This document shows, piece by piece, positions 1-64,000 of a stretch of DNA of 64,000 nt. The notes under the pieces were generated by a model. The model saw only the letters and a list, made by a program, of their open reading frames with translations, was not told where the DNA came from and ran no database searches. Position 1 is the stretch's first letter. Each line of letters starts with the position of its first letter. The stretch lies in the sequence record LC788705.1; one strand, 5' to 3'. Origin of the DNA: Escherichia coli phage NG_A1. Both the position numbers and the translations under genes were made by a program.

Positions 1-684
1 GATAATAGCGGTAATGATATTCCTGATATTAGTAATAATGTCCTTCCTCCTAGAGACTTTAAGTATACCCCTACTCCTGGCGGTTTAGTAGGCTCTATAG
101 GTAAAAATGGTGAGTTATCCTGGCTTCCGAGTCTAACCAATAATGTAGTTTATTACTCTATTGTACATTCAGGCCATGCCGAACCTTACATAGTACAACA
201 GTTAGAGACCAACCCTAACGAACGTATGATCCAAGAAATAATTGGAGAACCAGCAGGTCTGGCTATATTTGAGATAAGGGCAGTAGATATTAATGGTAGA
301 AGAAGTTCCCCGGTGACTCTGTCTATAGAACTTAACTCTGCTAAAAACCTTAGTGTAGTATCCAATTTTAGGGTAATTAATACTGCTTCCGGAGATGTAA
401 CTGAGTTTGTTGGCCCAGATGTGAAACTAGCCTGGGATAGAATACCTGAAGAAGATATAATAGAGAGTATATTTTATACCCTTGAAATACACGATTCACA
501 AAATAGGATGTTAAGAAGTGTACGTATTGAAAATCAGTACACTTATGACTATTTATTAACGTATAATAAGGCAGACTTCGCTCTCCAGAACAGCGGTGCT
601 CTAGGTATAAATAGAAAATTATATTTTCGTATTAGGGCTGAAGGGGATGATGGAGAACAGTCTGTGGAGTGGGCATCCATTTAA
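1..684 (+). CDS. Tail baseplate/hub-like protein, C-terminal fragment with fibronectin-III-like domain (5' end outside window)
   Basis: Frame 1 open from base 1 to TAA 682-684; beta-sandwich FN3-like signature (LAWDRIPEED...YFRIRAEGDDGEQSVEW); TAATG coupling to next tail gene. Confidence 0.5.
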   Translation, partial: DNSGNDIPDISNNVLPPRDFKYTPTPGGLVGSIGKNGELSWLPSLTNNVVYYSIVHSGHAEPYIVQQLETNPNERMIQEIIGEPAGLAIFEIRAVDINGRRSSPVTLSIELNSAKNLSVVSNFRVINTASGDVTEFVGPDVKLAWDRIPEEDIIESIFYTLEIHDSQNRMLRSVRIENQYTYDYLLTYNKADFALQNSGALGINRKLYFRIRAEGDDGEQSVEWASI

Positions 685-2741
685 TGATTTCAAATAATGC
701 ACCAGCCAAAATGGTCTTAAATAGTATAATGACTGGATATACTTTGGCTTATGTCCAGCACTCCATCTATACTGATTATGATGTTATTGGTAGATCTTTT
801 TGGTTAAAAATAGGAGAAAGTATAGATAGACGTGATTACACCGGTATAGATACTTTCTTCGTAATGATTAATAATCTAACCCCCTCTACCTCCTATGAGA
901 TTCAGGGGGCTTTCTATGACTCAATTATTGACTCAGAGCTTTTAAATGCAAAAATTGGTATCAACCTCTCTAATGAAACTAACTTTAGAACAAAGGAAAA
1001 GCCAATAATTGTTGCAGCAAGATCTGAATCAGAACCCGTCGACGTAGGTGTTGGTGCTCCAATAGTTGTTGTAGATACTACTGGTGAAGCTAGTTACTGC
1101 ACTATTGAATTAAAAAGTACTGCATCAGAAGATAGTGAATGGGTTAAGTATTATATAGGTGCGCTGGGACCTACTATCAAATTTGGTGGTGTTCCTGTTG
1201 GTGACTATAAGATCAGAATATCTGGTCAAGTTACGATGCCAGATGGTGTTACAGTTGACTCATCTGGTTATTATGAATATCCTAGCGTTTTCACTGTAGC
1301 TTATAATTTCGTACCCCCTACTGCACCTACTAACATTGCCTTTAAAGCTGCACGAATTGCAGATGGTAAGGAACGATATGATGTTAGAATAGAATGGGAC
1401 TGGGAACGTGGTGCTGGTGCTAATGTCCGTGAATTTCTGGTTACTTATATAAACTCTGAAGAATATGCCAAGACTGGCTGGGCTAAAGCTCAAAAGATAA
1501 ACGTTGGAGCTGCTAGAGCTGCAACGATTATATCATTCCCATGGAAAGTTGAGCATACTTTTAAGGTATCATCAATTGCCTGGGGACCAAATAAGCAAGA
1601 TATAACAGAATCAGCTCCTGCAACATTTATATTGAATGAAGATACTCCTCTAGACAACAGTTTTGTCAATGAGACGGGTATTGATGTTAATTATGCCTTT
1701 ATTAAGGGCAGCATGAAAGATGGAGAAATCTGGAGACAGACATTCTTAATCGACGCAGCTACTGGTGCTATTAACATTGGTCTGCTAGATGAAGAAGGAA
1801 AAGCACCTATTTCTTTTGACCCTATAAACCGTGTTGTTAACGTTGATGGTAAAGTAATTACTAGAGATATTAATGCTGCGAACTTTATCATGACTAACTT
1901 ATCAGGTAAGGATAATCCAGCAATTTACACTCAAGGTAAATCTTGGGGGGATAATAATTCAGGTATTTGGATGGGTATGGATAATACCTCTGCCAAAGCT
2001 AAACTAGACATTGGTAATGCTACACAATGGATACGTTATGATGGTACTACTTTGCGTATCTCTAGTGGTGTAGTAATTGGAACACCAAATGGTGACGTAG
2101 ATATTGAAACTGGTTTACAAGGTAAACAGACAGTATTTGTTTATAAGTTAGCAACATCTCTACCTGCTAAACCACTAGAACAAGATTATCCGCCTCCTGG
2201 TTGGTCAAAAACTCCACCTAACCGTACAGATATGACACAGAATATCTATGCCACTACAGGTACGCTTGATCCCGTTACTAACAAACTTCTTGAAGGTACT
2301 AGCTGGTCTGATGTAGTTCAGTGGAGTGGTACTGAGGGTACTATAGGACATGATGGACAACGTGGTCCTGGAATGTACTCCTTAGGTATTCCTGGTCTTG
2401 GGGGCTGGGATGATGGGCAGGCTAATGCCTTCTTCCAGAATAACTTTGGTAGTCCTCCTGTTAGATATGATGTATTAACCGAATTTAATAGTAATGCTCC
2501 ACAATCAGCATTTACAAGGCAATGGAATGGGTCTGGTTGGGTTAGCCCTGCAATGGTTCTCCACGGAAACATGATTGTTAATGGGACGGTGACGGCAGAT
2601 AAAATTGTAGCAGGAAATGCTTTCTTATCTCAGATCGGTGTTAACATCATTTATGATAGAAATGCTGCGTTATCCGGGAATCCTGAGGCATACTACAAGA
2701 TGAAGATAGACCTAAATAGTGGGTATATCCATATAAGGTAA
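684..2741 (+). CDS. Tail tip/central fibre protein with FN3-like domain (T5 pb4-like)
   Basis: About 685 aa from ATG 684 overlapping upstream stop (TAATG); FN3-like segment (RYDVRIEWDWERGAGANVREFLVTY); Gly/Thr/Asn-rich beta-rich C-terminus; sits in tail gene block. Confidence 0.5.
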   Translation: MISNNAPAKMVLNSIMTGYTLAYVQHSIYTDYDVIGRSFWLKIGESIDRRDYTGIDTFFVMINNLTPSTSYEIQGAFYDSIIDSELLNAKIGINLSNETNFRTKEKPIIVAARSESEPVDVGVGAPIVVVDTTGEASYCTIELKSTASEDSEWVKYYIGALGPTIKFGGVPVGDYKIRISGQVTMPDGVTVDSSGYYEYPSVFTVAYNFVPPTAPTNIAFKAARIADGKERYDVRIEWDWERGAGANVREFLVTYINSEEYAKTGWAKAQKINVGAARAATIISFPWKVEHTFKVSSIAWGPNKQDITESAPATFILNEDTPLDNSFVNETGIDVNYAFIKGSMKDGEIWRQTFLIDAATGAINIGLLDEEGKAPISFDPINRVVNVDGKVITRDINAANFIMTNLSGKDNPAIYTQGKSWGDNNSGIWMGMDNTSAKAKLDIGNATQWIRYDGTTLRISSGVVIGTPNGDVDIETGLQGKQTVFVYKLATSLPAKPLEQDYPPPGWSKTPPNRTDMTQNIYATTGTLDPVTNKLLEGTSWSDVVQWSGTEGTIGHDGQRGPGMYSLGIPGLGGWDDGQANAFFQNNFGSPPVRYDVLTEFNSNAPQSAFTRQWNGSGWVSPAMVLHGNMIVNGTVTADKIVAGNAFLSQIGVNIIYDRNAALSGNPEAYYKMKIDLNSGYIHIR

Positions 2742-2747
2742 TAAATA

Positions 2748-3083
2748 ATGAGTACTGAAAATAGAGTTATAGACTTAGTGATAGATGAGAAAGTACCTTA
2801 TGGTCTAATGATGCAATTCTTAGATGTTGATGATAGTACTTATCCACCTACAAATACCCCTGTTAACTTAACGGGGTATTCTCTAAGGGGTACTATAAAG
2901 GCCGGGCTTGATGAGAATGCGGAAACTTTGGCATCTTTTACTACTAAAATTATTGATGCTGCTCAAGGTGCCATAGCTATAAGTTTACCTGTAGAGGCGG
3001 TAGATAATATTGGTGAAAAAGCTACCAAAGAGAGAGAGATAAGTATAACCCTCGCCAACGTTTTGCAGGATACTATGATATAA
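2748..3083 (+). CDS. Small tail-associated protein (possible collar/Ig-like protein)
   Basis: 111-aa ORF tightly packed between tail-tip and fibre genes; no catalytic motif. Confidence 0.4.
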
Positions 3084-3171
3084 TTATGACACGAGATGTC
3101 ATAGGATCAGCTATTAGCTCTTTTCGTATAATGGAGGGTAAAGTATTTATCAGTGATGGGGTAACTAGATA

Positions 3172-5226
3172 ATGGCAATAACTACTAAGATTATTGTACA
3201 ACAAATATTAAATATTGATGATACTAAAGCTACTGCTAGTAAATTTCCTAGATACACAGTAACTCTTGGAAATTCTATTAGCTCTATTACTGCTAATGAG
3301 TTAGTATCCTCTATAGAGGCCGCTGCTAAATCTGCTGCGGCTGCAAAAGATTCTGAAATAGCTGCTAAAACCTCAGAACTTAATGCTAAGAATTCGGAGC
3401 AGGAAGCTGCTATTTCTGCCGGGGCTTCAGAAGCTTCTGCTACTCAGTCTGCTACATCTGCTACTCAATCTGCTGCATCAGCTGATAAATCTGCAGAATC
3501 AGCCGCAGCAGCTAAAGTATCCGAGACTAATGCGAAGGCTAGTGAAACTAATGCTGCAGGATCTGCAACTTCTGCCAACCAATCTGTAACTACTATTCAA
3601 GGGCTTAAATCAGATGTTGAACAATTAAAATCTGATACCCAGGCCATTAAAAATAGTGCTGTAACAGAGACAGCAGCTTTAAAAGCAGATGTTGAGCAAT
3701 TAAAAACAGATACACAAGGTATTAAGGATAGCACGGTATCTGAGACAACAACTTTAAAAAACCAAGCTGCAACTTCTGCAACTAGTGCTGCTAATTCTGC
3801 TACTGAAGCAGGAAAACAAGCTACTAGTGCTGCCAATAGTGCTAATACTGCTAAAACTGAAGCCGACCGTTCAAAAACTGAGGCTGATAGATCAGAAGCT
3901 GCTGCTAATTCTACCCCCGACATTCAACCTCTTCCAGATGTATGGATACCGTTTAATGATTCTCTAGATATGATCACCGGCTTTGCACCAGGCTATAAAA
4001 AAATAACAGTTGGTGATGAGGAAATAACACTGCCTAGCGACAAGATTGTTAGCTTTACTCGTGCATCAACTGCGACCTATATCAATAAGTCCGGTATATT
4101 GACCATTGCTGAAGTTGACGAACCGCGATTTGAACGTGAAGGTTTGCTGATTGAAGGACAAAGAACTAACCTGCTAATCAATTCAACTGATCCGACTAAA
4201 TGGAACAAGTCATCAAATATGATCTTAGATAGATCAGGTGTAGATGATTTCGGATTCCAGTACGCAAAATTTACATTAAAACCAGAAATGGTAGGGCAAA
4301 CTTCAGCGATTAACATAGTAACCGTTTCCGGCAGCAGAGGTTTTGATGTAACAGGAAATGAAAAGTATGTAACCATATCATGCAGGGCGCAAAGTGGGAC
4401 TCCAAATTTAAGATGCCGATTACGATTTGAAAACTACGATGGATCTGCTTATACATTTTTGGGTGATGCTTACGTAAATCTGACAGATTTATCAATTGAA
4501 AAAACTGGCGGCGCTGCAAATCGTATTACTGCAAGGGCTGTTAAAGATGAAGCAAGCAAATGGATTTTCTTTGAGGCAACAATTAAAGCACTTGATACAG
4601 AAAATATGATCGGTGCAATGGTGCATTATGCACCAGCAAAAGGGGGAGGTACTGGTGTAGATGATTATATTTATATTGCGACCCCTCAAGTTGAAGGTGG
4701 GGCATGTGCTTCATCCTTTATTATTACAGAAGCAACTCCAGTGACAAGGGCTAGTGATATGGTTACAATGCCAATCAAAAACAACCTTTACAATTTGCCG
4801 TTTACAGTACTTGTGGAAGCTAATAAAAACTGGAGTATAACGCCAAATGCTGCGCCTCGTGTTTTCGATACTAGAGGTCATCAATCTGGTGCGGCAATTA
4901 TTCTTGCTTTCGGATCTGCCGAAGGCGATAATGATGGATTCCCTTATTGCGATATAGGTAAATCAAACAGAAGGGTTTACGAGAATGCAAAACTAAAAAA
5001 GATGATTATGGGAATGAGAGTAAAGAGTGATTACAATAATTGCTGTGTAAGTAATGCCAGAATATCAAGCGAAACAAAAACGGAATGGAGATACATACAA
5101 TCAACGGCTACTATAAGGATTGGAGGACAAACAAATACTGGAGAACGACATTTATTTGGCCATATCCGAAACTTTAGAATCTGGCATAAGGAACTAACTG
5201 ATAGACAAATGAAGGAGTATGTATGA
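3172..5226 (+). CDS. L-shaped tail fibre protein (LtfA-like) with Ala/Ser/Thr-rich repetitive shaft
   Basis: 684 aa; N-terminal low-complexity region with tandem ~20-aa repeats (SDVEQLKSDTQAIKNSAVTETAALKADVEQLKTDTQGIK); beta-rich C-terminal domain; context. Confidence 0.6.
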   Translation: MAITTKIIVQQILNIDDTKATASKFPRYTVTLGNSISSITANELVSSIEAAAKSAAAAKDSEIAAKTSELNAKNSEQEAAISAGASEASATQSATSATQSAASADKSAESAAAAKVSETNAKASETNAAGSATSANQSVTTIQGLKSDVEQLKSDTQAIKNSAVTETAALKADVEQLKTDTQGIKDSTVSETTTLKNQAATSATSAANSATEAGKQATSAANSANTAKTEADRSKTEADRSEAAANSTPDIQPLPDVWIPFNDSLDMITGFAPGYKKITVGDEEITLPSDKIVSFTRASTATYINKSGILTIAEVDEPRFEREGLLIEGQRTNLLINSTDPTKWNKSSNMILDRSGVDDFGFQYAKFTLKPEMVGQTSAINIVTVSGSRGFDVTGNEKYVTISCRAQSGTPNLRCRLRFENYDGSAYTFLGDAYVNLTDLSIEKTGGAANRITARAVKDEASKWIFFEATIKALDTENMIGAMVHYAPAKGGGTGVDDYIYIATPQVEGGACASSFIITEATPVTRASDMVTMPIKNNLYNLPFTVLVEANKNWSITPNAAPRVFDTRGHQSGAAIILAFGSAEGDNDGFPYCDIGKSNRRVYENAKLKKMIMGMRVKSDYNNCCVSNARISSETKTEWRYIQSTATIRIGGQTNTGERHLFGHIRNFRIWHKELTDRQMKEYV

Positions 5227-5501
5227 GAGATATAATCCTAAAGTTCACAGATAAATCAACATATAAAGATTTTCTCATTCAAATAGGGTGGGATACTAAT
5301 GAAACTTTGCAAAACCAAATAATGCTTGATGAAATTGGCTATACTTATACTGAAATCTCTCCGCTAGGCGATGAGGAGCCTAGATGCATCCGTAATGAAG
5401 GGTATTATGTTAATGTAAGGATTCTTGATGAATCCTTTACTTACGAATACTTCGAGCCTTTTATAGTTCAGCTAGAACAGCCTCTTAGAGTATGGGCATA
5501 A
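5223..5501 (+). CDS. Hypothetical protein between tail fibre genes
   Basis: 92-aa ORF, start overlaps upstream stop; no recognisable motif. Confidence 0.4.
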   Translation: MRDIILKFTDKSTYKDFLIQIGWDTNETLQNQIMLDEIGYTYTEISPLGDEEPRCIRNEGYYVNVRILDESFTYEYFEPFIVQLEQPLRVWA

Positions 5502-5510
5502 GGTTTTATA

Positions 5511-6122
5511 ATGGTAACTAAAACAGTAATTCCTACGGATATTACAAAACTTAAAAATGAGTCACTTAACAAGAATAATAACTTAAGTGACTTAGCAGAC
5601 CGTGCAGCAGCATGGCTAAATGTGCGTCCTATTGGGTCCACCCCTCTTGCGGGGGACCCTGTTGGGGACTACGATGCTGCAACCAAACGTTGGGTAGAGA
5701 ATAAGATTAACACTGGTACAGTCGGCCCCACTATGAATGGTGTTATGAACTACGGCGTTGGTGATTTCCACCTTCGAGATAGTCGTGCATATATTCAACC
5801 ATACGAAGTCGTTTCTGACGGACAGCTTCTTAATAGGGCTGACTGGCCTGAACTTTGGGCGTATGCACAAATGGTTGGGGCTATAGATGATTCAGTTTGG
5901 TTAGGAGATAAATTCCAGCGCGGTAAGTACTCATCAGGTAATGGAACAACAACCTTTCGTGTTCCAGATAAGAATGGGGTGCAGGAGGGATCAATACGCG
6001 CTCTTTATGGCCGTGGAGATGGTGGGAATAGTGGTGCAAATGGGCAACTGTTCGAATCCGCTGCGCCTAATATTACAGGTTTTTCACCACATATGCCTCT
6101 CAAACCTATGCCCAGGCATTAG
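5511..6122 (+). CDS. Tail fibre protein, N-terminal part with phage tail-collar domain (frame continues in -1 frame)
   Basis: Collar-domain signature (SDGQLLNRADWPELWAY...TTFRVPDKNGVQEGSIRALYGRGDGG); stops at TAG 6120-6122 while the -1 frame is open from 6071 to 7240. Confidence 0.55.
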   Translation: MVTKTVIPTDITKLKNESLNKNNNLSDLADRAAAWLNVRPIGSTPLAGDPVGDYDAATKRWVENKINTGTVGPTMNGVMNYGVGDFHLRDSRAYIQPYEVVSDGQLLNRADWPELWAYAQMVGAIDDSVWLGDKFQRGKYSSGNGTTTFRVPDKNGVQEGSIRALYGRGDGGNSGANGQLFESAAPNITGFSPHMPLKPMPRH

Positions 6123-6334
6123 GACATACAGGTGGTTGCTTTAGTGCAAACAATAATGCGTTTCCTGACGGAAGAGGTGACGGAATCGCTCCAGGGTCTA
6201 CAGCTCTTGCTGGACGTTATAATACCTGCGACTTCAATGCCTCAATATCAAGTCCGATTTACGGGGCATCAACAGATGAGATTCTTACACGAAACTTTGT
6301 CGGCGTCTGGGTAATCCGTGCTTCTGGTGGGTTC

Positions 6335-7240
6335 GTGGCAGCAAATACATCATGGAGTGTTATTAACGCTGATAAAACAACCCCCGATTCAGGTGTTGTT
6401 GTTTCTGGTGGTAGTGTTAAATCTGAATATAAATCTCCCAGTGCAAGTGTAACAGCGGAACTAAAATCAAGTAAAGTAATTAATGGTGCATGGGGTGTTA
6501 GCTTAACTATAACAGATGATAGAGGGATCCCTGTAAGCATTAAGTATGACAGTAATGGTCAGTTTTCAACATCTCATAGGCCATCTGGAGTCGGTACTGG
6601 GAGTTCCTATACTCATTGCGCTTATCGCGCGCCAGACTGGTGGAATAACACAGCATATAGTGCCTTCGTACCAATTCTTGGAGGTGGTAGCGGTAATTCA
6701 CTAAAGAACTATAGATCTTTTGCTTGTTTTGGACAAATATCTTATCCTGATTCTAGTAATAGTTATCCTAGAGCTGCAATTGCTCAAGTAAGGGATTGGG
6801 CACTACCAGATGGTGAACAAGGTAACGGCAAGAGTATTACCGTGTTTACGTTTATTGATAATTCATTTGACCTTCAATATGGGTACAACGATGGTTCGCT
6901 AAACTATATTTTTTCAAAATCTCCAATTTGTGATGAAAGATTAAAGAAAAATATTGAATCCATTGATACTAATATTGCAATAAGTAATATTAAGCAGATG
7001 TCATATAAATCATACATCTATAAAAATGACGAGAATGAACAGGTGCGCCGTGGTTTTATAGCTCAGGATTTACAGAAAATAGATCCCCAATATGTACGGG
7101 AATATGGAGATCCTGGAAGAGAGAAAACGTTGGCCATTGATGAAAACGTTATGTTGCTTGATTCAGTTGCTGCGGTTAAGTGGCTTATTAATAAAGTTGA
7201 GGAGTTGCAAGAAGAAATAAATGTATTGAAAGCTAAGTAA
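6335..7240 (+). CDS. Tail fibre C-terminal part with intramolecular chaperone / autoproteolytic (S74-like) domain; reading frame open from 6071
   Basis: C-terminus DERLKKNIESI...GFIAQDLQKIDPQYV matches the intramolecular chaperone domain of phage fibres; coding-like conserved sequence upstream of first ATG. Confidence 0.55.
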   Translation: MAANTSWSVINADKTTPDSGVVVSGGSVKSEYKSPSASVTAELKSSKVINGAWGVSLTITDDRGIPVSIKYDSNGQFSTSHRPSGVGTGSSYTHCAYRAPDWWNNTAYSAFVPILGGGSGNSLKNYRSFACFGQISYPDSSNSYPRAAIAQVRDWALPDGEQGNGKSITVFTFIDNSFDLQYGYNDGSLNYIFSKSPICDERLKKNIESIDTNIAISNIKQMSYKSYIYKNDENEQVRRGFIAQDLQKIDPQYVREYGDPGREKTLAIDENVMLLDSVAAVKWLINKVEELQEEINVLKAK

Positions 7241-7243
7241 AAG

Positions 7244-7277
7244 AAAACCCCAGAGGGATATCCCTCTGGGGTTTATT
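7244..7277. terminator. Bidirectional rho-independent terminator between convergent tail and dUTPase genes
   Basis: 10-bp perfect stem CCCCAGAGGG/CCCTCTGGGG with ATAT loop, flanked by A-run upstream and T-run downstream. Confidence 0.8.
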
Positions 7278-7301
7278 ATTATTATTTATTTGATACGTAG
7301 A

Positions 7302-7748
7302 TTATTTACTTCCTGAGCTTCCAAAGCCGCCTTCTCCACGATTAGTCTCCCCTAGTTCGTCAACGATTTCAAAATTATGGGTTGAATAGTGGGGTAGTAC
7401 CACTAGCTGACAAAGTCTTTCAAAATTTTCCAAAGTTTGAATTTCAGAACCATAGTTGAACAGGTTCATCTTAATAGTTCCACGATAGTCTGAGTCGATC
7501 ACTCCTGCAGTATTTGCAATCATCAGATGGCGTTTACCTAAAGAGCTGCGTGGAACTACCAAACCGAACCAACCTCGCGGAATTTCCACCGCGACACCGG
7601 TGTCAATCATTAAGGATTTGCCTGGTGCAATAGCGCGTAAGTCTGCGGCAGGGTTAGTACCAAAGAATGCTCGCAGATCCATACCTGCGGCATCTTCGGA
7701 ACCAATCTTAGGCATACAATCTGGATGAGTTAATTTAATTTTAATCAT
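7302..7748 (-). CDS. dut: dUTPase
   Basis: 148 aa; trimeric dUTPase motifs (AGMDLRA, VIDSDYRGTIKMNLFNYG, RGEGGFGSSG). Confidence 0.9.
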   Translation of the reverse strand: MIKIKLTHPDCMPKIGSEDAAGMDLRAFFGTNPAADLRAIAPGKSLMIDTGVAVEIPRGWFGLVVPRSSLGKRHLMIANTAGVIDSDYRGTIKMNLFNYGSEIQTLENFERLCQLVVLPHYSTHNFEIVDELGETNRGEGGFGSSGSK

Positions 7749-8620
7749 TGTTCTGCAATCTCCAAAATATCTTTTGTAAACTTATCTAATACATCTTGAC
7801 CTACAGCAGCAATAGCATCCACACAGTAGGTAGGTAAATCAACCAGAATTAGGTTTCGATAAAGCAATTCTTCCGAAGCATTTAAATTCTGTATATATTT
7901 CTGTTTTCCAGGCAGTGGAAGCTGCTCAATAATATCCAGAACGTTACCAAATTCACGAATAATGTTATACCCGCGTTTTGCCCCAATACCTTCAACACCA
8001 CGGATATTATCCCCTAAATCACCCATAATTGCTTTTAGAGAGATAAACTGCTCTACATCATCAACATTATGATGCTCATACATATCACGAAGATGGTATT
8101 CACGACGTGTTGTGAAAGAGAAACGAGAAACTTTATCTGTTAATAAAGTATCCCAGTCACCGTCTGTAGAGATTAACCAAACATGATCATATAGATGCCC
8201 GATCAGCTTAACAATATAAGCCGCCATATCATCTGCTTCTACACCACGAATAGTGAAAGTTGGGAATGTAGTTTCACACAATTCGAAAGCATCTTTCAAA
8301 TACTCGAAGAACTGCTCATCTAGTGCTTTCTCCTCTTCCGTACGCTGCGAGTATTTCTCATCTCGATTCCCCTTATACTCAGGGAGATGCTCTAAGCGGA
8401 ATGCAGACTTCCCTTTATCCCCTAAAACTATTGTAGTTCTAGCAGAATAAGATTTTGCTAGAGACTGAATAGTGGAAACATAACTTGAGGCAAATGGTTT
8501 TTTACTGTTGTTATGTTTGAAGCGAAAGCCTAAGTTAGTTCCATCGACAATCATTAGATTACGACGGGAAGCCATTTCAGCTTCCTCTTCTTCAATAAAT
8601 TTTCCCCAGGATTTACTCAT
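7745..8620 (-). CDS. Flap endonuclease / 5'-3' exonuclease (T5 D15-type)
   Basis: 291 aa; FEN/5'-nuclease family fold (LMIVDGTNLGFR..., acidic metal-binding residues, H3TH-like GDLGDNIRGVEGIG). Confidence 0.85.
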   Translation of the reverse strand: MSKSWGKFIEEEEAEMASRRNLMIVDGTNLGFRFKHNNSKKPFASSYVSTIQSLAKSYSARTTIVLGDKGKSAFRLEHLPEYKGNRDEKYSQRTEEEKALDEQFFEYLKDAFELCETTFPTFTIRGVEADDMAAYIVKLIGHLYDHVWLISTDGDWDTLLTDKVSRFSFTTRREYHLRDMYEHHNVDDVEQFISLKAIMGDLGDNIRGVEGIGAKRGYNIIREFGNVLDIIEQLPLPGKQKYIQNLNASEELLYRNLILVDLPTYCVDAIAAVGQDVLDKFTKDILEIAEQ

Positions 8621-9102
8621 TATTTAATTAAGTCCTCAACAGATGCATGATGTAGCCACGGCTCAAATAAACCAATTACGATTTCCATGTCTTTCTTATT
8701 TAACACCATATGGGTACGACTCATTAAGTTGTCAACCATCTGGTCTGAGCTATCCAAAGCTATTAACCACTGTCCTCTGTCTTTCTTGAATATTAATGCA
8801 GGTTTGGAGTTCATCTGCTCACCTTCACGTGAGCACTGCTGCCACCACTTCTCTAGAGTGGATTCACCAACATTAAATAAATTACTTGATAATGCGTCAT
8901 CTTTATACCACTTAACTTCGAAGCAGTATTTACTAATGTGTCCACTTTGTGGTGGAAGGTAGATGTCACCCTTCAATCCGTGGCTCTGGCCAAAAGCACC
9001 AGAACCAGGAACACGTTCCCACTCAAGACCCGTACGTTCACGTAAAATATCTCTTACCTGATATTCACCACGTTTACCTTTCTCTCTACTATCTACAGCC
9101 AT
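8620..9102 (-). CDS. Putative PD-(D/E)xK-type nuclease / resolvase-like protein (T5 D14 position)
   Basis: 160 aa; KGKRGE...GSGA...GDIYL...EVK pattern reminiscent of Hjc-like nucleases; position between FEN and SbcC-like gene. Confidence 0.45.
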   Translation of the reverse strand: MAVDSREKGKRGEYQVRDILRERTGLEWERVPGSGAFGQSHGLKGDIYLPPQSGHISKYCFEVKWYKDDALSSNLFNVGESTLEKWWQQCSREGEQMNSKPALIFKKDRGQWLIALDSSDQMVDNLMSRTHMVLNKKDMEIVIGLFEPWLHHASVEDLIK

Positions 9103-9105
9103 GTT

Positions 9106-10943
9106 TTATTCTAAGTAGGAAAATCCTTCTGCATCTTTTTTGACAGTAATCTTATGAGCTAATGGATGCGTATGCCCATGAGAAACAATGATAGAATTTA
9201 GACTTTCTTCCTCATTTAATAGCTCAACGAGAGTATCAAGTCCTTTCGTATCAATAAAGCTAATTACTTCATCAAGGAATAGAAGATTAATATTAACTTT
9301 ACTAATAGATGTTAACAGCATCCGAATAGCTAACAGGGTTGCTAGATTAATTCGACTTTGCTGACCAGTAGAGCAGTTTTCCATACTGGTACGGTTTCCA
9401 TCATTGAAGATTACTACTTGTAATTTAGTTTCATCTAGTTCAAATCCAAGTGCGAATTTACCGCCAGTCATAATAGAAAGATATTTATTAATTAGCTCTT
9501 CAAATACTTTCACACTATGCTCTAGTTTATATCCAACCAGATTTTTCAATGCAGCAATTAGAATATCGAGATCAGCAACAGCTTCTGATACTCCATCCAG
9601 TTTGGAAGTAATCTCAGACATTTCTGCCTCAGCTTTCTCAATCTGTTCTAGTTTCGCCTTATATTTTGCATTGGCTAACTCAATATTTGCATTATGTTCT
9701 TTAGCAATTGCAACCTTAGAACGTCCATCAGCTATTTCCTGTTCTAATTGTCGGATTTGCACCTGTAGGATTTGCACATTGAGTTCTTCAAAAGAAGCAT
9801 CACTCATTGAATTTTTGAACTCGTCTCTAGCTACCACTGCCTTATCCAAAGCATCCTTTGCTCTAGTATACGCAACGTACTCAAGTTGTTCCTTCTTCAA
9901 CTGTTCTAGCTTAGCTTCAAGAGATTGCTTCTCTTTGAACAGAGGATCATATTCTACTCTAGCCATATCCATTGCTTTTTGAGCAGTAGTTGTATCCAGG
10001 TGAGTACCACAAGTAGGGCATTCAGTATTTGAAGCCTCTTGCTTGAACTTCTGATAACGTTTCTTAACTTCGCTCGCACGTGAGGTCACAATCGTTAGGT
10101 CACGCGTAACACTCGAGATCTCTTCATTTTGGTCGGTGGGCGCGGGCAAATTTTTGAAAGGTTCGAAAGATTGTTCGGCAACTTGTACAGCTTTGTCCAA
10201 ATTACGCAACTTAGTAATATTAGCCTCTTGAGACTTGGCTAATGCCGCCTTAATTTTCGATTCAGTAAGTTCTTGTGCTAATGGCTCTTCATCAAACTCC
10301 GGTACTTCTACAGGTTCCTGCAAAGTTCCTAGATTATTTTTCCCATTAAGGATTTTCGTAATTACAGCCATCTGGCCCTGCAAATTATTTAAGGTATTTG
10401 CTATTTCTTTACGGTCGGCCTTAATAGTTTCCGACATTTCTTTGTATTGCTCTTGATTGAACAAGTTAACAAGAAACGCTTTACGTGTTGCATCCGTTGC
10501 TTTTAGAAAGTCTAGGTTGGAACCCACTGATTGATAAATCAGTTTGGTGAATGTTTGAAAGTCACCACCCATAATCTCTTCAATCATCTTGTATGTTTGG
10601 GTTGCAGTATGCCCGCTAATATCTTCCCCATTCTTAATCAACGTTACTTTAGCAGTTGACTTGACAACTTTATGCAGCTCATACTCATCATCATCTTTTG
10701 AAAAGTAAGCGTGCATATCGTATTCTTTCTTGGGGGCATTCCAAGAGAATAATGCATCTTTCTTAATACCACGTGAGTTCTTGTTATAAAACAATTCCTC
10801 GATAACCGTAGCGATGGTGGATTTCCCTAGCCCATTGCCACCAATTAGTTGAGTAACGGGATTCTTATCGAAATGAATTACGATGTCCTTACCGTAAGAC
10901 ATAACGTTACTAAATTTTAGTGTCTTAATTGTAATCTTTGACA
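9106..10943 (-). CDS. SbcC/Rad50-like recombination ATPase (T5 D13-type)
   Basis: Walker A GGNGLGKST, long coiled coil with CPTCG zinc hook, Walker B/D-loop LLFLDEVISFID; start taken at ATG 10943 (MSKITIK) rather than the longer 11025 extension. Confidence 0.8.
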
Positions 10944-11902
10944 TATTTCGCAGCTCTAGCCAAGATTCTATCAATGTCGCCTTGAGATAGCTTCTCGACT
11001 TCACGGAAGTAAAGTTCAAGTTCACCTAACATATCAAGATCAACAAGATTTAACTTAGCGTCTTTAGTAACTCGATGGTTAATCTTCTTATCTAATAAAT
11101 CAGAGTCTTTGATAGACTTTAATTGAACAACGTCACCAGTAACTTCGTAGACTACACGATCATAATCACTAGGTTCCATCTCTTCACCAGCTCCGATTGT
11201 TTTACGAATCAGTTGTGGTAAATCACCTAGTTCAATCCATTCTACTTTTAATGTGTCGGTATCAATGATAAAGCAACCATTTGTACCTTTTGTGCGTTCT
11301 CTATGGAACGATGTAGTTAATGGAGATCCTGGGTAGAGAAGTCTAGTAGATCCGATAGTCTGGCTATTAGTATAAGAATGTAAATCGCCAGCAATTACAG
11401 TATCATAACAGTTGTACTTAGTTAGATCAATTTCTGGTTTTACATGTGGAGGGATTTCACCACGAACATGCGTGAAACATAGTTTTGATTCAGCAGGTTT
11501 CCACTTGGGTTTATGAATCTCATCATATGGGACAATATCAAATTCAGGGGAACGATATGGTTTGGTAATTACTTCCCATTTCCCACTAGTTACTTTATTA
11601 ATAACCCCCGCATAATGATATAGACATGAAATGGTTTTAGTTAACATTTCATGATTTCCAGTAAAGATTTTACCTGGATGGTCAAGTCTTGACATGAACT
11701 GTTCAAGCAGTTCTATTTCTTCTGACGACGGGTCGGCAACATCAAGTATATCACCACCAGCAATATGAAGATCACAGTTATGATTATGGAATATATCATT
11801 TAACCGTTCTCCTAGCATCAGGAAGCGACGCTTCTGCCATTCCTTTGGAACTTTATCTTGTCCTAGTTTGATATGATGATCAGCACTAAATAATATTCTC
11901 AT
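10925..11902 (-). CDS. SbcD/Mre11-like nuclease (T5 D12-type)
   Basis: Calcineurin-like phosphoesterase motifs (ILFSADHH, GGDILD, GNHE); paired with SbcC-like gene. Confidence 0.8.
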   Translation of the reverse strand: MRILFSADHHIKLGQDKVPKEWQKRRFLMLGERLNDIFHNHNCDLHIAGGDILDVADPSSEEIELLEQFMSRLDHPGKIFTGNHEMLTKTISCLYHYAGVINKVTSGKWEVITKPYRSPEFDIVPYDEIHKPKWKPAESKLCFTHVRGEIPPHVKPEIDLTKYNCYDTVIAGDLHSYTNSQTIGSTRLLYPGSPLTTSFHRERTKGTNGCFIIDTDTLKVEWIELGDLPQLIRKTIGAGEEMEPSDYDRVVYEVTGDVVQLKSIKDSDLLDKKINHRVTKDAKLNLVDLDMLGELELYFREVEKLSQGDIDRILARAAKYVKDYN

Positions 11903-11904
11903 AT

Positions 11905-11931
11905 GTTAAAAAGAAAGGGGCCGAAGCCCCT
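11905..11931 (-). terminator. Rho-independent terminator/attenuator immediately upstream of SbcD-like start
   Basis: Minus-strand hairpin GGGGC-TTCG-GCCCC followed by TTCTTTTT, then the ATG of the next gene. Confidence 0.6.
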
Positions 11932-11938
11932 CTATTTA

Positions 11939-12712
11939 TTAGTCGTCCAGATCACTTGCAGCTTCTTGGTCAATACCTTTCTGGGAGCCAGCATTGCTGT
12001 TACCAGATTTGGCATCATCATCTTTATTCTCACGACCTTCCATGAAGGCTTGAATTGCTTCTTTCTGCTCTTCATAGGTAGGAACCGGATAGGTTTGTTC
12101 CAGAGAAGGGACTTTCTCAAACTTAATGATGTCGCCATCTTCATCACACATAGCTTCACCAATCAGATCTACATCTGCAGCATATTGCTTAGATTCTGCA
12201 CTGTTAGGATCTTGCAGCTTAATCTGGAACTGCATAGCAGCAATCTGCTGTACATCATACTCAGTATCGAAACCTTTGCCTTTTTTCTCGATAGAAATAT
12301 CAATATCAAACGGAGTTGCCAGATTCAGCTGCTTCATGATAGACTGGATGCCTTTCAGAATAGTAGCTTTGACTTCCATTACTTTCAGTTTGTTATCAGA
12401 ACGGTCGATAACAAAAGCGATATAGTTTTTCTTCGGTTTCAGCGGAACGCGATTGCCATCTTTATCCAGCTCTTTCTCAAAGAAGCCCATCTCATGAACC
12501 GGATCAGCTTTACCACGAACAAAGCTCTCTTTGTCGCGGTTAAAACGGAGACATTCGAAAGGAGCTACGCTACCTTCTTTATTAGTCAGCCAATAGACAT
12601 AACGTGGAAGAACACCAGAAACGATACGAACACGAGTGATACCGTTGTTGAACTTCAGGAATTCGATTTTATCGTTAGAACCGCCAGTAGTTTCGCCCCA
12701 AGACTTAGCCAT
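11939..12712 (-). CDS. Hypothetical replication-associated protein with acidic C-terminal tail (T5 D11 position)
   Basis: 257 aa; acidic C-terminus (EAASDLDD) as seen in SSB-type partner-binding tails; function not assignable. Confidence 0.45.
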   Translation of the reverse strand: MAKSWGETTGGSNDKIEFLKFNNGITRVRIVSGVLPRYVYWLTNKEGSVAPFECLRFNRDKESFVRGKADPVHEMGFFEKELDKDGNRVPLKPKKNYIAFVIDRSDNKLKVMEVKATILKGIQSIMKQLNLATPFDIDISIEKKGKGFDTEYDVQQIAAMQFQIKLQDPNSAESKQYAADVDLIGEAMCDEDGDIIKFEKVPSLEQTYPVPTYEEQKEAIQAFMEGRENKDDDAKSGNSNAGSQKGIDQEAASDLDD

Positions 12713-12989
12713 ATTTTATTTCCTCTTTAAAGATTAATTTCGATTTGTTAATTGCGATTAGTGGGTTAGTGTCGATTACTAAACGTGGTATCCATACTGG
12801 AACATATTGTATGTCCAAACTAGGATCGTTTGTAAACTTGTATTCGGCATAATTTCGTAGACTTAAAATTCCTAGATATTCTGCCAGTTGTCTATTAGAC
12901 AATTTATTTGGATTATCAATTATTGTTGATTCATTCAAAATGAATGAGGAACCGACCAATAATTGGTGAGCATCAGGCTCTGTAAGCAT
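12705..12989 (-). CDS. Hypothetical protein
   Basis: 94-aa ORF downstream of two tandem promoters. Confidence 0.4.
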   Translation of the reverse strand: MLTEPDAHQLLVGSSFILNESTIIDNPNKLSNRQLAEYLGILSLRNYAEYKFTNDPSLDIQYVPVWIPRLVIDTNPLIAINKSKLIFKEEIKYG

Positions 12990-13088
12990 TCTTTTGAATA
13001 GCTTAATAATTAGGTCGGAATTTCCTCTAGCTAGTAAGTATAGCTTTTCATAATCGAAGAATTTAATTTTTGTTTTCTCCTCGAATTT

Positions 13089-13118
13089 ATGTATATATTA
13101 TACTAGATTTCGAGAGAA
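13089..13118 (-). promoter_or_regulatory. Sigma70-type early promoter, copy 1 of tandem pair
   Basis: Minus-strand TTGCTA-N18-TATAAT with A/T-rich upstream element; the 17-nt block TTATGTATATATTATAC recurs about 100 nt away. Confidence 0.6.
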
Positions 13119-13188
13119 TTTAGCAACTAAAATTTTTATTTTTCTGCTTCGGACTTTCTTATCAATCCGAAACTTTCTCTCTCAAATT

Positions 13189-13235
13189 TATGTATATATT
13201 ATACATCATTTATGAGCTGTTGCCAAATGCAATTT
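13189..13235 (-). promoter_or_regulatory. Sigma70-type early promoter, copy 2 of tandem pair
   Basis: Minus-strand TTGGCA-N17-TATAAT; -35 lies in the 3' end of the helicase gene. Confidence 0.55.
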
Positions 13236-14562
13236 TAGCTAATTGAACTGCTTTCTCCGGAGTCATAGTAATAGTTTTCCACCCGTTGTTACGATACACT
13301 GCCATACGTCCAGAAGCCTGTCTTAGTCCAGTGCCACCTTTCATAATTAGATCTACAACAATAGGGTCGAGTTTGCCCTCGACAATACGTTGAACACGGC
13401 CTGCAAGCTGTTCAATGAGAGATTCATTATTAATGAGGCTTCCCATTATTAAACAAGACAGCTCATTAAGGGAAATGCCTTCAGAGAAGATACTTTGAGC
13501 TGCTGCAAGTACACAAGGCCCACCTTTTGCTATATCTTCCTGAATTTTTAATCGATCATCAAGTGGGGTTGCGCCAATAATCTCATAGATTATGACTCCT
13601 CGCTGAGATAATGCTTCTAGTACTGTTTGGATTAACTCTGTTCTATCACTTACAATGAGTACTTTATGTCCCATATTCACATATAAATGTGCTAGGTTTA
13701 TAATAGTCTCTCGATATTCGGGATGGTTATACACATCATTAGCACGTAATGCCCACGGTACGTTTTGGTTTCCTGATAGCTCAACAGGCACGGAGTACCT
13801 ATGGATTGTAGGTGCAACAGTATTATTAACCGGTGGGCTAAATATCTTATATCCAAAGAAATCTTTGAACATAACTTGTAAACCATCTTTTCGTTTTAGC
13901 GTACCGGATAGTCCAATTTTATAGCGAGCACATGATATTTCTAGGAAGTTAGTGAAAGTTGTAGCCACACAATGGTGAACTTCATCAACTATAACAGTAC
14001 CGAATACTTTAGAAAGATTATTCGCATGTTTATTCACTGTTTGAATATTACTGACCACAATTGGTGGATCAATATTGTATTTTCCAGAACCTATGATACC
14101 TGGTTCAAACCCAAACCATTTACGAACTTCTGCCGCCCACATTTCACGAATAGATGTGTTGGTACAAATTACCAAAGTTTTCTGGCCAAATTTATACGCA
14201 AGTGCCAGGGCTAGGATAGTTTTGCCAAATCCAGGCTTACCATTAATAATACAGGTATCATCGCACTCTTCATATATTGGGAGCTGGTCTTCTTCACGCA
14301 GCTTGAACTTAGGTCTTGGTATATCTACTGGAGCTAATGTGCGTTTATCGACTAATTCGTATTTTACTCCTTTAGCATCTAGTAAATCCAGACGCGTGAT
14401 AGGAATCCACTTAATCTCTTTGGCAACAACACCACTATTCTTATACATAATAGGGTATTTACTAGTCATTGTCTCAATGTGATAAGTGGTTTGTTTACTA
14501 CAATAATCCCAAAGTTCATCATCGGGCTTGAAATAGGCTTTATTAGATATAACAACCTTCAT
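13210..14562 (-). CDS. SF2 DNA helicase (T5 D10-type)
   Basis: Walker A GKPGFGKT, DEVH box (VIVDEVHH), helicase C-terminal motifs. Confidence 0.8.
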   Translation of the reverse strand: MKVVISNKAYFKPDDELWDYCSKQTTYHIETMTSKYPIMYKNSGVVAKEIKWIPITRLDLLDAKGVKYELVDKRTLAPVDIPRPKFKLREEDQLPIYEECDDTCIINGKPGFGKTILALALAYKFGQKTLVICTNTSIREMWAAEVRKWFGFEPGIIGSGKYNIDPPIVVSNIQTVNKHANNLSKVFGTVIVDEVHHCVATTFTNFLEISCARYKIGLSGTLKRKDGLQVMFKDFFGYKIFSPPVNNTVAPTIHRYSVPVELSGNQNVPWALRANDVYNHPEYRETIINLAHLYVNMGHKVLIVSDRTELIQTVLEALSQRGVIIYEIIGATPLDDRLKIQEDIAKGGPCVLAAAQSIFSEGISLNELSCLIMGSLINNESLIEQLAGRVQRIVEGKLDPIVVDLIMKGGTGLRQASGRMAVYRNNGWKTITMTPEKAVQLAKIAFGNSS

Positions 14563-15056
14563 AATTTTATTCTAAGTCTAGGAATTTCAGGCTCCTCTTG
14601 ATGGACTTGGTAAATAACAGGGCTATTATTTACCAGAATATAGCTTATATAAGCTGGAACATAGGATAATACAAATGGATATGGAACTTTAGCTACATAG
14701 CATTGGTATTTTCCGTTGTAAATTCTAGCTGAATGCAAAACTTTAGAGGTGACAACATCATAAAACGTAGTTTTCTTCCAGTTAATAAGATTTCCATCAG
14801 AATCTATAAATTGGCTACGCTTTGACCCAACTAATTGAGACAACATGGATATTCTGCCCCTAATAGGATAGAGCTTATATGGTAATTCTTTCCGTTTCTC
14901 AAATAGAATAAGCCTACGTTGAGAAAAAGTGCCAGGCAACTTCCTGTTATCTAGTACATATTTATTATATCTTGTTGTAATTACGGAATAATCACCTTCT
15001 TGCTCAATTGATACAAAAGCCCGTAAAGCATATACGGGCAATTTGAAATCAAGCAC
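14559..15056 (-). CDS. Hypothetical protein between polymerase and helicase
   Basis: 165-aa ORF with GTG start; no recognisable motif. Confidence 0.4.
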   Translation of the reverse strand: MLDFKLPVYALRAFVSIEQEGDYSVITTRYNKYVLDNRKLPGTFSQRRLILFEKRKELPYKLYPIRGRISMLSQLVGSKRSQFIDSDGNLINWKKTTFYDVVTSKVLHSARIYNGKYQCYVAKVPYPFVLSYVPAYISYILVNNSPVIYQVHQEEPEIPRLRIKL

Positions 15057-17616
15057 CGAGAATCCTTCTCACGTTATCCAAATCTTTACATACAGCAATA
15101 AACTTATCATCCTTGTATTTGCTATGATCTGGATGCTCTTTATCCATTGCAGCTAGTTTCTTATACTCGAATTCTGCATCAAGTAATACACCCTTGACAT
15201 AACGAGTATATTCATCATCATCAATACAAGCGATTGATGGGTGCTGTTTCTTCATCTTACCACAAGAGTAGTCGCGAGAACCTCCAGCTTCAGAATCTGA
15301 ATCAATACCAATCGGACAGCCAGGAATACTAATACCGCGGTCTTTCTGAATATTACGAATCAGGATTTCATTGTATTGGTCGATCAAATCCTCACGAACA
15401 ATAGCAACTACGGAGTCGTGAACCAGCATAACAATCTTCATCTCTTGTTCTAGGCCAAGAGAAATGATCTCATTATCTGCATCTACAGCACCTAAAAGGA
15501 GACTATCAGAAGAAGCAGACTGAATGATTGCGTTAAATCCAGAACGGATTTCTTCACCTTGAACACCACGGTCTTCGGAGTGGATATTATGCAGACGACG
15601 TTTACGACCAAAGTGACTATAGATAAATCCATGATTCTTGATCTGATCATGGCACTTATCAATCCAACGCTTAAGCTGCGGGAACTGACCGAAGTAAGTT
15701 TCTATATACTCTTTAGCATCTGCAACCGTACACTCTACAAACGGTTCGCCTGTCTTAGCAGCCTGTTCCAGAAGAGCTTCGTTAACAGAATGAGCTACTT
15801 TAGCTGGGCCAGAACCATACAGAATACCAAAGGTGATTGCTTTAGCTGCTTGACGCAGAGCTGGGAATAACTTTTTAACATCACGAGGCTCGCATTGGAG
15901 CTTAAATACCATGTGTGCGATGTTAGAGTGGAAGTCGGGGTATTTATCTGGTTCATTTCTCATGTTGATAAATACTTGTTGCATATTTCTATCACCAGAT
16001 AGAACAGCAGCATAATAAACTTCCGCAGTTGTTAAGTCCCATGCAATTACACGATACCCGGGAGGAGCTACTACACAACCCTTGATAATAGATTCATCAC
16101 GAGGTAACTGTTGCAGGTTCAGTTTACCAGAAGAACTCAGACGACCAGAAGTAGTCATATGTTCATGGAAACCAGTACGAATGCAACCATCTGCATCAAT
16201 ACTCAGAAGAATCTTCTCAACATAAGTAGAGATCAGCTTAGTCAGCTTACGAATCTCTAGTAGAGTCTTAGCAATTGGATGCTGCGTAGACAATTCGTTC
16301 AGAGCTTCTGCATCTGTAGAGTCTGCTCCAGTATCCGTCAATTTACCTGTTGGAGTTAAGCCAACATAATCAAATAGAAGAACACGGAGTTGTTTAACAG
16401 AGTTTGGGTTAAACGCTTCGTTCTGATCTTTCTCTAGCTGAACGACTTCTGGATAAGTATACAGTTTTTCACGAGCTTTATTCAGATTATGGGTTAACTG
16501 GTACTGAGCTTCTTTTAAACGATCAATAGAAATAGGTACACCACGATCCTCAACACGCTGGAGAAATACACAACCAGGCATTAGGACATCATAATACAGA
16601 CTACAAAGTTTTTCATTCTTCTCAATTTTTGGTAAGAAGAAGTTGTGCAAACGTATGGTAGCATCGGTATCTTTCGCAGCGTAAGGCCACATAATATCAA
16701 ACGGAATTAAATCATAGGTGAAATCTTCTTTCTTGATTTTATGTGCTTTGCAGTAATCCTCTTTGAACTTATCTAGTTCGAAGTCATAGTCACCCATATC
16801 GGTATACTTCATTGCTAGAGATTTCAAGCCATGAGTACCACGACGTTCATCTAGAACATAATGCTGCAACATAGTATCATGGAGCCTGCGTTCTTTATGC
16901 GCTTTATCAAAAGTAAGTCCCAGATGGTACTTATAAAAGTGCATATCAAACTTCAGGTTGTGAAAAACAATAGTGTGGTTTTCACTATCCAGAATTTTCT
17001 GGAGATAATATACTGCAACCTCTGTGAGACAATCAGAATCGATATATACACCCTGATACTCTTGGTGAGACATAGAAACACCAAGCAGATAACCATCTCG
17101 ACAGTATAGTGCTGAGGTTTCGGAGTCGAATGCGACAGGTCCGATAACCATATTATACACCATCTTGATATATTCTTCCGCCTCGTCAGGGTCAGTAATA
17201 GGACGGTAATCACCAGCTTTTGCAACCTTCTCACGACCATTGATAATATCGTGGATATTTTCTACTGTTGCATCGAAAACTGGTTTCATTTCAGGTTTAA
17301 AGTGTAACTGGGCTGGGCTGATACTCGCAATCCAGTTAGCATATCCATTATACTCTACACGTTTACCAGTATAGTCACCAATGCCTTTCTTACCTGCGAA
17401 ATACAGGAAAGGTTCAGCACCTACTAGTATAACAAAATCGTAATCATTCGGATCAAATGGGTTTTCTGGTGTTCCAATAGTAATGTGCTTTTTAAGCAAA
17501 CGACCAGATAACTTCTCATTACACATATGGAATACATCAACTTCCTCGCCGTATAGCTGGAAATGTTTATCGTAACGAGTGTTGTTTAGGGCTTTATCAA
17601 CTACTGCGATTTTCAA
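15049..17616 (-). CDS. DNA polymerase, family A with 3'-5' exonuclease domain
   Basis: 855 aa; exo motifs (FDSETS), Pol A motif B (RQAAKAITFGILYGSG) and motif C (VMLVHDSVV); TTG start preceded by GAGGAG. Confidence 0.95.
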   Translation of the reverse strand: MKIAVVDKALNNTRYDKHFQLYGEEVDVFHMCNEKLSGRLLKKHITIGTPENPFDPNDYDFVILVGAEPFLYFAGKKGIGDYTGKRVEYNGYANWIASISPAQLHFKPEMKPVFDATVENIHDIINGREKVAKAGDYRPITDPDEAEEYIKMVYNMVIGPVAFDSETSALYCRDGYLLGVSMSHQEYQGVYIDSDCLTEVAVYYLQKILDSENHTIVFHNLKFDMHFYKYHLGLTFDKAHKERRLHDTMLQHYVLDERRGTHGLKSLAMKYTDMGDYDFELDKFKEDYCKAHKIKKEDFTYDLIPFDIMWPYAAKDTDATIRLHNFFLPKIEKNEKLCSLYYDVLMPGCVFLQRVEDRGVPISIDRLKEAQYQLTHNLNKAREKLYTYPEVVQLEKDQNEAFNPNSVKQLRVLLFDYVGLTPTGKLTDTGADSTDAEALNELSTQHPIAKTLLEIRKLTKLISTYVEKILLSIDADGCIRTGFHEHMTTSGRLSSSGKLNLQQLPRDESIIKGCVVAPPGYRVIAWDLTTAEVYYAAVLSGDRNMQQVFINMRNEPDKYPDFHSNIAHMVFKLQCEPRDVKKLFPALRQAAKAITFGILYGSGPAKVAHSVNEALLEQAAKTGEPFVECTVADAKEYIETYFGQFPQLKRWIDKCHDQIKNHGFIYSHFGRKRRLHNIHSEDRGVQGEEIRSGFNAIIQSASSDSLLLGAVDADNEIISLGLEQEMKIVMLVHDSVVAIVREDLIDQYNEILIRNIQKDRGISIPGCPIGIDSDSEAGGSRDYSCGKMKKQHPSIACIDDDEYTRYVKGVLLDAEFEYKKLAAMDKEHPDHSKYKDDKFIAVCKDLDNVRRILGA

Positions 17617-17677
17617 ATTTAATCTCCTCTTGGTAAGTAAGTATAACTTCAGTGTTTCTTCTCTAACTTACCAATAT

Positions 17678-17706
17678 ATTATACCAAATCTTTAAGCGAT
17701 TCAGCA
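17678..17706 (-). promoter_or_regulatory. Promoter for DNA polymerase embedded in 3' end of primase gene
   Basis: Minus-strand TTGCTG-N17-TATAAT; followed by a 9-bp stem hairpin (17629-17673) in the polymerase leader. Confidence 0.55.
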
Positions 17707-18569
17707 ACTAAAATTTCAATACGTTTTGCTAACATATCAATTTCTTCTTTATTTAAGTCACCGGGGTCTTTACCTTCGGGTAGAAGAAAGTTAGCAACTA
17801 CAGGTGTTAAACGCGTTTTTGTACGAATTAACTTGGCCAATGCTTGTGCAGCCTTATTACCAGAAGCATCATTATCTAGTAAGATAACAACAACTTTTAC
17901 ACCAGCAATAATATAAGGGCTGAACTTATCTGCAATATTATCCGAGGTAAACTGATGTGTACCAAAGCAACAAGAAGCATAGTCTATACCATTATCCTCT
18001 AGGTTCAGCATATCAAAGATACCTTCAACTAGAATAAGAACTGGAGTATTATATCGTACAGGGAAAATCGGTGGTGAAACTTGTTTTGGTTTTACTAAGT
18101 ATTTAGGAGGGGCAGAACTGTTTATAGAACGACCCAAAAATAGGATATTGCGTCCAACAGCATCTGTGATTGGGAATACAATTCTGCCTTCCCAGTCTGC
18201 TTGGTGTTGGAAAGCAAAATATTTCTTCAAGGTCTTAGAACTTATACCTCGGAAATCACCTTCGAAAAGGTAAGCAGATTCAGGAATTGCAAGATTTGTA
18301 GATCCATTCCTAATCTCTGAAATCTTTTTACGTACCTGCGATAGTCTTGGAGACTGTCGGTACTGAGTCTCATTAAAATAATGGTAAATGCTCGGTATAC
18401 CTTTACCGAAGCCACAACTCAAGCAGTGCATAATACCTGTTTCAGGATCAATACGCAAACTTGGATGTTTATCGTCATGATCTGGATTTAAGCAACAGAT
18501 TAAAATATCTCCACCAGTATCTTTATACTCAATTCCCTTAAGATCAAGTAATTCTGTTATTCGACTCAT
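17679..18569 (-). CDS. DNA primase (zinc-finger + TOPRIM)
   Basis: CxxH...CxxC zinc-binding region (CCLNPDHDDKH...CLSCG), TOPRIM motif (LILVEGIFDMLN, DNDASG). Confidence 0.85.
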   Translation of the reverse strand: MSRITELLDLKGIEYKDTGGDILICCLNPDHDDKHPSLRIDPETGIMHCLSCGFGKGIPSIYHYFNETQYRQSPRLSQVRKKISEIRNGSTNLAIPESAYLFEGDFRGISSKTLKKYFAFQHQADWEGRIVFPITDAVGRNILFLGRSINSSAPPKYLVKPKQVSPPIFPVRYNTPVLILVEGIFDMLNLEDNGIDYASCCFGTHQFTSDNIADKFSPYIIAGVKVVVILLDNDASGNKAAQALAKLIRTKTRLTPVVANFLLPEGKDPGDLNKEEIDMLAKRIEILVAESLKDLV

Positions 18570-19087
18570 GAATTTAACTCCTCCAGTGAAGGATACTTAG
18601 TTGGATCAAAAATCTCTTGAACAGCATTTTCTCCATGTAATTGTAGACGTAGTTCATTGGCTTTAGTGACTGCAAGCTTTAGATCTGCATAATTAAAGAG
18701 CCCACCGTGAACTTTTTCTCCCATAGAATTTACTACTCTTACATGCCATTTGTGATCCCGCTTAAACCAGAAAACTCCCAAGTACCCAGATTTACTTCTA
18801 GCTGTTTTATTTCTGCTATTTTCTTGCCGGGTGGATGGCCTAATATTAATCCATCTATTATCCCAAGTAATTCGATTAATATGGTCTACTTCCCCTGGCA
18901 TATATCCTTCCATATATAGGAAGGCTAGTTGGTGTGCAAAGTATAATTTTCTATCTACCTTTATCCGTATGTATCCACTATCTAGAGTACCCGCAATACT
19001 ACCAGCTTTCTGATTGCCTCTAGATACTTTTCTAGTAAACTCCCCAGTCTCTGGGGAGTAGTCAAATAGTTCTGTTATTCTACTCAT
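18566..19087 (-). CDS. HNH homing endonuclease with AP2-like DNA-binding domain
   Basis: HNH motif (EVDHINRITWDNRWINIR...ENSRN) and YLGVFW AP2-like segment; paralog of 42577-43125. Confidence 0.8.
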   Translation of the reverse strand: MSRITELFDYSPETGEFTRKVSRGNQKAGSIAGTLDSGYIRIKVDRKLYFAHQLAFLYMEGYMPGEVDHINRITWDNRWINIRPSTRQENSRNKTARSKSGYLGVFWFKRDHKWHVRVVNSMGEKVHGGLFNYADLKLAVTKANELRLQLHGENAVQEIFDPTKYPSLEELNS

Positions 19088-20556
19088 ATATCGCTGGCCT
19101 GTTCACCTGTTGAATTTTCAGCTTTGTCTTTCTTAGCACGTTTAGATTGAGCCGGCTTATCCTTCTCAATAGGGATAACGAACTCAGCTTCCATTTGAGA
19201 TATATCTTCCATTGCTAGATTGGTAGTGTTATCCATCCGCAGGGTTTCCCAGTTCATTTTAGGCATAAACTTCACGCTATCAGAAGAACGAGTCTTAACG
19301 AAGTCAAACATAATAGCACCTTGACCATTATCAGCTTTTGCAGCATTAAGATTAGCAGCCATGTCTGCGGAATCAAGAATCCCCTTTGACATACGTGTTC
19401 TACCATCTTGATCGATCTGGTAAGGAGCTACGCCAGCCACGTTATGTTTCTGGCAGATGGATTTGAAAGACGAGCTAACAACCATCTGTTCTTTCCAGTC
19501 ATACATATCAATGGTTTTAGAATCTGGAAGTCGGGTTTGGTTAATATAGTCCAGTAAAGCTACTGTAACTTTATCACCATATCTAGCAACTAATTTATTT
19601 AATTCTACGTCAACTGTTGTAATGGACAGTTCAGGGTCATAAACGATAATCATAGGAGTATGTAGTTCATACCCTTCTATTAGCTTACTCTCCATATCGT
19701 AGAAATCACTCATCTTAGCCATTGTATACTGTTTAACGAAGTTATCGAAAAGCTCTTCACCACCGTTGAACATTCTAGCTCTAGTTCTGGCTAATCTCAA
19801 TAGAGCTGCACCTTCTAGAGTATTATTACGCATTGCTAGTGCTGATACCCCGGCTAACATGGCTAGATTACGTCTAAATACTTCATGTTCTTTCATCTCA
19901 ATTGAGAAGTATGGAGCAATATCTCCATTCAAATATTGCTGAACCTGTATGTTTGAACAGATAATGGATTTACCAGTACCACGCCAACCACCAAGCAGTA
20001 ACGTTTCTGTGCGAGCTAAACCAATTTGAGCGTCGAACTCATTACAAATACCAAGAGCGATTAAGTTCAGTTTGGTATCTTCTTCTCTCTGGAAAATACG
20101 CATGTTATCTGCGTTGAATACTTTTCCAGTATTCGTTACTTTCTCTTCTAATTTTAAGTGAAGGGAGGCAACTCGGTTGAGAATTTCTCCCTGATCCAGC
20201 ATTGTTAAATCTTGAAGCACGTCTGTTTCTAGAAGCTTCAGGAATAAATCCTGTGTATATTCAGCCTCTAGGACTTCAAGTGCCTGTTCCATGCTCACTT
20301 CTGGAATTTGAGTGTTAGCTAAGACGACTAGAGCTTGAGAAAGGCGGGCGTTCCTATTAGCTTCAAGCATAAGTGCGTCAATGGACGGCATTGTGTTATA
20401 TTTTTTATAATAATTCTGGACGGCTTGGTAAATTGAGGAGAAAGCGTCATTAAAATGATCTTTATGCAGTTTTGAGAATGTTTCCAATGCTATTTGCTTC
20501 TGTTCGGAAGCTAGAAGCATCTTCAACACTACAGCTTGCACGTTAAACAAGGTCAT
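19084..20556 (-). CDS. Replicative helicase-like ATPase (DnaB/RecA-fold)
   Basis: Walker A GGWRGTGKS, Walker B IIVYDPE; start placed at ATG 20556 with AAGGAG RBS because the longer ORF start lies inside a terminator hairpin. Confidence 0.7.
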   Translation of the reverse strand: MTLFNVQAVVLKMLLASEQKQIALETFSKLHKDHFNDAFSSIYQAVQNYYKKYNTMPSIDALMLEANRNARLSQALVVLANTQIPEVSMEQALEVLEAEYTQDLFLKLLETDVLQDLTMLDQGEILNRVASLHLKLEEKVTNTGKVFNADNMRIFQREEDTKLNLIALGICNEFDAQIGLARTETLLLGGWRGTGKSIICSNIQVQQYLNGDIAPYFSIEMKEHEVFRRNLAMLAGVSALAMRNNTLEGAALLRLARTRARMFNGGEELFDNFVKQYTMAKMSDFYDMESKLIEGYELHTPMIIVYDPELSITTVDVELNKLVARYGDKVTVALLDYINQTRLPDSKTIDMYDWKEQMVVSSSFKSICQKHNVAGVAPYQIDQDGRTRMSKGILDSADMAANLNAAKADNGQGAIMFDFVKTRSSDSVKFMPKMNWETLRMDNTTNLAMEDISQMEAEFVIPIEKDKPAQSKRAKKDKAENSTGEQASDI

Positions 20557-20590
20557 TCTCCTTTGCACGCTTTCGTGCCTTCTAAATGCA

Positions 20591-20628
20591 AAAAGGGGAA
20601 GGAGCATAGCCCCCTCCCCTTAGGTTTA
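20591..20628 (-). terminator. Rho-independent terminator after D5-like gene
   Basis: Minus-strand G/C-rich hairpin (AAGGGGA...TCCCCTT) followed by a T-run. Confidence 0.65.
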
Positions 20629-20638
20629 ATTTACCAGA

Positions 20639-21406
20639 TTATTCAGCAGCCGCAGCTTTTGCATCCAGTTTAGCACGCTTAGCGGCACCATCATAGTCCT
20701 TAGCAACCAGACCACGACGAGACAGCATAGATTTAACACCGCGCTCAGACTTACCAGTTTTCTCAGCGATCTCAGCAACAGTCATGTTAACCAGATCCAG
20801 ACCTTCTAACAGATCTTCACGAGTTTTAGCACTTGAGGTTTCCTGTACCGGCATAGCAGCGATACGACCTTCACGAAGCAGGCTCAGAGCTTTACCGCGG
20901 ATCTGCTTAATATTACGACCGAAGTGAGCAGCGATAGCTTCAATAGTAGCACCAGCAACAACCTGATTAACAAAATCAGTTTCTTCATCTGGAGTGAAGG
21001 AACGAACAGCAGCAGCTTTTTCGGTTGGCTTAACAGAAGCGGTCATTTCCAGACTCAGAATCTTACCCTGTACCTGCTTAGCACCGAACTGACCACCAGC
21101 CACAGCAGCAGCGATTTCAGCATAGGTATACTGACCAGCATGAGCGTTCAGGAAATCAACCAGTTCAGCTTCCTGCTCAGGAGTCCACGGGGATTTCTGT
21201 ACTTCGTTAGCTTTCTGTACTTCAAAACCTTCTTTACGCAGTTTAGAGCCAACAGAGCGAGCGGTAACATCTTTGCCAGTTTCAGCGGCCAGTTCAGCAG
21301 CGATAGCAGCTACTTGTTCTTGAGAGATTACAGCAACACCCAGAGCAGTGGCTTTTGCTTTCAGAGACTCGGTTACACCTTCTACGTTCCAGTTCAGTTT
21401 AGACAT
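20639..21406 (-). CDS. DNA-binding protein with three HTH-like repeat modules (T5 D5-like)
   Basis: 255 aa, Ala-rich; three ~45-aa repeats each ending in a helix-turn-helix-like stretch (e.g. MTVAEIAEKTGKSERGVKSMLSRRGL). Confidence 0.5.
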   Translation of the reverse strand: MSKLNWNVEGVTESLKAKATALGVAVISQEQVAAIAAELAAETGKDVTARSVGSKLRKEGFEVQKANEVQKSPWTPEQEAELVDFLNAHAGQYTYAEIAAAVAGGQFGAKQVQGKILSLEMTASVKPTEKAAAVRSFTPDEETDFVNQVVAGATIEAIAAHFGRNIKQIRGKALSLLREGRIAAMPVQETSSAKTREDLLEGLDLVNMTVAEIAEKTGKSERGVKSMLSRRGLVAKDYDGAAKRAKLDAKAAAAE

Positions 21407-22172
21407 TATTATTTTTCTCCAATAGTTCTTTAATCGACAGGATTTCTATCCCATTCGTTTCGGCTTTCTTATAAGATGAGGAAGAACGTTTTGATTCATC
21501 CTCACAGATTAGGTATTTGACGTCTTTGGTAACGGATTTCTTAACCGTGTATCCTAGACCTTCTAAGTAGTTTGTTGCATCCGTTCGATTTGCAAAATCT
21601 TGCAAAGATCCGGTAATACATACCGCGATTCCATTTGGCTGGGCAACTAAATCATCAGTAACGACGGTTTTAGCTTTAGCACCAGTTGAGAATTTCCACG
21701 GTAATTCGATAACATCCTTGCCTTGTGGGGAATTTAGCCAGGCTTTATAATTTTCTCCAGCCTTGCCGTCAGCCTTCACATCATGGAAGCTAGTGCAATT
21801 TTGGGATAATTTCTTTGCTGCAACCTCTCCAATTAGAGGGATTCCTAAAGAACCGAGAACTGAACCAAAGTCAATGTCTCCGCGAACTTTAGTATTTAAT
21901 TCGCTAATTAACTTAGCGGCAACCTTGCTACCCACGGCTCTAACCAAATCTTCTTCGGTTAGGTAAAAGAGTTCTGAAATCTTCGTCAGCTCCAGCTTCT
22001 CAATAGTTTTCGGGCCAAAGCCCTTTAACTTCATTTTTGAACAGAAGTTCTCAATTAACTTACTTGATTGCGCTGGACAGTTGGACTTATTCCGACAGAA
22101 TAATTGTCCGTTGACAAGATCTAGCTTAGAACCACAAGAGGGACATTGTGTTGGAATTTCGATTTTCATCAA
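21399..22172 (-). CDS. ligB: NAD-dependent DNA ligase, C-terminal subunit (Zn finger, HhH, BRCT)
   Basis: CPSCGSKL...C...C zinc finger, HhH segments, BRCT-like C-terminus (IAVCITGSL...YLICE). Confidence 0.8.
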   Translation of the reverse strand: MMKIEIPTQCPSCGSKLDLVNGQLFCRNKSNCPAQSSKLIENFCSKMKLKGFGPKTIEKLELTKISELFYLTEEDLVRAVGSKVAAKLISELNTKVRGDIDFGSVLGSLGIPLIGEVAAKKLSQNCTSFHDVKADGKAGENYKAWLNSPQGKDVIELPWKFSTGAKAKTVVTDDLVAQPNGIAVCITGSLQDFANRTDATNYLEGLGYTVKKSVTKDVKYLICEDESKRSSSSYKKAETNGIEILSIKELLEKNNNV

Positions 22173-22199
22173 ATTTCTTCCTTATCAATTTATATAAAT

Positions 22200-22228
22200 A
22201 TTATAGCAAGTATTTAAGCATTTAGCAA
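22200..22228 (-). promoter_or_regulatory. Early promoter inside the ligA-ligB spacer
   Basis: Minus-strand TTGCTA-N17-TATAAT with A/T-rich UP element; a second TTGACA-N17-TATACT lies about 100 nt upstream. Confidence 0.65.
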
Positions 22229-22371
22229 CTACAATTTTAACTAACTTTGCTTACCCTCGCCATAACTTTCTATCCCTCAACTGAATGATAATAGTATATA
22301 CCTAAGCGGCGAAAATGTCAATAACCACTTTATAATTCCGATATGGTAGATGGGTAGCAAAGGGTTATGTA

Positions 22372-23343
22372 TTAATCGTATACTCGCTCTACTATGCACG
22401 GGATTACACCACCAGCACGAATCACTCGAATTTGGCAACCGATCTCTAGATCAAGAGAGTTAATATAATCAACGTTATTAAGAGTCGCTTTAACAATTGT
22501 AGCATCATCAATAATTACCGGTTCGAAATAACCAACTGGAGTTACTTTACCAGAAGCCCCTACCTGCCATTCAACTTTAGTAAGAGTTGTAATCTCACCT
22601 TCTTCATCCTCTTTAATAGCGAATGCTCCACGAGGGAATTTATTAGTCCAGCCTTCTCGGAAGAACTTGTTGTTGTCGTTAATACGAACAACTTTACCGT
22701 CCGTCGGAATCCATTTAAAGAAGGAACGCACATTAACAACTGTTAAGAAGTTCTCATTCTCTAGCCAAAGCATATCTTTTAAATACGCTTCTGTAATACC
22801 TACAGATTCAGCAGAACACTGGATACCATATGCAACGAAGATTAAACCACCTTCCCCGATACGTTGTACAAAATCATCACTATCTTTGAGGTTAATAGCA
22901 CCAGAGGCAAAGTTACGTTTATTTTCTACTTCTTTTGTAATTAGAACTTCACCAGTGATTTGAGTAGGTACTTTTTGGGAAATCTTTTTAGGGATGTTCA
23001 GCAATCTTACGTTGCTTGTGACATCATTCCCTAGAATACCATTACCACGAGTTAGTGCTTGAACAAATTCGCCATTAATATATAACAGAGAAATCGCACA
23101 ACCATCTAACTTATCAGTTTCTACTTGACCTAACGGGTTAAATGGGGGTTTATCTCCACGATTATAATAAACTTTCTGTAAAGAATACATACGATACAGA
23201 TGTGGAATATCACCCTTAGGTCCGATCTCTTCTTCTAACGGGAAGCGTTTTACCAGGCAATCATACTCCTCATCTGAGATTAAAGACATACCTTGATAAT
23301 ATGCTTCTTGGCAACGTTTAATAAAGTCTTTTACATTGGTCAT
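22372..23343 (-). CDS. ligA: NAD-dependent DNA ligase, N-terminal subunit (adenylation + OB domain)
   Basis: KxDG adenylation motif (ETDKLDGCAISLLY), NAD-ligase motifs, OB-fold C-terminus. Confidence 0.85.
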   Translation of the reverse strand: MTNVKDFIKRCQEAYYQGMSLISDEEYDCLVKRFPLEEEIGPKGDIPHLYRMYSLQKVYYNRGDKPPFNPLGQVETDKLDGCAISLLYINGEFVQALTRGNGILGNDVTSNVRLLNIPKKISQKVPTQITGEVLITKEVENKRNFASGAINLKDSDDFVQRIGEGGLIFVAYGIQCSAESVGITEAYLKDMLWLENENFLTVVNVRSFFKWIPTDGKVVRINDNNKFFREGWTNKFPRGAFAIKEDEEGEITTLTKVEWQVGASGKVTPVGYFEPVIIDDATIVKATLNNVDYINSLDLEIGCQIRVIRAGGVIPCIVERVYD

Positions 23344-23616
23344 TTATTCTGCCTCATAGTATGTGGGTTGTCTAGTGGATCCGTGCCATGTATAATTTTT
23401 GCAAAGATGCAAATATGTAGTTTTTACTAGCCTATCTGACAACGGAGAGTATATTTCAGCTACTAATACTTCTTTTTCGTAATGAAGTGAAATCAGCTTA
23501 TACCCACTTCTAGTTTTAGTATACTTTTCTCCATTAATCTTCTCCTCCCACATAAGTATAAGAGGCTGTCCGATGTACGGGAAAGGTTTAAGTGTACTTA
23601 TACTTATCTTTTTCAC
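23344..23616 (-). CDS. Hypothetical protein
   Basis: 90-aa ORF immediately downstream of ligA start region; own promoter at 23647-23675. Confidence 0.45.
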   Translation of the reverse strand: MKKISISTLKPFPYIGQPLILMWEEKINGEKYTKTRSGYKLISLHYEKEVLVAEIYSPLSDRLVKTTYLHLCKNYTWHGSTRQPTYYEAE

Positions 23617-23646
23617 TTTGCAACCCTCTCATTAATTTATATAAAT

Positions 23647-23675
23647 ATTATATAACAAAACTGAGTTGAAAGCAA
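23647..23675 (-). promoter_or_regulatory. Early promoter
   Basis: Minus-strand TTGCTT-N17-TATAAT followed by the conserved AAATTAATGAGAGG leader. Confidence 0.65.
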
Positions 23676-23702
23676 GTACATTTATAAAGAAAAAGCCAAG
23701 AA

Positions 23703-24011
23703 CTAGGCATTCTTGGCTTTGAGTTCTTCAGCTCGTTTCTGTACTTCATGTAAAACCTCAGATTCGCTAAGAATCTGTGTAAACGCATAGAAAAGCTGTG
23801 ATGTTGTTTCTAGGGTGTAAGGAAAAGAGAAGCCAGATTTCGTTGGAAACCATTCATCATTAATATCAAGAAGCCAGTAACGAATACCCATGTATAGATT
23901 CCCACGAAATTCAGATACTGTTAATCTTACTTGTTCCCCCTCCTTCTCCCAAAGTATGATGGACTGGTCATCAACGTGTCCTTCATAGTTTTGATTTACC
24001 TGTTCGCTCAT
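23703..24011 (-). CDS. Hypothetical protein
   Basis: 102-aa ORF. Confidence 0.45.
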   Translation of the reverse strand: MSEQVNQNYEGHVDDQSIILWEKEGEQVRLTVSEFRGNLYMGIRYWLLDINDEWFPTKSGFSFPYTLETTSQLFYAFTQILSESEVLHEVQKRAEELKAKNA

Positions 24012-24026
24012 TTACATATCCCAAAT

Positions 24027-24051
24027 ACACAAAAAGCCCCATATAGGGGCT
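24027..24051 (-). terminator. Rho-independent terminator
   Basis: Minus-strand AGCCCC-TATAT-GGGGCT hairpin followed by TTTTTGTG. Confidence 0.65.
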
Positions 24052-24061
24052 AATTGGTTTC

Positions 24062-24358
24062 TTATCGGCCTACTGGAGAAGCACGATCTAACTCTGATTG
24101 GAGGCTAGTCACACGACGGACTTTCTCGACAGGAATAAAACGGAAGCTATCATTAGTACGAGAGAAGACAAGGATCTCATCATCTTTCGCTTTACGAATA
24201 CGTTCACGTTTAATACGCTCAGCCAGATATTTATCTTGGGCTGGATCAAATTCCATCGTACCCTGAAGGTACGTGGTTCCTTTCTGACGAAGTTTCTCGT
24301 AATGAAGATAAAACTCACCAAATTTTTCACATTGTGCGATAATTTCAGCTTTGGTCAT
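24062..24358 (-). CDS. Hypothetical protein
   Basis: 98-aa ORF with ATG start. Confidence 0.45.
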   Translation of the reverse strand: MTKAEIIAQCEKFGEFYLHYEKLRQKGTTYLQGTMEFDPAQDKYLAERIKRERIRKAKDDEILVFSRTNDSFRFIPVEKVRRVTSLQSELDRASPVGR

Positions 24359-24394
24359 AACTGTGTTCCTTTTGTTGGTGGATTTATCTAAAAA

Positions 24395-24805
24395 TTACTT
24401 AGTGATAGCTCGGATTGCTTCTGCCAGATGAGCAGCCGCTTTACCGGTCAGTTTGTCGATAATTGCATCATCCAGAAAATCTGGTGCTAGGCCAGCATCA
24501 GAGAATGCTGAACGAAGATCGGCATGAGCTTGGGCTTTGGAAGTGCGAGAACCACCAGAAGCTTTTTCTCCAGTAGATGCACTAGATTTAGAAGCAGAGC
24601 CAGCAGCTTTCTTGATATATACACCTGCTTTGGTCAACTTCATACGAAAACCGTTCGGAGTTACACCATTTTCCTGAGCAATTTCGCTAACAATTTCCAT
24701 GCTAACACCCGGACGTTCATCCTCTGGGAATTGCTCCATACGAGCAACGTATTCGGAAGACATTTTTTCGAACAGTTCATCAGTCCACTGAGTTGGAGTA
24801 GTCAT
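24395..24805 (-). CDS. DNA-binding protein, single-module paralog of the D5-like repeat protein
   Basis: 136 aa; HTH-like module and Ala/Ser-rich linker resembling the repeats of 20639-21406. Confidence 0.45.
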   Translation of the reverse strand: MTTPTQWTDELFEKMSSEYVARMEQFPEDERPGVSMEIVSEIAQENGVTPNGFRMKLTKAGVYIKKAAGSASKSSASTGEKASGGSRTSKAQAHADLRSAFSDAGLAPDFLDDAIIDKLTGKAAAHLAEAIRAITK

Positions 24806-24862
24806 ATTTTATATTTCCTTAATTAAGAATTAAACAGAATAGTTCTTTCAAACTATGAGAAT

Positions 24863-24891
24863 ATTATATCAAGAATTATAGGATTAAGCAA
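24863..24891 (-). promoter_or_regulatory. Early promoter
   Basis: Minus-strand TTGCTT-N17-TATAAT with A/T-rich upstream element. Confidence 0.65.
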
Positions 24892-24908
24892 CTGAAATTT
24901 TTCTGTAG

Positions 24909-25184
24909 TTACTCCACCAGGCCAACAGCAAGCATATCATCAATGCTGGCAATCTCCCAATCGTCAGCAATAGCTTCGCATACTGTTAACGTAACAACCT
25001 CACTATAGGGATAATTACCAGCTACCCAGGTATGTTGGGTAACTACATCTGAGTCAGCGTCTAAAGTTAGTAACACTAAGCCATTATTGTCATTATCCCA
25101 GCTTCTACGATATAGAGTTTTTACTTCCCCATCTTTAAGCAAATCTGTTAGCTTACTCACGGCGTTTTCCTTTTTCTTTATCAA
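24909..25184 (-). CDS. Hypothetical protein
   Basis: 91-aa ORF. Confidence 0.4.
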   Translation of the reverse strand: MIKKKENAVSKLTDLLKDGEVKTLYRRSWDNDNNGLVLLTLDADSDVVTQHTWVAGNYPYSEVVTLTVCEAIADDWEIASIDDMLAVGLVE

Positions 25185-25857
25185 GTTTCAGGGCAGCCTT
25201 AGCAGCTTCGTTAATCAACGTAATAATTTCTTCACGAGTCCACTTATATCCTAGAGATTTTACGTCTACCCCTAACTTTTCCAGATGTTTAACAGAAGCC
25301 AGCTCGTAATTCATATAATGAACGTTCTGTTGTTTGCCTTCTGATAGAAGCCATACACGGTAACAACCAACAGGGTTATCCATTGCTTTTTTGATTTCAC
25401 CGATACACTGGTATCCAGGAACCCAAACAAGCTCACCAACTGCAAATTCTTCTGCTACAGCATCATCAGGAATAATTGGAGGATTCAATGGATCTACAAT
25501 ATCATTCAAACGAAGCAGAGCACCATATCGTTCCAGAACAGATTTAACCATTGCTACAGAGCGGTAATTACGATCGGCAATCTCTTCGAAAGAATCACCA
25601 GATAAATACTGCTCAATAACGTTAGCTAACTCAATGCCTTCAATGAGTGTGCCACGTTTCTTTTTCTTCATTTCGGCAACTTGAATCTGGCGGTCTTGCC
25701 ATTCTTCAATCATCCTTTCCATAGTTGTGTTGGATGATACGCCAAGCATTTCACATGCTGCTTTCTTAGTACCACCGTTCTCTAGATGCTCTATAACTTT
25801 TTTAAAGACTTCATCAGGGATTTCATGGATATGTTTCTTTCTGCGAGAACCAGCCAT
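25153..25857 (-). CDS. Putative HTH DNA-binding/regulatory protein
   Basis: 234 aa; N-terminal HTH (GGTKKAACEMLGVSSNTTMERM) as in small-terminase/transposase-type HTH domains. Confidence 0.5.
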   Translation of the reverse strand: MAGSRRKKHIHEIPDEVFKKVIEHLENGGTKKAACEMLGVSSNTTMERMIEEWQDRQIQVAEMKKKKRGTLIEGIELANVIEQYLSGDSFEEIADRNYRSVAMVKSVLERYGALLRLNDIVDPLNPPIIPDDAVAEEFAVGELVWVPGYQCIGEIKKAMDNPVGCYRVWLLSEGKQQNVHYMNYELASVKHLEKLGVDVKSLGYKWTREEIITLINEAAKAALKLDKEKGKRRE

Positions 25858-25888
25858 ATTTAAACTCCTCTCTCAAATTTATGAATCT

Positions 25889-25917
25889 ATTATACAGAAA
25901 AATTTTCCTGAAAGCAA
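25889..25917 (-). promoter_or_regulatory. Early promoter
   Basis: Minus-strand TTGCTT-N17-TATAAT plus conserved AAATTTGAGAGAGG leader. Confidence 0.65.
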
Positions 25918-25925
25918 ATAAATTT

Positions 25926-26384
25926 TTAATTTGGATAGAGTTCGGACTTAAAATTAGCCCTAACTTTTTTAGCCTCTTCTATAGTATTGCACTGCTGGTA
26001 CTTACGAATAGACCCTTTCTGCATTAGCACACAGTATTTATCGCCCCTCATGTAGATATTAGGCTCGCCCAACTTATTGTCTTTACGTACATTAATATTG
26101 TGCATTTGCTTAGATCTATTGGAGTCTTCTAAATTCTCTATAAAGTTGCAATCTTTAATCCTGTTTTTGTGGTCTATCTCTTCTGGTATATACCCCTTAT
26201 GATATAAGAATACCAGCTGATGCTCTCCCCAGTGCCTACGCTTAAACCCTATTCTTATATACCCTTTATGTTTACCCCCGGCAAACTTACCTACTAGACT
26301 CTTCTGTCTTGTTTTCTTCCATTTAAGATGGCCTGTTTCAGGATCATACTCAAAAGCCTCCCTAACCTCTTCCTGTGTTATCAT
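25926..26384 (-). CDS. HNH homing endonuclease
   Basis: HNH motif (EEIDHKNRIKDCNFIENL...SNRSKQ). Confidence 0.75.
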   Translation of the reverse strand: MITQEEVREAFEYDPETGHLKWKKTRQKSLVGKFAGGKHKGYIRIGFKRRHWGEHQLVFLYHKGYIPEEIDHKNRIKDCNFIENLEDSNRSKQMHNINVRKDNKLGEPNIYMRGDKYCVLMQKGSIRKYQQCNTIEEAKKVRANFKSELYPN

Positions 26385-26622
26385 TTTCTTTAATCAATTC
26401 TCCCAATTCTCTATAGATTTGATCTAACTCAAAAGATATACGTAATGATATACTTTGCTTTCTCTGCTTTAGCAACCATGCGCCTATACCATTTATGGAT
26501 GCTAGTCTAGCAGGAACCACCCTACATAGCTTTTCCGAAGTATCATAAACAGGAACTTTACGTTCTTTTACTGGAAACTTCCTTGTTTCCCATTTTTTAT
26601 TCTTCACTGTCATTTCTAGCAC
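26362..26622 (-). CDS. Hypothetical protein
   Basis: 86-aa ORF overlapping neighbours. Confidence 0.35.
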   Translation of the reverse strand: MLEMTVKNKKWETRKFPVKERKVPVYDTSEKLCRVVPARLASINGIGAWLLKQRKQSISLRISFELDQIYRELGELIKENDNTGRG

Positions 26623-29386
26623 CTAGCTCTGACATTGCTTCATCGTGCATATGTTTTTCCTCGTCAGTCATGAACTTATAAGGAATCGGCATACATTCGA
26701 TTTTACAATAGGTTCTGTACCAGTCTACTATATTTTCAGTGTTCATATCCTTACCAATACCCATCATACCAAGATACATTCTTGCATATTTTGGATTAGC
26801 ACTCTGACCTGTTTTAAGGAAGAAGTCCTTCTTCTTACCTTTCAGAGCTTCTATGAATGGTTTAATGGTCACATTTGAACACTTCTTAATATCTTCCCAG
26901 AACATCTCGTGCATCTTATGAAAGAATGCAGCTCGATCATTTGGTTTATCTTTGATATATTGTTCAACATGCTCAACTGTTACATCTTTAATAGACTCAA
27001 GATGATAATAGCGAACAAGAAGTAGTTTAGCTTCATACGCATCTGCATGACGTGGGGCACAGTAATCCGGAGTTGAATGTAGGATAGCTTTGATTCGCTC
27101 TTCTGTATATTCTTTGCCTGCACCTTCGATAGTTCCCCAGCTTTCACTGAAAATATCAATAGTTGCACCCTGATCAAGCAAGTAATAACGTAAGGTACTA
27201 GTATAGTTCCTAGATTCCAGCTCCCTACGACGTGCGTATAATTGCTGTGCTAACTCCAGCCAACCCTCATCAATATTATATTGTTCAGAACCTGCGGAGA
27301 ATCCACTCGTAGATTTATCAATAAAGTAATAAATGTTCTGAGCACCACGGTCGCGCCTGATTGCTTGGAAACGCATGTTTGGCGCTTGGTTGCTGGTTCT
27401 AGTAATAACGAATACGTTATCAAAATAGTTGAAGTCAACGCCACTTGTTACGGATGGACTACATAATAAGCAATCAATTTGTTGGTCAATTAGCTCATTA
27501 GTTGTGTAATCCAGAATACGTCGAATATCTACATCGGATGTAGAATTTGAGTGGATTTCCTTAACTAACGCACCCGTATTACGACGCAATGCCATGCCCT
27601 TCTCATTCAGTTCATCCGGTCCACAGTCAGATACTAGGATAGATTTCTCACCCATCTCTAGAGAAGTCTGAAGTGCAACCCAAATACTGGATTCATCAGG
27701 GAACTCATAAGCATGAGCTTTTGACAGCATTTTACGGTGATGATTATAAAATGCAACTGGTTTATCAAACTCAATCAAAGAACCATATGCTTCAATTGTT
27801 TCTGCACTAATATCCCCATCAGATAATATAATGATTTTTGCAGTTGCAAGAATATCCCGAAGAACCTGAATACATTCACGACGTTGTTTAACAACCGGGG
27901 CGAATAATAGGTCGTTCATTACTGCATCACATTCATCGATAAAGATTGCATCAATTTGACCAATAAAACTCTTGAACTTATGCAAAGAGTGAATAGTTGT
28001 GGACATACGGTCAATAGCACCACGCTTAAAATTAAGCATATCTACAGACTTATCGTATTGTCCTGCACTAAATTTCTTAGCATTTGAAGATACCAGTGCT
28101 CTAGTATTGGTAATTGCTAAAAAATTACCTTTAATAACTCCTGAATCTAACCAACGCACAACCGCCGTGGTTTTACCTGTGCCTAAACTCGCTTTTACAA
28201 AAGTCATATAACCTTCTGGTGGCACAGTATTTAGTTTCAAGAAATTATCAGTTTCTAGAGAATTAGTTTCTAGCTTTTTAAGTGGAATACCTTTTAAAAT
28301 ATCGGGTATATCGCGTTTAGAATTATTAACAAACGCTTTCAGAGCCTGCTTACGACCGTTATTAAAATAATCTTGAATATTACGACTGTTATCTTTAGTT
28401 GCGATATATTCTGATAAGGCTGGACGGATTTCTTTTTCTAGCCATGCAAAATCAACACCATCCTCTAATGCTCTATGGTATAGTTTGGGGATAATACGCA
28501 AGTACACCCCATCCTCAGCTTCTTCTAGTTCGCTGATAGTTTCCTCTACTTTATCAGAGGCAGCTTTTTTACCTTTAATTTGATCGAGTAAAGAGTAAAA
28601 CTCCTCCTTAAACTCACCTCTAGTTGTTTCATAGTCAACCAGATTATTTGGTAAATTTACTTTAGAACCTTTAACAAATACCAGACGTGAAGCACCCTCC
28701 GCTTTAAACGGATCTACTATACCATCGGTAAATAACGGATCTGCAAAATAATGGAGCTGTACGGAAGAGTAATAAGCTAAGTCGGCAATATCAAAGCCGT
28801 ACTTTTGTCTACTACTTTCATTGATAGATGTAAATAAGAATTTGATTTGACCCTGAGTTACTTTAACATTAGATTCTAGTATTAAGTGCATTCGGATACC
28901 TGGTTTTAGCCCAGCCGAAGACGATGCATGAGCGATAAACCCTGCATCAAGAGGAAACATATCCTCACTAATACTATTTAACATCCTAATAATATGTCGA
29001 GCCATGCCAACAAGATCAAACTTGTTACAACCACCTGTATCTACAATACCATCCACGTCCATTGCAATTATATGACTTGGGTTAGATACATTAAAGTTGC
29101 CCTTCTTACGTCGCACATTATTTTTAGGTGCAAGACATCGACCTCGTACCGCAACGATATGAGGGTCAGACGTTAAACGTCTCATAAGAGGAAGCATTTC
29201 TACTAGGGTTTGAGGATCAACTTCATCAATTACATCAAACTTGAAGGGCATTGAGGCTGGTTTACCTTCAGGATGCTTTGAGGAAAATCTTTTAGCAAAA
29301 AGATAGTCTTCTGCTTTAACTTCTCGCCAATTGCCTGTGGCTAAATCGCGATGAAATCCTGCATGACCTTGTAGGATTGAGAACAT
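26597..29386 (-). CDS. Replication origin-binding-protein-like SF2 helicase
   Basis: About 929 aa; Walker A (GTGKTT), DExD-like Walker B (IFIDECDAV); start placed at ATG 29386 with AGGAG RBS, not the TTG at 29464. Confidence 0.7.
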   Translation of the reverse strand: MFSILQGHAGFHRDLATGNWREVKAEDYLFAKRFSSKHPEGKPASMPFKFDVIDEVDPQTLVEMLPLMRRLTSDPHIVAVRGRCLAPKNNVRRKKGNFNVSNPSHIIAMDVDGIVDTGGCNKFDLVGMARHIIRMLNSISEDMFPLDAGFIAHASSSAGLKPGIRMHLILESNVKVTQGQIKFLFTSINESSRQKYGFDIADLAYYSSVQLHYFADPLFTDGIVDPFKAEGASRLVFVKGSKVNLPNNLVDYETTRGEFKEEFYSLLDQIKGKKAASDKVEETISELEEAEDGVYLRIIPKLYHRALEDGVDFAWLEKEIRPALSEYIATKDNSRNIQDYFNNGRKQALKAFVNNSKRDIPDILKGIPLKKLETNSLETDNFLKLNTVPPEGYMTFVKASLGTGKTTAVVRWLDSGVIKGNFLAITNTRALVSSNAKKFSAGQYDKSVDMLNFKRGAIDRMSTTIHSLHKFKSFIGQIDAIFIDECDAVMNDLLFAPVVKQRRECIQVLRDILATAKIIILSDGDISAETIEAYGSLIEFDKPVAFYNHHRKMLSKAHAYEFPDESSIWVALQTSLEMGEKSILVSDCGPDELNEKGMALRRNTGALVKEIHSNSTSDVDIRRILDYTTNELIDQQIDCLLCSPSVTSGVDFNYFDNVFVITRTSNQAPNMRFQAIRRDRGAQNIYYFIDKSTSGFSAGSEQYNIDEGWLELAQQLYARRRELESRNYTSTLRYYLLDQGATIDIFSESWGTIEGAGKEYTEERIKAILHSTPDYCAPRHADAYEAKLLLVRYYHLESIKDVTVEHVEQYIKDKPNDRAAFFHKMHEMFWEDIKKCSNVTIKPFIEALKGKKKDFFLKTGQSANPKYARMYLGMMGIGKDMNTENIVDWYRTYCKIECMPIPYKFMTDEEKHMHDEAMSELGARNDSEE

Positions 29387-29885
29387 AACAATACTCCTGT
29401 GTTGGAAATAAAATAAGTTTTCTTTAGGACTATTCAGAAAGAATAGAACAACTGTTACTGTCAATTTCTCAACAAATTAATCGCAAATACTGAAGTGGGG
29501 TGGCAACTTCCACTTTCACGCTGCGCTGCTGCTTTGCTATATCGCACAAATCCTTGAGGATGGCCGCTAAGCCAGATTTGCTCACCTAATGCTTCATATA
29601 CTAGCTCATACTAGATGCAATATAACTTACAGAATCACGTCTCGGAGTTTTTCACTCCTCCCATCTCACTTCACAACCACCTCATACTAGGTTGCTTCGA
29701 GGCCTTACCAGGGTTCCTATGGGACGCAGATCGCTAAGTATTCTATTAACTATTTGTTTAAAAACTAACACGTAACAGTTAAAACAACCCTTAATGGGGC
29801 AGCCTAACTGTTCCGTATCGCGGATTGTAAACAAGAAAAATTAGCAAAATCAATTTTTACTAATGTCTCTCAATTCAATATAAAT

Positions 29886-29914
29886 ATTATATCAAGATTT
29901 TGGGCATCCTGCAA
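29886..29914 (-). promoter_or_regulatory. Promoter driving the long non-coding leader upstream of the origin-binding-protein gene
   Basis: Minus-strand TTGCAG-N17-TATAAT; about 480 nt of ORF-free transcript would precede the gene. Confidence 0.55.
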
Positions 29915-30005
29915 GTAAAATTTTCCGGATGGTGCTATCATTGGTCTTGAGTACGGATAAAACCGAGCCAAAATGACTCGGTAATCAGAGTTCAGCTAAT
30001 AAAAA

Positions 30006-30398
30006 TCATTCATCATTTAAGCCTGGAACATAAATCCCAACACGGTTTAATTGTTCTTTAGCTTCTTTGAGAATATCTGGAGTGTACTCCCAAATATCAT
30101 CTTCCACCTGTAAAAGATGGGGCGAACAACCATCATCCGACACACGACATATGGCCAAACCACGTGGGTGGAACAAAGAGAAATTTAGGGCAACAATTAA
30201 ACCCATAGCAGACAACTCATTCCAATCCAACTCCCATTCCCCCGCGTAGCCGGATAGGAAAACACCAACACAGGGATCATCTATTTGCTGCTCCGGAAAA
30301 GTGAAGGAGGCTTGTCTTACCCCCAACCAACGTTGCAGCAGCTTCTCCCCACGTTTCACCAAACTAGGATCAATCTGACGCCAATATACTTGTTCCAT
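30006..30398 (-). CDS. Hypothetical protein, tandem paralog A
   Basis: 130 aa; shares PC(V/I)G...W.EL..MGL..ALN..LF.P...PGL pattern with 30408-30836. Confidence 0.5.
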   Translation of the reverse strand: MEQVYWRQIDPSLVKRGEKLLQRWLGVRQASFTFPEQQIDDPCVGVFLSGYAGEWELDWNELSAMGLIVALNFSLFHPRGLAICRVSDDGCSPHLLQVEDDIWEYTPDILKEAKEQLNRVGIYVPGLNDE

Positions 30399-30407
30399 TC
30401 TGCCTCC

Positions 30408-30836
30408 TTAAGCAGTTAAACCTGGGATCATATACCCGAAACGTCGAAGTTTCTGAATCCCCTCATTTACTTCTTCCGGTGAGTAAGACCAACCATAACG
30501 TTCATTAACCTGAAAACCAGGAGATTCACTAGTTTTATAGTTAACAACAAGGCGATGCTTAGCAGGCATAAACAGCTTATAATTTAACGCAAAAACTAAG
30601 CCCATTTCGTCTAACTCTTTCCAGCCCACAATCTCTTCAAGACCCTCCTCTACCTGCACAATTAAACCAATACAGGGAGCCTCATCAATATCATCTTTAA
30701 AAGCAAAGGAGATTTCGTTATTCTCACACCATATTTTCAAAGAGTTAATAGCCTCATTATACAGGCTAGCTGGGAGAGTACGCCAAAAGTTAGCCAAAAT
30801 TGGGTTAGCTTTTTTAGAGAATACATTATTGAACAT
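30408..30836 (-). CDS. Hypothetical protein, tandem paralog B
   Basis: 142 aa; paralog of 30006-30398. Confidence 0.5.
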   Translation of the reverse strand: MFNNVFSKKANPILANFWRTLPASLYNEAINSLKIWCENNEISFAFKDDIDEAPCIGLIVQVEEGLEEIVGWKELDEMGLVFALNYKLFMPAKHRLVVNYKTSESPGFQVNERYGWSYSPEEVNEGIQKLRRFGYMIPGLTA

Positions 30837-30838
30837 AT

Positions 30839-31345
30839 TTACACCTTAAATTGTTGCAAGGATTTACACATTTCAAGATCTGGGCTAAATTCTAGCATAT
30901 AGCTAACAGCTTTTAAATCTTGAAGATTTATCCCAGTCCTACCATTGACTATAACCGTTGGATACTGGTACATCATAGCACCAGCGTCATCCAGAACACA
31001 CCAATGTTTGAGCTTATGCTTTTCAACGAAGCGAAGAACAGAATTACCCCTAGATAATCCACCCCCAGTAAAATCCGTTGTACCAAGAAAACGATCGATA
31101 AGACCTAATCCGGTCATAATCTGAACGTTCTCCATCTCATTCCTGACAGAGAACCATGAGGATACTCCAACAATCATTATCGGAGAAGGACGAATAAAGT
31201 CCTGAAAAGCCTTGAGAAGCGGTTTGAAAACCCAATCACTTCCAAAGAAAATCTTTTCGTCATCAGGTGCATGATGGTGGGAGATGCTCGAATTGAGCAC
31301 CCCATCAATATCTAGAAAAATAATTGGAGTATTACTTATTTCCAT
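30839..31345 (-). CDS. HAD-superfamily phosphatase-like protein
   Basis: N-terminal DxDGV motif (IIFLDIDGVLN) and later VLDDAG typical of HAD hydrolases. Confidence 0.6.
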   Translation of the reverse strand: MEISNTPIIFLDIDGVLNSSISHHHAPDDEKIFFGSDWVFKPLLKAFQDFIRPSPIMIVGVSSWFSVRNEMENVQIMTGLGLIDRFLGTTDFTGGGLSRGNSVLRFVEKHKLKHWCVLDDAGAMMYQYPTVIVNGRTGINLQDLKAVSYMLEFSPDLEMCKSLQQFKV

Positions 31346-31541
31346 TTTTGTTCCTTTCTAAGAACCTATCATACTCAACCGTATCAACATATATAACACC
31401 ATAGTCATCGGATTTATAGTCCATCTCCCACAGCTCACAGCGATAGCACCAACTACCATCCGCCCATACAAATATATCATCGGGGTGTGTATACACAGAT
31501 TTAACTATGGACATACCTGTTTCCCTTGCTTCTCGACACAT
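31332..31541 (-). CDS. Hypothetical small protein
   Basis: 69-aa ORF overlapping neighbours. Confidence 0.35.
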   Translation of the reverse strand: MCREARETGMSIVKSVYTHPDDIFVWADGSWCYRCELWEMDYKSDDYGVIYVDTVEYDRFLERNKNGNK

Positions 31542-32337
31542 AAGGTCTACCCTCTAAATGAGCTTCTACACGAGCAATAAAATCAGGATCACTAAAAGCA
31601 TCTACCGCACCTTTACTCCAGTAAGGGACACCACGTTCTTCCAGCTGGTACATCTCACTACGAGTCATACCTTGATAGCCCGGTTCCGCCGCGAGGGCAC
31701 TATCATAGTAGTTAACTACCATAAATTTCGCAGCAGTCCTATTAAGAACAGGAAATAATTCCCAGTAGAAGTTAATTACTTGGTTAGAGCAACCAACCAC
31801 AATGATCATATCTTGACTGGTAATACCATCAAAAACATTATACATTTCTGCGTATGCAGGAGCATGCTCTCCAAAGAAGATTACATTAGGTTTAACCCAT
31901 TTATAATCATCTGGATCAATAGAATTGTATCCTACATCAATAATCCGTTTATTGCTACTATTGTAGCTATCAGCTACAACAACCTCTTTTAAATATCCGT
32001 GAATATGCAGAATGTCACTATGTGGAACGCCAGCACGCTCAATAAGGTCATCAACGTTGGTAGTCAAGTTTACTACTTGACCTGGATATTGTTTATACCA
32101 TTCACCAATACGCAAATGCGCAAGATTGGGTTCAACAGTTTTTAGCTCTTCACGACGCTTGTTGTAAAACATATGGGTTTTATGATAAAAATTACCACGA
32201 AAGGCATGAATATTACATACTTCTTCTAGATCATAGTCATCCCACAATGCTTTACCACTAGCAGTATCAGTACGGAAGGCTCGTACACCACTTTCAACAC
32301 TCAAACCCGCACCACTAATAATAATTAATCTACGCAT
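31501..32337 (-). CDS. Sir2-family (sirtuin-like) NAD-dependent enzyme lacking the zinc ribbon
   Basis: Sirtuin motifs GAGxS...G...FR (ISGAGLSVESGVRAFR), TQN(I/V)D-like (LTTNVDDL), catalytic HG (ILHIHG); no CxxC...CxxC zinc module. Confidence 0.65.
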   Translation of the reverse strand: MRRLIIISGAGLSVESGVRAFRTDTASGKALWDDYDLEEVCNIHAFRGNFYHKTHMFYNKRREELKTVEPNLAHLRIGEWYKQYPGQVVNLTTNVDDLIERAGVPHSDILHIHGYLKEVVVADSYNSSNKRIIDVGYNSIDPDDYKWVKPNVIFFGEHAPAYAEMYNVFDGITSQDMIIVVGCSNQVINFYWELFPVLNRTAAKFMVVNYYDSALAAEPGYQGMTRSEMYQLEERGVPYWSKGAVDAFSDPDFIARVEAHLEGRPYVSRSKGNRYVHS

Positions 32338-32551
32338 TTTTCACCTGTTCTCTGAAGTTTTGCCCAATACTGTCTAATAGCTCAGCTAATTCTTTATTGC
32401 CTTTCTCCATTAAGGTATTAGCAATAACTTCTAGCATAGTAGCGCAGGATTCAACACCATCCTTATAGCCAGTTTCCCAGTGCTGCATTAATGCGTTTTC
32501 CAAAGCGGCGTTTAAACCCTTATCTGGTAGCATCGGCTTCGAGAATGCCAT
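32330..32551 (-). CDS. Hypothetical protein
   Basis: 73-aa ORF. Confidence 0.4.
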   Translation of the reverse strand: MAFSKPMLPDKGLNAALENALMQHWETGYKDGVESCATMLEVIANTLMEKGNKELAELLDSIGQNFREQVKNA

Positions 32552-32744
32552 AAAGTTTCTCCTCTAGTTCCATAACACGATTTTCATAAGAGGCACGCAA
32601 CTTTTCAATTGCCAGCGCACGCACTGTAACCTCATTAGAATTAATAGCTAACTGGGCCAGATCTTCTGTTTCCATACGTCCATTGTAAATTAAGCGATAT
32701 TTAAGATGTTTTACATTCTTAGTCATTATTAAACTCCACTGCAA
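32520..32744 (-). CDS. Hypothetical protein
   Basis: 74-aa ORF. Confidence 0.4.
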   Translation of the reverse strand: MQWSLIMTKNVKHLKYRLIYNGRMETEDLAQLAINSNEVTVRALAIEKLRASYENRVMELEEKLYGILEADATR

Positions 32745-33099
32745 CTGTTTCTAGGTCTTCATCAGAAAAATTAGAGTATACATCTTTAAGATATTGTTTA
32801 ATGCCTTCAGTAATATCTTCGTATCCCTCAGGACTACGTTGGTATACTTTTAGTACTCTATTATAAACAAATTCAATATCATACTTTATTTCACCCTCAT
32901 CCTCTTCAAACAAGCAATCTGAGTTATACGGTGATACATCTAGATTTGTTTCTACCCAATCACCAATAATTGATGAATATCCAATACCCTCTAGATGGGA
33001 ATAATCTCCAGTAGATGCAAAAATAGCTTCTCTAAGATCGTCTACGCCAAGATGGAAACCACCACATGTAGACTCAACTATATAGGGCTTTAATTCCAT
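32719..33099 (-). CDS. Hypothetical acidic protein
   Basis: 126-aa ORF downstream of promoter 33128-33156. Confidence 0.45.
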   Translation of the reverse strand: MELKPYIVESTCGGFHLGVDDLREAIFASTGDYSHLEGIGYSSIIGDWVETNLDVSPYNSDCLFEEDEGEIKYDIEFVYNRVLKVYQRSPEGYEDITEGIKQYLKDVYSNFSDEDLETVAVEFNND

Positions 33100-33127
33100 A
33101 TCTTTCTCCTCTCAAATTTATAAATCT

Positions 33128-33156
33128 ATTATATATAAATTTTTGGCTGAAAGCAA
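33128..33156 (-). promoter_or_regulatory. Early promoter
   Basis: Minus-strand TTGCTT-N17-TATAAT; conserved AAATTTGAGAGGAG leader. Confidence 0.65.
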
Positions 33157-33162
33157 ATAAAA

Positions 33163-33195
33163 TAAAAGCCAGGTCGACTAGCAACCCGGCTGATT
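33163..33195 (-). terminator. Terminator downstream of nrdD
   Basis: Minus-strand hairpin (AGCCGG...CCTGGCT) followed by TTTTATTTT. Confidence 0.55.
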
Positions 33196-33198
33196 AGC

Positions 33199-35046
33199 TT
33201 ATTTAGCTCGAATATCCTGATGTTTCACCCTGCCCATCACCTCGTGCTGTTTGCCAGGGTTAAATGGACGAGCACCCGGATTTCCAAGATACCCACAAAC
33301 TCGACGAGTTACTTCAAGAGTTTCGGGGTCATGATTACCACAGATAGGGCACTTAAATCCATCTTCGGATGCTATTGTTTCACCTAAGAATCCACATTTA
33401 CCACAAGAATCCACTGGAGTATTAATACCGAAGTAATGAACTTTACTAGCAGCATAATTAATAACCCATTCCAGTGCATCTGGGAATCGTTTCATATCTG
33501 GTAGTTCTACATAGGAAATGCACCCACCAGAAGCAATCGGAGTAAAATTAGATTCATAATCAAATTTCACATTGGGAGCAACTTTGCGTTCTACATCAAG
33601 GTGGTGCGAGTTAGTGTAGTATCCTTTAGACAGAATATCTTCATGCTCCGGGAAATATTCACGGTCTAGACGACAAAAACGATCACATAGGGATTCTGAT
33701 GGTGTAGCATACAGGCTATAACCTAACTTAGTTTCTTCCTTCTTCTGATCGACTCTATCCCGCATGTACTGCAATACACGCTGAACAAATTTGATGCAGG
33801 TCTCGGACATTGTGTCCACATCTTTGCCAAACATGAACTGTAGCATTTCATGGCAACCAATATACCCTAGAGATACAGAAGCACGGTTATAGAAATGATC
33901 AAATACATATTCATCAGGCTCCAAGCGTAACCCAAAGGCTCCTGACATATAGAGGATGGGTGCAGCTTTAGCTTGGATGTATTTTAAGCGATCAACTCTC
34001 CACTCCAATGCTTTTAACGCTGTATCCACACGTAGCTCAAGCAAATCAAAGAATAGATCAATATTTCCTTCAGCTTCGATAGCAATTCTAGGCAAGTTTA
34101 CAGAAACAACACCTAAGTTATTACGACCGGCAGTTTCACCATCTTCTGTAGCAGCTAGGAATGAACGGCAACCCATAGAAACTTTATAGTCTCCAGTAAC
34201 TTCCACAACCTTATCATAGCTGATATAATCTGGATACATACGTTCAGACGTACATTTCATAGCTAACTTCTTGATGTCATAATTAACATCTCCTGGTTTC
34301 ATATTTACGCCATCACGAAGTACAAATACCAGTTTCGGGAAGATAGCTGTACGTTTATTGATACCTAAACCATCCATGCGTACTTTCAGTATTGCTTTCT
34401 GTACTAGACGTGCTTCCCAAGAAGTTCCTAGACCAAAACCAAAGGTAATAAATGGACTCTGACCGTTAGAGTTGAACATCGTATTGATTTCATACTCTAG
34501 ACCCTGACAGGCATCATAGACTTCCTTTTCAGTCATCTCCGTAGCCATTACGGATGCTTTGGCTTCATCCTTAGTCCAACGTTTTGCAAACGCATGATTT
34601 TTGTCATATGATTTACGAACATAAGGGGCTAATACTTCATCAAGGCGGTCTACAGAAGTACCACCATACTGATGGGAGCTAACCTGAGTGATAATCTGAG
34701 CAGTAATAGCCGCCGCAGTAGTGATAGAGTTTGGAGTGCTAATTTCAGCATTACCAACCTTCATACCATTCTTCAACATATCTTCCAAAGCTACCAGACA
34801 ACAGTTAGTCATGCCTAATGCAGCATAATCAGCATCATGGAAATGAATATCCCCAATCATATGAGCATTTCGAATCTGGATTGGCATTTCTTCTAGAATT
34901 AGATACTTACTCAATTCACCTGCAAGCATATCCCTTTGTGTAGGGAAACGTTCTGAGGGTTTATTAGCATTATTAAACAGCAGCTCTTCATCTGCTGACC
35001 CTTCGATAATCTCTTTGCAGTTTCTAATCAATTCATCTTTGTTCAT
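33199..35046 (-). CDS. nrdD: Anaerobic ribonucleoside-triphosphate reductase (class III)
   Basis: 615 aa; C-terminal glycyl-radical motif RVCGYLG and Zn site (CGKCG...CPICG). Confidence 0.9.
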   Translation of the reverse strand: MNKDELIRNCKEIIEGSADEELLFNNANKPSERFPTQRDMLAGELSKYLILEEMPIQIRNAHMIGDIHFHDADYAALGMTNCCLVALEDMLKNGMKVGNAEISTPNSITTAAAITAQIITQVSSHQYGGTSVDRLDEVLAPYVRKSYDKNHAFAKRWTKDEAKASVMATEMTEKEVYDACQGLEYEINTMFNSNGQSPFITFGFGLGTSWEARLVQKAILKVRMDGLGINKRTAIFPKLVFVLRDGVNMKPGDVNYDIKKLAMKCTSERMYPDYISYDKVVEVTGDYKVSMGCRSFLAATEDGETAGRNNLGVVSVNLPRIAIEAEGNIDLFFDLLELRVDTALKALEWRVDRLKYIQAKAAPILYMSGAFGLRLEPDEYVFDHFYNRASVSLGYIGCHEMLQFMFGKDVDTMSETCIKFVQRVLQYMRDRVDQKKEETKLGYSLYATPSESLCDRFCRLDREYFPEHEDILSKGYYTNSHHLDVERKVAPNVKFDYESNFTPIASGGCISYVELPDMKRFPDALEWVINYAASKVHYFGINTPVDSCGKCGFLGETIASEDGFKCPICGNHDPETLEVTRRVCGYLGNPGARPFNPGKQHEVMGRVKHQDIRAK

Positions 35047-35704
35047 TAATTATTTCCTCAATAAACCTTGCTACTACTTCTGGCTCAATACTAAAAAATT
35101 CTGTAGCACCATCAAAATCTTTATATTGACAATTATATTCCTTAAACTGTAAATGGGTTTCTCTCTCAATATGCATAGCTTTTGATCTATCTGAAAAGCT
35201 ATACTCCTTAAATATTTTTAAATCATGTATGTTAGAGGAAGTTTTAATATCTCTGAGTCTATCTTTAGTTCTGCTAGACACACCTATTTTGGTTCCCACA
35301 TTACTTACTAAAATATATACGTTAGTAGGATAATTATCCTTCTCTAATAAACATATAGGACAACCAGAATTATGATTTCTAACACTATCAAGTGTAGACT
35401 CCCATTTATGATCATTCTCACAGCTGAACATGATTTTACTCTTGGAATTGATGTATTTACCTTCCATCTTTATTCCACGGGCAGCTAAAGATTCATTTAC
35501 TTCTTTAAGATCTAAAGTACGGCTAGCACAATAAGGGCAACCTCTACCACCTTTTACGTTATCTACTCTAGCTTCCCAACTATGCCCATTAGAGCACTTA
35601 AATATAGCCTTGGATTTAGCTGATATATACGTGCTTAGCATAACTATCCCTCTAGGAGCAAGTGCTAAGTTCACATCTTCTGTAGTTATTTTCTTTCTTA
35701 CCAT
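35033..35704 (-). CDS. Putative endonuclease with tandem zinc ribbons and GIY-YIG/T5orf172-like C-terminal domain
   Basis: Two CxxGHxW...CPxC zinc ribbons; C-terminal YILVSN...KIGVSSR...R pattern resembling GIY-YIG-related domain. Confidence 0.45.
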   Translation of the reverse strand: MVRKKITTEDVNLALAPRGIVMLSTYISAKSKAIFKCSNGHSWEARVDNVKGGRGCPYCASRTLDLKEVNESLAARGIKMEGKYINSKSKIMFSCENDHKWESTLDSVRNHNSGCPICLLEKDNYPTNVYILVSNVGTKIGVSSRTKDRLRDIKTSSNIHDLKIFKEYSFSDRSKAMHIERETHLQFKEYNCQYKDFDGATEFFSIEPEVVARFIEEIINEQR

Positions 35705-35720
35705 TAAATTCTCCTTAATT

Positions 35721-35751
35721 CACATATTATACATAATTCCACCCCATACGT
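35721..35751 (-). promoter_or_regulatory. Leftward promoter of divergent control region
   Basis: Minus-strand TTGACG-N17-TATAAT at the edge of the AT-rich 35705-36031 spacer. Confidence 0.5.
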
Positions 35752-35926
35752 CAACTACATTTTTCTAATACTATTTGACTTTTGATTTTTATCAATTTTT
35801 ATTGATGCTATACAGCATAATATCTTTACATATAAATAAATGATTATCTAGTATCATATTTCTACCTTTATAAGCAAGTAAATTTTTTATTTAAAAGCAA
35901 TATCATAGGTTTATTTAAAATTATAC

Positions 35927-35955
35927 TTGCTTTTTGCTGTAAACCTTGTTATAAT
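35927..35955 (+). promoter_or_regulatory. Rightward early promoter (phoH operon)
   Basis: TTGCTT-N17-TATAAT with A/T-rich upstream element. Confidence 0.65.
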
Positions 35956-36031
35956 ATATTTGTAAGTTGATAAACAAGATCTCTTTGTTGATCCTCTGTT
36001 AGAAGCGAAGTACACTATAGGAGTGTTATTT

Positions 36032-36784
36032 ATGGGAAAAGCACGTCAAAAAAGAGAGAACCGTAATGGTTCAAGAAAGCGTGGCAACAAATATGAGAAT
36101 AACGTAATTCAGGCTGATTTTTCTAATGATTACGCTAACCCAGTTGCTAAATCCCTAGTAGGTAAAAACCGCGAGCAAAAATCATATATCAATATGATCA
36201 AGAACAACACAGTGACTGTGGGTATTGGTGAGCCGGGTACTGGTAAAACCTTTATCCCGTCTGTTCTTGCAGCTCAGGAACTCGTAGACATTCACTCAGA
36301 TATTGAGCAAGTGATTCTCGTACGTCCTAATGAACCTCTAGGTAAGTCTCTTGGTATGCTTCCTGGTGATCTAGCAGAAAAGCTAGAGCCTTGGTTGGAG
36401 CCAATAGCTGATGGTATGAAATGGGCCATCGGTGATCATGCCTATAAGGGATATGTCGAACGCCAGAAAATTAAATTTTTGGCTATAGAACATGCTCGTG
36501 GCAGAACTTTCAACAACTCCTATGTAATTGTCGATGAAGCTCAGAATATTTCCGTTGAGGCAATGGTTTGTCTCCTAACTCGTGTAGGACAAGACTGCCG
36601 TTTAATTATCTGCGGAGATATAGCTCAGAAAGACATTAAAGGTGACTCAGGTCTAGCACTTCTTATGGAAGTTTATGAGAAATATGAAAATGCTCCATTC
36701 TCAATGATCGAATTGATTGATAACGTTCGTTCTGCTGAGTCTAAAGCATTCTACGATATTTTTAAAGACATGGGGAAGGTGTAA
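36032..36784 (+). CDS. phoH: PhoH-like ATPase
   Basis: Walker A GEPGTGKTF, Walker B VIVDEAQN; TAGGAG RBS 8 nt upstream of ATG 36032. Confidence 0.85.
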   Translation: MGKARQKRENRNGSRKRGNKYENNVIQADFSNDYANPVAKSLVGKNREQKSYINMIKNNTVTVGIGEPGTGKTFIPSVLAAQELVDIHSDIEQVILVRPNEPLGKSLGMLPGDLAEKLEPWLEPIADGMKWAIGDHAYKGYVERQKIKFLAIEHARGRTFNNSYVIVDEAQNISVEAMVCLLTRVGQDCRLIICGDIAQKDIKGDSGLALLMEVYEKYENAPFSMIELIDNVRSAESKAFYDIFKDMGKV

Positions 36785-36785
36785 T

Positions 36786-37028
36786 ATGGGAAACGTCGTA
36801 CATCTACACCGTAAAACTAAAATACATCGTACTTCACTGAGTGCTGCTAATATGATTACACGTAAGGAAGGGGAAGAAAGTCCTAAGACTACCCTAGCGT
36901 GGAAAATTGTAACCTCAAATCCAAATCGGCCCTTCAATTATAACGAGCTGAGCACCTCCATAGATATTCTATTAAAAGAAGTAGCTAGAGCTAAAGTAAT
37001 TGAACAAGCTAAAAAGCTAGACTGGTAA
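36786..37028 (+). CDS. Hypothetical small protein
   Basis: About 80 aa from ATG directly after the phoH stop; followed by terminator. Confidence 0.45.
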   Translation: MGNVVHLHRKTKIHRTSLSAANMITRKEGEESPKTTLAWKIVTSNPNRPFNYNELSTSIDILLKEVARAKVIEQAKKLDW

Positions 37029-37033
37029 TATAC

Positions 37034-37070
37034 AGGGCCTGGGTATGAAAATACTCGGGCCTTTTCTATC
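37034..37070 (+). terminator. Rho-independent terminator
   Basis: About 11-bp stem (GGGCCTGGGTAT...ATACTCGGGCC) followed by TTTTCT. Confidence 0.7.
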
Positions 37071-37149
37071 AGAAAATTTTATTTGCCTAATGACCAATAA
37101 TAAAGTAGAATATTCCTTAAATCCTGATAACTATAAAAAGGAAAGCCAA

Positions 37150-39480
37150 ATGAGCCATCGCATTGAAAAAGTAATTAAACGTGACGGTACTGTAGAAGAC
37201 TTTGCTCCTGAAAAACTCAATGGTTGGGCGGAGTATGGTTGCAAAACAGTTGATGTAAGTTGGTCAGCCATTACTATGGCTGCCCAAAAAACTCTGCCTA
37301 AAGGGGTTGTAGATTCCGACACTCTGATGGATGCATTAATTAAAGCTGCTGAAAGTCTTATCAAAGATAATCCAGCATACGATGTGCCAGCAAAGGAGTT
37401 ACGTCTTGCGCAAATGCGTAAACGCCTTTATGATTCTTTCGAACCACCTTCTCTACGATTCTTCCATGACCATATGGTTAGCGTAGGTGCATGGGAAGAC
37501 ATGAGTGCATGGATTACCGATGAGCAATTTGAAGCTCTGAATCAGGTTATCGACCATGATCGTGATCGTCTTTTTACTAGTGGTGGGCTGAAGCAGTTCT
37601 TTGATAAGTATTCCCGTCGTAACATAGCCACTGGTGAAATTTATGAAACTCCGCAGTTTGCCTACATGGGTATGGCAATGGCGATGTTATCTCAACCTAA
37701 CTGGACAATTCTAGATGCAATCGACCTCTACAACGCAATGTCACTCCACAAAATCAACGTCCCTACGCCGCCACTGGTTGGTCTGCGCTCTAGTGACCGT
37801 GGATTCGCTAGTTGCTGCCTCGTGGATTCCACTGACACGTTGGATTCAATCGATACCGCCGAGCACATCGTCTTCAAAATGGTCGCAGCCAGAGCGGGAA
37901 TCGGGTATCATCTTGAAAGCCGATCAATTGCTGATCCGGTGCGAAATGGGGCATTCCCGCATTCCGGAAAACTGCCATATTATCGACACATTGACCGCTC
38001 AGTAAAGGCCAATACTCAGCAAACTCGTGGTGGTTCTGCTACAGTGTCTTATCCATACTTCGACCCTGAAATCATTCAATTGATGCAGGTTAAGCAACAA
38101 CGTGCTACAGATGAGAATAAAATCGATAAGATGGATTATTCTCTGAGCTTTAACAATCTTTTGTTAAAACGTTATCTTAAAAACGAAGATATTACGCTAA
38201 TGTCATACTTCTATGCTCCAGAAGTTCATGAAGCGTTTTATAGTGATGACGAGGCTAAATTTGAAGAAAACTACGTGGCAGCGGAGAAACGTGTGGCATC
38301 TCTTACAAAGATCGACCACGAAGGAAAAACAGTTCCAGCAGCTCCTAAAGTCTCTGCAAAAGAAATCCTAGATACTTGGCTACGTATCCGAATGGAAACA
38401 GGACGTATGTATGCGCATCACATCGGGGAATCTAATCGTCACGGTAATTTCCTTGATCCGATCCGTATGACAAACCTTTGTGTTGAGATTACTCAGCCTA
38501 CACGCCCGTTCCACCATATCACGGAACTGTATAAAACAAAAGAACAACTTGATCAAACGAAGCCGGAGGATATTGGTGAAGTATCTCTGTGTAACTTAGG
38601 TGGTGTTGTACTTGGACGCATGGAATCTCTGGCCGAGTGGGAAAAAACTTGCTACATCCTCCTGAAATTCGTTGATACAATTATTGAAATTCAGGATTAT
38701 CCGTTCCCAACTATGGAATATACGGCTAAGAAACGTCGTAATGTTGGTATTGGCCTGATGAACGCAGCGGGTGCAATGGCAGCAGAAGGTCTGGCTTACG
38801 AAGGTATTGAAGCCCGTAACTGGATTCATCGTGAGGCTGAAAAACTGTCTTACTTCCTGCATAAAGCCTCCGTACGCCTAGCTAAAGAACAGGGTGCATG
38901 TGAGTGGTTTGATCGTACTAAACCATCTAAAGGAATTCTGGTAATCGACACGTACAAGAAAACTGTTGATGAACTGGTATCCGTAGGTCTAGAAATGGAT
39001 TGGGAGTCTCTGCGTGCAGATATCCTGAAATACGGTATGCGTAACTCTGTTCTGACTGCTCAGATGCCTGGAGAAAGTTCTTCTGTTCTGTTAGGTGTTA
39101 CTAACTCTATCGAACCACCTCGTAAGATTGTATCTATCAAGGGTAGTGCAGTAAATAAAGTAATTGCAATTGCTCCAGGTGCAACCGATTGGGAAACGTT
39201 AATGAGCTATAAACTGGCTTATGATGTAGATCGTATCGAGTGGATCAAATGGGTAGCAACTATGCAGAAATTCTTCAGTCAGTCTATCAGTACGAATATG
39301 TATTATGACTACACCAAGTTTGAGAATGAAATCATTCCTGGCCCAGTAGTAGTTCGTGATTTCATGACTGCTGTTAAGTATGGGTGGAAAACTTGGTATT
39401 ATGCTAACTTCAATACCGCAAATGGTGGAGGTGCTGGAGAAGAAGCAGCCGGTTGTGCATCCGGTGGTTGTACTATTTAA
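37150..39480 (+). CDS. nrdA: Ribonucleotide reductase class Ia large subunit
   Basis: ATP-cone N-terminus (HRIEKVIKRDGTVEDF), active-site NLCVEI, C-terminal Cys pair; start at ATG 37150 with AAAGGAAAG RBS (the longer ORF start lies in the terminator hairpin). Confidence 0.9.
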   Translation: MSHRIEKVIKRDGTVEDFAPEKLNGWAEYGCKTVDVSWSAITMAAQKTLPKGVVDSDTLMDALIKAAESLIKDNPAYDVPAKELRLAQMRKRLYDSFEPPSLRFFHDHMVSVGAWEDMSAWITDEQFEALNQVIDHDRDRLFTSGGLKQFFDKYSRRNIATGEIYETPQFAYMGMAMAMLSQPNWTILDAIDLYNAMSLHKINVPTPPLVGLRSSDRGFASCCLVDSTDTLDSIDTAEHIVFKMVAARAGIGYHLESRSIADPVRNGAFPHSGKLPYYRHIDRSVKANTQQTRGGSATVSYPYFDPEIIQLMQVKQQRATDENKIDKMDYSLSFNNLLLKRYLKNEDITLMSYFYAPEVHEAFYSDDEAKFEENYVAAEKRVASLTKIDHEGKTVPAAPKVSAKEILDTWLRIRMETGRMYAHHIGESNRHGNFLDPIRMTNLCVEITQPTRPFHHITELYKTKEQLDQTKPEDIGEVSLCNLGGVVLGRMESLAEWEKTCYILLKFVDTIIEIQDYPFPTMEYTAKKRRNVGIGLMNAAGAMAAEGLAYEGIEARNWIHREAEKLSYFLHKASVRLAKEQGACEWFDRTKPSKGILVIDTYKKTVDELVSVGLEMDWESLRADILKYGMRNSVLTAQMPGESSSVLLGVTNSIEPPRKIVSIKGSAVNKVIAIAPGATDWETLMSYKLAYDVDRIEWIKWVATMQKFFSQSISTNMYYDYTKFENEIIPGPVVVRDFMTAVKYGWKTWYYANFNTANGGGAGEEAAGCASGGCTI

Positions 39481-39490
39481 TAAAAACAAG

Positions 39491-39515
39491 GAGATCTTCG
39501 GGTCTCCTTTTTCTT
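39491..39515 (+). terminator. Rho-independent terminator after nrdA
   Basis: GGAGATC-TTCG-GGTCTCC hairpin followed by TTTTTCTTT. Confidence 0.75.
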
Positions 39516-39526
39516 TGAAATTTTAC

Positions 39527-39555
39527 TTGCTAATCGCTACCAGATTTGCTATAAT
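39527..39555 (+). promoter_or_regulatory. Early promoter (nrdB-frd-thyA)
   Basis: TTGCTA-N17-TATAAT. Confidence 0.65.
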
Positions 39556-39586
39556 ATTCCTGAAATAGTGAGAAAGAGGAAAATCA

Positions 39587-40732
39587 ATGACTACTTTACT
39601 AAACCTGAATTGGGATCATACTAACGCTGACCTTTTCCTGGGAGATTCTCTCGGTATCGCAGATTATGTACGTGTAGCACATCCAGAACTAGAACGTCTG
39701 GCACTTCTGCAACGCTCTCAATTTTGGACTGAAACTGAAATCAGTCTGGAAGCAGATAAGAAACAATGGCCTAATCTCCCACGTGAAATTCAGGAAATTA
39801 CACTCCTGAACTTAGCATGGCAGACTCAAACAGATTCCTTTATCAGTCGTGCTCCTGAAGCAGCTATTATGCCGCTTGTAAGTCGTCCAGAATTGGAAGG
39901 TATGCTCAAACAGTGGAGCTATTTTGAAGACTTGCATAGTCGTGCTTATAGCAATATTATTCGTAATGTGCTGACTGATCCAGCAGAATTTATTGATTCT
40001 GTAACCAAAAACCAAGAAGCATTCGCACGCATCGCTGATTCTGTTGAACTATTCGATGAACTGTACCAGTTAGGTCAGTATTTCATCGCAGTACGCGATC
40101 ATCGTGGCGACAATACATATCCAGAAACTGAGTTCCCTGAAGTTAAACGTGAAACTCAGGCTAAACTATTAGACGCTTACTTTGCGATCTATGGTCTGGA
40201 AGCAATGCAGTTTTACGCATCCTTTGCATGTACCTTTGCATTAGCAGAGAACGATATTCTGCAAGGTATTGCTAAAAATCTGCAATTAATCGCTAAAGAT
40301 GAAGCTCTGCACACTCAGATGTCCAAAGCAATCATCCAGATTATGTTTCAGCAATTTGACAAAGATCTGGTAGATGAAGCAGTGGCTAAAGCACCAGCAC
40401 AGCTCCTGAAAACTCTGAAAACTGAAATTGAATGGGGTCATTTCATTTTCAAAGGTCGTAGTCTGATTGGCTTGAATGCAGAACTTCTAGAAGAATATCT
40501 GTACTTTGTGGGGCGCAATGCATTTATGCACATCGGTGTAGAATGGCCAAGTAATCTGCCGGTAATCACCAAAAACCCTATTCCGTGGATCATGAACTGG
40601 TTGGATACCACTTCTTTACAGCCTGCTCCACAAGAAATCCAGATTGGTGCAGCATATCGTGTAGGTCAGGTAACTGAGACCTCTACTGATACTCTGAAAG
40701 ATCTGGGTAATGAATTTGGAGATTTCTTATGA
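39587..40732 (+). CDS. nrdB: Ribonucleotide reductase class Ia small subunit
   Basis: 381 aa; di-iron ligand pattern (E..H pairs) of R2 proteins (EALHTQMSK); follows nrdA. Confidence 0.9.
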   Translation: MTTLLNLNWDHTNADLFLGDSLGIADYVRVAHPELERLALLQRSQFWTETEISLEADKKQWPNLPREIQEITLLNLAWQTQTDSFISRAPEAAIMPLVSRPELEGMLKQWSYFEDLHSRAYSNIIRNVLTDPAEFIDSVTKNQEAFARIADSVELFDELYQLGQYFIAVRDHRGDNTYPETEFPEVKRETQAKLLDAYFAIYGLEAMQFYASFACTFALAENDILQGIAKNLQLIAKDEALHTQMSKAIIQIMFQQFDKDLVDEAVAKAPAQLLKTLKTEIEWGHFIFKGRSLIGLNAELLEEYLYFVGRNAFMHIGVEWPSNLPVITKNPIPWIMNWLDTTSLQPAPQEIQIGAAYRVGQVTETSTDTLKDLGNEFGDFL

Positions 40733-41262
40733 TTACAGCAATGTATGCAGTTGGGCCGAATGGGGAGTTCGGCCTCCGCGGTAAACTTCCATGGGGTTCC
40801 TTCAAAGAAGAACTAGATGCTTTCTATTCTCAACTGGACGTGTTGAATCCAGATAACATCATCATTGGTGCGGGTACTTATTTAGCTCTTCCATATGCCG
40901 TTAGGGAACGTATGATTGGAGCTTCTGACCTATTTATTCGTGCTGATCGTCCATTGCCAGACGATATTACACATGATATTTACACTCCCATATCAATGAT
41001 AGGTGATACATTACCTACCTTTCTAAAAGATCAACAAACAGTAGTTCTAGGCGGAGCTAATCTTCTTCTAGAAATGTACCAACATGGGCATATAGAAAGT
41101 GCTTTTGTATCTACAATCTTTAGCGAACAGAAGCTAGAGGCAGATATACACCTAGATAGTATGATACTGGATTATAACTATGAATCCACCCGATTAGTCT
41201 ATGCAGTTGGCGCAAACAGTGATAACAGCCTGCGATTTGTACAGGAATTGGTTACTTATTAA
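40729..41262 (+). CDS. frd: Dihydrofolate reductase
   Basis: 177 aa; N-terminal DHFR-like pattern (MYAVGPNGEFGLRGKLPW); position between nrdB and thyA; ATGA overlap with nrdB. Confidence 0.6.
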   Translation: MITAMYAVGPNGEFGLRGKLPWGSFKEELDAFYSQLDVLNPDNIIIGAGTYLALPYAVRERMIGASDLFIRADRPLPDDITHDIYTPISMIGDTLPTFLKDQQTVVLGGANLLLEMYQHGHIESAFVSTIFSEQKLEADIHLDSMILDYNYESTRLVYAVGANSDNSLRFVQELVTY

Positions 41263-42101
41263 TGCAACAATACTTAAAAATTTTGACAGATGTAATTTTA
41301 CTAGGTGAACCCCGTAATGACCGTACAGGAACAGGCACAGTTTCAATTTTTGATTCCTATGCTAAGTTCGACCTACGTGAAGGGTTCCCGGCTGTAACTA
41401 CTAAACGCCTGGCCTGGAAATCAGTAGTAGGAGAACTTTTATGGTTCTTGTCTGGTTCCACAAATCTTCATGATCTACGTGTATTCACATTTGGTCGTGA
41501 CGAAGGACAGTGGACTATCTGGACTCCAAATTATGAAGACCAAGCTATAAGTATGGGTTATGATAAGGGTAATCTAGGACCAGTATATGGTAAACAGTGG
41601 CGCAACTTTGGTGGGCGAGATCAGATTCTAGAACTTATTGAAGGACTCAAGAATAATCCTCATGGCCGCAGACATCTAGTTTCTGCATGGAACGTAGCTG
41701 AACTTGATAAAATGGCATTACCACCCTGTCACTACGGCTTCCAGTGCTATGTAAGTAACGATGGATACTTAGATCTTAAATGGACACAACGCTCTGTGGA
41801 TTGTTTCCTCGGTTTACCTTTCAATATTGCTAGTTATGCTTTATTAACACATATATTAGCAAAACTGACAGGATTAAAACCTCGTTATCTTATCTTTAGT
41901 GGCGGTGATACTCATATCTATAATGACCACATGGAACAGGTAGAAGAACAGGTAAAACGCAAGCCACGCCCTCTGCCAACTCTAGTAATGCCAGAGTTTG
42001 TAGATCTCTACGATTTACTGGAGAATAATACTGTAGCTTGGTCATTCCATTTAGAGGGGTACGATCCTCACCCAGCTCTTAAAGCTAAGATGTCTTCTTA
42101 A
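41262..42101 (+). CDS. thyA: Thymidylate synthase
   Basis: Active-site PPCH..FQCYV, DCFLGLPFNIASYALL, GDTHIY motifs. Confidence 0.9.
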   Translation: MQQYLKILTDVILLGEPRNDRTGTGTVSIFDSYAKFDLREGFPAVTTKRLAWKSVVGELLWFLSGSTNLHDLRVFTFGRDEGQWTIWTPNYEDQAISMGYDKGNLGPVYGKQWRNFGGRDQILELIEGLKNNPHGRRHLVSAWNVAELDKMALPPCHYGFQCYVSNDGYLDLKWTQRSVDCFLGLPFNIASYALLTHILAKLTGLKPRYLIFSGGDTHIYNDHMEQVEEQVKRKPRPLPTLVMPEFVDLYDLLENNTVAWSFHLEGYDPHPALKAKMSS

Positions 42102-42103
42102 TT

Positions 42104-42128
42104 TAAATAGCCCTTCGGGGCTATTATA
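42104..42128 (+). terminator. Rho-independent terminator after thyA
   Basis: TAGCCC-TTCG-GGGCTA hairpin followed by T-rich tract. Confidence 0.7.
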
Positions 42129-42165
42129 TTTGAAATTGTACTTGCTTATTAAGTACAATTTCAAA
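42129..42165. repeat. Perfect 15-bp inverted repeat overlapping promoter -35
   Basis: TTTGAAATTGTACTT-GCTTATT-AAGTACAATTTCAAA; the TTGCTT -35 lies in the loop, TATAAT just downstream. Confidence 0.8.
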
Positions 42166-42171
42166 TATAAT
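42142..42171 (+). promoter_or_regulatory. Early promoter embedded in palindrome
   Basis: TTGCTT-N18-TATAAT. Confidence 0.55.
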
Positions 42172-42200
42172 ATACTCAATAAGTACAAAAGGATAATAAA

Positions 42201-42584
42201 ATGAGTAAAGAAATTGAATTAGAACAAGCCCTTCTGAATTACTCCAATTACTTGCAGGGTGATAAAGAAACTATTACTAAGGAACAGGTATTACTAATAC
42301 TAGACTCTATCACTTCTAAATTCAGGACTTTAGAAGACTACTACTCTGTAGGCAATGGAGATGAGAAGATAGAGTTATGTCTAAATCTCCTAGAAGATAT
42401 GGGCTGGAATGTGGAAGATCAAGTAGGATATTTAGGTATATCTACAGAAATTCTAGAAAATACAGAGCATGAAAATATACTTGAAGTAAAGAGCAGAAGT
42501 GCTATTCGGTATAATACTTATGGTACAGGTATTACAGGAATAAAAGCATTACTTAGTATAGATATAGGATGGTTAGATGAATAA
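42201..42584 (+). CDS. Hypothetical protein
   Basis: 127-aa ORF with RBS AAAGGA. Confidence 0.5.
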   Translation: MSKEIELEQALLNYSNYLQGDKETITKEQVLLILDSITSKFRTLEDYYSVGNGDEKIELCLNLLEDMGWNVEDQVGYLGISTEILENTEHENILEVKSRSAIRYNTYGTGITGIKALLSIDIGWLDE

Positions 42585-43125
42585 AAAGTTACCTAGCCAA
42601 GAAAGATTAAAAGAATTATTAATCTATGATCCAGATACCGGTATATTTACTAATAAGGTAAGTCGTGGTAGGGGAGGAAAAGCAGGTTCACCCGCTGGAT
42701 ACCTAAGAAAAGATGGCTATATAACTATTAAGATAGATAAAATAGATTATTTAGCACATAGACTAGCCTTTCTATACATGACAGGATCAATACCAGATTT
42801 AATAGACCACAAAAATAGGATTAGGTCAGATAATAGGTGGATAAACCTAAGAGAAGCTACAAGCCAGTCTAATAATAGAAACTGTACCGCATCGAGTAAA
42901 TCTGGATATCTAGGTGTACACTGGAACAAACAACTACAGAAATGGCAAGTACAGGTGATTGATAATAAGGGTAAAAATATTTATGGGGGTGTTTTTGACT
43001 ACTTAGACCTAGAAAGTGCGGTCATAAAGGCTAATGAACTGAGAAAAACACTTCATGGTAGCGAAGCAGTTATAGAAGATTTCTATACTAACTATTACCC
43101 ACCAGTAGAGGAACTTAATAAGTGA
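42577..43125 (+). CDS. HNH homing endonuclease with AP2-like domain
   Basis: HNH motif (DLIDHKNRIRSDNRWINLR...QSNNRN), YLGVHW segment; paralog of 18566-19087. Confidence 0.8.
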   Translation: MNKKLPSQERLKELLIYDPDTGIFTNKVSRGRGGKAGSPAGYLRKDGYITIKIDKIDYLAHRLAFLYMTGSIPDLIDHKNRIRSDNRWINLREATSQSNNRNCTASSKSGYLGVHWNKQLQKWQVQVIDNKGKNIYGGVFDYLDLESAVIKANELRKTLHGSEAVIEDFYTNYYPPVEELNK

Positions 43126-43598
43126 GCGTTTTCCACATTTACACAGATGGTGCTTGTAAGTCTAACCCAGGTCCAGGTGCTTGGGGATTTATTGTCTATG
43201 ATGATAACGATGATCGTTTAGGTTCTAAATCTGGATATAGTCCTAAAACTACAAATAATGAGATGGAACTCACGGCTATTGTAGAGGCTCTACGTTGGTC
43301 AGTTAAAAAAGATAATAGACCAATTGTTATCTATACTGATTCTGCTTATTGCAAAAATGGTATGGAAAGTTGGATGTTTTCTTGGCAAAGGAAAGGCTGG
43401 AAGAAAGCAGATGGTGAAGTTCCTCTTAATCTAGAACTTTGGCAGGAAGCATTTAAATTAACACAACAGTATATCAACTTTCATAATACTAATCCTACCT
43501 TTATTAAGGTTAAAGGACATTCTGGTATTAGTGGTAATGAAGCTGTAGACGCCTTATGTAACACAGTTATTACTGAAGCTGAAATGGCTGAGATGTGA
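43122..43598 (+). CDS. rnh: Ribonuclease H
   Basis: RNase HI motifs (IYTDGACKSNPGPGAWG, ELTAIVEAL, IYTDSAY, GHSG...NE.VD). Confidence 0.85.
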   Translation: MSVFHIYTDGACKSNPGPGAWGFIVYDDNDDRLGSKSGYSPKTTNNEMELTAIVEALRWSVKKDNRPIVIYTDSAYCKNGMESWMFSWQRKGWKKADGEVPLNLELWQEAFKLTQQYINFHNTNPTFIKVKGHSGISGNEAVDALCNTVITEAEMAEM

Positions 43599-43619
43599 TA
43601 AATAAATTAAAAAATTTTC

Positions 43620-43648
43620 TTGCTTAAAGCCCTCTAATTTAGTATAAT
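43620..43648 (+). promoter_or_regulatory. Early promoter
   Basis: TTGCTT-N17-TATAAT with AAAAAATTTT UP-like element. Confidence 0.65.
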
Positions 43649-43675
43649 ATTCGTATTGAAAGTGAGGAGGGCTTT

Positions 43676-43954
43676 ATGAGAATTTATAACTCAAATTCAT
43701 TAGGATTTAAACCGTTGAGAAAACGTGCACAATCACCTCGTCAAATAAGAAAGGCTAATATTGGTGAGCCAGAAACACGTCTTCCACCTCCTCCGGAACA
43801 GCGTTTAGTTTATCTGGATGAAGAATTAGCTGAACGCGAAAGAAAAGCTCAAGAAGAGATTGAGCGTAAGAAAATGTGTACTGCTCCAGCGTATAATAAA
43901 GGAGCATATCAATATGTTTCCGATGCAGAACAAGCCAAGATGGTTGGTAGATAA
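43676..43954 (+). CDS. Hypothetical protein
   Basis: 92-aa ORF with GAGGAGG RBS. Confidence 0.5.
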   Translation: MRIYNSNSLGFKPLRKRAQSPRQIRKANIGEPETRLPPPPEQRLVYLDEELAERERKAQEEIERKKMCTAPAYNKGAYQYVSDAEQAKMVGR

Positions 43955-43970
43955 TTTTTAAAAAATTCAT

Positions 43971-43999
43971 TTGCTAAACGCTTCAAATTCTCGTATAAT
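43971..43999 (+). promoter_or_regulatory. Early promoter
   Basis: TTGCTA-N17-TATAAT. Confidence 0.65.
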
Positions 44000-44037
44000 A
44001 TACTTCATAAATTGATAAACAAAAAGGAAAATAAATA

Positions 44038-44553
44038 ATGGCTAAGCAGAAAAACGCAAAAACTCAAGCAGCCCCGGCAGTTAAAACTTTCCCTCAGACT
44101 GAGGCTAACCGCAAAGCTCGTCTGGAACGCCACCTGCGCAAGCACCCTACTGATGCTCAAGCTGCACAGGCACTGAATCGTCCGGCTCCGATTCGTCAAA
44201 AGCCGAAGGCTAAGAATGCCACTCGTTCTGTAGCCCGCCTTGTGACCTATGTACAGGGTTATGGTCACAAATCTGTTCCAGTAGCACTGAGTTTCAATGC
44301 TGGAGCAGAATTGTTCCCTCGTAATGGCATGTCCATGAAAGATTACGAGAAAGCAGTTAACCAGAAACGCAAACCAACGGCAGATGTATTGCGTGATACT
44401 CGTGGACAGTTTGGTTCTGTTAAGCCAAATATCTTTGGCGTAGAGTATAGTAAAGATAATGTTCGTGCTCTGTGTTACGGTGTAGGTATTAAGTTCACGG
44501 GTGATTCTGCTCGTAAATCTGCTAAACCAGCTCATAAGCGTAAAGCGAAGTAA
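44038..44553 (+). CDS. Basic (Lys/Arg-rich) protein, possible nucleic-acid binding
   Basis: 171 aa, strongly basic, Ala-rich; AAAGGAAAA RBS. Confidence 0.5.
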   Translation: MAKQKNAKTQAAPAVKTFPQTEANRKARLERHLRKHPTDAQAAQALNRPAPIRQKPKAKNATRSVARLVTYVQGYGHKSVPVALSFNAGAELFPRNGMSMKDYEKAVNQKRKPTADVLRDTRGQFGSVKPNIFGVEYSKDNVRALCYGVGIKFTGDSARKSAKPAHKRKAK

Positions 44554-44559
44554 TAGATA

Positions 44560-44578
44560 AATAGGGGCGAGAGCCCCT
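44560..44578 (+). terminator. GNRA-tetraloop hairpin (terminator or processing/stability element)
   Basis: GGGGC-GAGA-GCCCC; a related GGGGGC-GAAA-GCTCC hairpin sits at 44846-44863. Confidence 0.5.
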
Positions 44579-44617
44579 ACAATCTACTGATTCTCTAACT
44601 AATCAAGGATATTTTTT

Positions 44618-44833
44618 ATGTTCTCTAAGAAACCACGTTCCGTTACTGAAATCGTTGCTTCCTTTACCACTATCACTGATGAGCTTCAAGCTCGTATTGA
44701 GGCTGATCAAAAAATTGCTGCGGATATTCAGAAACAGCAGGAAGAGCTCGCTTTAAAGTTGGCTGAAACCAACAAGAGTGAAAAATCTGCCCAAACTATT
44801 ATGGAAAATATCCTTAAACTGCTGGGCAAGTAA
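44618..44833 (+). CDS. Hypothetical small protein
   Basis: 71-aa ORF. Confidence 0.45.
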   Translation: MFSKKPRSVTEIVASFTTITDELQARIEADQKIAADIQKQQEELALKLAETNKSEKSAQTIMENILKLLGK

Positions 44834-44874
44834 TTTAAATTAGGGGGCGAAAGCTCCTCTTATTTGGAGAAACT

Positions 44875-45111
44875 ATGCGTAATTTTGTAGCAAAGAATGA
44901 TTTTAACCGTGCTAGCACCCATAAGTCAGTTAGGGATTATACACGACTTTCTAGTCATGAGGTAATGGATACCTGTTATGAAGAGCTGGAAGGTAGCTGG
45001 GATGAATGGCCCGACTTCTCTATGGAAGAGAACTGGGATGTCAGTGAGGATATGCTTCCTGGTTTTAAAGACCCCAAGAAGTGGGAGTCTATTAAAGAGC
45101 TGTCTCTTTAA
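44875..45111 (+). CDS. Hypothetical acidic small protein
   Basis: 78-aa ORF. Confidence 0.45.
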   Translation: MRNFVAKNDFNRASTHKSVRDYTRLSSHEVMDTCYEELEGSWDEWPDFSMEENWDVSEDMLPGFKDPKKWESIKELSL

Positions 45112-45139
45112 TAGTTTTCTACACAATAAAGGATAAGTT

Positions 45140-45841
45140 ATGAAAGTAAAACCATTTGGTATGCTAGATATTGAATCTCTGGGAACTCCAGGAGATTGTG
45201 GTACTACTCATATCGCAATGCCTTCTTTCGCTTTTGTGGCTATGCATGGAATTGATAAAGACCCTGATCTAATATTTGTTACTTTGGATGTACAAGATCA
45301 GCTTAATTCTGGTGCCAAAGTTACAGCATCTACTCTAGCATTCTGGATGGATCAAGCTAAAAATAGCCCGTCTGCTATCCACATTATGGAAGCTATGAAG
45401 GAACGTAATCCAAAACTGATTGCCTTCCAAAATGGTAAACATCATTGCACTAATAAATTAGGCTCAAACTATGCTGCCTTCTCTATGGCTCAAAATATTA
45501 TGGAGTTGGCTCTAGGCGAAAATGCTTTGTATTACGGCAATGGCCCAGAGTTTGATATGACTATCTACTCTGCAAACACGTTCCATGCTGGAACCAATGA
45601 AGAGGTAGTTCCGTGGAAATTCTGGAATTTAGGCAATGTTCGATCTCTTCGTAATCTCTGGATGCAAGCTGGTTATAGTTACAAAGATCTAGAGGCTGAA
45701 GGTATTAGCTGGGCAATAGCTAAAATGGAGAAGATGGACACTATTCGTTATGGGATCTATCCGGCTAAGCACGACCCAGCATTTGATGCCTTAGTTGAGA
45801 GCTATTGTGTTGCAGCTATGATCGAAAAAATGAAAATTTGA
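45140..45841 (+). CDS. Hypothetical protein, possible DEDD-type 3'-5' exonuclease
   Basis: 233 aa; N-terminal LDIESLG (Exo I-like D.E) and C-terminal H..FDA pattern; weak assignment. Confidence 0.4.
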   Translation: MKVKPFGMLDIESLGTPGDCGTTHIAMPSFAFVAMHGIDKDPDLIFVTLDVQDQLNSGAKVTASTLAFWMDQAKNSPSAIHIMEAMKERNPKLIAFQNGKHHCTNKLGSNYAAFSMAQNIMELALGENALYYGNGPEFDMTIYSANTFHAGTNEEVVPWKFWNLGNVRSLRNLWMQAGYSYKDLEAEGISWAIAKMEKMDTIRYGIYPAKHDPAFDALVESYCVAAMIEKMKI

Positions 45842-45842
45842 T

Positions 45843-45871
45843 TTGCTTCCGGCTCCAAAATTCTGTATAAT
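45843..45871 (+). promoter_or_regulatory. Early promoter
   Basis: TTGCTT-N17-TATAAT. Confidence 0.65.
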
Positions 45872-45911
45872 ATATTCATAAATTTGAGAAAACAATAAAA
45901 GGAAAACAAAT

Positions 45912-46094
45912 ATGCCAGTATCTAAAAATATTCGTAAAAATGGTAAGAAAGCTACTCGTAATCTGGGTATCCGTCGTATGGCTGAACGTCAATCAGGTAT
46001 CCAGAAAATCTTTGATCTGTTAAATCGTGCTAATCCTAAAATTGATAACAGTAATGATACTGTTCTGCGCACTCTGCTGGCAATTGGTCTGTAA
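45912..46094 (+). CDS. Hypothetical small basic protein
   Basis: 60-aa ORF downstream of promoter with AAAGGAAAA RBS. Confidence 0.45.
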   Translation: MPVSKNIRKNGKKATRNLGIRRMAERQSGIQKIFDLLNRANPKIDNSNDTVLRTLLAIGL

Positions 46095-46147
46095 TAGATC
46101 AAATTTAAACAAATTCAAATCTCAAACTTCATATAAGGAAGCAAATA

Positions 46148-46786
46148 ATGACTACTCGTATTTCTAAAACTCGCGCTCTGGCAACTATCAAATCTCTGGA
46201 AGCTAAAATCCGTAAAGCTACTGAACAACAGCTTCTGATCGCTGTTGGTGAAGGTAAGGATAAAAATAAGGTTGTAGTTGGCGCTGCAATCGAAGTAGAC
46301 GATCTATCTGCTCGTATTAAGGCAGATTTCCAATCTCTCCTAGATATGATGTCCCAGCGTGATCGTATCAAAGCTGCTCTGATTAAGAGCAATGCGGAAA
46401 CAATCGTTGAGATTGGCTCTTGTAAGATGACTGTTGCGGAAGCAATTGAAGCTAAGCGTTCTATGGAGCTTAAAGCTCAGCTGCTGGCTAACATGCGTAA
46501 GCAGTTCCATGCCGCTACGGTTAAGTTTAATACGCAGAAAGCACAGTTTGATGCTAAATATGAGCGTTTGCAGGATAGCATGGCTACTCGCGATAAGAAA
46601 ACTTCCGAAGATGAAGTTAAAATGCAGCTCAACCTGCTGGAACTCAAGAATACTCCATTCTTGATTGATCCGCTGGAACTGGAGAAGCTGATTAAGCAGC
46701 ATGACGAGGAATACCAGGACTTTGCAACAAATGTTGACTTTGTTCTGTCCGAGTCTAACGCCTCTACCTTCATTGAAGTAGAGTAA
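46148..46786 (+). CDS. Hypothetical coiled-coil protein
   Basis: 212-aa ORF with GGAAG RBS. Confidence 0.5.
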   Translation: MTTRISKTRALATIKSLEAKIRKATEQQLLIAVGEGKDKNKVVVGAAIEVDDLSARIKADFQSLLDMMSQRDRIKAALIKSNAETIVEIGSCKMTVAEAIEAKRSMELKAQLLANMRKQFHAATVKFNTQKAQFDAKYERLQDSMATRDKKTSEDEVKMQLNLLELKNTPFLIDPLELEKLIKQHDEEYQDFATNVDFVLSESNASTFIEVE

Positions 46787-47169
46787 TAATTTAAAAGCTA
46801 GTAAATCGGTAGACGAAAGCCCAAGCATCTTACCTCGCAGCAGCGGTTGAAATACGAGGTTAAATAAGACCGCTGACCATACTATAAAGTATAATCTATT
46901 GGAGATTATGTTTATTACACCAGCCTTTTAAGCTGACACGTAAGAACAAAGCGTCGTTGATATTACCGACACAACTTCAAAGATCAACATTTAAGTATGA
47001 AAGCTGAAAAGTTTAAAGAACTCAAACTTCTAAACTTCTAAAGCTAAAAGATGCAAAGTATTCGTTGATGATTCAAACCCTAGATCAAAGGTACATGGCT
47101 CGTAAGATATGGCCTGTGGCGCCTCTAGGCTGTTTATCGGTTTACTAGTTTCACAATTTAAAAATGTAT

Positions 47170-47198
47170 TTGCTAATTTATTAAGTTTTCTGTATAAT
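47170..47198 (+). promoter_or_regulatory. Early promoter
   Basis: TTGCTA-N17-TATAAT. Confidence 0.65.
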
Positions 47199-47228
47199 AT
47201 ATTTTTAAATTGATGAAACGAGGCTATT

Positions 47229-47546
47229 ATGACTTTTCATATTTTGATTGATGATGTGCGTAATCTTCATGGAATGGACATTATCATTCGAACCCCAGAA
47301 GCCGCTGTCGAGTTTCTGAATAAAACTGATACCACAGGCCACTTTGTTTATATGGATAATGACTTGGCTGTAGATGGTATGGAAGGTTATCAAATTCTTC
47401 GTTTACTCTTAGAATTTGGGCAGAGACCAAAGAAAGTGGTACTAGTAACCTCGAATCCCGTAGCTAAGCAAACTATGCGTAATGATTTGCTTGACTTAGG
47501 GTATAAAGAAAATCCCAATCGTGTCGAATATGATTGGCAGGAGTAA
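47229..47546 (+). CDS. Hypothetical protein
   Basis: 105-aa ORF. Confidence 0.5.
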   Translation: MTFHILIDDVRNLHGMDIIIRTPEAAVEFLNKTDTTGHFVYMDNDLAVDGMEGYQILRLLLEFGQRPKKVVLVTSNPVAKQTMRNDLLDLGYKENPNRVEYDWQE

Positions 47547-47551
47547 AAAGA

Positions 47552-48001
47552 ATGAAGACAGCTTTGCTTTTAGTAGCTGCCCTTACCTTCAGCTTTAGTA
47601 GTCAGGCATCGCACGATGCAAAAGAAATAGATTGCATTGCTAAAAATATCTATTTCGAAAGTCGTGGTGAGGGCATAAAGGGAATGACGGCGATTGCACA
47701 TGTTACTAAAAACCGTGTAAACTCCGGTAAATTCCCAGATTCCTACTGTAAAGTAGTATATCAGTCTAACCAGTTCTCTTGGGTATCTAAGAGACCAAAA
47801 GTTGATAAAACTGATGAGGCTTGGCAAACCGCCAAGAATTTAGCTAGAGTGATATACTACGTTGATTTACCACAAGATCCTACACATGGAGCTTTATACT
47901 TCCATAGTGGTAAAGATAAACCATACTGGACAAAGAAGTTTAAGAAAACAACTAAGATTAAGGGACATACATTTTATAAGCCTGTTGTCACTAAAACTTA
48001 A
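47552..48001 (+). CDS. Secreted cell-wall hydrolase, SleB/CwlJ-like
   Basis: Signal peptide (MKTALLLVAALTFSFSSQA), Hydrolase_2-like core (NIYFESRGEG...TKNRV...FHS); AGGAG RBS. Confidence 0.65.
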   Translation: MKTALLLVAALTFSFSSQASHDAKEIDCIAKNIYFESRGEGIKGMTAIAHVTKNRVNSGKFPDSYCKVVYQSNQFSWVSKRPKVDKTDEAWQTAKNLARVIYYVDLPQDPTHGALYFHSGKDKPYWTKKFKKTTKIKGHTFYKPVVTKT

Positions 48002-48009
48002 AAATTTAT

Positions 48010-48038
48010 TTGCTTAAATACTTAAACTTCTGTATAAT
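48010..48038 (+). promoter_or_regulatory. Early promoter
   Basis: TTGCTT-N17-TATAAT. Confidence 0.65.
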
Positions 48039-48069
48039 ACTTTCATAAATTAATGAGGGGAAGCGAAAT

Positions 48070-48240
48070 ATGAAATCAGTTGTAATTATTGGTGTTAATA
48101 CTCGCGGTATTCGTACTACGAAAACTGTTAAAACTTCCAACGTTGCTGAGATCACTACGAACCCTAAAAAGTTTGATTTCGCCAAAGTCTCAGCAGTTAT
48201 GACAGAACAATCTTTTAACCAAGCGTTAGGAATGAAATAA
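48070..48240 (+). CDS. Hypothetical small protein (56 aa)
   Basis: Below ORF-track cut-off; GAGGGG RBS; stop overlaps next ATG (TAATG). Confidence 0.4.
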   Translation: MKSVVIIGVNTRGIRTTKTVKTSNVAEITTNPKKFDFAKVSAVMTEQSFNQALGMK

Positions 48241-48683
48241 TGGAAGAGGATATTTTAGATGTTTTGCGTAGAGCTTTGCAGGATTCTAAGTTTAATGGTT
48301 CTGATAAAGAAGTCGCTAAAAGCTATCAGACCATAATCGGGGATCTTCAGCGTATTAATAAAGATTTCATCACTTCTGAACAATTTGTGTCTTATCTCAA
48401 AGCTCAACTAAAAAGCATTAACCAGATGAAAGCTAAACTTCATGGTCAAGATCTTGATAGTTATAGCTTGCAGTCCGCTCAGTATGAATACATTCTAAAT
48501 AAGTGGTTGCAGGAGTATCTGCCCTCTCAGTTATCTGATACTGAGATTCGTAAATACTTTGCAGAATTAGTTAAGCTAAACCCTGGAATTACAAAAGGTA
48601 TGCTGATGAAAGCGATCAAGGAAGAATTTCCTGGGCGTTATGATGGTGGTACTGCTGCTCAGATTGCTGGCGAATTTAATTAA
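48240..48683 (+). CDS. Hypothetical protein
   Basis: 147-aa ORF. Confidence 0.5.
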   Translation: MEEDILDVLRRALQDSKFNGSDKEVAKSYQTIIGDLQRINKDFITSEQFVSYLKAQLKSINQMKAKLHGQDLDSYSLQSAQYEYILNKWLQEYLPSQLSDTEIRKYFAELVKLNPGITKGMLMKAIKEEFPGRYDGGTAAQIAGEFN

Positions 48684-48691
48684 AAATTTAT

Positions 48692-48720
48692 TTGCTAAAT
48701 GCTTATAAATTCTGTATAAT
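48692..48720 (+). promoter_or_regulatory. Early promoter heading the tRNA/structured-RNA island
   Basis: TTGCTA-N17-TATAAT; no ORF for about 1 kb downstream. Confidence 0.65.
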
Positions 48721-49732
48721 ATATTCATAAATTAGAGAACAGCGAGCCGATTACGCTGAACTTGTCTTAATGTAAGATGCGTCGAGCACTAAGATTCGTT
48801 GAATAGAGTCGGTGGGTTAGTTGTAAAACTAGTACACAGGGGGCGGCAATCCCGGTTAGTGGCTAGAACGTGTAAAATGAGGCGTCTGAAACCTCTCCCC
48901 TAAACTCTTCTCTAATTTATAAATAGTGGGGTGTGGAAATCACTTATGTAGTAACACTGCCGTCCTAGTATAATTGGTATTATCAAGCCGTAACTGGTGG
49001 AAGATGTAGGTTCGAATCCTACGGTCGGTAAGAACTGGATAACTGATGCTTTTAATGTAAAAGCTTCCGAGGTTAGTTGCGCACTGCCTAAACCACGCGG
49101 TAGTTGGTTCCAGACTAACCAACCAGTCTGCTGAATAGTTTTATTACGATTTAACTATGTCCAGGCTAAAGAAGAACTTTAGAAGGTATTCTAGGATAGT
49201 GAAGTTCTTTCTCCATATCGGAGTAGTTTTTCAAGCTATCCACAAAGTGGGAAATGCTGACATGAGAGATGTCACTAATGGTGCACAATAGCACAGGTAA
49301 TTCGCGATAACTCCTGTTGAGTAGCAGCAAAAGGTGGGAAGTCATGACCCCAAGCCTAACCGAGTCCTCAATATACCGCAGGACATAACTACTAAGTCAC
49401 CCTGACTTAAACTGGAAAATAATAGACGTTACTGTATTTTGTCTTGAAATACTTAATGAGTGAGACTTATGACTCTCCCGGTATCGTCTGTATTTTTAAG
49501 AGTTTTTACGAGAGTTCTTAAAAATACTTAAACGGGGTGTAGTCTAAGGGAGAGGCAGGAGTCTTCTAAATTCCTTTATGCAGGTTCGAATCCCTTGTCA
49601 CGCACCAAATTTGATGGTCAGAGTAAATTAAACCTACTATCTCGGTTGAGCTGTTTTAATGGGTTCGAATCCCAGCGAGGCGTAACTGCCTGGTGTGATA
49701 GAGGCATCATTCCACTAACATTGGAAAAACTA

Positions 49733-49963
49733 ATGAAACGAAAATTAAAAAAGTCTTATATAATTAAGATAAATAAGCTACGAAGTAGGGCAAAAGGATG
49801 GCCACTTCGAATATTAATTGCGGATAACCATACTAGATACCATGCGGAACAACGTCATTACAAACAGTGGGAGTCATACTGCCGCTCAAAAGCAGGTCGT
49901 TTAGATGGATCTTATGAGTTTCTATTTGGTAAAAAGCCTACTAGAGTAGCTTTAGGTAATTAA
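49733..49963 (+). CDS. Hypothetical small basic protein inside tRNA island
   Basis: 76 aa from internal ATG of the 49595 ORF; weak RBS; the upstream part of that ORF overlaps tRNA-like motifs. Confidence 0.3.
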   Translation: MKRKLKKSYIIKINKLRSRAKGWPLRILIADNHTRYHAEQRHYKQWESYCRSKAGRLDGSYEFLFGKKPTRVALGN

Positions 49964-49968
49964 TACTT

Positions 49969-50059
49969 GGAAGAGCAAATCGAATTGGCGACGAAAACCG
50001 CTTGGAAAGTGGCTGACTGGTAAAACGGCTTGAGAGTTCAAATCTCTCCTCTTCCGCCA
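49969..50059 (+). tRNA. tRNA-Ser(GGA)-like, type II, CCA encoded
   Basis: 7-bp acceptor GGAAGAG/CTCTTCC, T-arm GAGAG-TTCAAAT-CTCTC, discriminator G + CCA, anticodon loop TTGGAAA; D-arm atypical (4-nt linker). Confidence 0.5.
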
Positions 50060-50071
50060 AACAATTTATAT

Positions 50072-50166
50072 GGTAGGTCAATCCAACGGCTGGCGCTGGA
50101 CTCCGACTTGAAATCGGTTGATCGTAGTGATACGGTGTAAGGGTTCGATCCCCTTACCTACCTCCA
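50072..50166 (+). tRNA. tRNA-Ser(TGA), type II, CCA encoded
   Basis: Acceptor GGTAGGT/ACCTACC, anticodon stem-loop CCGA-CTTGAAA-TCGG, variable arm CGTA-GTGA-TACG, T-arm AAGGG-TTCGATC-CCCTT. Confidence 0.6.
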
Positions 50167-50171
50167 AATCT

Positions 50172-50302
50172 TGGAATATGCCGGAATTGGTAGACGGGAC
50201 TGCCGAATAGGTTTACTAGGAACATCCACTCCTAGAAATATACCTTAAAAGCGGTTGAGTTAAATGGTCTAACTCATGAAGGTTCAAGCCCTTCTATTCC
50301 TT
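50172..50302 (+). ncRNA. Oversized tRNA-like element (131 nt) with Leu-type D-arm and canonical T-arm
   Basis: 5' TGGAATA-TG-CCG-GAATTGGTAGA-CGG; 3' GAAGG-TTCAAGC-CCTTC + TATTCCT pairing the 5' end; internal arms do not fit a cloverleaf. Confidence 0.4.
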
Positions 50303-50531
50303 GATACATCAATGGCTCAAAGTGTAACGGTGCTATTTGATGCTCTTGGAAAGACTTTCCCGACATGCGTTCGGGGGTAAGCTTCTGAGGCTAGAATAGA
50401 AGAGTTTCTGAGAGCCGCCACAATTGAAAATTCGTACTCGTCTTGAGCTGCATGCAATAGGAGATAACTTGATTAGTATTCTAGAACATGCTAATTGAGG
50501 ATGGTTTCGCTAACCCTGCGAGTTTTCAATT

Positions 50532-50605
50532 GTGGCTATATCATAATTGGTTAATGATCCTGATTGTGAATCAGGCCTATGTGGATTCGAATTCCACTAG
50601 CCACC
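50532..50605 (+). tRNA. tRNA-His(GTG)
   Basis: Acceptor GTGGCTA/TAGCCAC, D-arm TCAT-AATTGGTTA-ATGA, anticodon arm CCTGA-TTGTGAA-TCAGG, T-arm GTGGA-TTCGAAT-TCCAC. Confidence 0.85.
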
Positions 50606-50634
50606 CCCAAATTAACTTAAATAGGAAATAAAAT

Positions 50635-50829
50635 ATGGCTGATTTCTGCAAACAATGCTCCATTGATATGTGGGGCAGAGATACTGGTGATCTTTCTGGG
50701 CTGATTACAGAAGCCGAAGTCAAAGAAGGTTATGGTGCAGTTGTGGTTTGTGAAGGATGCGGAGTCATTCGAGTAGATCATGAGGGTAAGCGCCTTGAAG
50801 AACCTGAGCCAGTTACCCTATTTCCCTAA
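50635..50829 (+). CDS. Small zinc-ribbon protein
   Basis: 64 aa with CxxC...CxxC (CKQC...CEGC); AGGAAATAAAAT RBS. Confidence 0.45.
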   Translation: MADFCKQCSIDMWGRDTGDLSGLITEAEVKEGYGAVVVCEGCGVIRVDHEGKRLEEPEPVTLFP

Positions 50830-50842
50830 AGTAAAGAATTAT

Positions 50843-50918
50843 TGGGATGTAGATCAATTGGCAGATCGTCGGCCTCTGACTCCGAAGGTTCCACGTTCGA
50901 TCCGTGGCATCCCAGCCA
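50843..50918 (+). tRNA. tRNA-Gln(CTG), CCA encoded
   Basis: U1-A72 acceptor TGGGATG/CATCCCA, D-arm GATC-AATTGGCA-GATC, anticodon loop CTCTGAC, T-arm CCACG-TTCGATC-CGTGG. Confidence 0.75.
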
Positions 50919-50924
50919 AATACT

Positions 50925-51000
50925 TGGAGAGTAGTGTAACGGTTAGCACAACGGCCTTTGACTCCGTTAATGGTAGGTTCGATTCCTCCTTCTCCAGCCA
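50925..51000 (+). tRNA. tRNA-Gln(TTG), CCA encoded
   Basis: Acceptor TGGAGAG/TTCTCCA, anticodon loop CTTTGAC; near-duplicate architecture of the preceding tRNA-Gln. Confidence 0.7.
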
Positions 51001-51007
51001 AATTAAT

Positions 51008-51082
51008 GCGTGATTAGTTCAGTGGCTAGAATAACTGGCTTCCAACCAGTAGACACGAGTTCGACTCTCGTATCCCGCACCA
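51008..51082 (+). tRNA. tRNA-Gly(TCC), CCA encoded
   Basis: Anticodon arm ACTGG-CTTCCAA-CCAGT, T-arm ACGAG-TTCGACT-CTCGT, acceptor with one mismatch. Confidence 0.8.
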
Positions 51083-51096
51083 AATAAGGAAACACT

Positions 51097-51348
51097 ATGC
51101 ACGTTTTTGAGTTTCGTAATAAAAGTACTGATAAGCGAGTTATCATTATTGGAGAAACATATCGAGCATATGAACAAACTGATGGCTCTGTTATCTTGAA
51201 TGATGAGAAAGGAGGTTTTAGCTTTTATCCAGAAGAACCTTATGAAGAGTTTCGAAAACAATTTAACCTAGACTGGAGAAAGCATTTAAACACTGTTGCT
51301 TCATCTGTAGTATTGCCAACTACCAGTACTGTACTCTCTAATGGCTGA
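51097..51348 (+). CDS. Hypothetical small protein
   Basis: 83-aa ORF with AAGGAAAC RBS directly after the tRNA-Gly gene. Confidence 0.45.
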   Translation: MHVFEFRNKSTDKRVIIIGETYRAYEQTDGSVILNDEKGGFSFYPEEPYEEFRKQFNLDWRKHLNTVASSVVLPTTSTVLSNG

Positions 51349-51505
51349 CAACCTAAAAGTAAAGATTGATAAACAAAAGAAACGTGTAGAAGTAGAGATT
51401 GGTGAAGAACGTGTTGCCTTTACTTTTGAATTTCTACAGCAAATGGCAATGGCAGTTATGACTGATAAGTCTCCTGTTATTGAAAAAGAAATCCCGTTGA
51501 AATAA
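51341..51505 (+). CDS. Hypothetical small protein (54 aa)
   Basis: Translationally coupled ATG overlapping upstream stop; below ORF-track cut-off. Confidence 0.35.
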   Translation: MADNLKVKIDKQKKRVEVEIGEERVAFTFEFLQQMAMAVMTDKSPVIEKEIPLK

Positions 51506-51515
51506 CGGGATCATC

Positions 51516-51590
51516 GCTCCTAAAGCATTGCTGGCGATGCAGTTGCCTTGTAAGCATCTGAACCGGGTTCGATTCCTGGTGGGAGCACCA
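51516..51590 (+). tRNA. tRNA-Thr(TGT), CCA encoded
   Basis: Acceptor GCTCCTA/TGGGAGC, D-arm GCAT-TGCTGGCG-ATGC, anticodon loop CTTGTAA, T-arm CCGGG-TTCGATT-CCTGG. Confidence 0.65.
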
Positions 51591-51605
51591 AATTTAAAAA
51601 TTCAT

Positions 51606-51634
51606 TTGCCTTCTCTCTTATTTATTGTTATAAT
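51606..51634 (+). promoter_or_regulatory. Early promoter
   Basis: TTGCCT-N17-TATAAT. Confidence 0.6.
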
Positions 51635-51664
51635 ATTTATATAAATTAATGAGAGGGAAACCAA

Positions 51665-51955
51665 ATGAAACGTTATCTTTCTATTGTATTCCAAACTGGT
51701 GGTCAAAGATATACCTATGAATTTCCATCTTCTTGGAAAATCAAAGAAGGTGATCAAGTAGTAGTGTTAACACCGCGTGAAGGGTATAAAGTAGTAATGG
51801 TTAAACAAGTATTCCCAAAAGATCATGAACCAGCTAAAGGCATTCGCTATAAGATGATTCATGGTGTGGTCCGTCAAGTACCACGAACTGAGGTAGAAGT
51901 AGATAAGACTGGAGAAACTAAATTCCATTATACTTCTTACTTAGATAGTGTGTGA
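51665..51955 (+). CDS. Hypothetical protein
   Basis: 96-aa ORF with GAGAGGGAAA RBS. Confidence 0.5.
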   Translation: MKRYLSIVFQTGGQRYTYEFPSSWKIKEGDQVVVLTPREGYKVVMVKQVFPKDHEPAKGIRYKMIHGVVRQVPRTEVEVDKTGETKFHYTSYLDSV

Positions 51956-51970
51956 TGTAAATATTCTAAT

Positions 51971-52047
51971 ACTTCGGTAGCTTAGCGATCTAAAGCACCC
52001 GGCTGATAACCGAGAGATCGGGGGTTTAAATCCCTCCCGGAGTACCA
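51971..52047 (+). tRNA. tRNA-Ile(GAT), CCA encoded
   Basis: Acceptor ACTTCGG/CCGGAGT, anticodon loop CTGATAA, atypical T-loop TTTAAAT. Confidence 0.55.
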
Positions 52048-52143
52048 AATTTAGGAATTAAGACTATGCGTCCAGGAAAGTTTAAAAAAGCTAATTGGTC
52101 TAAAGAGTATAAAGAATACTTACTTAGTCTAGTAAAACATAAC

Positions 52144-52219
52144 AGTTAGTTGGCAGAGTGGTTATGCACCTCCTTCATACGGAGCGACTACAGTGGTTCA
52201 AATCCACTACTAACTACCA
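52144..52219 (+). tRNA. tRNA-Met(CAT), CCA encoded (initiator/elongator/Ile2 not resolved)
   Basis: Acceptor AGTTAGT/ACTAACT, D-arm GCA-GAGTGGTTA-TGC, anticodon loop TTCATAC, T-arm AGTGG-TTCAAAT-CCACT. Confidence 0.75.
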
Positions 52220-52256
52220 TTAAAAGAGCTAGAGATAGCTAAATTTAGGAGCAGCT

Positions 52257-52451
52257 ATGTTAACAATTAAAATAATGTCAGCCAAGAATGGTGAACATAT
52301 CCATACAGGCAAAAGTGTAAGCTTTAATCCTAGAAATAAAAGATTGGCTATAGTTGGAGTAGACCAAGCCATCTTTTTAAAAGAAGATGAAGTAGCATAT
52401 GTCATGAACCAAACTGGTAAGACAGTTTCCGTATACTATGGAAAAGTATAA
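52257..52451 (+). CDS. Hypothetical small protein
   Basis: 64-aa ORF with TAGGAG RBS. Confidence 0.45.
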   Translation: MLTIKIMSAKNGEHIHTGKSVSFNPRNKRLAIVGVDQAIFLKEDEVAYVMNQTGKTVSVYYGKV

Positions 52452-52493
52452 AGAATAAATAGCTGAGCCAAATTCTAACATCGGGGAGATCTA

Positions 52494-52862
52494 ATGAAAG
52501 CATATCAAAGTCTTAAATCTGGCGTAATTAACCTTGTTCATGAAAATCAGATTATTCAGCTATACTCCGACAACGGTGAACTTAAACAGAAAGTTCTAGT
52601 TGAAGATCTAGAAGGTATCACACCACAATTCGATCCCGAAGCCTTCCGTGAAGTCAAAGTGGAAGTCGCCCCTCAAATCGAAGGTGGTCAGCACCTAAAT
52701 GTCAATGTGTTAAGCCGTGATCAGCTTTTGGATGTGCAGAAACATCCTGAAAAATATCCTCAGTTGACCATCCGTGTCTCTGGCTACGCTGTTCGATTTA
52801 ACGCACTGACTCGTGAACAACAGAACGACGTTATTAGTCGTACATTTACTCAGGCGATGTAA
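52494..52862 (+). CDS. Hypothetical protein
   Basis: 122-aa ORF with GGGGAG RBS. Confidence 0.5.
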
Positions 52863-52943
52863 TGGGGTTTGGATACGATTTCTCCCAGCTACGCAAGGTA
52901 GTCGAGCAAACTCCGTTTATCTCCCAAGTTTTAGGAGAAATGG

Positions 52944-53258
52944 GTGGATCGAGCATTAAGACGCCATCACCGGCAACGTGTGAAGAACAACCGCAAGAAG
53001 TATTGGACAGTCTTTCCACATGAAGAAAGCCCTAAGCGGTTAGGTATTATCACTACTACTCCTTGCATCTGTTCTTGCTGGATGTGTGGGAACCCTCGCA
53101 AATATTATAAGAATAGTAAAGCAGGTATGAAAACCTCGGAGATTAGGAAAATGGAAGCAATGATTACGGATATTTCAAATGATGAATTTGATGGCTTTGT
53201 AGGATTCGGAGAAGGAATTAGCTCAGGCTGTTTCGAAGATGTACGCCCCGATTTGTAA
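52944..53258 (+). CDS. Basic Cys-rich small protein
   Basis: GTG start 6 nt after AGGAG; Arg/Lys-rich N-terminus and CICSCWMC cluster. Confidence 0.4.
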   Translation: MDRALRRHHRQRVKNNRKKYWTVFPHEESPKRLGIITTTPCICSCWMCGNPRKYYKNSKAGMKTSEIRKMEAMITDISNDEFDGFVGFGEGISSGCFEDVRPDL

Positions 53259-53267
53259 TTAATAACA

Positions 53268-53304
53268 AACCCCAGCTATTGAATAGGTAGTCTGGGGTTT
53301 TTCT
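53268..53304 (+). terminator. Rho-independent terminator
   Basis: AAACCCCAG...CTGGGGTTT stem followed by T-run. Confidence 0.7.
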
Positions 53305-53379
53305 GTATACAGGTAGATAATTTATGTATAATAAAATTCATCCACATTAGGTTAATTTAAAAAACTTAATGGAGGTAAT

Positions 53380-53727
53380 ATGAGCCGTACTTATCGTAAA
53401 CAATCTGGTGATCAGTGGTGGAAGTCTAAAGAACAATTCTCTCAAGAATATTCTTTCATCAAAGAAAATGGATACTGGATTCGTGTTATTTATGCCAAAT
53501 CTTGGGACGACATCAAAAAAGAAATGAAGGAAGCAACCATTCGTAATGAGAAAAAGGATGGTTATAACTGGAATTCTATTAGCAAGAATGTTAAGTGGCA
53601 TTCTAATAAAATGGTTCGTCAAGGAAATCGTCAAGAACTCCACCGCGTGATGAAAGATCCAGAAAATTACGACTATAATCGCGATCATGACATGCGTAAG
53701 CGTGGATTATGGTGGTGCTATGACTAA
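53380..53727 (+). CDS. Hypothetical protein
   Basis: 115-aa ORF with GGAGG RBS. Confidence 0.5.
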   Translation: MSRTYRKQSGDQWWKSKEQFSQEYSFIKENGYWIRVIYAKSWDDIKKEMKEATIRNEKKDGYNWNSISKNVKWHSNKMVRQGNRQELHRVMKDPENYDYNRDHDMRKRGLWWCYD

Positions 53728-53744
53728 TTTCTGAAATAATTCAT

Positions 53745-53773
53745 TTGCTAAACCTCTCTTTTCTTGTTATAAT
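53745..53773 (+). promoter_or_regulatory. Early promoter
   Basis: TTGCTA-N17-TATAAT. Confidence 0.65.
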
Positions 53774-53803
53774 ATTTATATAAATTGATGAGAGAGGTTT
53801 GAA

Positions 53804-54085
53804 ATGAAAACTCGTCTAGACTGTGCTATTCACGTTGTCGAGCATAGTGTTGTTGGAACCTGTATGTCTTACCATGAAGCAGGTCGTTTAATTAAAGAAC
53901 GTGTGGCAGATGTGTGTGGATTGAAGATTACTGCTGAGGAATCTGATGATCTTTTAGGTCAAGCACTGGAGAAAACCGAAATGTTCCTCTGCGATTCTTG
54001 TTCTTGGTGGTGTGAAGCTCACGAACGTTCTTTCAATGATTATGATGTATGTCGTGATTGTAGTGGGGAGGATGAAGATGAATAA
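53804..54085 (+). CDS. Small Cys-rich zinc-ribbon protein with acidic C-terminus
   Basis: CDSCSWWC...CRDC cluster and C-terminal GEDEDE. Confidence 0.5.
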   Translation: MKTRLDCAIHVVEHSVVGTCMSYHEAGRLIKERVADVCGLKITAEESDDLLGQALEKTEMFLCDSCSWWCEAHERSFNDYDVCRDCSGEDEDE

Positions 54086-54377
54086 GTTTATTATTGCACT
54101 GATGATCTCCGCAGTTAGTTTCGGTTCTCTGGCATCTACCAAAGTTTCTATGAAAAATGGTAATGTTAAAGTCCAACAGAACGGCATTATTACCGAGTAT
54201 GGTAAAGTTCGTGATGTTAAGGAACGTAATGGTAAAGTAGAAATATATACTAATAAAAACTTCACTACTCCAGCCGTTACTATTAGCAAACGTGGTGAGA
54301 TAACTACTCAACGTACTAATAGCTCTAGTTCTTTTACTTGTCGTTATGATTGCGACTTTGAAGGTGAAGATGAATAA
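54072..54377 (+). CDS. Secreted small protein (signal peptide)
   Basis: N-terminal hydrophobic signal (MKMNKFIIALMISAVSFGSLA); ends in CDFEGEDE. Confidence 0.5.
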   Translation: MKMNKFIIALMISAVSFGSLASTKVSMKNGNVKVQQNGIITEYGKVRDVKERNGKVEIYTNKNFTTPAVTISKRGEITTQRTNSSSSFTCRYDCDFEGEDE

Positions 54378-54789
54378 TTTAGATCCTAGAATTAATTTTG
54401 CTATTACAGAAATCCAAGATCAAATTGATGAGGACTTCACTGTTTGGTCAAGGTCTGGCAATGGAGAGTATTGCCAGCTTTATAGCATGAAAATGGGTAT
54501 CTCAATTGAGCTTAATATCAACTCTGAAGGTAGAGTAGAAGCCCAGCCCATGTTCAGTGTTCCAGGCTTCTCTGGATTTGTTGCAGGTATAAAATTGTGT
54601 CTACCAAATAACCATCTTCATCGAGTTATTTGTCAGCTAGTGACTATTAAGCATTTCTTGCCAGAAGGTAATATTAATGACTACTACCACGAAGTTGTAG
54701 CAGCTCATATGATGAAAGAACGCAAACGTCGGAGAGAAGAACGTGAAAAGACTAAACATCAACAGCACAGTGCAGATTCCAGCAACTAA
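54370..54789 (+). CDS. Hypothetical protein
   Basis: About 139 aa from ATG 54370 embedded in the repeated GAAGATGAATAA junction. Confidence 0.45.
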   Translation: MNNLDPRINFAITEIQDQIDEDFTVWSRSGNGEYCQLYSMKMGISIELNINSEGRVEAQPMFSVPGFSGFVAGIKLCLPNNHLHRVICQLVTIKHFLPEGNINDYYHEVVAAHMMKERKRRREEREKTKHQQHSADSSN

Positions 54790-55039
54790 GGATGTTTTAA
54801 TATTCCTACGTAGTGAGAATACCCAGTTTTGGCATGACTATATTCAGGAAAATAAAAATAATCCAGACATAGTTGCTTTTGCCAAGAAACGTATTGGTGA
54901 ATATAAAGATCCAGAGATTAAAGATGGGATGATTACCATGCAGTTATGGATAGCTATGAAAACCTTTGGACCCACTATGAGTCTAGGATTTACTCCGCTG
55001 TTTACTAATATTCTAATTAATGAAAAGGATCTGAAATGA
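54743..55039 (+). CDS. Hypothetical protein (start uncertain)
   Basis: 98-aa ORF with GTG start overlapping the previous gene. Confidence 0.35.
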   Translation: MKRLNINSTVQIPATKDVLIFLRSENTQFWHDYIQENKNNPDIVAFAKKRIGEYKDPEIKDGMITMQLWIAMKTFGPTMSLGFTPLFTNILINEKDLK

Positions 55040-55287
55040 TTATCTCTCCATTTGCTCTTTGGTTCATCATTGGATCTGTAGTTGCTATTTACAGCTTGGT
55101 TGATGATCTGTATATTTCTAAGAATAAAGATGTAATATTATACGTTATACATAAAACTCGACCGTTAGATCTGCCACCTCTTGATGATAAAACATTACTC
55201 AGATGTGCTAGATCTGTGATATTTATTGTGGATATTCTTCTAGGCCCAACATCTGTGTTTTTCTTTATAGAAAAACTCGTAATATGA
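55036..55287 (+). CDS. Small membrane protein
   Basis: 83 aa with N-terminal TM helix. Confidence 0.45.
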   Translation: MIISPFALWFIIGSVVAIYSLVDDLYISKNKDVILYVIHKTRPLDLPPLDDKTLLRCARSVIFIVDILLGPTSVFFFIEKLVI

Positions 55288-55429
55288 AAAAATTTAAAGC
55301 TGAAATGCAGAATACTTAAAGAACTCGCGTAGGACCGAGTTGCGTCACCTGCAACTGTTACGGATAAGGGAGTCGTGCCCCTTAGTGCGGTAAGTGGTGA
55401 GGTGGCTGCTAGCCCTAACTGGAGATAAT

Positions 55430-55774
55430 ATGACTATATTACTAATTCTTGTTACAACTTGGTTTTTAATCGGTGCTGGATATGCGATAGCTATTATTAG
55501 ACATTTGGACGAACATTCTGCTGAATGGTTTGTTAAGTATCTACGTATTGATGATCAAGAACAGAAGTTTAAAGATGAAAAGCAGAAAAAAGCAGTAAAT
55601 AATATGACAGCCAAAGAATGCTTGTTCTACATGCGTATTGTAGGGTTCTTTGGACTATTAGTTGCTGGCCCAATTGGTTCTACCATTGCTCCATATAAAG
55701 AAACAGTTGCTGACATCAAATTGTGGAGAAATGCAGGGGTACTACGCAAAGCTAGAGAAACTAATATTACATAA
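55430..55774 (+). CDS. Small membrane protein (two predicted TM helices)
   Basis: ATG 55430 after GGAG; TM segments ILLILVTTWFLIGAGYAIAII and VGFFGLLVAGPIGSTIA. Confidence 0.45.
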   Translation: MTILLILVTTWFLIGAGYAIAIIRHLDEHSAEWFVKYLRIDDQEQKFKDEKQKKAVNNMTAKECLFYMRIVGFFGLLVAGPIGSTIAPYKETVADIKLWRNAGVLRKARETNIT

Positions 55775-55821
55775 GATTGACACTAAGTCAGCTTACTAGC
55801 AAAAGCAAATAATGACAAAGC

Positions 55822-55856
55822 CCAGCCTGCACTTTTGCGACTGGGCTATTTTTATA
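55822..55856 (+). terminator. Rho-independent terminator
   Basis: GCCCAG...CTGGGC stem followed by TATTTTT. Confidence 0.7.
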
Positions 55857-55868
55857 ATAAAATTTTAG

Positions 55869-55897
55869 TTGCTTAGATGCCCAAACTTTTGTATAAT
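55869..55897 (+). promoter_or_regulatory. Early promoter
   Basis: TTGCTT-N17-TATAAT. Confidence 0.65.
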
Positions 55898-55928
55898 ATG
55901 TTTATAGATTGAGGCAAGAGGATTAAAT

Positions 55929-56627
55929 ATGAGGATTATTTCTAAGTTCGCCGATGTGTATGATTTGCAGAACAGTTTGTTCGACCCAGATCGTGTGTGG
56001 GAACGTAAAACCGAGGAGTTGCTGGTTAAAGTAACCGATGATGCAGAAAAGAACATTGTGCATACTCGCCAGGTATTTCGTGATGGTTCGCTATCTTTCC
56101 GTGGTGATTTCGAATACTTTGTAAACCCACTATTTGTTGCGGGTGAAGTTTACTGGTTACACGAGCTGTACTGCTGGCATCCAACATTTAGCTTCAAAAC
56201 GTTCGACCTCGACACTATGTTCGATAAAATGGAAGAGATGGGATTGCATGCTCGCTCTTACTTAATGGATAAGAGTCGTGGAGATGTTCGTGAAACAATG
56301 CGTGATCTGCTCGCTGAAGCAAAACCTAAAGCAGAACGTATCTTATCCGAACTGCGTGTACCGATTGCATATGTGAAAGGTATTAAAAAGAACGATAACG
56401 ATGATGTTCGTAACTTCGTAATTCAGACTAACATTCGTTTCCATCAGTCCGGTATTCCGTGGCAGGAAATTGAAAGTAACTTATACCGTTTACACCAAGT
56501 TCTCGAACAGTATATCTTCGGTGTACTAGGAACTGGTGAGCCTGATATGATTAAAGTATCAGATAAAGACAGGTTAGCAGCGCATGGATTTGATACAAAA
56601 ACTTCTTTCAGGAATATGGCACGGTAA
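55929..56627 (+). CDS. Hypothetical protein
   Basis: 232-aa ORF with GAGGA RBS. Confidence 0.5.
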   Translation: MRIISKFADVYDLQNSLFDPDRVWERKTEELLVKVTDDAEKNIVHTRQVFRDGSLSFRGDFEYFVNPLFVAGEVYWLHELYCWHPTFSFKTFDLDTMFDKMEEMGLHARSYLMDKSRGDVRETMRDLLAEAKPKAERILSELRVPIAYVKGIKKNDNDDVRNFVIQTNIRFHQSGIPWQEIESNLYRLHQVLEQYIFGVLGTGEPDMIKVSDKDRLAAHGFDTKTSFRNMAR

Positions 56628-57033
56628 GTGGTATATCCTGGGAGCAGGTCTAGCGATAGGCATCGGGTTCGGTGCTTATCACTTAGTAGATAAAGTGGAG
56701 ACTTTAGCAGGAGATCTTGCGGTAGCTACTAAAAAGATTTCTTCTCTAGAGACTTCCCTCAATAAGGTGAAAGGTGAAAGCGAACTTCGTGAGACTAGAA
56801 TGAATCAGTATTTCACAATGAATAATATTTCGCAAGCAGATCTAGACAAAAAGATTAAGCAGTTAGACAAAGCTCTTAGTCGCCAAGATATTATAGCTGC
56901 AAAGCCTGGATTGGTAACATTAATTGCTAAAAAGCAGAGTAAAGAGTTCGAGGAAAGATTAGCATGTTTAACTGGAAACTTGGAATACTGCTCGCAGCCG
57001 CAATCACAATCACAGGCTGTGCAGAAGAAATAA
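56584..57033 (+). CDS. Putative i-spanin (inner-membrane anchored coiled-coil protein)
   Basis: N-terminal TM helix (WYILGAGLAIGIGFGAY) followed by coiled-coil periplasmic domain; gene overlaps a lipoprotein gene. Confidence 0.5.
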   Translation: MDLIQKLLSGIWHGKWYILGAGLAIGIGFGAYHLVDKVETLAGDLAVATKKISSLETSLNKVKGESELRETRMNQYFTMNNISQADLDKKIKQLDKALSRQDIIAAKPGLVTLIAKKQSKEFEERLACLTGNLEYCSQPQSQSQAVQKK

Positions 57034-57317
57034 AACCAGAGCCATCTCATGAGTTAAAGCAAGCTCATGTAGACTGGCCTAAAGGACTTCAACCTTGTAG
57101 CTTTGACTTTAAGTTTGAAAAGAAAGTAGCTACAAATGGAGAAGATGGCGTAGTAGTTGTTGTACCATATAAAGATTGGAATATGTTGGCAAAATGCCGT
57201 GAGGCAGAATATTCATATATTTCACGACTGACAAGTATGGTTTGCTTCTATCGCCAAGATTTACAAGAAAAACGTTGCTTAGTTTACTATCCACCCATTA
57301 CAAATAGGAAAGATTAA
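56964..57317 (+). CDS. Putative o-spanin (outer-membrane lipoprotein)
   Basis: Signal peptide with lipobox (LLAAAITITGC), several periplasmic Cys; starts inside the 3' end of the i-spanin-like gene in another frame. Confidence 0.5.
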   Translation: MFNWKLGILLAAAITITGCAEEIKPEPSHELKQAHVDWPKGLQPCSFDFKFEKKVATNGEDGVVVVVPYKDWNMLAKCREAEYSYISRLTSMVCFYRQDLQEKRCLVYYPPITNRKD

Positions 57318-58069
57318 TGTCAGTATTAGTCGGTTTACATGGTGAAGCTGGTTCGGGAAAAGATACCGTTGCAAAATTAATTATCGATTGGTGTAATGAC
57401 ACGTATCCAACGTGTTTACCCCGTCGTTATAGTTTTGCTAAGCCCGTTTATGAACTTGCATCCGTAATCCTCGGTGTAACTCCGGAGTTTCTAGGAGAGC
57501 GCAGGGGAAAAGAGGTTGACCAATGGTTTACGGTCACACAATCTCAATTGGAGCGAGCCAGAGATGTGTGGTTTAAGTATGGTATCGATAAGTTTGAAGA
57601 CTTCTCGTACGTTTGGCCTATTTTTGAGGAAAAATATCTTAATCCTCAACAACTTATCTCAGAGAGTAAAAAAGACGGACTTTATAGTTTATTTATTTCT
57701 CCGAGAAAAATGTTACAGCTCGTAGGGACAGAGCTAGGAAGGCAGCTGGTGCATGAACGCATTTGGCTCATAATTCTGGAGCAATCCATCGCTAAAGACG
57801 ACCCAGATGTCGCCGTAATAACAGATGTTAGATTCCCCAATGAAGGAGAGTTACTCAGAGAAACAAACCATTTAGATATGGATTCTTTGATAGTAAATGT
57901 AGTACCCGCTGAGCAGAAGTTCACTATTAAATCAGATCATCCATCTGAAAGTGGTATTCCTGCAAAATATATTACTCACGAATTAGTTAATAAATTCGAT
58001 GGTATCAATAACCTTAAACTAGAAGTTTATAACTTCTGTGACTTAGAGCTAGAACCACTAGTTGGATAA
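57317..58069 (+). CDS. Deoxynucleoside monophosphate kinase-like P-loop kinase
   Basis: P-loop GLHGEAGSGKDT; 250 aa. Confidence 0.65.
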   Translation: MSVLVGLHGEAGSGKDTVAKLIIDWCNDTYPTCLPRRYSFAKPVYELASVILGVTPEFLGERRGKEVDQWFTVTQSQLERARDVWFKYGIDKFEDFSYVWPIFEEKYLNPQQLISESKKDGLYSLFISPRKMLQLVGTELGRQLVHERIWLIILEQSIAKDDPDVAVITDVRFPNEGELLRETNHLDMDSLIVNVVPAEQKFTIKSDHPSESGIPAKYITHELVNKFDGINNLKLEVYNFCDLELEPLVG

Positions 58070-58081
58070 TCAAGGATCACT

Positions 58082-58681
58082 ATGACTAATAAAAAAGAAG
58101 AAAAGACTAACCTGTTTCACTCCATTCGCCAATCTAATGAGTATACCTTTTTCTTTGATGAAGAATTAGGCCCGCCGGATGAATACCGTGATTTATCAAT
58201 GGTACTTATGCAAGCAAATGAGGACGACGAAATTAATCTGATGATTAATGGCCCTGGTGGTTATGTTGATACTGCTGCACAGTTATCTAACTTAATTGCT
58301 AATTGCCGTGGAACAGTTATAGGACATCTGGTTGGTCCTAGTGCTTCTGCTTACTGCACAATTTTCCTATCCTGTCATGGGTGGGTAGTACATCCACATG
58401 CTACGCTAATGGGACACACGTTCTCTGGCGGATTCTGTGAGAAGGGTCAAGAAATCAAGAAAGCCTATGAATCTTACAACAAGTTCGTAGAAGATATGAT
58501 GCTAGATGTCTACTATCCGTTTTTCTCAATAGACGAAATCGATGAGATGGTAAAAGACAACAAAAATATCTATCTAGATAGCAAAGAAATCCATAAGCGT
58601 ATTGAAATCTTGGCAAAATATCGATCTGAGCAGTATAATAAAGCCCAGTTACCTCAATCAGAGGAGCATAAAGAAGAGTAA
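58082..58681 (+). CDS. ClpP-like serine protease
   Basis: ClpP-type motif LMINGPGGYVDTAAQL with downstream Ser and His candidates. Confidence 0.55.
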   Translation: MTNKKEEKTNLFHSIRQSNEYTFFFDEELGPPDEYRDLSMVLMQANEDDEINLMINGPGGYVDTAAQLSNLIANCRGTVIGHLVGPSASAYCTIFLSCHGWVVHPHATLMGHTFSGGFCEKGQEIKKAYESYNKFVEDMMLDVYYPFFSIDEIDEMVKDNKNIYLDSKEIHKRIEILAKYRSEQYNKAQLPQSEEHKEE

Positions 58682-58684
58682 GTA

Positions 58685-58712
58685 GTTTTAAGCCAGGGTT
58701 TAACGACCCTGG
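58685..58712 (+). terminator. Rho-independent terminator
   Basis: GCCAGGG...CCCTGGC stem followed by TTTTCTTTT. Confidence 0.75.
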
Positions 58713-58784
58713 CTTTTCTTTTATCTAAAATTCTTCTTGACAACGACAAAATTTTGTGCTCCAAAGAAAATCTTTAAAAACACA

Positions 58785-58813
58785 TTGTAATTTTCCTCCA
58801 AAATTAGTATAAT
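58785..58813 (+). promoter_or_regulatory. Promoter of lysis cassette
   Basis: TTGTAA-N17-TATAAT; weaker -35 than the early promoters. Confidence 0.5.
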
Positions 58814-58837
58814 GGTACTGGTTAGAGGAGGTTACAA

Positions 58838-59494
58838 TTGGAAAAGTTCTTACAATTATTAACGGTACTGCTCCAAGAAGCGAAAGATCCAGCATCGCTT
58901 CTTAAACGTCTGCTAACTATCTTAGTTGCTGTCATTATTTTCTTATTTGTTAGTAATACTAGCGAGGTGATGTCATTCTTAAAGACTTTCTCCACGTCTG
59001 CGGTTCTACAGGATGTTCAAACTCAAAGGATAGATAACTTTCCTAATGTAGCTAGAGAAAAGAGCATGGTACTCTTTTCTCAAACGGGTGCGGATGCTGT
59101 TTTTGTAGTCAAGTATAAACCCGATGCCATTAATGATTATTCTAACATTATTGCATGGGAAAGCAATGCGCAATTAGATAGGGCTGACTTGGCCGATAAA
59201 GCAGTAAATAAAACGTCTGAGCTATACAGACGTCACTTAGAGGGCTTTAACTACGCATCGGATTTAAGTGTAAGAGTAAATAAATATACGGGGTTAAATA
59301 TACCTGCGTTTAAGAACGTTACTTTTAATTACATATACACTTGTCCATATTTCAATCTAAACAATATCTATGCTGGATATATTGGTATTGCTTGGAAAGA
59401 TAATCCTGTAGATGCAGCCGATTCTGAGAAATTTAAGGAATATTTAACAAAGCTCTGTTCCCCACAACAGAGATCTTTAGGTAGATCAATATGA
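58838..59494 (+). CDS. Putative holin (single N-terminal TM)
   Basis: 218 aa, TTG start 6 nt after GAGGAGG; TM helix LTILVAVIIFLFV; immediately upstream of and overlapping the endolysin gene. Confidence 0.55.
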   Translation: MEKFLQLLTVLLQEAKDPASLLKRLLTILVAVIIFLFVSNTSEVMSFLKTFSTSAVLQDVQTQRIDNFPNVAREKSMVLFSQTGADAVFVVKYKPDAINDYSNIIAWESNAQLDRADLADKAVNKTSELYRRHLEGFNYASDLSVRVNKYTGLNIPAFKNVTFNYIYTCPYFNLNNIYAGYIGIAWKDNPVDAADSEKFKEYLTKLCSPQQRSLGRSI

Positions 59495-59904
59495 GTTTTA
59501 AATTTGGTAAAAATAGCGAAAAACAATTAGCTACCGTTAAGCCAGAGCTACAAAAAGTAGCTCGTAGAGCTTTAGAATTATCTCCATATGATTTCACGAT
59601 CGTACAGGGTATTCGTACAGTAGCACAAAGTGCCCAGAATATTGCTAATGGTACTTCATTTTTAAAAGATCCTAGTAAAAGCAAGCATATTACTGGGGAT
59701 GCCCTTGATTTTGCTCCATACATTAATGGCAAAATTGATTGGAATGATTTAGAAGCATTTTGGGCAGTTAAAAAGGCTTTTGAACAAGCGGGTAAAGAAC
59801 TAGGCATTAAACTTCGTTTTGGTGCTGATTGGAATGCTTCGGGAGATTATCACGACGAAATAAAACGTGGTACCTATGATGGCGGTCATGTCGAACTAGT
59901 TTAA
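59491..59904 (+). CDS. Endolysin, L-alanyl-D-glutamate peptidase type
   Basis: 137 aa; VanY/peptidase M15-like metal-binding pattern (H...D...H: KHITGDALDF...GGHVEL). Confidence 0.8.
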   Translation: MSFKFGKNSEKQLATVKPELQKVARRALELSPYDFTIVQGIRTVAQSAQNIANGTSFLKDPSKSKHITGDALDFAPYINGKIDWNDLEAFWAVKKAFEQAGKELGIKLRFGADWNASGDYHDEIKRGTYDGGHVELV

Positions 59905-59981
59905 TTAATAACTGAGGCGGGAATATTCCCGCCTTTTTAGGCAAAGGGGGCTTTAATAATTTTTGAAGATAGGAGAAAGCC

Positions 59982-60398
59982 ATGTTTGCAGAACTATTCA
60001 CTATGATGCTGCTAGGTATCTGGAAAATAAGTCTAGTAGTATTCGTTTTAATGATAGTCTTTACTATCATTGCATTAACTACCCGAAATAGCTTATTAAT
60101 AAAGGTTATTCACGGACTAGAGTATATAATTATGGGTTCATTCGGCGTTTGTAAATGCAATTGCCATAGAGATACGAAATATTGTTGGTTATGGATGGAA
60201 CTAGAGAATCCTATATCCATAGCTTTGGCTGTTTCATTCGGTATGATTCTTATGGCCCTTACTCTAGCATTAATACCTTTGATGTTAGCTGGGGGAGTTA
60301 CAGCGTATTTCACCCTTTTCTCCCCGATACTTATGTACTCAATTTACCCAATAACTATGTATCTAGTTAGGAAAAAATTTATACATACAGTAGATTAA
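59982..60398 (+). CDS. Polytopic membrane protein (possible lysis regulator)
   Basis: 138 aa with about four hydrophobic helices; AGGAGAAAGCC RBS. Confidence 0.45.
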   Translation: MFAELFTMMLLGIWKISLVVFVLMIVFTIIALTTRNSLLIKVIHGLEYIIMGSFGVCKCNCHRDTKYCWLWMELENPISIALAVSFGMILMALTLALIPLMLAGGVTAYFTLFSPILMYSIYPITMYLVRKKFIHTVD

Positions 60399-60411
60399 GA
60401 TAAAAAAGTAG

Positions 60412-60440
60412 TTGACTTTTAGCCCTAGTTATTATATAAT
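60412..60440 (+). promoter_or_regulatory. Early promoter
   Basis: TTGACT-N17-TATAAT. Confidence 0.65.
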
Positions 60441-60473
60441 ATATACATAAATTAGTTAAGAGAGGTATATATT

Positions 60474-60905
60474 ATGTCTGATCGTTTCTATACTCAAATG
60501 GCGGAACATTTTCGTATACCACATTACGAGCTAAACATTGCACTCCGTGATCATGACTCTCCTGAGTACAAAAAGCTCGAAAAGAAAGCGGAAAAATCTA
60601 TTGATACAAAGGTAGGTGCATCTATGTCTAAGGGCAAAAAGTTAACTCGTCTTGATCTTAATAAAATTTTAACTGAACTTTTGGGTACTGATATTGAAGG
60701 TGCTAAATTACCGCTTCTTGTACTAGAGACTATGATTAAAAAGGTCAAAAATAAAGAATATAAGAAGGTAGAAGTCCCGGAAGGCAGATTAAAAGCTCCT
60801 TATCAGGAAGCATTAACCGAGTGTTTGGGTGTAAATCTTGATCTAAGCACCGCAACCGTAAAAACTATGAAAAACTTCTTAGAGGCCATTAATAACTATG
60901 AGTAA
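60474..60905 (+). CDS. Hypothetical protein
   Basis: 143-aa ORF with GAGAGG RBS. Confidence 0.5.
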   Translation: MSDRFYTQMAEHFRIPHYELNIALRDHDSPEYKKLEKKAEKSIDTKVGASMSKGKKLTRLDLNKILTELLGTDIEGAKLPLLVLETMIKKVKNKEYKKVEVPEGRLKAPYQEALTECLGVNLDLSTATVKTMKNFLEAINNYE

Positions 60906-61188
60906 ATTAGTATATCTATTGAAAGGTTCCACTTGCAATCCTTGCAAAATGTTTGAGCCAGTATTTGATAAAGTAGTCAATGACTATAATTTGGAAATCC
61001 ATAAAGAGACTGATAATACAGAATTAATGCAGAAATTTGGTGTGCGCCAAGTTCCTGTAGTAGTTCTGGCAGATCGCTTACCTAATGGTCGAGTAGAAGC
61101 TAATCATATTCTGATTGGACGTCAGCTTCGTAAAGAAACTATGCACGAAGCTATTAAAAATTTCCTGGATGATAATCCAGAGGACTAA
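60898..61188 (+). CDS. Thioredoxin/glutaredoxin-like protein
   Basis: CxxC redox motif (STCNPCKMFEPVF) in a 96-aa thioredoxin-fold-sized protein. Confidence 0.55.
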   Translation: MSKLVYLLKGSTCNPCKMFEPVFDKVVNDYNLEIHKETDNTELMQKFGVRQVPVVVLADRLPNGRVEANHILIGRQLRKETMHEAIKNFLDDNPED

Positions 61189-61192
61189 TAAA

Positions 61193-61226
61193 CAAAGCCT
61201 GATCTTAGCGGATCAGGCTTTTATTT
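61193..61226 (+). terminator. Rho-independent terminator
   Basis: GCCTGATC...GATCAGGC stem followed by TTTTATTTT. Confidence 0.75.
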
Positions 61227-61229
61227 TAC

Positions 61230-61258
61230 TTGCTTTTTGCTAAAAATTTTGGTATAAT
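61230..61258 (+). promoter_or_regulatory. Early promoter
   Basis: TTGCTT-N17-TATAAT. Confidence 0.65.
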
Positions 61259-61285
61259 ATTTATATAAATTGATCGGAGGATTAA

Positions 61286-61531
61286 ATGTTAGCGGAACAG
61301 GCAAAACGTTTAGCCAGAATAAATAGAGCTGCACTTCTTAAAAGCAGAAAGAAACAATATAAGTATGTTAAAAAGAGAATAGTTTCTTCTGTGGGGATTG
61401 GAGGTTCTTTTGTACAGTTTAATCGTGATGAAATTGGTTATGAAGCTATAAAAGCCCTCTATAAAGAGGGTTATACCCTCCAACTATCTAATGATTATGG
61501 CACAACTATTTTAACTGTTATTTGGGAATAA
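61286..61531 (+). CDS. Hypothetical protein
   Basis: 81-aa ORF with GGAGG RBS. Confidence 0.5.
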   Translation: MLAEQAKRLARINRAALLKSRKKQYKYVKKRIVSSVGIGGSFVQFNRDEIGYEAIKALYKEGYTLQLSNDYGTTILTVIWE

Positions 61532-61533
61532 TT

Positions 61534-62397
61534 ATGAAAAAAGAATTTAATGTACATAAAACTCTAGTAGTGCCGGATGATGCCAACTTGTTTTTCGTTG
61601 GTGATATTCATGGGTGCAACGATTTGCTAGAAGATGCGTTAAAATTAGCTGGGTATAATAGCAAAAAAGATTGCGTAGTATGTGTTGGTGACTTAATTGA
61701 CCGAGGCACACAAAACTTACAAGTTTTAGCCAAATTCCTGTATAATCCACGCTTTATCAGTGTCCGTGGCAATCATGACCAATTTATGATTGTGGGAGAT
61801 TGGGCTAACTGGATGTATAATGGTGGTATGTGGGCCATGAATGAACTAGATGCTGACACCATTAAAAATATTGCCGAAGATATGGCTGAAAAAATGCCAG
61901 TATTCCTAACTGTTAGACATCGTGGTAAGAAGTTTGGTGTTGTTCATGGTGGTATACCTTTTACATACAAAGAATGTGGTAATGAAGTAGAAACCCCAGT
62001 ATGGGATAATCTTATTGCACAAGTAGAAGCAACTAAGGAAGACCCACATGACCATCCGGGATACCATGTTGAACCATATTTATGGGATCGAGATGTAATC
62101 CAAGAAATAGGCTTCTACTTGTCCAAAAATGGTGAGGAACACCCATATTTCCAGCGTTATGCAGGATTTAAAGAAAAATACATGGTAGAAGTGCCTGAAG
62201 TTAAAGGGGTAGATTTCGTGTTTCACGGGCATACTGGGGTCCCTTACCCACTTCTTTATAAAAACCGTGTTTATCTTGATACTGGCGGTGTTTTCAACGG
62301 GCAGTTGACGGTTGCGCAGGTTAATGATGAAACGGGCAAAATCACCACATTTACTACACTCCGGGAAGATAGCTGTGGTGTACAGAGGATTCTTTAA
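61534..62397 (+). CDS. Ser/Thr protein phosphatase (calcineurin-like metallophosphoesterase)
   Basis: GDIHG, GDLIDRG, GNHD motifs. Confidence 0.75.
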   Translation: MKKEFNVHKTLVVPDDANLFFVGDIHGCNDLLEDALKLAGYNSKKDCVVCVGDLIDRGTQNLQVLAKFLYNPRFISVRGNHDQFMIVGDWANWMYNGGMWAMNELDADTIKNIAEDMAEKMPVFLTVRHRGKKFGVVHGGIPFTYKECGNEVETPVWDNLIAQVEATKEDPHDHPGYHVEPYLWDRDVIQEIGFYLSKNGEEHPYFQRYAGFKEKYMVEVPEVKGVDFVFHGHTGVPYPLLYKNRVYLDTGGVFNGQLTVAQVNDETGKITTFTTLREDSCGVQRIL

Positions 62398-62684
62398 TGA
62401 ATGATAGAATGAAAGAAGTACGAGAAGAATTACGAGCAATGCGTATTGATGCCCTTCGTTGGAGGGCATTAGTTAATGCTTTCGTCAAAGGAGATACTGG
62501 GGTAATATATTCTGGGATAGCAGTCAATTTTTGTTTTAATTCTCCTGCTGAAATAGAGATAGAAACAAGGCTTACTACCTACCTTAATGAGGTAGACCTT
62601 AAGGAAGGAGAGACTCCAGAGGAGTTTAAAACTAGAGTATTAACTACCTGGGTTGATAATTTAATACAAAAAAGGAGTAAGTGA
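62397..62684 (+). CDS. Hypothetical protein
   Basis: 95-aa ORF, TAATG-coupled. Confidence 0.45.
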   Translation: MNDRMKEVREELRAMRIDALRWRALVNAFVKGDTGVIYSGIAVNFCFNSPAEIEIETRLTTYLNEVDLKEGETPEEFKTRVLTTWVDNLIQKRSK

Positions 62685-63274
62685 TGAAGGTTAAATTCTG
62701 GTCAGACTTGCACTTAGACCACCCTGGAGCACTACGTTTCCGTCCGTGGTTTAAGAACATGAAAGAGCACGATGAGTATATTCTAGATACTTTGTCCAAG
62801 CATATTGGTAAACGAACAAAACTTATTTTGCTAGGAGATATTGCAGTAGGTCGTGAAGGTCTGGCCAAGTTAAAGTCGGTTATCCACAATGTCCCTAATC
62901 AACTCATTATGGGTAATCATGATGCGGAGCGTCAAGGACTGAGTATTAGGGACTTAGCGGAAGTTTATGACGATATTCAAGCTCTAGGCAAACAGACTGG
63001 AGGTGGCAAAAAGTTTTGGCTATCTCACTGCCCTTTGCATCCCAATGAACTTCGTGGCAAACTAAATATTCACGGACATGTACATACTACTTCTTTACGT
63101 GACCCACGTTATATTAATGTCTCATTTGAAATGAGTAGAACTCCAATTCCACTAGAGGATATTGTGTCTGGTAAGTTTACTAGTTACGATAGAGTGGTTA
63201 ATTGTACTACCGGCGAGGTATTACAAATAGGAGAAGACGTAGCTGCTGTATTGCGTGGCGATATAAATGTCTAA
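62684..63274 (+). CDS. Metallophosphoesterase (second calcineurin-like enzyme)
   Basis: LGDIAVG, GNHD, GHVH motifs; AAGGAG RBS. Confidence 0.7.
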   Translation: MKVKFWSDLHLDHPGALRFRPWFKNMKEHDEYILDTLSKHIGKRTKLILLGDIAVGREGLAKLKSVIHNVPNQLIMGNHDAERQGLSIRDLAEVYDDIQALGKQTGGGKKFWLSHCPLHPNELRGKLNIHGHVHTTSLRDPRYINVSFEMSRTPIPLEDIVSGKFTSYDRVVNCTTGEVLQIGEDVAAVLRGDINV

Positions 63275-63381
63275 GTATATAGCTGAGGTTATTATTAAAC
63301 GAATCATACAGGCGATAGCAATACTTATAATCATTTGTATTGCTGTTGGCACAGGATTAGGCATTTTAATTAAAAGTTTTA

Positions 63382-63410
63382 TTTGCTAAAATGCTTAAGT
63401 TTCTGTATAA
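63382..63410 (+). promoter_or_regulatory. Early promoter
   Basis: TTGCTA-N17-TATAAT. Confidence 0.65.
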
Positions 63411-63441
63411 TTACTGTATAAATTGATGAGAAGGAATCAAA

Positions 63442-63873
63442 ATGAACAAAGTTGATAAAGCTCTAGTTTTTGCAGCAGCAGATAAGTTTGAACAAGTTAA
63501 AGCTACTTTCAGAACCCTGTTTCAGTCCTACGTTCAGGATAAGTCTAATCCTATTTCTGAACGCTTGATGGTTTGGGAGTGTCATGCTTGTAATGCCCTG
63601 CTAATTGCTGATTACCGTAGTGATATAGATAAAGATCTTTGTGAAATCCTTATCCCCGAGGAAGCAGAACGTTATCAGTTAATCTCTTTTCAAGATTTAG
63701 CAGAACACATCATCCCAGATGATCTTTGGGACAAGTATTATGGTGATCCTGAAGACGAAGGAATGGCTCCAGAAGCATGTATTGAGTTAATCTGTAAAGA
63801 TCATCCTGAAATTGCAGAAAAATTTGAAAAAGTTTTTGCTTCTGAGTTCTCAGGTTTCGTTAACGATTGGTAA
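63442..63873 (+). CDS. Hypothetical acidic protein
   Basis: 143-aa ORF with GAAGGAAT RBS. Confidence 0.5.
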   Translation: MNKVDKALVFAAADKFEQVKATFRTLFQSYVQDKSNPISERLMVWECHACNALLIADYRSDIDKDLCEILIPEEAERYQLISFQDLAEHIIPDDLWDKYYGDPEDEGMAPEACIELICKDHPEIAEKFEKVFASEFSGFVNDW

Positions 63874-63890
63874 GTAATTAAAAAATTCAG

Positions 63891-63919
63891 TTGCTTTAAG
63901 CCTTAAAATTCTGTATAAT
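63891..63919 (+). promoter_or_regulatory. Early promoter
   Basis: TTGCTT-N17-TATAAT. Confidence 0.65.
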
Positions 63920-63951
63920 AAGTTCATAAATTAATGAGAGAGGAAATTCTA

Positions 63952-64000
63952 ATGGAAAACATGACTAAAAATGAAATGGCTAACGTTCTGGCAATTCTCC
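63952..64000 (+). CDS. Hypothetical protein, 5' fragment (continues beyond window)
   Basis: ATG after GAGAGG RBS; open to the window end. Confidence 0.4.
   Translation, partial: MENMTKNEMANVLAIL

What the first reader, a model, noticed from the sequence alone, without database searches (positions are those of the whole stretch)
48721..49968. About 1.2-kb ORF-poor island with tRNA-like T-arm motifs that do not fold as canonical tRNAs
Downstream of promoter 48692-48720 there is no convincing ORF for over 1 kb. Three GGTTCGAATCC T-loop-like motifs occur (about 49006-49030, 49576-49607, 49656-49690), some followed by acceptor-like stems and even CACCA, but matching 5' halves, D-arms and anticodon arms are missing. 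The region also has mutually exclusive hairpins (49100-49135: TTGGTT/AACCAA versus CAGACT/AGTCTG). These could be stable non-tRNA RNAs, decayed tRNAs or processing substrates.
Basis: seen in the sequence. Interest (0 to 1): 0.55.

Follow-up and report, generated by a model that had tools for sequence, protein, structure and literature searches.

The report
T5-type structured RNA plus hybrid tRNA
This stretch is the start of the tRNA gene cluster of a T5-like phage: a conserved ~0.8-kb non-coding structured RNA with a built-in tRNA-shaped domain, then a broken hybrid tRNA left by a 7.2-kb deletion; most of this is known T5 biology, but what the RNA does is still unknown.

Summary
The three GGTTCGAATCC boxes are real (49009, 49583, 49662; 0.03 expected by chance), but they are three different things. 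(1) 48727-49532 is the homolog of 'RNAX', which the T5 reference genome annotates as a stable RNA of unknown function. It is non-coding, has no Rfam family, and is built of domains with covarying helices. One domain (48959-49030) is tRNA-shaped, with acceptor, D and T arms but only a 3-bp/6-nt stub for an anticodon arm. A covarying 14-bp leader-trailer helix (48939-58 with 49031-47) closes this domain into the larger RNA. (2) 49533-49607, called tRNA-Arg(UCU) by ARAGORN, is a hybrid. A 7,193-bp deletion between two of seven direct T-loop boxes fused the 5' part of tRNA-Arg to the 3' end of tRNA-Leu(UAG). That broke the acceptor and T stems (21 bits against 49 for the intact gene) and removed 13-14 other tRNA genes. 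No sequence searched carries this junction. (3) 49660-49674 is an orphan T-arm hairpin that lies downstream of tRNA-Leu(UAG) in undeleted relatives. 49733-49963 is a real 76-aa ORF (phrog_7065). The deletion is ordinary T5 'del-1' biology. The conserved architecture of RNAX is the interesting part.

The parts
48692..48720 (+). Early sigma-70-type promoter (TTGCTA -35, TATAAT -10); homolog of T5 promoter 'P 16-17'
   Evidence: 10 of 12 matches; 100% identity over 49 nt to the annotated T5 promoter.
48727..49532 (+). Homolog of T5 RNAX: a ~0.8-kb non-coding, multi-domain structured RNA running from the transcription start to the 5' end of the former tRNA-Arg
   Evidence: T5 misc_RNA rnaX, 719 nt, 'stable RNA with unknown functions'. 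(no coding signal). (no Rfam family apart from the tRNA model on the embedded domain). (covariation). (no + strand terminator between 48721 and 50277).
48729..48918 (+). 5' domain A: closing stem AAATTAGAGA (48729-38) with TCTCTAATTT (48909-18); hairpin CAGCG/CGCTG (48740-58) with conserved loop AGCCGAUUA; conserved junction CUGAAUAGAGUCGGUG; variable hairpins
   Evidence: Present at 128-229 nt in Tequintavirus, Epseptimavirus, Sugarlandvirus, Pantoea phage AAS21 and one metagenome contig. Absent in T5 and Kenya-K44. Replaced by an HNH endonuclease ORF in S113, MET_P1_137_112 and IrmaTschudi. The core is invariant, so it gives no covariation evidence.
48939..48958 (+). Leader strand of the helix that extends the acceptor stem of the tRNA-like domain
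   Evidence: 14 pairs with 49031-49047, 100% of 322 cells paired, 5 pairs changed on both sides, shifted controls 33-36% paired.
48959..49030 (+). tRNA-shaped domain without an anticodon (T-loop box 1): 7-bp acceptor stem with a U5.U68 mismatch, D arm with the G18/G19 pair of guanines, T arm, 5-nt variable loop; the 'anticodon arm' is 3 bp plus a 6-nt loop GUAACU; no encoded CCA
   Evidence: Rfam tRNA 35.5 bits; the anticodon arm is not aligned; cloverleaf as minimum-energy fold; covariation over 23 distinct sequences; anticodon-arm variants with loops of 6, 6, 6, 4 and 5 nt, or a 21-nt expansion; no CCA.
49031..49047 (+). Trailer strand of the leader-trailer helix
49048..49064 (+). Conserved hairpin GCUUUUA-AUG-UAAAAGC lying directly against the leader-trailer helix
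   Evidence: helix 7: 91% of cells paired, CG to GC in 4 sequences, UA to AU or CG in 10.
49103..49130 (+).
   Evidence: sequence; the first stem is kept in relatives of the same sequence type, the 3' strand of the second is missing in three phages, and the whole module is replaced by unrelated sequence in the SP76/oselot type.
49246..49529 (+). Conserved 3' domain of RNAX: closing stem GUGG/CYAC; covarying hairpins; invariant palindrome GUCAUGAC (49341-48) in a hairpin loop; invariant hairpin AAGUCACCCUGACUU (49394-49408) followed by AAACUGGAA; a three-way junction; a terminal 16-bp A/U-rich hairpin (49490-49527)
   Evidence: 63 pairs, 20 with changes on both sides, 97% of cells paired against 34-49% in shifted controls, 0 of 500 shuffles as high; the motif is found only in T5-like contigs.
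49533..49607 (+). Hybrid (chimeric) tRNA gene: the 5' part of tRNA-Arg(UCU) up to the T loop, joined to the 3' T-stem strand, acceptor strand and CCA of tRNA-Leu(UAG); T-loop box 2 (49583-49593) is the crossover
   Evidence: three-way alignment; 7,193 bp missing relative to phage Baret; 21.2 bits and no cloverleaf, against 49.3 bits and a cloverleaf for the intact gene; ARAGORN still calls it tRNA-Arg.
49608..49732 (+). Spacer that follows tRNA-Leu(UAG) in undeleted relatives. It holds an orphan T-arm hairpin, UGGG-UUCGAAU-CCCA (49660-49674, box 3), and a GGC-GUAACU-GCC hairpin (49680-49691) whose loop sequence is the same as the anticodon-like loop of box 1
   Evidence: identical in Baret; one substitution across 49608-49695 against phage RN29; no tRNA model match; it folds as a long irregular hairpin tipped by the T loop.
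49733..49963 (+). 76-aa ORF of unknown function (phrog_7065)
   Evidence: E 2.6e-35; the exact protein is encoded on 23 contigs; homologs in T4-like Karamvirus phages, also within a tRNA region.

Best explanation
The island is the promoter-proximal part of the tRNA and stable-RNA transcription unit of a T5-like phage (Tequintavirus, about 97% identical to the nearest sequenced genomes).

Shown. (i) 48727-49532 is the homolog of T5 RNAX, a non-coding RNA made of separately closed domains. The order is 5' domain A, a tRNA-shaped domain, a variable middle module, and a conserved 3' domain ending in a long hairpin 5 nt before the next tRNA gene. (ii) The tRNA-shaped domain keeps the acceptor, D and T arms and the D-loop GG and T-loop UUC.A residues that form the tRNA elbow. 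It has no usable anticodon loop in any relative. Its acceptor stem continues into a covarying 14-bp leader-trailer helix, so it is a built-in domain and not a free-ended tRNA. (iii) The 'tRNA-Arg' at 49533-49607 is a hybrid. Recombination between the 2nd and 6th of seven direct GGTTCGAATCC boxes deleted 7,193 bp. That removed 13-14 tRNA genes and several ORFs, and fused tRNA-Arg(UCU) to the 3' end of tRNA-Leu(UAG). (iv) Box 3 is an orphan T-arm hairpin that lies just downstream of tRNA-Leu(UAG) in undeleted relatives, and a real 76-aa ORF follows it.

Inferred. RNAX is made from the early promoter. In intact phages its 3' end is cut by RNase P at the 5' end of tRNA-Arg, and the terminal hairpin protects that end, which would explain why the RNA is stable. 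The leader-trailer helix keeps RNase P from excising the tRNA-shaped domain. That domain displays a tRNA elbow and upper half to some tRNA-recognising protein, acting as a mimic, decoy or scaffold. In this phage the hybrid is a dead tRNA and probably a poor RNase P substrate, so the 3' end of RNAX is probably altered. Loss of tRNA-Lys(UUU) and tRNA-Tyr should make the phage sensitive to the tRNA-cleaving defence systems PARIS and retron/Septu.
For: Identity with RNAX: T5 record NC_005859.1 annotates misc_RNA rnaX, 'stable RNA with unknown functions', between promoter P 16-17 and tRNA-Arg, and it aligns with the window.

Non-coding: substitutions are flat across codon positions, and relatives carry frameshifts and stop codons.

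Structure: tRNA-like cloverleaf, 88.8% of cells paired against 29-45% in shifted controls, 11 pairs changed on both sides. Leader-trailer helix, 100% of 322 cells paired, five haplotypes all complementary, shifted controls 33-36%. 3' domain, 63 pairs, 20 compensatory, 97% paired against 34-49%. The many G.U pairs fit the + strand.

No anticodon: the loops are GUAACU, UUCACC, UGUGGU, GAGA, or a 21-nt insert with its own hairpin.

Hybrid tRNA: three-way alignment; the two halves lie 7,193 bp apart in phage Baret; 21.2 against 49.3 bits and loss of the cloverleaf.

Literature: the T5 tRNA region 'del-1' is a deletion hotspot through repeat-associated recombination, and deletion variants are viable. 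T5Mos lacks 16 of 23 tRNAs and is sensitive to PARIS (PMC11464382; PMC12483538).

One transcription unit: no + strand terminator between 48721 and 50277.
Against: No expression data for this phage were available. 'Stable RNA' rests on a GenBank annotation of T5 whose primary data I could not read; no paper in the library mentions RNAX. Most homologs are closely related, so the compensatory changes come from roughly 4-6 lineages. The 3' domain structure was predicted from the same alignment it was then counted on. The cores of domain A and of several hairpins never vary, so they say nothing either way. The function (mimic, decoy or scaffold) and the RNase P steps are inference only. T5 and some relatives lack domain A, and some relatives lack the downstream tRNA-Arg, so not all parts are essential. 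The deletion junction is found in no other sequence, and without reads a misassembly cannot be formally excluded.
Confidence: 0.75

Rival explanations
1. Decayed tRNA genes: all three boxes are relics of tRNA genes eroding by mutation, with no function of their own.
For: Box 3 has only a T arm and no tRNA model match. Box 1 scores low for a tRNA, 26-42 bits across relatives. One metagenomic relative (L095) has lost the D arm.
Against: Box 1 is kept across Tequintavirus, Epseptimavirus, Sugarlandvirus and a Pantoea phage, with compensatory changes in the acceptor, D and T stems and in the flanking helix. Relics do not covary. Box 2 differs from the intact tRNA-Arg only downstream of the crossover, so it was made in one step and did not erode. 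Box 3 is almost invariant between phages whose neighbouring ORF is only 88% identical.
Confidence: 0.1
2. The tRNA-like element is a processing signal, as with mitochondrial tRNA punctuation or mascRNA. RNase P, RNase Z or RNase III cut it out, which separates the upstream RNA (domain A, or the HNH mRNA in other phages) from the downstream RNA. The excised piece itself has no role.
For: It has an intact acceptor and T-arm stack and an elbow, which is what RNase P recognises. In S113-type phages it directly follows an HNH endonuclease ORF. A helix of 14 plus 7 bp could be an RNase III site.
Against: The leader is fully base-paired up to position -1, which generally hinders RNase P. T5 annotates one 719-nt stable RNA spanning the element. 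The D arm and the tertiary-contact residues are conserved, yet a bare processing signal would not need them.
Confidence: 0.2
3. The region encodes small proteins, as several GenBank records annotate it (hypothetical proteins; phrog_19105).
For: ORFs of 34-60 aa exist. The 45-aa ORF 48997-49134 matches phrog_19105 at E 3.7e-38. Phage Baret annotates two CDSs here.
Against: There is no third-position bias, and relatives carry frameshifting indels and 1-10 in-frame stops. The phrog_19105 ORF overlaps the T arm, acceptor strand and trailer helix, which explains its conservation. No Pfam hits.
Confidence: 0.04
4. The Arg/Leu junction is an assembly artefact, a contig collapsed across repeated T-loop boxes, and not a real deletion.
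For: The junction lies exactly in an 11-nt repeat and occurs in no other record. All contigs encoding the identical 76-aa protein are undeleted.
Against: Eleven bases is far below assembler k-mer sizes, and the seven boxes are not collapsed elsewhere. Deletions of 0.2-15 kb in this very region are well documented and viable. Another deposited genome of a relative (OR896837.1, 98.7 kb) carries a different deletion in the cluster.
Confidence: 0.06
5. The conserved blocks act at the DNA level, for example as protein-binding palindromes or replication and packaging signals, and not as RNA.
For: The most invariant blocks are DNA palindromes or inverted repeats: GTCATGAC, AGTCA-N3-TGACT, and the 38-bp A/T-rich inverted repeat at 49490-49527.
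Against: Helices keep pairing through G.U intermediates that would be A.C on the other strand. The tRNA fold is an RNA feature. The region lies directly downstream of a strong promoter and is annotated as a stable RNA in T5.
Confidence: 0.05

Closest known systems
Bacteriophage T5 RNAX (rnaX, T5s08; NC_005859.1 40848-41566), with the other T5 'stable RNAs' RNA1, RNA2, RNA3, RNAI, RNAIII, RNAIV and RNA2H
   Same: Same locus, strand and flanks: YqeY-like gene, promoter P 16-17, RNAX, tRNA-Arg. Identity is 91-98% over the shared blocks. The tRNA-like domain, middle module and 3' domain are collinear.
   Different: T5 lacks the 164-nt interior of domain A, keeping only the closing stem with a small loop. 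T5 has an 87-nt duplication near AAACUGGAA. In T5 RNAX ends at an intact tRNA-Arg; here it ends at a hybrid. The annotation gives no structure or function, and I found no paper on it.
T5 'del-1' deletion mutants of the tRNA gene region (T5Mos, T5-123, the Glukhov et al. 2018 collection, DRT9 escapers)
   Same: A multi-kb deletion inside the tRNA cluster, ascribed to repeat-associated recombination. Many tRNA genes are lost and the phage stays viable (PMC11464382; PMC12483538).
   Different: The end points differ (tRNA-Arg T loop to tRNA-Leu(UAG) T loop) and the phage is a different species. Here the crossover can be placed within an 11-nt T-loop box and leaves a hybrid tRNA gene. I could not read Glukhov et al. 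to see whether such hybrids were reported.
GOLLD and ROOL large ornate phage RNAs (Rfam RF01998, RF03087)
   Same: Works alike in context: 0.6-0.8-kb non-coding RNAs of phages and prophages, often beside tRNA islands, function unknown. GOLLD has a conserved 3' region and a variable 5' region, and sometimes carries tRNAs in its linker (PMC12286853). RNAX is ~0.8 kb, heads a tRNA island, has a conserved 3' domain and variable 5' and middle modules, and embeds a tRNA-shaped domain.
   Different: No sequence or structure match to either covariance model, even at E up to 10. Multimer or cage formation is untested. The embedded element is not a functional tRNA.
Bacterial Y-RNA-like RNAs (YrlA) with a tRNA-like domain (from my own knowledge: Chen et al. 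2014, RNA 20:1715)
   Same: A non-coding RNA that contains a tRNA mimic with T and D arms and lacks an anticodon.
   Different: In YrlA the long stem formed by the RNA's ends leaves from the anticodon side and binds the Ro-like protein Rsr. Here the long stem extends the acceptor side. No Rfam Y RNA hit. No rsr gene was looked for or seen near the locus.
tmRNA tRNA-like domain (RF00023)
   Same: A tRNA upper half (acceptor plus T arm) inside a larger RNA, with no anticodon.
   Different: In tmRNA the tRNA-like part is formed by the two ends of the molecule, ends in CCA and is charged with alanine through a G3.U70 pair. Here the domain is contiguous, internal, has C3-G70 and has no CCA. The only tmRNA hits are 15-nt T-loop matches at 10-11 bits against a gathering score of 47. 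ARAGORN finds no tmRNA.

Membership tests
Canonical tRNA (RF00005): box 1, 48959-49030 | Covariance-model score at or above the gathering score (29 bits) | tested here: met
   35.5 bits. Homologs score 26.1-41.9 bits, so the family is borderline. ARAGORN does not call it.
Canonical tRNA (RF00005): box 1, 48959-49030 | 7-bp acceptor stem, D arm with G18 G19, T arm with the UUC.A loop | tested here: met
   all stems present and covarying. The window copy has a U5.U68 mismatch, which is A-U in T5 and U-A in L021.
Canonical tRNA (RF00005): box 1, 48959-49030 | 5-bp anticodon stem with a 7-nt loop carrying an anticodon | tested here: not met
   3 bp plus the 6-nt loop GUAACU. Relatives have UUCACC, UGUGGU, a GAGA tetraloop, or a 21-nt insert. 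The Rfam alignment skips this arm.
Canonical tRNA (RF00005): box 1, 48959-49030 | Free, processable 5' and 3' ends and a CCA end (encoded in this phage's tRNA genes) | tested here: not met
   No CCA follows; the sequence continues GGTCGGT-AAGAAC. Seven of the eight ARAGORN tRNAs in the window encode CCA. Leader and trailer are base-paired. Actual processing cannot be tested with these tools.
Canonical tRNA (RF00005): box 2, 49533-49607 | Covariance-model score at or above the gathering score, and complementary acceptor and T stems | tested here: not met
   21.2 bits, below 29. In the register of the parent tRNA-Arg only 2 of 7 acceptor pairs form. In ARAGORN's register, shifted by one base, there are 3 Watson-Crick and 2 G.U pairs. 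The T stem has 2 Watson-Crick and 1 G.U pair of 5. The minimum-energy fold is not a cloverleaf. The intact homolog scores 49.3 bits. ARAGORN nevertheless reports tRNA-Arg(tct).
Canonical tRNA (RF00005): box 3, 49660-49674 | Any tRNA body beyond the T arm | tested here: not met
   No RF00005 match at E up to 10. No complementary 5' acceptor strand within 200 nt in the window or in undeleted Baret. Only the T-loop box matches other tRNAs.
T5 RNAX homolog | Same position between the P 16-17 promoter and tRNA-Arg, on the same strand, with collinear sequence similarity | tested here: met
   promoter 100%, 48903-49417 at 91.5%, 49395-49601 at 98% identity to T5.
T5 RNAX homolog | Accumulates as a stable RNA in infected cells | not testable with these tools
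   Known only from the T5 GenBank annotation. No expression data were available.
del-1-type deletion by repeat-associated recombination | Two flanks that are contiguous here lie kilobases apart in relatives, with a direct repeat at the junction | tested here: met
   Flanks are 7,193 bp apart in Baret. The 11-nt GGTTCGAATCC box is present at both parental sites and once at the junction.
GOLLD / ROOL | Match to the family covariance model | tested here: not met
   No hit at the gathering score or at E up to 10, in the window or in five relatives.
GOLLD / ROOL | Homo-oligomeric cage assembly | not testable with these tools
   Needs size-exclusion chromatography or cryo-EM of the transcript. The only hint is an invariant palindromic hairpin loop, GUCAUGAC.
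tmRNA | tRNA-like domain formed by the 5' and 3' ends, a tag reading frame, pseudoknots, and a model match | tested here: not met
   ARAGORN finds no tmRNA. Rfam gives only T-loop fragments at 10-11 bits against 47.

The most novel reading that the evidence does not exclude
RNAX is a so far undescribed class of large, modular phage RNA specific to Demerecviridae, functionally comparable to GOLLD and ROOL. Its embedded tRNA-shaped domain, which has no anticodon, and its invariant palindromic loop would let it bind or sequester a tRNA-recognising factor, or self-associate. Candidate factors are a host tRNA-cleaving defence nuclease, RNase P, a tRNA-modification enzyme, or the phage's own YqeY-like protein encoded just upstream. 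On this reading it is an RNA-based counter-defence or tRNA-homeostasis device and not a passive leader.
Probability: 0.15. Interest if true: 0.8.

Novelty: new member of a known kind. Interest (0 to 1): 0.48.

Why it matters
T5's stable RNAs of unknown function sit in its tRNA cluster, and that cluster is now known to decide the outcome of encounters with tRNA-cleaving immune systems (PARIS, retron/Septu, DRT9). This analysis turns one bare annotation, RNAX, into a defined object that can be tested. It has domain boundaries, a covariation-supported structure, a tRNA mimic that is locked into the RNA, and natural variants that lack or swap modules. It is restricted to one phage family and has no Rfam entry. 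It also has a practical use for annotation. tRNA finders report a dead hybrid as tRNA-Arg. They give the embedded domain varying labels (tRNA-OTHER, Sec, Pro, Ser). Gene callers place spurious ORFs on it. Finally, the hybrid shows at base resolution how identical T-loop boxes drive tRNA-cluster deletions in this phage group, and it predicts which defence systems this phage can no longer evade.

Tried and rejected
- Rfam at the gathering score and at E up to 10, on the window and on five relatives. Nothing matched except the tRNA model: no GOLLD, ROOL, HEARO, Y RNA, ribozyme, riboswitch or group I intron.
- Single-sequence folding of 48721-48958 and 49031-49531. The z-scores were -0.64 and -2.47, uninformative on their own.
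- RNAalifold on domain A. It found only invariant stems and no compensatory pairs, so that structure remains unproven.
- A small hairpin at 48933-48943 in the linker. Support is mixed, with 5 of 23 sequences unpaired at one pair (helix 1). I replaced it with the leader-trailer helix.
- Looking for a parent tRNA or a T5 stable RNA related to the box 3 region. Only the T-loop box matches, and the 3' end of tRNA-Leu(UAA) differs.
- Looking for the junction elsewhere. It is absent from 50,697 phage records, IMG/VR, 56 fetched loci, and all contigs that encode the identical 76-aa protein.
- Metagenome scan for the leader motif. It gave 39 hits, 28 of them chance matches and 11 real.
- Bacterial genome scan for the 3' domain motif: no hits.
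- Literature. No paper mentions RNAX together with T5. Glukhov et al. 2018 is not held in the library. My first attempt to look up the ORF used the wrong start codon.
- I considered an H-type pseudoknot for 49103-49130 and set it aside. Both 6-7-bp stems would have connecting loops of 0-1 nt, and the second stem is not conserved.
Full report
**What the window is.** The region matches hundreds of T5-like phage genomes (Demerecviridae, mostly Tequintavirus). The flanks are about 97% identical to the nearest records: T5_ev219 and NBSal005 upstream, Baret downstream. The finding lies at the head of the phage's tRNA gene cluster. ARAGORN finds eight tRNAs between 49532 and 52219, and Rfam finds seven of those plus one at 48959-49030.

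**Check of the observation.** GGTTCGAATCC occurs exactly three times in the 64 kb, at 49009, 49583 and 49662, all on the + strand. By chance 0.03 are expected. The promoter at 48692-48720 (TTGCTA-17-TATAAT) is confirmed. It is identical to the T5 promoter annotated as 'P 16-17'. From 48721 to 49732 there is no conserved ORF. The 34-60-aa ORFs listed there show no third-position bias and are broken by frameshifts and stops in relatives. The one PHROG match, phrog_19105, lies over the T arm and trailer of the tRNA-like domain, which explains its conservation. However, 49733-49963 is a genuine 76-aa ORF (phrog_7065, E 2.6e-35). It is encoded identically on 23 public contigs and has homologs in T4-like Karamvirus phages, again within a tRNA region. 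The overlapping hairpins at 49103-49130 exist. Only the first stem is kept in relatives of the same sequence type, and the whole module is replaced by unrelated sequence in other phages.

**Box 2 is a deletion hybrid.** No phage record covers 49400-49800 in one piece. In phage Baret (OR896834.1), window 48650-49601 matches 65209-66158 and window 49595-49975 matches 73347-73727. A three-way alignment shows that the window follows tRNA-Arg(UCU) up to the T-loop box and follows tRNA-Leu(UAG) after it.

Baret has seven direct copies of the 11-nt box. The window keeps the first, a fusion of the second and sixth, and the seventh, so the missing segment is 8336 - 1143 = 7,193 bp. That segment holds 13 tRNA genes by ARAGORN: Ser GCU, Leu UAA, Tyr, Glu, Phe, Cys, Asn, Asp, Lys CUU, Pro, Met, Lys UUU and Ala. 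It also holds one more annotated tRNA-Met and about 20 ORFs.

The hybrid keeps the D arm and the UCU anticodon arm of tRNA-Arg. Its 3' T-stem strand, acceptor strand and GCACCA come from tRNA-Leu and do not pair with the Arg 5' strand. It scores 21.2 bits on the tRNA model, and its minimum-energy fold is not a cloverleaf. The intact Baret gene scores 49.3 bits and folds as a clean cloverleaf. ARAGORN's 'tRNA-Arg' is therefore a false positive in functional terms.

The junction is absent from INPHARED, IMG/VR, all fetched loci, and the contigs carrying the identical 76-aa protein. The phenomenon itself is well known. The T5 tRNA region ('del-1') is a hotspot for 0.2-15-kb deletions by repeat-associated recombination, and such variants are viable. 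T5Mos lacks 16 of 23 tRNAs and becomes sensitive to PARIS because tRNA-Lys is lost (PMC11464382; PMC12483538). A second deposited genome of mar004NP2 (OR896837.1, 98.7 kb) carries another deletion in the cluster.

**Box 1 lies inside the homolog of T5 RNAX.** The T5 reference record annotates the 719 nt between promoter P 16-17 and tRNA-Arg as misc_RNA rnaX, 'stable RNA with unknown functions'. The window aligns with it throughout, with two differences. The window has a 164-nt interior in its 5' domain that T5 lacks, and T5 has an 87-nt duplication. I found no paper on RNAX and no Rfam family for any part except the tRNA model.

**The tRNA-shaped domain.** 48959-49030 has a 7-bp acceptor stem, a D arm, a 5-nt variable loop and a T arm. 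Its own minimum-energy fold is a cloverleaf. On 23 distinct homologs from Tequintavirus, Epseptimavirus, Sugarlandvirus, Pantoea phage AAS21 and metagenomes, 88.8% of cells pair, against 29-45% in shifted controls. Eleven pairs show changes on both sides, and the T arm is 100% paired. The D-loop GG and T-loop UUC.A residues that form the tRNA elbow are invariant or nearly so.

The anticodon arm is never canonical. It is 3 bp plus GUAACU here. In relatives it is UUCACC, UGUGGU, a GAGA tetraloop, or a long arm with an extra covarying hairpin. This explains why annotators label it tRNA-OTHER, Sec, Ser or Pro. It has no encoded CCA, whereas seven of the eight ARAGORN tRNAs in the window do.

The key new result is that the acceptor stem continues. 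48939-48958 pairs with 49031-49047, giving 14 bp in four segments with A49030 bulged out. All 322 alignment cells are paired. Five haplotypes are all complementary, five pairs change on both sides, and shifted controls give 33-36%. A covarying hairpin (49048-49064) lies directly against this helix. The element is thus a domain closed into the larger RNA and not a free-ended tRNA. This fits the T5 annotation of a single 719-nt stable species spanning it.

**Other domains.**
- Domain A (48729-48918) is closed by AAATTAGAGA/TCTCTAATTT. It has an invariant hairpin (CAGCG/CGCTG, loop AGCCGAUUA) and junction (CUGAAUAGAGUCGGUG), and variable hairpins.
- Domain A occurs in four genera at 128-229 nt. 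It is missing in T5 and some others, and an HNH endonuclease ORF takes its place in S113-type phages. Because its core never varies, its structure is not proven.
- Some phages carry an extra ~190-nt domain between domain A and the leader.
- For the 3' domain (49246-49529), RNAalifold gives 63 pairs, 20 of them with compensatory changes. 97% of cells pair, against 34-49% in shifted controls, and 0 of 500 shuffles reach the score.
- The 3' domain contains an invariant palindrome, GUCAUGAC, in a hairpin loop. It also has an invariant hairpin AAGUCACCCUGACUU followed by AAACUGGAA, a three-way junction that differs in sequence but keeps its pairing between phage groups, and a 16-bp terminal hairpin ending 5 nt before the tRNA.
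- The 3' domain motif is found only in T5-like contigs and in none of 185,579 bacterial genomes.

**Box 3.** 49608-49732 is the spacer that follows tRNA-Leu(UAG) in the 19 or so relatives that share this arrangement. T5 has the HNH gene hegC there instead. The spacer holds only a T-arm hairpin. There is no tRNA model hit, no matching 5' acceptor strand, and no similarity to T5 stable RNAs or other tRNAs beyond the box. It is almost invariant against phage RN29, whose neighbouring ORF is 88% identical, so covariation cannot be assessed. A GGC-GUAACU-GCC hairpin just downstream repeats the loop sequence of box 1's pseudo-anticodon arm. I cannot say whether that is meaningful.

**Mechanism.** Shown: the anatomy described above. 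Inferred:
- The early promoter drives one long transcript; there is no + strand terminator before 50278.
- In intact phages RNase P cuts at tRNA-Arg and creates the 3' end of RNAX, which the terminal hairpin protects.
- The paired leader blocks excision of the tRNA-shaped domain.
- That domain offers a tRNA elbow and upper half to some tRNA-recognising partner.
- In this phage the hybrid is probably cut poorly, so the 3' end of RNAX probably differs.
- Loss of tRNA-Lys(UUU) and tRNA-Tyr predicts sensitivity to PARIS and to retron/Septu-type defences.

**Comparison and verdict.** The closest known object is T5 RNAX itself, and membership by position and sequence is met. The deletion belongs to the known del-1 class. 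In context RNAX resembles GOLLD and ROOL: large phage RNAs beside tRNA islands, with a conserved 3' and variable 5' region, sometimes with embedded tRNAs (PMC12286853). It fails their model tests, so it is at most an analogue. It is not a tmRNA, and its topology is the reverse of YrlA-type Y RNAs.

What is not yet in Rfam or in the literature I could search is the conserved modular structure of RNAX and its locked-in tRNA mimic without an anticodon. Interest is moderate (0.48). Novelty: new member of a known kind.

Noticed in passing
window 49969-50064 and 50072-50162: Two long-variable-arm serine tRNA genes, the homologs of T5 tRNA-Ser2(GGA) and tRNA-Ser1(UGA). ARAGORN misses both, and both fall below the Rfam tRNA threshold. 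The second hits only the tRNA-Sec model, at 38.3 bits against a gathering score of 47. Automatic tRNA counts for this phage group are therefore too low.
   Followed up: partly
window 50166-50531: 97% identical to T5 RNA1 ('tRNA-like stable RNA'), RNAI and RNAIII ('stable RNA with unknown functions'), which lie just upstream of tRNA-His. RNA1 contains a weak tRNA match (50234-50302, 21.6 bits) and a T arm GAAGG-TTCAAGC-CCTTC. These are further uncharacterised stable RNAs in the same cluster.
   Followed up: partly
window 48240-48683: The gene directly upstream of the RNAX promoter encodes a 147-aa YqeY/GatB-tail-like protein (phrog_1460 'tRNA amidotransferase'; Pfam YqeY at 26.2 bits, just under the cut-off of 27). 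The YqeY-then-RNAX order is kept in Tequintavirus, Epseptimavirus and Pantoea phage AAS21 but not in the Klebsiella Sugarlandvirus phages. From my own knowledge, the YqeY-like tail of GatB binds the tRNA D loop, so this protein is a candidate partner for the tRNA-shaped domain.
   Followed up: no
L006 302-799, L007 438-920, L015 417-899 (relatives); corresponds to window 48729-48918: In S113, MET_P1_137_112, IrmaTschudi and two other contigs, an HNH homing-endonuclease ORF of about 160 aa (annotated 'P-TflX') sits between the promoter and the leader, exactly where this window has RNA domain A. T5 has neither. The site is a hotspot for module exchange.
   Followed up: partly
L011 ~690-900, L012/L013 ~1180-1330, L023 (relatives): TrudiGerster, an IMG/VR phage and the Klebsiella Sugarlandvirus phages carry an additional conserved non-coding module of about 190 nt between domain A and the tRNA-like leader. 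Shared motifs include GCATGGTGCGTG, CTGAGAAAC and GCAAAT.GGAGACATGTGTATAG. It has no Rfam match.
   Followed up: no
window 48997-49134: PHROG family phrog_19105 (45 aa, unknown function) matches an ORF that overlaps the T arm, the 3' acceptor strand and the trailer helix of the tRNA-like domain. The family is probably built from spurious gene calls on a conserved RNA.
   Followed up: partly
L046 (OR896837.1, 98,746 bp) against LR027384.1 (107,601 bp): Two deposited genomes of phage vB_Eco_mar004NP2 differ by about 8.9 kb. The shorter one has a rearranged tRNA cluster, with tRNA-Met followed closely by a 'tRNA-Phe' and many tRNAs missing. This is another independent deletion in the region.
   Followed up: no
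window 49680-49691 and 48985-48998: The 6-nt loop GUAACU closed by G-C pairs occurs twice: in the pseudo-anticodon arm of the tRNA-like domain (GCC-GUAACU-GGU) and just after the orphan T arm (GGC-GUAACU-GCC). The Klebsiella phage version of the tRNA-like arm reads GGC-GUAACU-GCC exactly. This could be a shared recognition motif or a coincidence.
   Followed up: no
window 49733-49963; L044 1438-1668: The 76-aa phrog_7065 gene shares about 74% DNA identity with a gene in T4-like Karamvirus phages (Enterobacter and Klebsiella hosts), where it also lies between tRNA genes. This small gene seems to travel between the tRNA regions of unrelated phage families.
   Followed up: partly

What the first reader, a model, noticed from the sequence alone, without database searches (positions are those of the whole stretch)
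50172..50302. 131-nt tRNA-like element: Leu-type 5' half and canonical 3' T-arm/acceptor separated by about 45 extra nucleotides
The 5' end (TGGAATA-TG-CCG-GAATTGGTAGA-CGG) looks like a type II tRNA acceptor plus D-arm, and the 3' end (GAAGG-TTCAAGC-CCTTC-TATTCCT) pairs with it. The interior holds two stem-loops with 9-10-nt loops (CTAGG...CCTAG and TGAGTT...AACTCA) and no 7-nt anticodon loop. It may be an insertion-bearing tRNA, a tRNA-derived regulatory RNA or a pseudo-tRNA.
Basis: seen in the sequence. Interest (0 to 1): 0.5.

Follow-up and report, generated by a model that had tools for sequence, protein, structure and literature searches.

The report
Phage T5 tRNA-like RNA1 orthologue
This is the counterpart of "RNA1", a tRNA-shaped small RNA already annotated in bacteriophage T5: a leucine-tRNA relative whose anticodon arm has grown into a long conserved hairpin, so it almost certainly does not decode codons, and its function is still unknown.

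Summary
Window 50172-50302 folds as a type II (Leu-like) cloverleaf whose anticodon arm is a 57-nt, three-segment hairpin (50199-50255). The window is a T5-like phage. The element is about 95% identical and syntenic to misc_RNA rna1 ("RNA1, tRNA-like stable RNA with unknown functions") in the T5 record AY543070, so it is already known. It occurs in 492 phage records and is almost never annotated. On 29 distinct homologues 97.5% of pair cells are paired and 12 of 36 pairs show compensatory changes, including all three segments of the long arm. ARAGORN in intron mode calls it tRNA-Leu(UAA) with a 40-nt intron. That reading fails comparatively: the "anticodon" is UAA only in the T5 lineage and AAA or AAC elsewhere. 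Position 73 is U, not the A73 that LeuRS needs, 1:72 is a U·U mismatch, and no CCA is encoded. Genomes with an identical RNA1 also carry a canonical tRNA-Leu(UAA). RNA1 evolves faster than the neighbouring tRNAs while preserving its structure and two invariant loops. Best reading: a tRNA-Leu-derived, non-decoding tRNA mimic or scaffold, processed like a tRNA, whose partner is unknown.

The parts
50172..50178 (+). Acceptor stem, 5' strand (UGGAAUA). Position 1 is a conserved U facing U72.
   Evidence: Pairs 2-7 always form and 3-4 of them covary. 1:72 is never a standard pair in non-Klebsiella copies.
50181..50197 (+). D arm, CCG-GAAUUGGUAGA-CGG. It is Leu-type with a 3-bp stem and G18G19.
   Evidence: Invariant in 29 homologues. 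It matches the D arm of T5 tRNA-Leu(UAG) in the model alignment.
50199..50255 (+). 57-nt long arm replacing the anticodon arm. Stem 1 is ACUGC/GCGGU (50199-50203 with 50251-50255). Stem 2 is AGGU/ACCU (50209-50212 with 50242-50245). Stem 3 is CUAGGA/UCCUAG (50216-50221 with 50230-50235). A-rich internal loops separate them.
   Evidence: Compensatory changes occur in 3, 2 and 3 pairs of the three stems. RNAalifold predicts the same arm.
50222..50229 (+). Apical loop ACAUCCAC. The surrounding GAACAUCCACUC is nearly invariant across five lineages.
   Evidence: Alignments A2, A3 and A5.
50204..50243 (+). The 40 nt that ARAGORN's intron mode treats as an intron between positions 32 and 33.
   Evidence: The position and resulting anticodon are not conserved.
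50244..50250 (+). CUUAAAA, a remnant identical to the anticodon loop of T4 tRNA-Leu(UAA). It is present only in the window/T5 lineage.
50256..50276 (+). Long variable arm: a 7-bp stem (UGAGUUA/UAACUCA) with the invariant loop AAUGGUC.
   Evidence: One compensatory pair (U-A, A-U, C-G) and an invariant loop.
50278..50294 (+). T arm, GAAGG-UUCAAGC-CCUUC, with the canonical U54 U55 C56 and A58.
   Evidence: Stem paired in 100% of cells. Rfam gives a partial tRNA hit over 50234-50302 at 21.6 bits.
50295..50302 (+). Acceptor stem 3' strand (UAUUCCU) plus U at position 73. No CCA is encoded.
   Evidence: Genuine phage tRNA-Leu genes have A73 and CCA.
50170..50313 (+). The span corresponding to the T5 GenBank feature rna1 (AY543070 30501-30644). 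It includes a 2-nt leader and the conserved trailer UGAUA.
   Evidence: Pairwise alignment with T5 at about 95% identity and the T5 annotation.

Best explanation
The element is the orthologue of bacteriophage T5 RNA1. It is a gene derived from a type II tRNA-Leu, in which the anticodon arm has been expanded into a 57-nt, three-segment hairpin. It keeps everything needed for the L-shaped tRNA body: U8, A14, G18G19, the T loop, the long variable arm and a terminal stem. It has lost the features needed for decoding and leucylation. The inferred mechanism is as follows. It is transcribed within the early polycistronic tRNA transcript. It is excised by the tRNA-processing enzymes (RNase P at the 5' end, and endo- and exonucleases at the conserved UUGAUA trailer) because of its tRNA body, which also makes it stable. 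It then acts as a tRNA-shaped mimic or scaffold, not as an adaptor. Its invariant apical loop (ACAUCCAC) and variable-arm loop (AAUGGUC) are presented to a partner that has not been identified. Steps shown here: identity with T5 RNA1, Leu-type ancestry, the structure, absence of a conserved anticodon, absence of A73 and CCA, and coexistence with canonical tRNA-Leu genes. Steps inferred: the processing route, stability, lack of charging, and the role of the loops.
For: Identity: the window is 99.8% identical to Tequintavirus mar004NP2. The element is about 95% identical and syntenic to T5 rna1, 'tRNA-like stable RNA with unknown functions', and phage BF23's record carries the same label. Structure: 97.5% of cells are paired, 12 of 36 pairs are compensatory, and controls are far lower. 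RNAalifold agrees, with 13 compensatory pairs. Leu ancestry: the best hit of model R1 outside the family is T5 tRNA-Leu(UAG), E about 6e-10, and removing 40 nt gives an ARAGORN tRNA-Leu call. Non-decoding: the would-be anticodon is UAA, AAA or AAC and the 'intron' site varies. U73, U1·U72 and no CCA contrast with G1-C72, A73 and CCA in T5 tRNA-Leu(UAG) and T4 tRNA-Leu(UAA). E. coli LeuRS requires A73 (PMC9976931). Canonical tRNA-Leu(UAA) and tRNA-Leu(UAG) coexist with RNA1 in lineages A, B and C. Selection: RNA1 is about 85% identical between lineages whose tRNA-His, Gln and Ser genes are 99-100% identical, yet pairing is preserved and two loops are invariant. It is present in 492 records, against 499 that match the surrounding 3-kb tRNA block. 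It is retained in the window although an adjacent deletion of about 7.2 kb removed about a dozen tRNA genes. The Klebsiella-phage lineage keeps the core at 96% identity but has a wholly different, longer terminal helix. This points to the elbow and arms, not a tRNA 3' end, as the conserved module.
Against: No expression or end-mapping data could be examined here, and 'stable RNA' rests on the depositors' GenBank note. No partner was identified. Loop matches to rRNA (16S 994-1001 identical; 23S 2668-2675 complementary) are at chance level. The viable T5 deletion mutant T5-123 (Δ29191-32442) lacks RNA1, so it is dispensable in the laboratory, and the fragment carrying it did not rescue PARIS sensitivity (PMC11464382). 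RNA1 is the fastest-evolving element of the block, which relaxed constraint could also explain. The perfect CUUAAAA remnant in the T5 lineage is not explained by a non-decoding role, other than as an ancestral relic.
Confidence: 0.6

Rival explanations
1. It is a functional intron-bearing tRNA-Leu(UAA). The 40 nt at 50204-50243 are removed from the precursor and the halves are ligated, giving a 91-nt decoder for UUA/UUG codons, at least in the T5 lineage.
For: ARAGORN in intron mode calls tRNA-Leu(taa) i(33,40), and the 'spliced' sequence is a clean type II tRNA-Leu. The junction loop CUUAAAA equals that of T4 tRNA-Leu(UAA). T5 itself has no canonical tRNA-Leu(UAA). One GenBank record (JLBYU40) annotates it as tRNA-Leu(taa).
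Against: The loop is not conserved: AAA in three lineages, AAC in Hongcheonvirus, with a variable 'intron' position. The inserted hairpin, however, is conserved and covaries, which is not expected of a mere intron. U73, U1·U72 and no CCA contradict LeuRS identity rules. mar004NP2, whose RNA1 is identical to the window's, and JLBYU40 also carry a canonical tRNA-Leu(taa). T5 lacks it only because hegA occupies that segment. The 3' junction lies inside stem 2, so there is no bulge-helix-bulge motif. Forty nt is far too short for a group I intron, and Rfam finds no intron or ribozyme. No splicing machinery for such introns is known in bacteria or phages (my own knowledge).
Confidence: 0.04
2. It is a decaying tRNA-Leu pseudogene with no function of its own, tolerated because the tRNA block is dispensable.
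For: It is the fastest-evolving element of the block. It has lost A73, G1-C72, CCA and the anticodon loop. It is dispensable in T5-123. The block contains other degenerate tRNA-like sequences, such as window 48959-49030 and T5 RNA3.
Against: 97.5% of pair cells stay paired, with 12 compensatory pairs including 8 in the inserted arm. Two loops are invariant across subfamilies. It is present at full length in 492 records and 9 metagenome contigs, with no truncated or broken copies seen.
Confidence: 0.1
3. It is a cis-acting processing 'punctuation' element. Its tRNA shape only recruits RNase P and 3' nucleases, to cut the polycistronic transcript and release or stabilise the neighbouring RNAI, RNAIII and tRNAs.
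For: In T5 the annotated 3' end of RNA1 abuts the 5' end of RNAI, and RNAIII abuts tRNA-His. The trailer UUGAUA is conserved.
Against: In Klebsiella Sugarlandvirus phages RNA1 has different neighbours, with no RNAI or tRNA-His downstream. In L018 the downstream sequence differs as well. Punctuation would not require a conserved 57-nt arm or invariant apical and variable-arm loops.
Confidence: 0.12
4. It is a tRNA-shaped decoy or inhibitor of a host factor that grips tRNAs. Candidates are an immune tRNase that recognises the anticodon arm (PARIS AriB, OLD-type Toprim nucleases, retron effectors), a synthetase, or a processing enzyme. It would bind without being consumed.
For: T5-family tRNAs are documented counter-measures to tRNA-targeting defences (PMC11464382, PMC11555353, PMC12409363, PMC12445682). 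RNA1 combines an intact tRNA body with an uncleavable-looking rod in place of the anticodon arm. It evolves fast while keeping its structure, as expected in an arms race.
Against: There is no direct evidence. The T5 fragment containing RNA1 did not rescue PARIS sensitivity. The invariant loops argue for one fixed partner, not a diversifying interface.
Confidence: 0.12

Closest known systems
Bacteriophage T5 RNA1 (misc_RNA rna1; AY543070/NC_005859 30501-30644; also BF23, NC_042564)
   Same: It is the orthologue: about 95% identical, with the same position between tRNA-Ser(UGA) and RNAI/RNAIII/tRNA-His. Model R1 scores 152 bits on the window copy and 150 bits on the T5 copy.
   Different: There are a few substitutions, some compensatory. 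T5 has a small ORF (T5.063) between tRNA-Ser and RNA1 that the window lacks. The depositors give no function.
Type II tRNA-Leu of phages and hosts (T5 tRNA-Leu UAG, T4 tRNA-Leu UAA, E. coli tRNA-Leu)
   Same: It shares the D arm and D loop with G18G19, the T arm, the long variable arm and overall cloverleaf. The remnant CUUAAAA equals the T4 Leu(UAA) loop.
   Different: A 57-nt arm replaces the 17-nt anticodon arm. It has U1·U72, U73 and no CCA. It scores below the Rfam tRNA gathering score (21.6 against 29). It evolves much faster than real tRNAs.
T4 species 1 RNA (rnaC) and T5 RNA2: other stable tRNA-like RNAs inside phage tRNA clusters
   Same: They share the genomic niche and general plan of a terminal stem, a canonical T arm and one greatly extended arm, and their function is also unknown.
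   Different: There is no detectable sequence or model similarity to RNA1. The arms are arranged differently. RNA2's arm ends in a T-arm-like hairpin.
tRNA-Leu(UAA) genes with a group I intron (cyanobacteria, plastids)
   Same: Both are Leu(UAA)-type genes interrupted in the anticodon loop.
   Different: Those introns exceed 200 nt, sit between positions 34 and 35 and have a conserved catalytic core (my own knowledge). Here the insert is 40 nt at 32/33, there is no Rfam intron hit and the junction is not conserved.
tRNA mimics that use the tRNA body for other purposes: tmRNA tRNA-like domain, bacterial YrlA (Y RNA-like), gammaherpesvirus tRNA-miRNA chimeras, and the engineered 'tRNA scaffold' in which the anticodon arm is replaced by a cargo RNA (my own knowledge)
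   Same: The principle is the same: a tRNA elbow and terminal stem give processing, modification and stability, while another part carries the function. The engineered scaffold has exactly this topology.
   Different: There is no tmRNA call and no Rfam hit to any of these families. YrlA has its ends on the long stem, not on the acceptor stem. No membership is claimed.

Membership tests
T5 RNA1 family (GenBank misc_RNA rna1) | Sequence orthology to T5 rna1 | tested here: met
   About 95% identity over the whole feature. Model R1 scores 152.3 bits on the window and 150.2 bits on T5.
T5 RNA1 family (GenBank misc_RNA rna1) | Position in the tRNA block: after tRNA-Ser(UGA), before RNAI, RNAIII and tRNA-His | tested here: met
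T5 RNA1 family (GenBank misc_RNA rna1) | Accumulates as a stable RNA in infected cells | not testable with these tools
   Only the depositors' note in AY543070. No open-access paper describing it was found.
Canonical decoding tRNA (Rfam RF00005) | Acceptor, D and T arms with tertiary-interaction nucleotides | tested here: met
   U8, A14, G18G19 and U54U55C56/A58 are all present.
Canonical decoding tRNA (Rfam RF00005) | 5-bp anticodon stem closing a 7-nt loop with U33 and a conserved anticodon | tested here: not met
   The stem encloses 47-48 nt. The assembled 'anticodon' differs between lineages (UAA, AAA, AAC).
Canonical decoding tRNA (Rfam RF00005) | Score at or above the family's gathering score | tested here: not met
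   21.6 bits over 50234-50302 against a gathering score of 29. ARAGORN's default mode does not call it.
tRNA-Leu (E. coli LeuRS substrate) | Discriminator A73 | tested here: not met
   U at 50302 in the window and in all non-Klebsiella copies. The rule is from PMC9976931. Genuine phage tRNA-Leu genes have A73.
tRNA-Leu (E. coli LeuRS substrate) | D/T-loop tertiary pairs (G18:U55, G19-C56, U54:A58), with A14 and A15 | tested here: met
   The required nucleotides are present and invariant. Pair formation itself is inferred.
tRNA-Leu (E. coli LeuRS substrate) | 3' CCA end and aminoacylation | not testable with these tools
   CCA is not encoded (UAUUCCU-U-GAUA). Post-transcriptional addition and charging need experiments.
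Intron-containing tRNA (protein-spliced, bulge-helix-bulge type) | Both splice sites in 3-nt bulges flanking a 4-bp helix | tested here: not met
   The 3' junction (50243/50244) lies inside the covariation-supported stem 2, ACCU 50242-50245.
Intron-containing tRNA (any type) | Removal of the insert restores the same functional anticodon loop in homologues | tested here: not met
   A canonical tRNA-Leu(UAA) also coexists with RNA1.
Group I intron in tRNA-Leu(UAA) | Catalytic core of paired regions P3-P9, over 200 nt, inserted at 34/35 | tested here: not met
   The insert is 40 nt at 32/33. There is no Rfam intron or ribozyme match at E up to 10.
tmRNA | tRNA-Ala-like ends with G3·U70, a tag reading frame and pseudoknots | tested here: not met
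   ARAGORN finds no tmRNA. Rfam gives only 10-bit fragments elsewhere. Pair 3:70 is G-C, A-U or U·G.
T4 rnaC / T5 RNA2 (other phage tRNA-like stable RNAs) | Sequence or structure-profile similarity | tested here: not met
   No R1 hit on T5 RNA2, T4 rnaC/rnaD or the Acinetobacter phage 133 element at E up to 10. The resemblance is architectural only.

The most novel reading that the evidence does not exclude
RNA1 is an RNA-based counter-defence or host-takeover factor. It would be a tRNA-shaped decoy whose rod-like arm and invariant loops let it bind, without being cleaved or charged, a host enzyme that recognises tRNAs, such as an anticodon-arm-directed immune nuclease. Its fast but structure-preserving evolution would reflect an arms race. 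This would give a function to the 50-year-old class of unexplained tRNA-like stable RNAs in phage tRNA clusters (T5 RNA1 and RNA2, T4 species 1 and 2).
Probability: 0.1. Interest if true: 0.7.

Novelty: already known. Interest (0 to 1): 0.3.

Why it matters
As an object it is not new. T5 RNA1 has been in GenBank since 2004 as a tRNA-like stable RNA of unknown function. What this analysis adds is practical. (1) The family is present in about 490 sequenced T5-like phages. It is left unannotated or overlaid with spurious small ORFs in nearly all of them, is labelled "tRNA-Leu(taa)" in at least one record by an intron-tolerant tRNA finder, and has no Rfam family. (2) A covariation-supported structure now shows which parts are constrained: the elbow, three arms and two invariant loops. 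(3) The tempting "phage tRNA with a 40-nt intron" reading can be set aside. If someone finds the partner of the invariant loops, that would bear on an old open question: why phage tRNA clusters carry tRNA-shaped RNAs that cannot decode.

Tried and rejected
1. Intron-bearing tRNA-Leu(UAA). This was my first working hypothesis and ARAGORN -i backed it. I rejected it on three grounds: the anticodon is not conserved, the acceptor end is wrong, and a canonical tRNA-Leu(UAA) coexists with RNA1. An apparent anticorrelation (T5 lacks the canonical gene, S147 and HildyBeyeler have it) disappeared when mar004NP2 and JLBYU40 were checked.
2. Bulge-helix-bulge and group I intron tests were negative.
3. 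A coding explanation fails: no ORF over 34 aa overlaps the element.
4. I searched for an uninterrupted relative sharing the variable and T arms. The metagenome scan gave 9 contigs, all with the full long arm. BLAST with the Klebsiella version found the same 492 records.
5. Host origin: there was no BLAST match in 5,426 E. coli genomes. The shared 15-nt D-arm stretch is too short to score in a database of that size.
6. Loop targets: identity to 16S 994-1001 and complementarity to 23S 2668-2675 were found, but at background frequency for 7-9-mers.
7. Homology with T5 RNA2 or T4 rnaC/rnaD: no model hit.
8. Extended terminal helix: convincing only in Klebsiella phages. In the others only 2-3 invariant pairs are possible.
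9. Literature: six searches found no open-access description of RNA1. The T4 genome review (PMC150520) is not held.
10. One viral-contig scan was wasted on a pattern that was one base too long.

Full report
What the window is. A 3-kb stretch around the finding is 99.8% identical to Tequintavirus genomes such as Escherichia phage vB_Eco_mar004NP2, and matches about 500 T5-like phage records. The finding lies in the phage's tRNA gene block. That block runs tRNA-Ser(GGA) 49969-50059, tRNA-Ser(UGA) 50072-50166, the element at 50172-50302, about 230 nt of other non-coding sequence, and then tRNA-His, Gln, Gln, Gly, Thr, Ile and Met.

Checking the observation. The minimum-free-energy fold gives exactly this cloverleaf (-36.9 kcal/mol, z = -2.1). 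ARAGORN in default mode and Rfam at gathering score do not call the element. Rfam's permissive scan gives only a partial tRNA match of 21.6 bits, against a threshold of 29.

It is already annotated in phage T5. The reference record AY543070, deposited by a group that studied T5 tRNAs experimentally, has a misc_RNA 'rna1' at the syntenic place, with product 'RNA1' and note 'tRNA-like stable RNA with unknown functions'. It is followed by 'RNAI' and 'RNAIII' (stable RNAs of unknown function) and tRNA-His. Aligning the window with T5 shows about 95% identity across the feature. The T5 annotation maps to window 50170-50313, RNAI to 50314-50420 and RNAIII to 50425-50530. The BF23 record carries the same label. 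Six full-text searches found no open-access description of RNA1. Recent T5 tRNA papers do not mention it.

Distribution and structure. BLAST finds the full-length element in 492 phage records. These are Markadamsvirinae infecting Escherichia, Salmonella, Citrobacter, Shigella and Yersinia, the Klebsiella Sugarlandvirus phages, and the Pectobacterium Hongcheonvirus. Identity falls to about 73%. Only the T5 and BF23 records call it an RNA. One record, JLBYU40, calls it a 134-nt tRNA-Leu(taa). The rest leave it blank or place small hypothetical ORFs over it. From fetched records, IMG/VR contigs and metagenome contigs I collected 29 distinct sequences in five lineages. On this alignment my proposed structure has 97.5% of cells paired, against 40-50% when partners are slid by 1-3 columns. 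Twelve of 36 pairs have changes on both sides, and no shuffle out of 500 reaches the observed values. The structure consists of an acceptor stem, a 3-bp D stem, a three-segment long arm, a 7-bp variable arm and a T arm. Compensatory pairs occur in the acceptor stem (3), in all three segments of the long arm (3, 2 and 3) and in the variable arm (1). The D and T stems are invariant. RNAalifold recovers the same architecture without being given it, finding 13 compensatory pairs. The unpaired apical sequence GAACAUCCACUC and the variable-arm loop AAUGGUC are essentially invariant.

Ancestry. A covariance model built from the family scores 152 bits on the window. Outside the family it scores best on T5's own tRNA-Leu(UAG), at 38.7 bits and E about 6e-10, through the shared D arm and T arm. 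The element is therefore a Leu-type tRNA derivative.

The intron reading, tested. ARAGORN with introns allowed reports 'tRNA-Leu(taa) i(33,40)'. Removing 50204-50243 leaves ACUGC-CUUAAAA-GCGGU and a clean 91-nt type II tRNA-Leu. CUUAAAA is the anticodon loop of T4 tRNA-Leu(UAA). I took this seriously, the more so because T5 has no canonical tRNA-Leu(UAA) whereas Epseptimavirus S147 and HildyBeyeler do. Four tests speak against it.

(a) In the other lineages the same procedure yields anticodon AAA (19 sequences) or AAC (1), with the 'intron' at positions 35, 36, 37 or 39. UAA appears only in the 9 sequences of the window/T5 lineage.

(b) Genuine phage tRNA-Leu genes have G1-C72, A73 and an encoded CCA. 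RNA1 has U1·U72, U73 and no CCA in every non-Klebsiella copy. A73 is the key determinant for E. coli LeuRS, which ignores the anticodon and the variable arm (PMC9976931).

(c) The complementarity does not hold. mar004NP2, whose RNA1 is identical to the window's, and JLBYU40 both carry a canonical tRNA-Leu(taa) and tRNA-Leu(tag) as well as RNA1. T5 lacks the canonical gene only because the hegA homing-endonuclease gene occupies that segment.

(d) The 3' junction lies inside the covarying stem 2, so there is no bulge-helix-bulge motif. Forty nt cannot hold a group I core, and Rfam finds no intron or ribozyme. The CUUAAAA heptamer is best read as a relic of the ancestral tRNA-Leu(UAA) loop that happens to survive in one lineage.

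Evolutionary behaviour. In the same genome pairs, tRNA-His, tRNA-Gln and tRNA-Ser are 99-100% identical and RNAIII is 98-99%. RNAI is 92-93% and a neighbouring ORF 92-97%, while RNA1 is only about 85%. RNA1 is thus the fastest-evolving element of the block, yet its changes preserve pairing. That does not fit a translating tRNA, which is constrained by synthetase, EF-Tu and the ribosome. It does not fit a decaying pseudogene either. In the Klebsiella phages the core from D arm to T arm is about 96% identical to Epseptimavirus copies. Their terminal stem, however, is entirely different. It continues into seven further leader-trailer pairs and is followed by A instead of U. The conserved module is therefore the elbow plus three arms, and the terminal stem only needs to be a helix. 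No uninterrupted relative sharing the variable and T arms exists in the metagenome collection.

Context from experiments by others. The viable T5 mutant T5-123 lacks 29191-32442, which includes RNA1. Among three sub-fragments of that interval, only the one with tRNA-Pro, fMet, Lys and Val rescued infection of PARIS-carrying cells (PMC11464382). RNA1 is thus dispensable in the laboratory, and it was not an anti-PARIS factor in that assay. T5-family tRNAs are nevertheless established counter-measures to tRNA-cleaving defences (PMC11555353, PMC12409363, PMC12445682). That keeps a decoy role conceivable but untested.

Most likely mechanism. RNA1 is a neofunctionalised tRNA-Leu paralogue. It is transcribed within the early tRNA transcript. 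It is excised and stabilised because it still has a tRNA body, which is inferred from the intact acceptor/T-arm stack, the elbow nucleotides and the conserved trailer. It is not charged and does not decode. It acts through the long arm and the two invariant loops on a partner still to be found. T5 RNA2 and T4 species 1 RNA share the general design of a terminal stem, a canonical T arm and one oversized arm, but they are not detectably homologous. The design matches the engineered 'tRNA scaffold' used to express structured RNAs in E. coli (my own knowledge). My confidence is about 0.95 for the identity with T5 RNA1, about 0.85 for 'non-decoding', and about 0.45 for the scaffold/mimic mechanism. 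The overall value given is 0.6.

Loop partners. The apical loop is identical to 16S rRNA 994-1001, and that 16S context also contains UGGUCU, the core of the variable-arm loop. UCCACUCC is complementary to 23S 2668-2675, next to the sarcin-ricin loop. However, 7-9-mer matches of both kinds are scattered over RNA1 at roughly the expected chance rate. I record these matches as unexplained and do not count them as evidence.

Verdict. It is the already-annotated T5 RNA1, so novelty is 'already known'. Interest is modest at 0.3. The object and the open question about it are old. The useful additions are a covariation-backed structure, rejection of the intron reading, and the finding that hundreds of genome records lack or mislabel this gene.

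Noticed in passing
window 49532-49607 (junction about 49583-49601): Relative to mar004NP2 the window has a deletion of about 7.2 kb. Its junction lies in the shared T-loop sequence GGTTCGAATCC, fusing the 5' part of tRNA-Arg(UCU) to the 3' end of tRNA-Leu(UAG). About a dozen tRNA genes, including the canonical tRNA-Leu(UAA), are gone. The chimera scores only 21.2 bits with Rfam, yet ARAGORN calls it tRNA-Arg(tct).
   Followed up: yes
window 50314-50420: This is the orthologue of T5 'RNAI' (stable RNA, function unknown). It has a terminal stem GGCUC/GAGCC followed by G-CCA, which is a tRNA-like 3' end, around a long irregular hairpin. It is 92-93% conserved between lineages.
   Followed up: partly
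window 50425-50530: This is the orthologue of T5 'RNAIII' (stable RNA, function unknown). It has a terminal helix of about 15 bp (UUGAAAAUUCGUA... with ...GCGAGUUUUCAA) and its fold z-score is -3.4. It is 98-99% conserved, and its 3' end abuts the 5' end of tRNA-His.
   Followed up: partly
L003:6960-7084 (T5 RNA2) and L037:1201-1262 (Acinetobacter phage 133, NC_015250 69557-69618): T5 RNA2, the other 'tRNA-like stable RNA', also folds as a cloverleaf with an extended anticodon arm of about 55 nt ending in a T-arm-like hairpin. It is present in 439 phage records. Its 3' half matches, at 86% over 63 nt, an unannotated gap between tRNA-Gly and tRNA-Cys in a T4-like Acinetobacter phage. The RNA2 family therefore seems to be shared between Demerecviridae and Straboviridae.
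   Followed up: partly
L038:1409-1547 (T4 rnaC, species 1 RNA): T4 species 1 RNA folds very stably (-50.2 kcal/mol, z = -4.6). It has a canonical T arm, a long variable-arm-like hairpin and an arm of about 65 nt. This is the same general plan as T5 RNA1 and RNA2, without detectable homology.
   Followed up: partly
window 49969-50059 and 50072-50166: The two type II tRNA-Ser genes (GGA and UGA), which relatives annotate, are missed by default ARAGORN and by Rfam at gathering score. The UGA one appears only as a sub-threshold tRNA-Sec hit of 38.3 bits.
   Followed up: partly
window 48959-49030: This is a tRNA-like sequence with good acceptor, D and T arms but a poorly formed anticodon region. 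Rfam scores it at 35.5 bits with 18 unaligned nt, and ARAGORN does not call it. It may be another degenerate tRNA-like RNA of the block.
   Followed up: no
L053:9603-9679 (HildyBeyeler), L054:7216-7292 (mar004NP2): The 'canonical' tRNA-Leu(UAA) of Tequintavirus phages is a 77-nt tRNA with a short variable loop, that is class I architecture, with A73 and CCA. Epseptimavirus S147 has an unrelated 86-nt type II tRNA-Leu(UAA) at the same place. In T5 the hegA homing-endonuclease gene occupies the segment.
   Followed up: partly
window 50222-50229 and 50263-50269, against E. coli 16S 986-1001 (L048): The two invariant loops of RNA1 (ACAUCCAC, and UGGUC within AAUGGUC) both occur within 16 nt of each other in 16S rRNA (CCUGGUCUUGACAUCCAC). 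My rough post-hoc estimate of the joint chance is about 0.01, but short matches to rRNA are common across RNA1.
   Followed up: partly

What the first reader, a model, noticed from the sequence alone, without database searches (positions are those of the whole stretch)
50414..50540. 12-nt perfect inverted repeat pairing the 5' end of tRNA-His with a site about 100 nt upstream
CACAATTGAAAA (about 50421-50432) is the exact complement of TTTTCAATTGTG (about 50522-50533), which runs into the tRNA-His acceptor stem. A long-range helix could sequester the tRNA 5' end in the precursor; the intervening 85 nt is ORF-free.
Basis: seen in the sequence. Interest (0 to 1): 0.4.

Follow-up and report, generated by a model that had tools for sequence, protein, structure and literature searches.

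The report
Closing helix of phage T5 RNA III
The inverted repeat is real, but it is the closing helix of an already annotated small stable RNA of phage T5 (RNA III) that sits just upstream of tRNA-His; it forms a conserved 20-base-pair stalk that most likely serves as a cutting site to separate the neighbouring RNAs.

Summary
The window is a T5-like phage (99.8% identical to vB_Eco_mar004NP2). The repeat exists and is longer than reported: 14 perfect pairs inside a 20-bp helix, 50417-50436 with 50517-50536. The 5' arm begins with the G-CCA 3' end of T5 'RNA I' (50314-50420). The 3' arm ends in nucleotides 1-5 of tRNA-His. The enclosed 106 nt (50425-50530) are 99% identical to rnaIII, which the T5 GenBank records annotate as a 'stable RNA with unknown functions'.

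Across nine versions of this locus, from several Demerecviridae lineages, the interior ranges from a bare hairpin to about 120 nt and is often unrelated in sequence. The helix stays 19-21 bp throughout. Fourteen of 22 tested pairs show compensatory changes, and G.U pairs place the structure in the + strand RNA.

The annotated RNA III ends fall at CAAU|UG on both arms and leave 2-nt 3' overhangs. That is RNase III geometry, and T5 RNA2H shows it too. Folding predicts that in the uncut precursor the stalk beats the tRNA-His acceptor stem by about 9.5 kcal/mol.

Verdict: a known gene and a real RNA helix. It is most likely an RNase III-type processing stalk; this is inferred and was not tested. 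Interest is low to moderate.

The parts
50314..50420 (+). RNA I gene (107 nt, tRNA-like ends, 3' ...GAGCC-G-CCA). Its last 4 nt, G50417 to A50420, are the outermost bases of the 5' arm of the stalk. Its own terminal stem (50314-50318 with 50412-50416) abuts the stalk directly.
   Evidence: Mapped from the AY692264 annotation through alignment A1. It is 98.1% identical to T5 rnaI. AY543070 calls it 'stable RNA with unknown functions'. The terminal stem appears in the folds.
50417..50436 (+). 5' arm of the 20-bp stalk (GCCACAAUUGAAAAUUCGUA).
   Evidence: pair probabilities 0.76-1.0; covariation.
50421..50424 (+). 4-nt spacer CAAU between the annotated RNA I 3' end and the RNA III 5' end. The inferred 5'-strand cut lies after U50424 (CAAU|UG).
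   Evidence: There is a gap between the two misc_RNA features in AY692264 and AY543070. The geometry is worked out.
50425..50530 (+). RNA III gene (106 nt): a 12-bp terminal stem with a 2-nt 3' overhang, enclosing a multi-hairpin interior.
   Evidence: 99.06% identical to T5 rnaIII, with 1 mismatch. Folds. No Rfam family matches at E <= 1.
50517..50536 (+). 3' arm of the 20-bp stalk (UGCGAGUUUUCAAUUGUGGC). The inferred 3'-strand cut lies after U50530 (CAAU|UG).
50531..50608 (+). tRNA-His(GUG). The T5 records annotate it from U-1. G1 to C5 (50532-50536) pair with the 5' arm in the precursor.
   Evidence: ARAGORN 50532-50607; Rfam tRNA 59.9 bits; T5 annotation starts at U-1; position -1 is T in all 46 loci examined.
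50170..50313 (+). RNA1 gene (144 nt, tRNA-like), the upstream member of the same run of stable RNA genes. Listed for context only.
   Evidence: 95.1% identical to T5 rna1. AY543070 calls it 'tRNA-like stable RNA with unknown functions'.

Best explanation
The inverted repeat is the closing helix of the phage T5 RNA III gene. RNA1, RNA I, RNA III and tRNA-His are transcribed as one precursor. In that precursor the 3' end of RNA I (G-CCA) plus the next 16 nt pair with the last 15 nt before tRNA-His plus tRNA nucleotides 1-5. This gives a 20-bp double-stranded stalk that stacks on the RNA I terminal stem. I infer that a double-strand-specific endonuclease, most likely host RNase III, cuts both strands inside the palindrome, at CAAU|UG on each arm (50424|50425 and 50530|50531).

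That cut would have three products. The first is RNA III, carrying a 12-bp terminal stem and a 2-nt 3' overhang, which would explain why it is stable. The second is RNA I with a 4-nt trailer that exonucleases trim back to CCA. The third is the freed 5' end of tRNA-His, which can then form its acceptor stem.

Shown here: the identity of the gene, the helix, its conservation and covariation, and the predicted competition with the acceptor stem. Inferred: the enzyme, the order of events, and any function of free RNA III.
For: Identity. The window is a T5-like phage. 50425-50530 is 99% identical to annotated T5 rnaIII, and 50314-50420 is 98% identical to rnaI.

Helix. The fold gives 20 bp with z = -6.2. 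In nine locus versions (types A-I, from Tequintavirus, Epseptimavirus, unclassified Markadamsvirinae, Hongcheonvirus and Sugarlandvirus) the closing helix is always 19-21 bp. The interior ranges from a 4-nt loop to about 120 nt and is mostly unrelated in sequence.

Covariation. On the 12-sequence arm alignment, columns 1-20 pair and columns 21-22 do not. Fourteen of 22 pairs change on both sides. The score is 0.468 against 0.184 +/- 0.024, with 0 of 500 shuffles as high, and the slid registers collapse to about 0.06. Recurrent U.G pairs place the structure in the + strand RNA.

Cut geometry. The annotated RNA III 5' end, 50425, pairs with 50528, and the 3' end is 50530, so the overhang is 2 nt on the 3' side. 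Both cuts fall at CAAU|UG, symmetric about the dyad of the CAAUUG palindrome. T5 RNA2H also lies in a stalk of about 20 bp with a 2-nt 3' overhang, and rnaIV in a stalk of about 23 bp with a 1-nt overhang. A double cut in a stem that leaves 2-nt 3' overhangs is the established E. coli RNase III pattern (PMC6212723). RNase III is reported to take part in T4 tRNA maturation (PMC4810235).

Same transcript. No + strand promoter-like site was found between 49500 and 51200. The T5 record annotates none between P13b and tRNA-His.

Need for cleavage. In the uncut precursor the stalk has pair probability of about 1 and the tRNA-His acceptor stem about 0, with a difference of 9.5 kcal/mol.

Interior dispensable. 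Salmonella phage S124 keeps only a hairpin of about 19 bp at this position.
Against: No experiment on RNase III is available. The end positions come from GenBank annotation, and I could not read their experimental basis (literature searches found no primary paper). The two pairs between the proposed cuts are A-U and U-A, whereas in vivo E. coli RNase III sites usually have at least one G-C pair there. The published position scoring matrix was not available. RNase P alone could make the RNA III 3' end and the tRNA 5' end. T5 rnaIV gives a 1-nt overhang rather than 2 nt. Columns 3, 4, 6, 9 and 11 of the helix never vary, so they say nothing either way. The thermodynamic model ignores tRNA tertiary structure and co-transcriptional folding. 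Interiors of types B, E, G, H and I share conserved motifs, so RNA III may have a function of its own in addition.
Confidence: 0.6

Rival explanations
1. The helix is simply the protective terminal stem of a functional small RNA (RNA III). RNase P makes the 3' end while maturing tRNA-His, and another nuclease makes the 5' end. Under this reading, the outer pairing with the tRNA and with the RNA I CCA end has no role in processing.
For: The T5 records call RNA III a stable RNA. Interiors of types B, E, G, H and I share a CUAAC motif and an invariant GGAGGNCUGAUCANCC hairpin across distant Demerecviridae, together with a covarying inner helix. This points to selection on the RNA itself. The covariation is densest in columns 12-20, which belong to mature RNA III.
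Against: The interior is replaced by unrelated sequence in types A, C and D, and is lost in S124 (type F), while the stalk persists. Total helix length, including the 8 outer pairs that are not part of mature RNA III, is held at 19-21 bp with a sharp inner boundary. Outer pairs also covary (columns 1, 5, 7, 8, 10). Erwinia phage KEY keeps the outer pairing without an RNA I CCA end. The symmetric 2-nt staggered ends are not expected from RNase P acting with an unrelated nuclease.
Confidence: 0.22
2. One reading: the helix mainly sequesters the tRNA-His 5' end, in order to delay or regulate tRNA-His maturation, and is not itself cleaved.
For: The stalk is predicted to outcompete the acceptor stem by 9.5 kcal/mol. 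The pair involving tRNA nucleotide 5 covaries as G:C, A:U and G.U.
Against: Annotated mature ends lie inside the helix on both strands. In IME260 only tRNA nucleotides 1-2 are in the helix, and in three phages the outermost pair is A.C. The helix is anchored on the RNA I end rather than on the tRNA. No regulatory input is evident.
Confidence: 0.1
3. A DNA-level feature: the invariant CCACAATTGA / TCAATTGTGG ends are terminal inverted repeats, or recombination or endonuclease sites, that mobilise or swap the interior cassette.
For: The interior behaves like an exchangeable cassette between invariant palindromic ends. T5 carries HNH homing endonucleases within its tRNA region.
Against: Recurrent G.U pairs would be A.C mismatches on the other strand, and compensatory changes preserve RNA pairing. 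The window has no further copies of the end motif beyond chance: 5 matches against 4.9 expected, and only the two arms match exactly. The ends themselves change in a compensatory way in S124, DU_PP_V and IME260.
Confidence: 0.05

Closest known systems
Phage T5 / BF23 rnaIII (misc_RNA 'RNAIII, stable RNA with unknown functions' in AY543070, AY692264 and AJ604530)
   Same: It occupies the same position, between rnaI and tRNA-His. It is 106 nt long, with 105 of 106 bases identical, and has the same flanks.
   Different: Nothing material differs; this is the same gene. The records give no structure, no processing pathway and no function. Rfam has no family for it.
RNase III processing stalks of bacterial rRNA operons (long-range helices flanking 16S and 23S rRNA)
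   Same: A long-range helix forms from sequences flanking an embedded stable RNA in a polycistronic precursor that also carries tRNAs. Both strands are cut with a stagger. (PMC6212723 and PMC4810235; the rest is established knowledge.)
   Different: This stalk is only 20 bp. It encloses a 106-nt RNA of unknown function. Its outer ends are the mature ends of two other RNAs, a CCA terminus and a tRNA 5' end. Dependence on RNase III has not been tested.
Phage T4 tRNA cluster with its stable RNAs (species 1 and 2, rnaC and rnaD) and RNase III involvement in T4 tRNA maturation
   Same: A phage tRNA cluster co-encodes small stable RNAs of unknown function, and host RNase III is implicated in precursor processing (PMC4810235; details of the T4 RNAs are from my own knowledge).
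   Different: No sequence relationship was tested or expected. I know of no description of the T4 RNAs as interchangeable cassettes inside a conserved stalk.
Phage T7 early-region RNase III hairpins (R1.1 and others)
   Same: A phage-encoded dsRNA element of about 20 bp separates the functional units of a polycistronic transcript (my own knowledge).
   Different: The T7 sites are local hairpins with internal loops, are usually cut on one strand, and lie between mRNAs. Here the helix is long-range and nearly perfect, both strands appear to be cut, and the excised piece accumulates.

Membership tests
T5 rnaIII gene (Demerecviridae RNA III locus) | Sequence identity to annotated T5 rnaIII | tested here: met
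   99.06% identity over 106 of 106 nt; alignment A1.
T5 rnaIII gene (Demerecviridae RNA III locus) | Synteny: rna1 - rnaI - 4-nt gap - rnaIII - tRNA-His | tested here: met
   Mapped as 50170-50313, 50314-50420, 50425-50530 and 50531-50608.
T5 rnaIII gene (Demerecviridae RNA III locus) | Accumulates as a stable RNA of about 106 nt in infected cells | not testable with these tools
   Only the database note 'stable RNA with unknown functions' is available.
E. coli RNase III double-cleavage substrate | Intramolecular dsRNA stem of about two helical turns (about 20-22 bp) | tested here: met
   A 20-bp helix in the window. It is 19-21 bp in nine locus versions, with covariation and a sharp inner boundary.
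E. coli RNase III double-cleavage substrate | Cuts on both strands that leave 2-nt 3' overhangs | tested here: inconclusive
   The annotated ends 50425 and 50530 give exactly this geometry, as do those of T5 RNA2H. The ends come from database annotation and were not mapped here.
E. coli RNase III double-cleavage substrate | The two pairs between the cuts are paired and usually include a G-C or C-G pair (PMC6212723) | tested here: inconclusive
   Both positions are paired, but as A-U and U-A, with no G-C. The rule is stated as 'usually', and DU_PP_V has G-C at that position.
E. coli RNase III double-cleavage substrate | Cleavage depends on rnc in vivo, or on purified RNase III in vitro | not testable with these tools
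   Needs an experiment.
Any curated Rfam family | Covariance-model match at or near the gathering score | tested here: not met
   Nothing matched in 50314-50531 at E <= 1. Only the tRNA genes matched, plus a 21.6-bit tRNA-like hit inside RNA1.
tRNA / tRNA-like (for RNA III itself) | Cloverleaf recognised by ARAGORN or by the Rfam tRNA model | tested here: not met
   No call inside 50425-50530.
Intrinsic terminator / attenuator | G+C-rich hairpin followed by a U tract, found more often than chance | tested here: not met
   One weak 5-bp match at 50506-50522. The region holds 2 such sites against 1.6 expected. The U tract is paired within the stalk.
Miniature inverted-repeat mobile element | Multiple copies bounded by the same terminal inverted repeats | tested here: not met
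   CCACAATTGA occurs exactly only at the two arms. With 1 mismatch there are 5 matches against 4.9 expected.

The most novel reading that the evidence does not exclude
The stalk is an obligatory RNase III site with two unusual consequences. First, it sets the 5' end of this tRNA-His at U-1. The extra 5' nucleotide that histidine tRNAs need would then be supplied by an RNase III cut rather than by the special RNase P cleavage that leaves G-1. Position -1 is T in all 46 related loci, and C73 cannot pair with it. Second, the helix is a conserved 'socket' into which unrelated RNA III interiors have been swapped repeatedly, possibly under diversifying selection, for example as decoys in phage-host conflicts over tRNAs.
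Probability: 0.15. Interest if true: 0.55.

Novelty: already known. Interest (0 to 1): 0.3.

Why it matters
T5 tRNAs are currently of interest as counter-measures to host nucleases that target tRNAs. The stable RNAs interleaved with them have been labelled 'unknown functions' for decades. This analysis gives RNA III, and by the same geometry T5 RNA2H and perhaps RNA IV, a concrete and testable origin: excision from a conserved 20-bp double-stranded stalk. It also predicts that tRNA-His maturation depends on that cut, since the stalk otherwise locks up the acceptor strand. The comparison further shows that the stalk is the universally conserved part and the RNA inside it is not. This is a modest refinement of a known locus and does not define a new kind of element.

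Tried and rejected
- Rfam scan of 48500-53000 at E <= 1: no family for RNA I or RNA III.
A 20-mer scan gave 26 true loci but only types A, C and D, with no new type. A metagenome scan gave 13 loci, again with no new type.
- Literature searches for the primary T5 RNA I / RNA III papers, and for T5 with RNase III, found nothing usable in the library. What I recall of the 1980s papers is therefore not used as evidence.
- I wanted to score the stalk with the published E. coli RNase III position matrix, but the supplement is not held.
- Rejected readings: a terminator or attenuator, and an internal promoter; a multi-copy mobile element; coding sequence.
- Pairwise comparison of interiors: only types B and E share significant sequence (p about 0.003), so the interiors cannot be treated as one alignable family. 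A five-member subfamily (B, E, G, H, I) does align.
- The first fold_alignment attempt used guessed coordinates and one junk sequence. Only its outer helix is meaningful.
- Other long inverted repeats in the window were looked at as possible parallels. I7 (47750-47863) lies inside the endolysin gene. The 5' arm of I3 (48722-48925) lies upstream of the position where T5 annotates the RNAX promoter. Neither is claimed as a stalk.

Full report
**What the window is.** Megablast of 49400-52400 finds T5-like phages (Demerecviridae, Tequintavirus). The best matches are 99.8% identical, for example Escherichia phage vB_Eco_mar004NP2. The finding lies in the tRNA gene region. ARAGORN and Rfam place tRNA-His(GUG) at 50532-50607 and 50532-50605.

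**The observation.** The two 12-mers exist and are exact complements, shifted 1-2 nt from the stated positions: 50419-50430 and 50523-50534. The repeat is longer than reported.
- The perfect run is 14 nt.
- The repeat finder reports 18 nt at 94% complementarity.
- The minimum-energy fold of 50415-50538 has 20 consecutive pairs, 50417-50436 with 50517-50536, closing a multi-hairpin interior. The energy is -46.8 kcal/mol against -25.8 +/- 3.4 for shuffles (z = -6.2).

A perfect 12-mer repeat is not by itself remarkable. The window has 7 with loops of 3-150 nt, against 0.87 expected. The case for the helix rests on comparison with relatives.

**What is annotated there.** GenBank records of T5 annotate three misc_RNA genes directly upstream of tRNA-His: rna1 (144 nt), rnaI (107 nt) and rnaIII (106 nt). 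AY692264 and AY543070 carry all three, and BF23 (AJ604530) was seen to carry rna1 and rnaI. rnaIII abuts the tRNA, and 4 nt separate rnaI from rnaIII. AY543070 describes rnaI and rnaIII as 'stable RNA with unknown functions'. Aligning T5 to the window maps them as follows:
- RNA1 at 50170-50313
- RNA I at 50314-50420
- RNA III at 50425-50530
- tRNA-His, annotated from U-1, at 50531-50608

Identities to T5 are 95.1%, 98.1%, 99.06% and 100%. So the 'ORF-free 85 nt' is a known gene. The 5' arm of the helix starts with the discriminator G and the CCA of RNA I. The inner 12 pairs are the terminal stem of mature RNA III. The outer 5 pairs use tRNA-His nucleotides 1-5. Rfam has no family for RNA I or RNA III.

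**Comparative anatomy.** The stretch upstream of tRNA-His matches in 484 phage records. Reading representatives shows that the segment between the RNA I 3' end and tRNA-His comes in very different versions.

| Type | Representative phages | Full length including the helix arms |
|---|---|---|
| A | T5, this window | 120 nt |
| B | SE3, bux | 135 nt |
| C | Eps7, S113 | 77 nt |
| D | Klebsiella 150049, LVR16A | 147 nt |
| E | Enterobacter KKP_3711 | 158 nt |
| F | Salmonella S124 | 42 nt, a bare hairpin |
| G | Pectobacterium DU_PP_V (Mccorquodalevirinae) | 131 nt |
| H | Erwinia KEY | 147 nt |
| I | Klebsiella IME260 (Sugarlandvirus) | 159 nt |

Most interiors share no detectable sequence similarity; only B and E do (p about 0.003). 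Types B, E, G, H and I do share a CUAAC motif, an invariant GGAGGNCUGAUCANCC hairpin and a covarying inner helix. Every version closes with a helix of 19-21 bp.

**Covariation.**
- On 12 distinct arm pairs, columns 1-20 pair and columns 21-22 do not.
- 89.8% of all cells form a standard pair.
- 14 of 22 pairs change on both sides.
- The covariation score is 0.468 against 0.184 +/- 0.024, with 0 of 500 shuffles as high. Sliding the register by 1-3 columns drops the score to 0.05-0.09.
- An earlier 8-sequence test gave the same picture.
- Recurrent U.G pairs, for example at column 15, show that the structure is selected in the + strand RNA and not in DNA.
- The outer, nearly invariant part covaries too: G-C to A-U at column 10 in S124; U-A to G-C at column 8 in DU_PP_V; columns 5 and 7 in IME260.
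- The outermost pair, which involves tRNA nucleotide 5, is G:C in most phages, A:U in KEY, G.U in DU_PP_V and A.C (broken) in three phages.
- KEY keeps the pairing although nothing resembling RNA I or a CCA end precedes the 5' arm.
- In IME260 the helix keeps its register relative to the RNA I end, and only tRNA nucleotides 1-2 are inside it.

**Mechanism.** The annotated RNA III 5' end, 50425, pairs with 50528, and the annotated 3' end is 50530. That leaves a 2-nt 3' overhang. The two implied cuts are CAAU|UG on the 5' arm and CAAU|UG on the 3' arm. Each lies one nucleotide 3' of the dyad of the paired CAAUUG palindrome. This is the geometry expected from a dimeric double-strand-specific nuclease, and it is the established E. 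coli RNase III pattern (PMC6212723).

Two other T5 stable RNAs behave similarly. RNA2H sits in a stalk of about 20 bp with a 2-nt 3' overhang and two G-C pairs between the cuts. RNA IV sits in a stalk of about 23 bp with a 1-nt overhang. RNA2H is not adjacent to a tRNA, so its ends were not simply set by a neighbouring feature.

The RNA I terminal stem (50314-50318 with 50412-50416) abuts the stalk. This gives a possible coaxial stack of about 25 bp, with 13 bp on one side of the cut and 12 bp on the other (the stacking is inferred). No promoter-like site lies between the arms, and T5 annotates none between P13b and tRNA-His. Both arms should therefore be on one transcript.

In the modelled uncut precursor the stalk pairs have probability 0.76-1.0, the acceptor stem of tRNA-His has probability about 0, and enforcing the acceptor stem costs 9.5 kcal/mol. 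The simplest reading is a processing stalk. One staggered cut releases RNA III with a stable 12-bp end, leaves RNA I with a CAAU trailer to be trimmed to CCA, and frees the tRNA-His 5' strand. RNase III has been implicated in T4 tRNA maturation (PMC4810235).

**Caveats.**
- The enzyme is inferred.
- The ends come from annotation, and I could not check their experimental basis. No primary paper was found.
- The two pairs between the cuts are A-U and U-A, while E. coli sites usually include a G-C pair there.
- RNase P could make one of the two ends.
- The folding model ignores tertiary structure and kinetics.

**Rivals.** Three alternatives were weighed.
- *A functional RNA III whose helix only protects it.* The conserved B/E/G/H/I interior supports this. 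It does not explain the fixed total helix length, the covariation in outer pairs, the survival of the stalk without any interior in S124, or the 2-nt stagger. The two readings are not exclusive.
- *Regulatory sequestration of the tRNA 5' end without cleavage.* This conflicts with mature ends lying inside the helix, and with IME260.
- *A DNA-level repeat (mobile cassette or endonuclease site).* This conflicts with the G.U pairs and with the absence of other copies.

**Novelty and verdict.** The element is the already annotated T5 rnaIII gene together with its flanks, so it is already known. Two points may add to the record: the 20-bp stalk is the universally conserved feature across Demerecviridae while the enclosed RNA is exchangeable, and the annotated ends fit RNase III geometry. 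Interest is 0.3.

**Side observations.**
- The window's 'tRNA-Arg(tct)' is a chimera that marks a deletion of about 7 kb in the tRNA region.
- ARAGORN missed two tRNA-Ser genes.
- The tRNA-His gene carries one extra C at its 3' end.
- Position -1 of tRNA-His is U and not G in all relatives examined.

Noticed in passing
window 49532-49607 (junction near 49583-49600): The gene ARAGORN calls tRNA-Arg(tct) is a chimera. Its 5' two-thirds are identical to T5 tRNA-Arg. Its last ~20 nt are the 3' end of the tRNA-Leu(UAG) of vB_Eco_mar004NP2. The join lies in the shared T-loop sequence GGTTCGAATCC, and the acceptor stem no longer pairs (Rfam gives only 21.2 bits). In relatives such as EH4 about 7 kb separate the two halves. 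The window phage therefore carries a deletion in the tRNA region and lacks T5 RNA2H, RNA IV, rna2 and several tRNAs.
   Followed up: yes
window 49969-50059 and 50072-50162: Two class II tRNA-Ser genes, with anticodons GGA and UGA and both ending in CCA, fold as cloverleaves with long variable arms. They correspond in order and anticodon to the two tRNA-Ser genes (GGA, UGA) that T5 annotates upstream of this RNA run. ARAGORN missed both, and Rfam scored the second only as tRNA-Sec at 38 bits, below threshold.
   Followed up: partly
window 50598-50609: The tRNA-His gene ends TAGCCACCCCCA, with five C, in the window and in mar004NP2. The other 44 related loci have four C (TAGCCACCCCA). The CCA end is therefore not encoded in register here. 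This is either a real 1-nt insertion or a homopolymer sequencing error.
   Followed up: partly
window 50531: The base before G1 of tRNA-His is T, not the G-1 typical of bacterial tRNA-His genes, in all 46 T5-like loci examined. The discriminator is C. The T5 records annotate the tRNA from this U.
   Followed up: partly
window 50170-50313: RNA1, described in the T5 annotation as a 'tRNA-like stable RNA', has a canonical T arm (GAAGGTTCAAGCCCTTC) and acceptor-like ends. Its central arm is extended, and it scores only 21.6 bits on the tRNA model. It looks like a degenerate or insert-bearing class II tRNA.
   Followed up: no
L003 (T5 AY692264) 5812-5983 and 6842-6944, minus strand: T5 RNA2H and RNA IV, both absent from this window, are also enclosed by stalks of about 20-23 bp that extend beyond the annotated ends. 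The annotated ends give a 2-nt (RNA2H) or 1-nt (RNA IV) 3' overhang.
   Followed up: partly
window 48722-48742 / 48905-48925 and 49490-49527: A 21-nt, 90% complementary long-range inverted repeat lies in non-coding DNA upstream of a tRNA-like gene (48959-49030). A perfect 12-bp hairpin lies just upstream of the chimeric tRNA. Both fall in or near the region that T5 annotates as the 719-nt 'RNAX, stable RNA with unknown functions'. The 5' arm of the first repeat seems to lie upstream of the annotated RNAX promoter.
   Followed up: partly
L005, L009, L168, L170, L171 (RNA III interiors of types B, E, G, H, I): These interiors carry an invariant hairpin, GGAGGNCUGAUCANCC. Its 7-nt loop contains the self-complementary UGAUCA, which at the DNA level holds a GATC site. 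The hairpin is conserved across Demerecviridae lineages but absent from the T5/window version.
   Followed up: no
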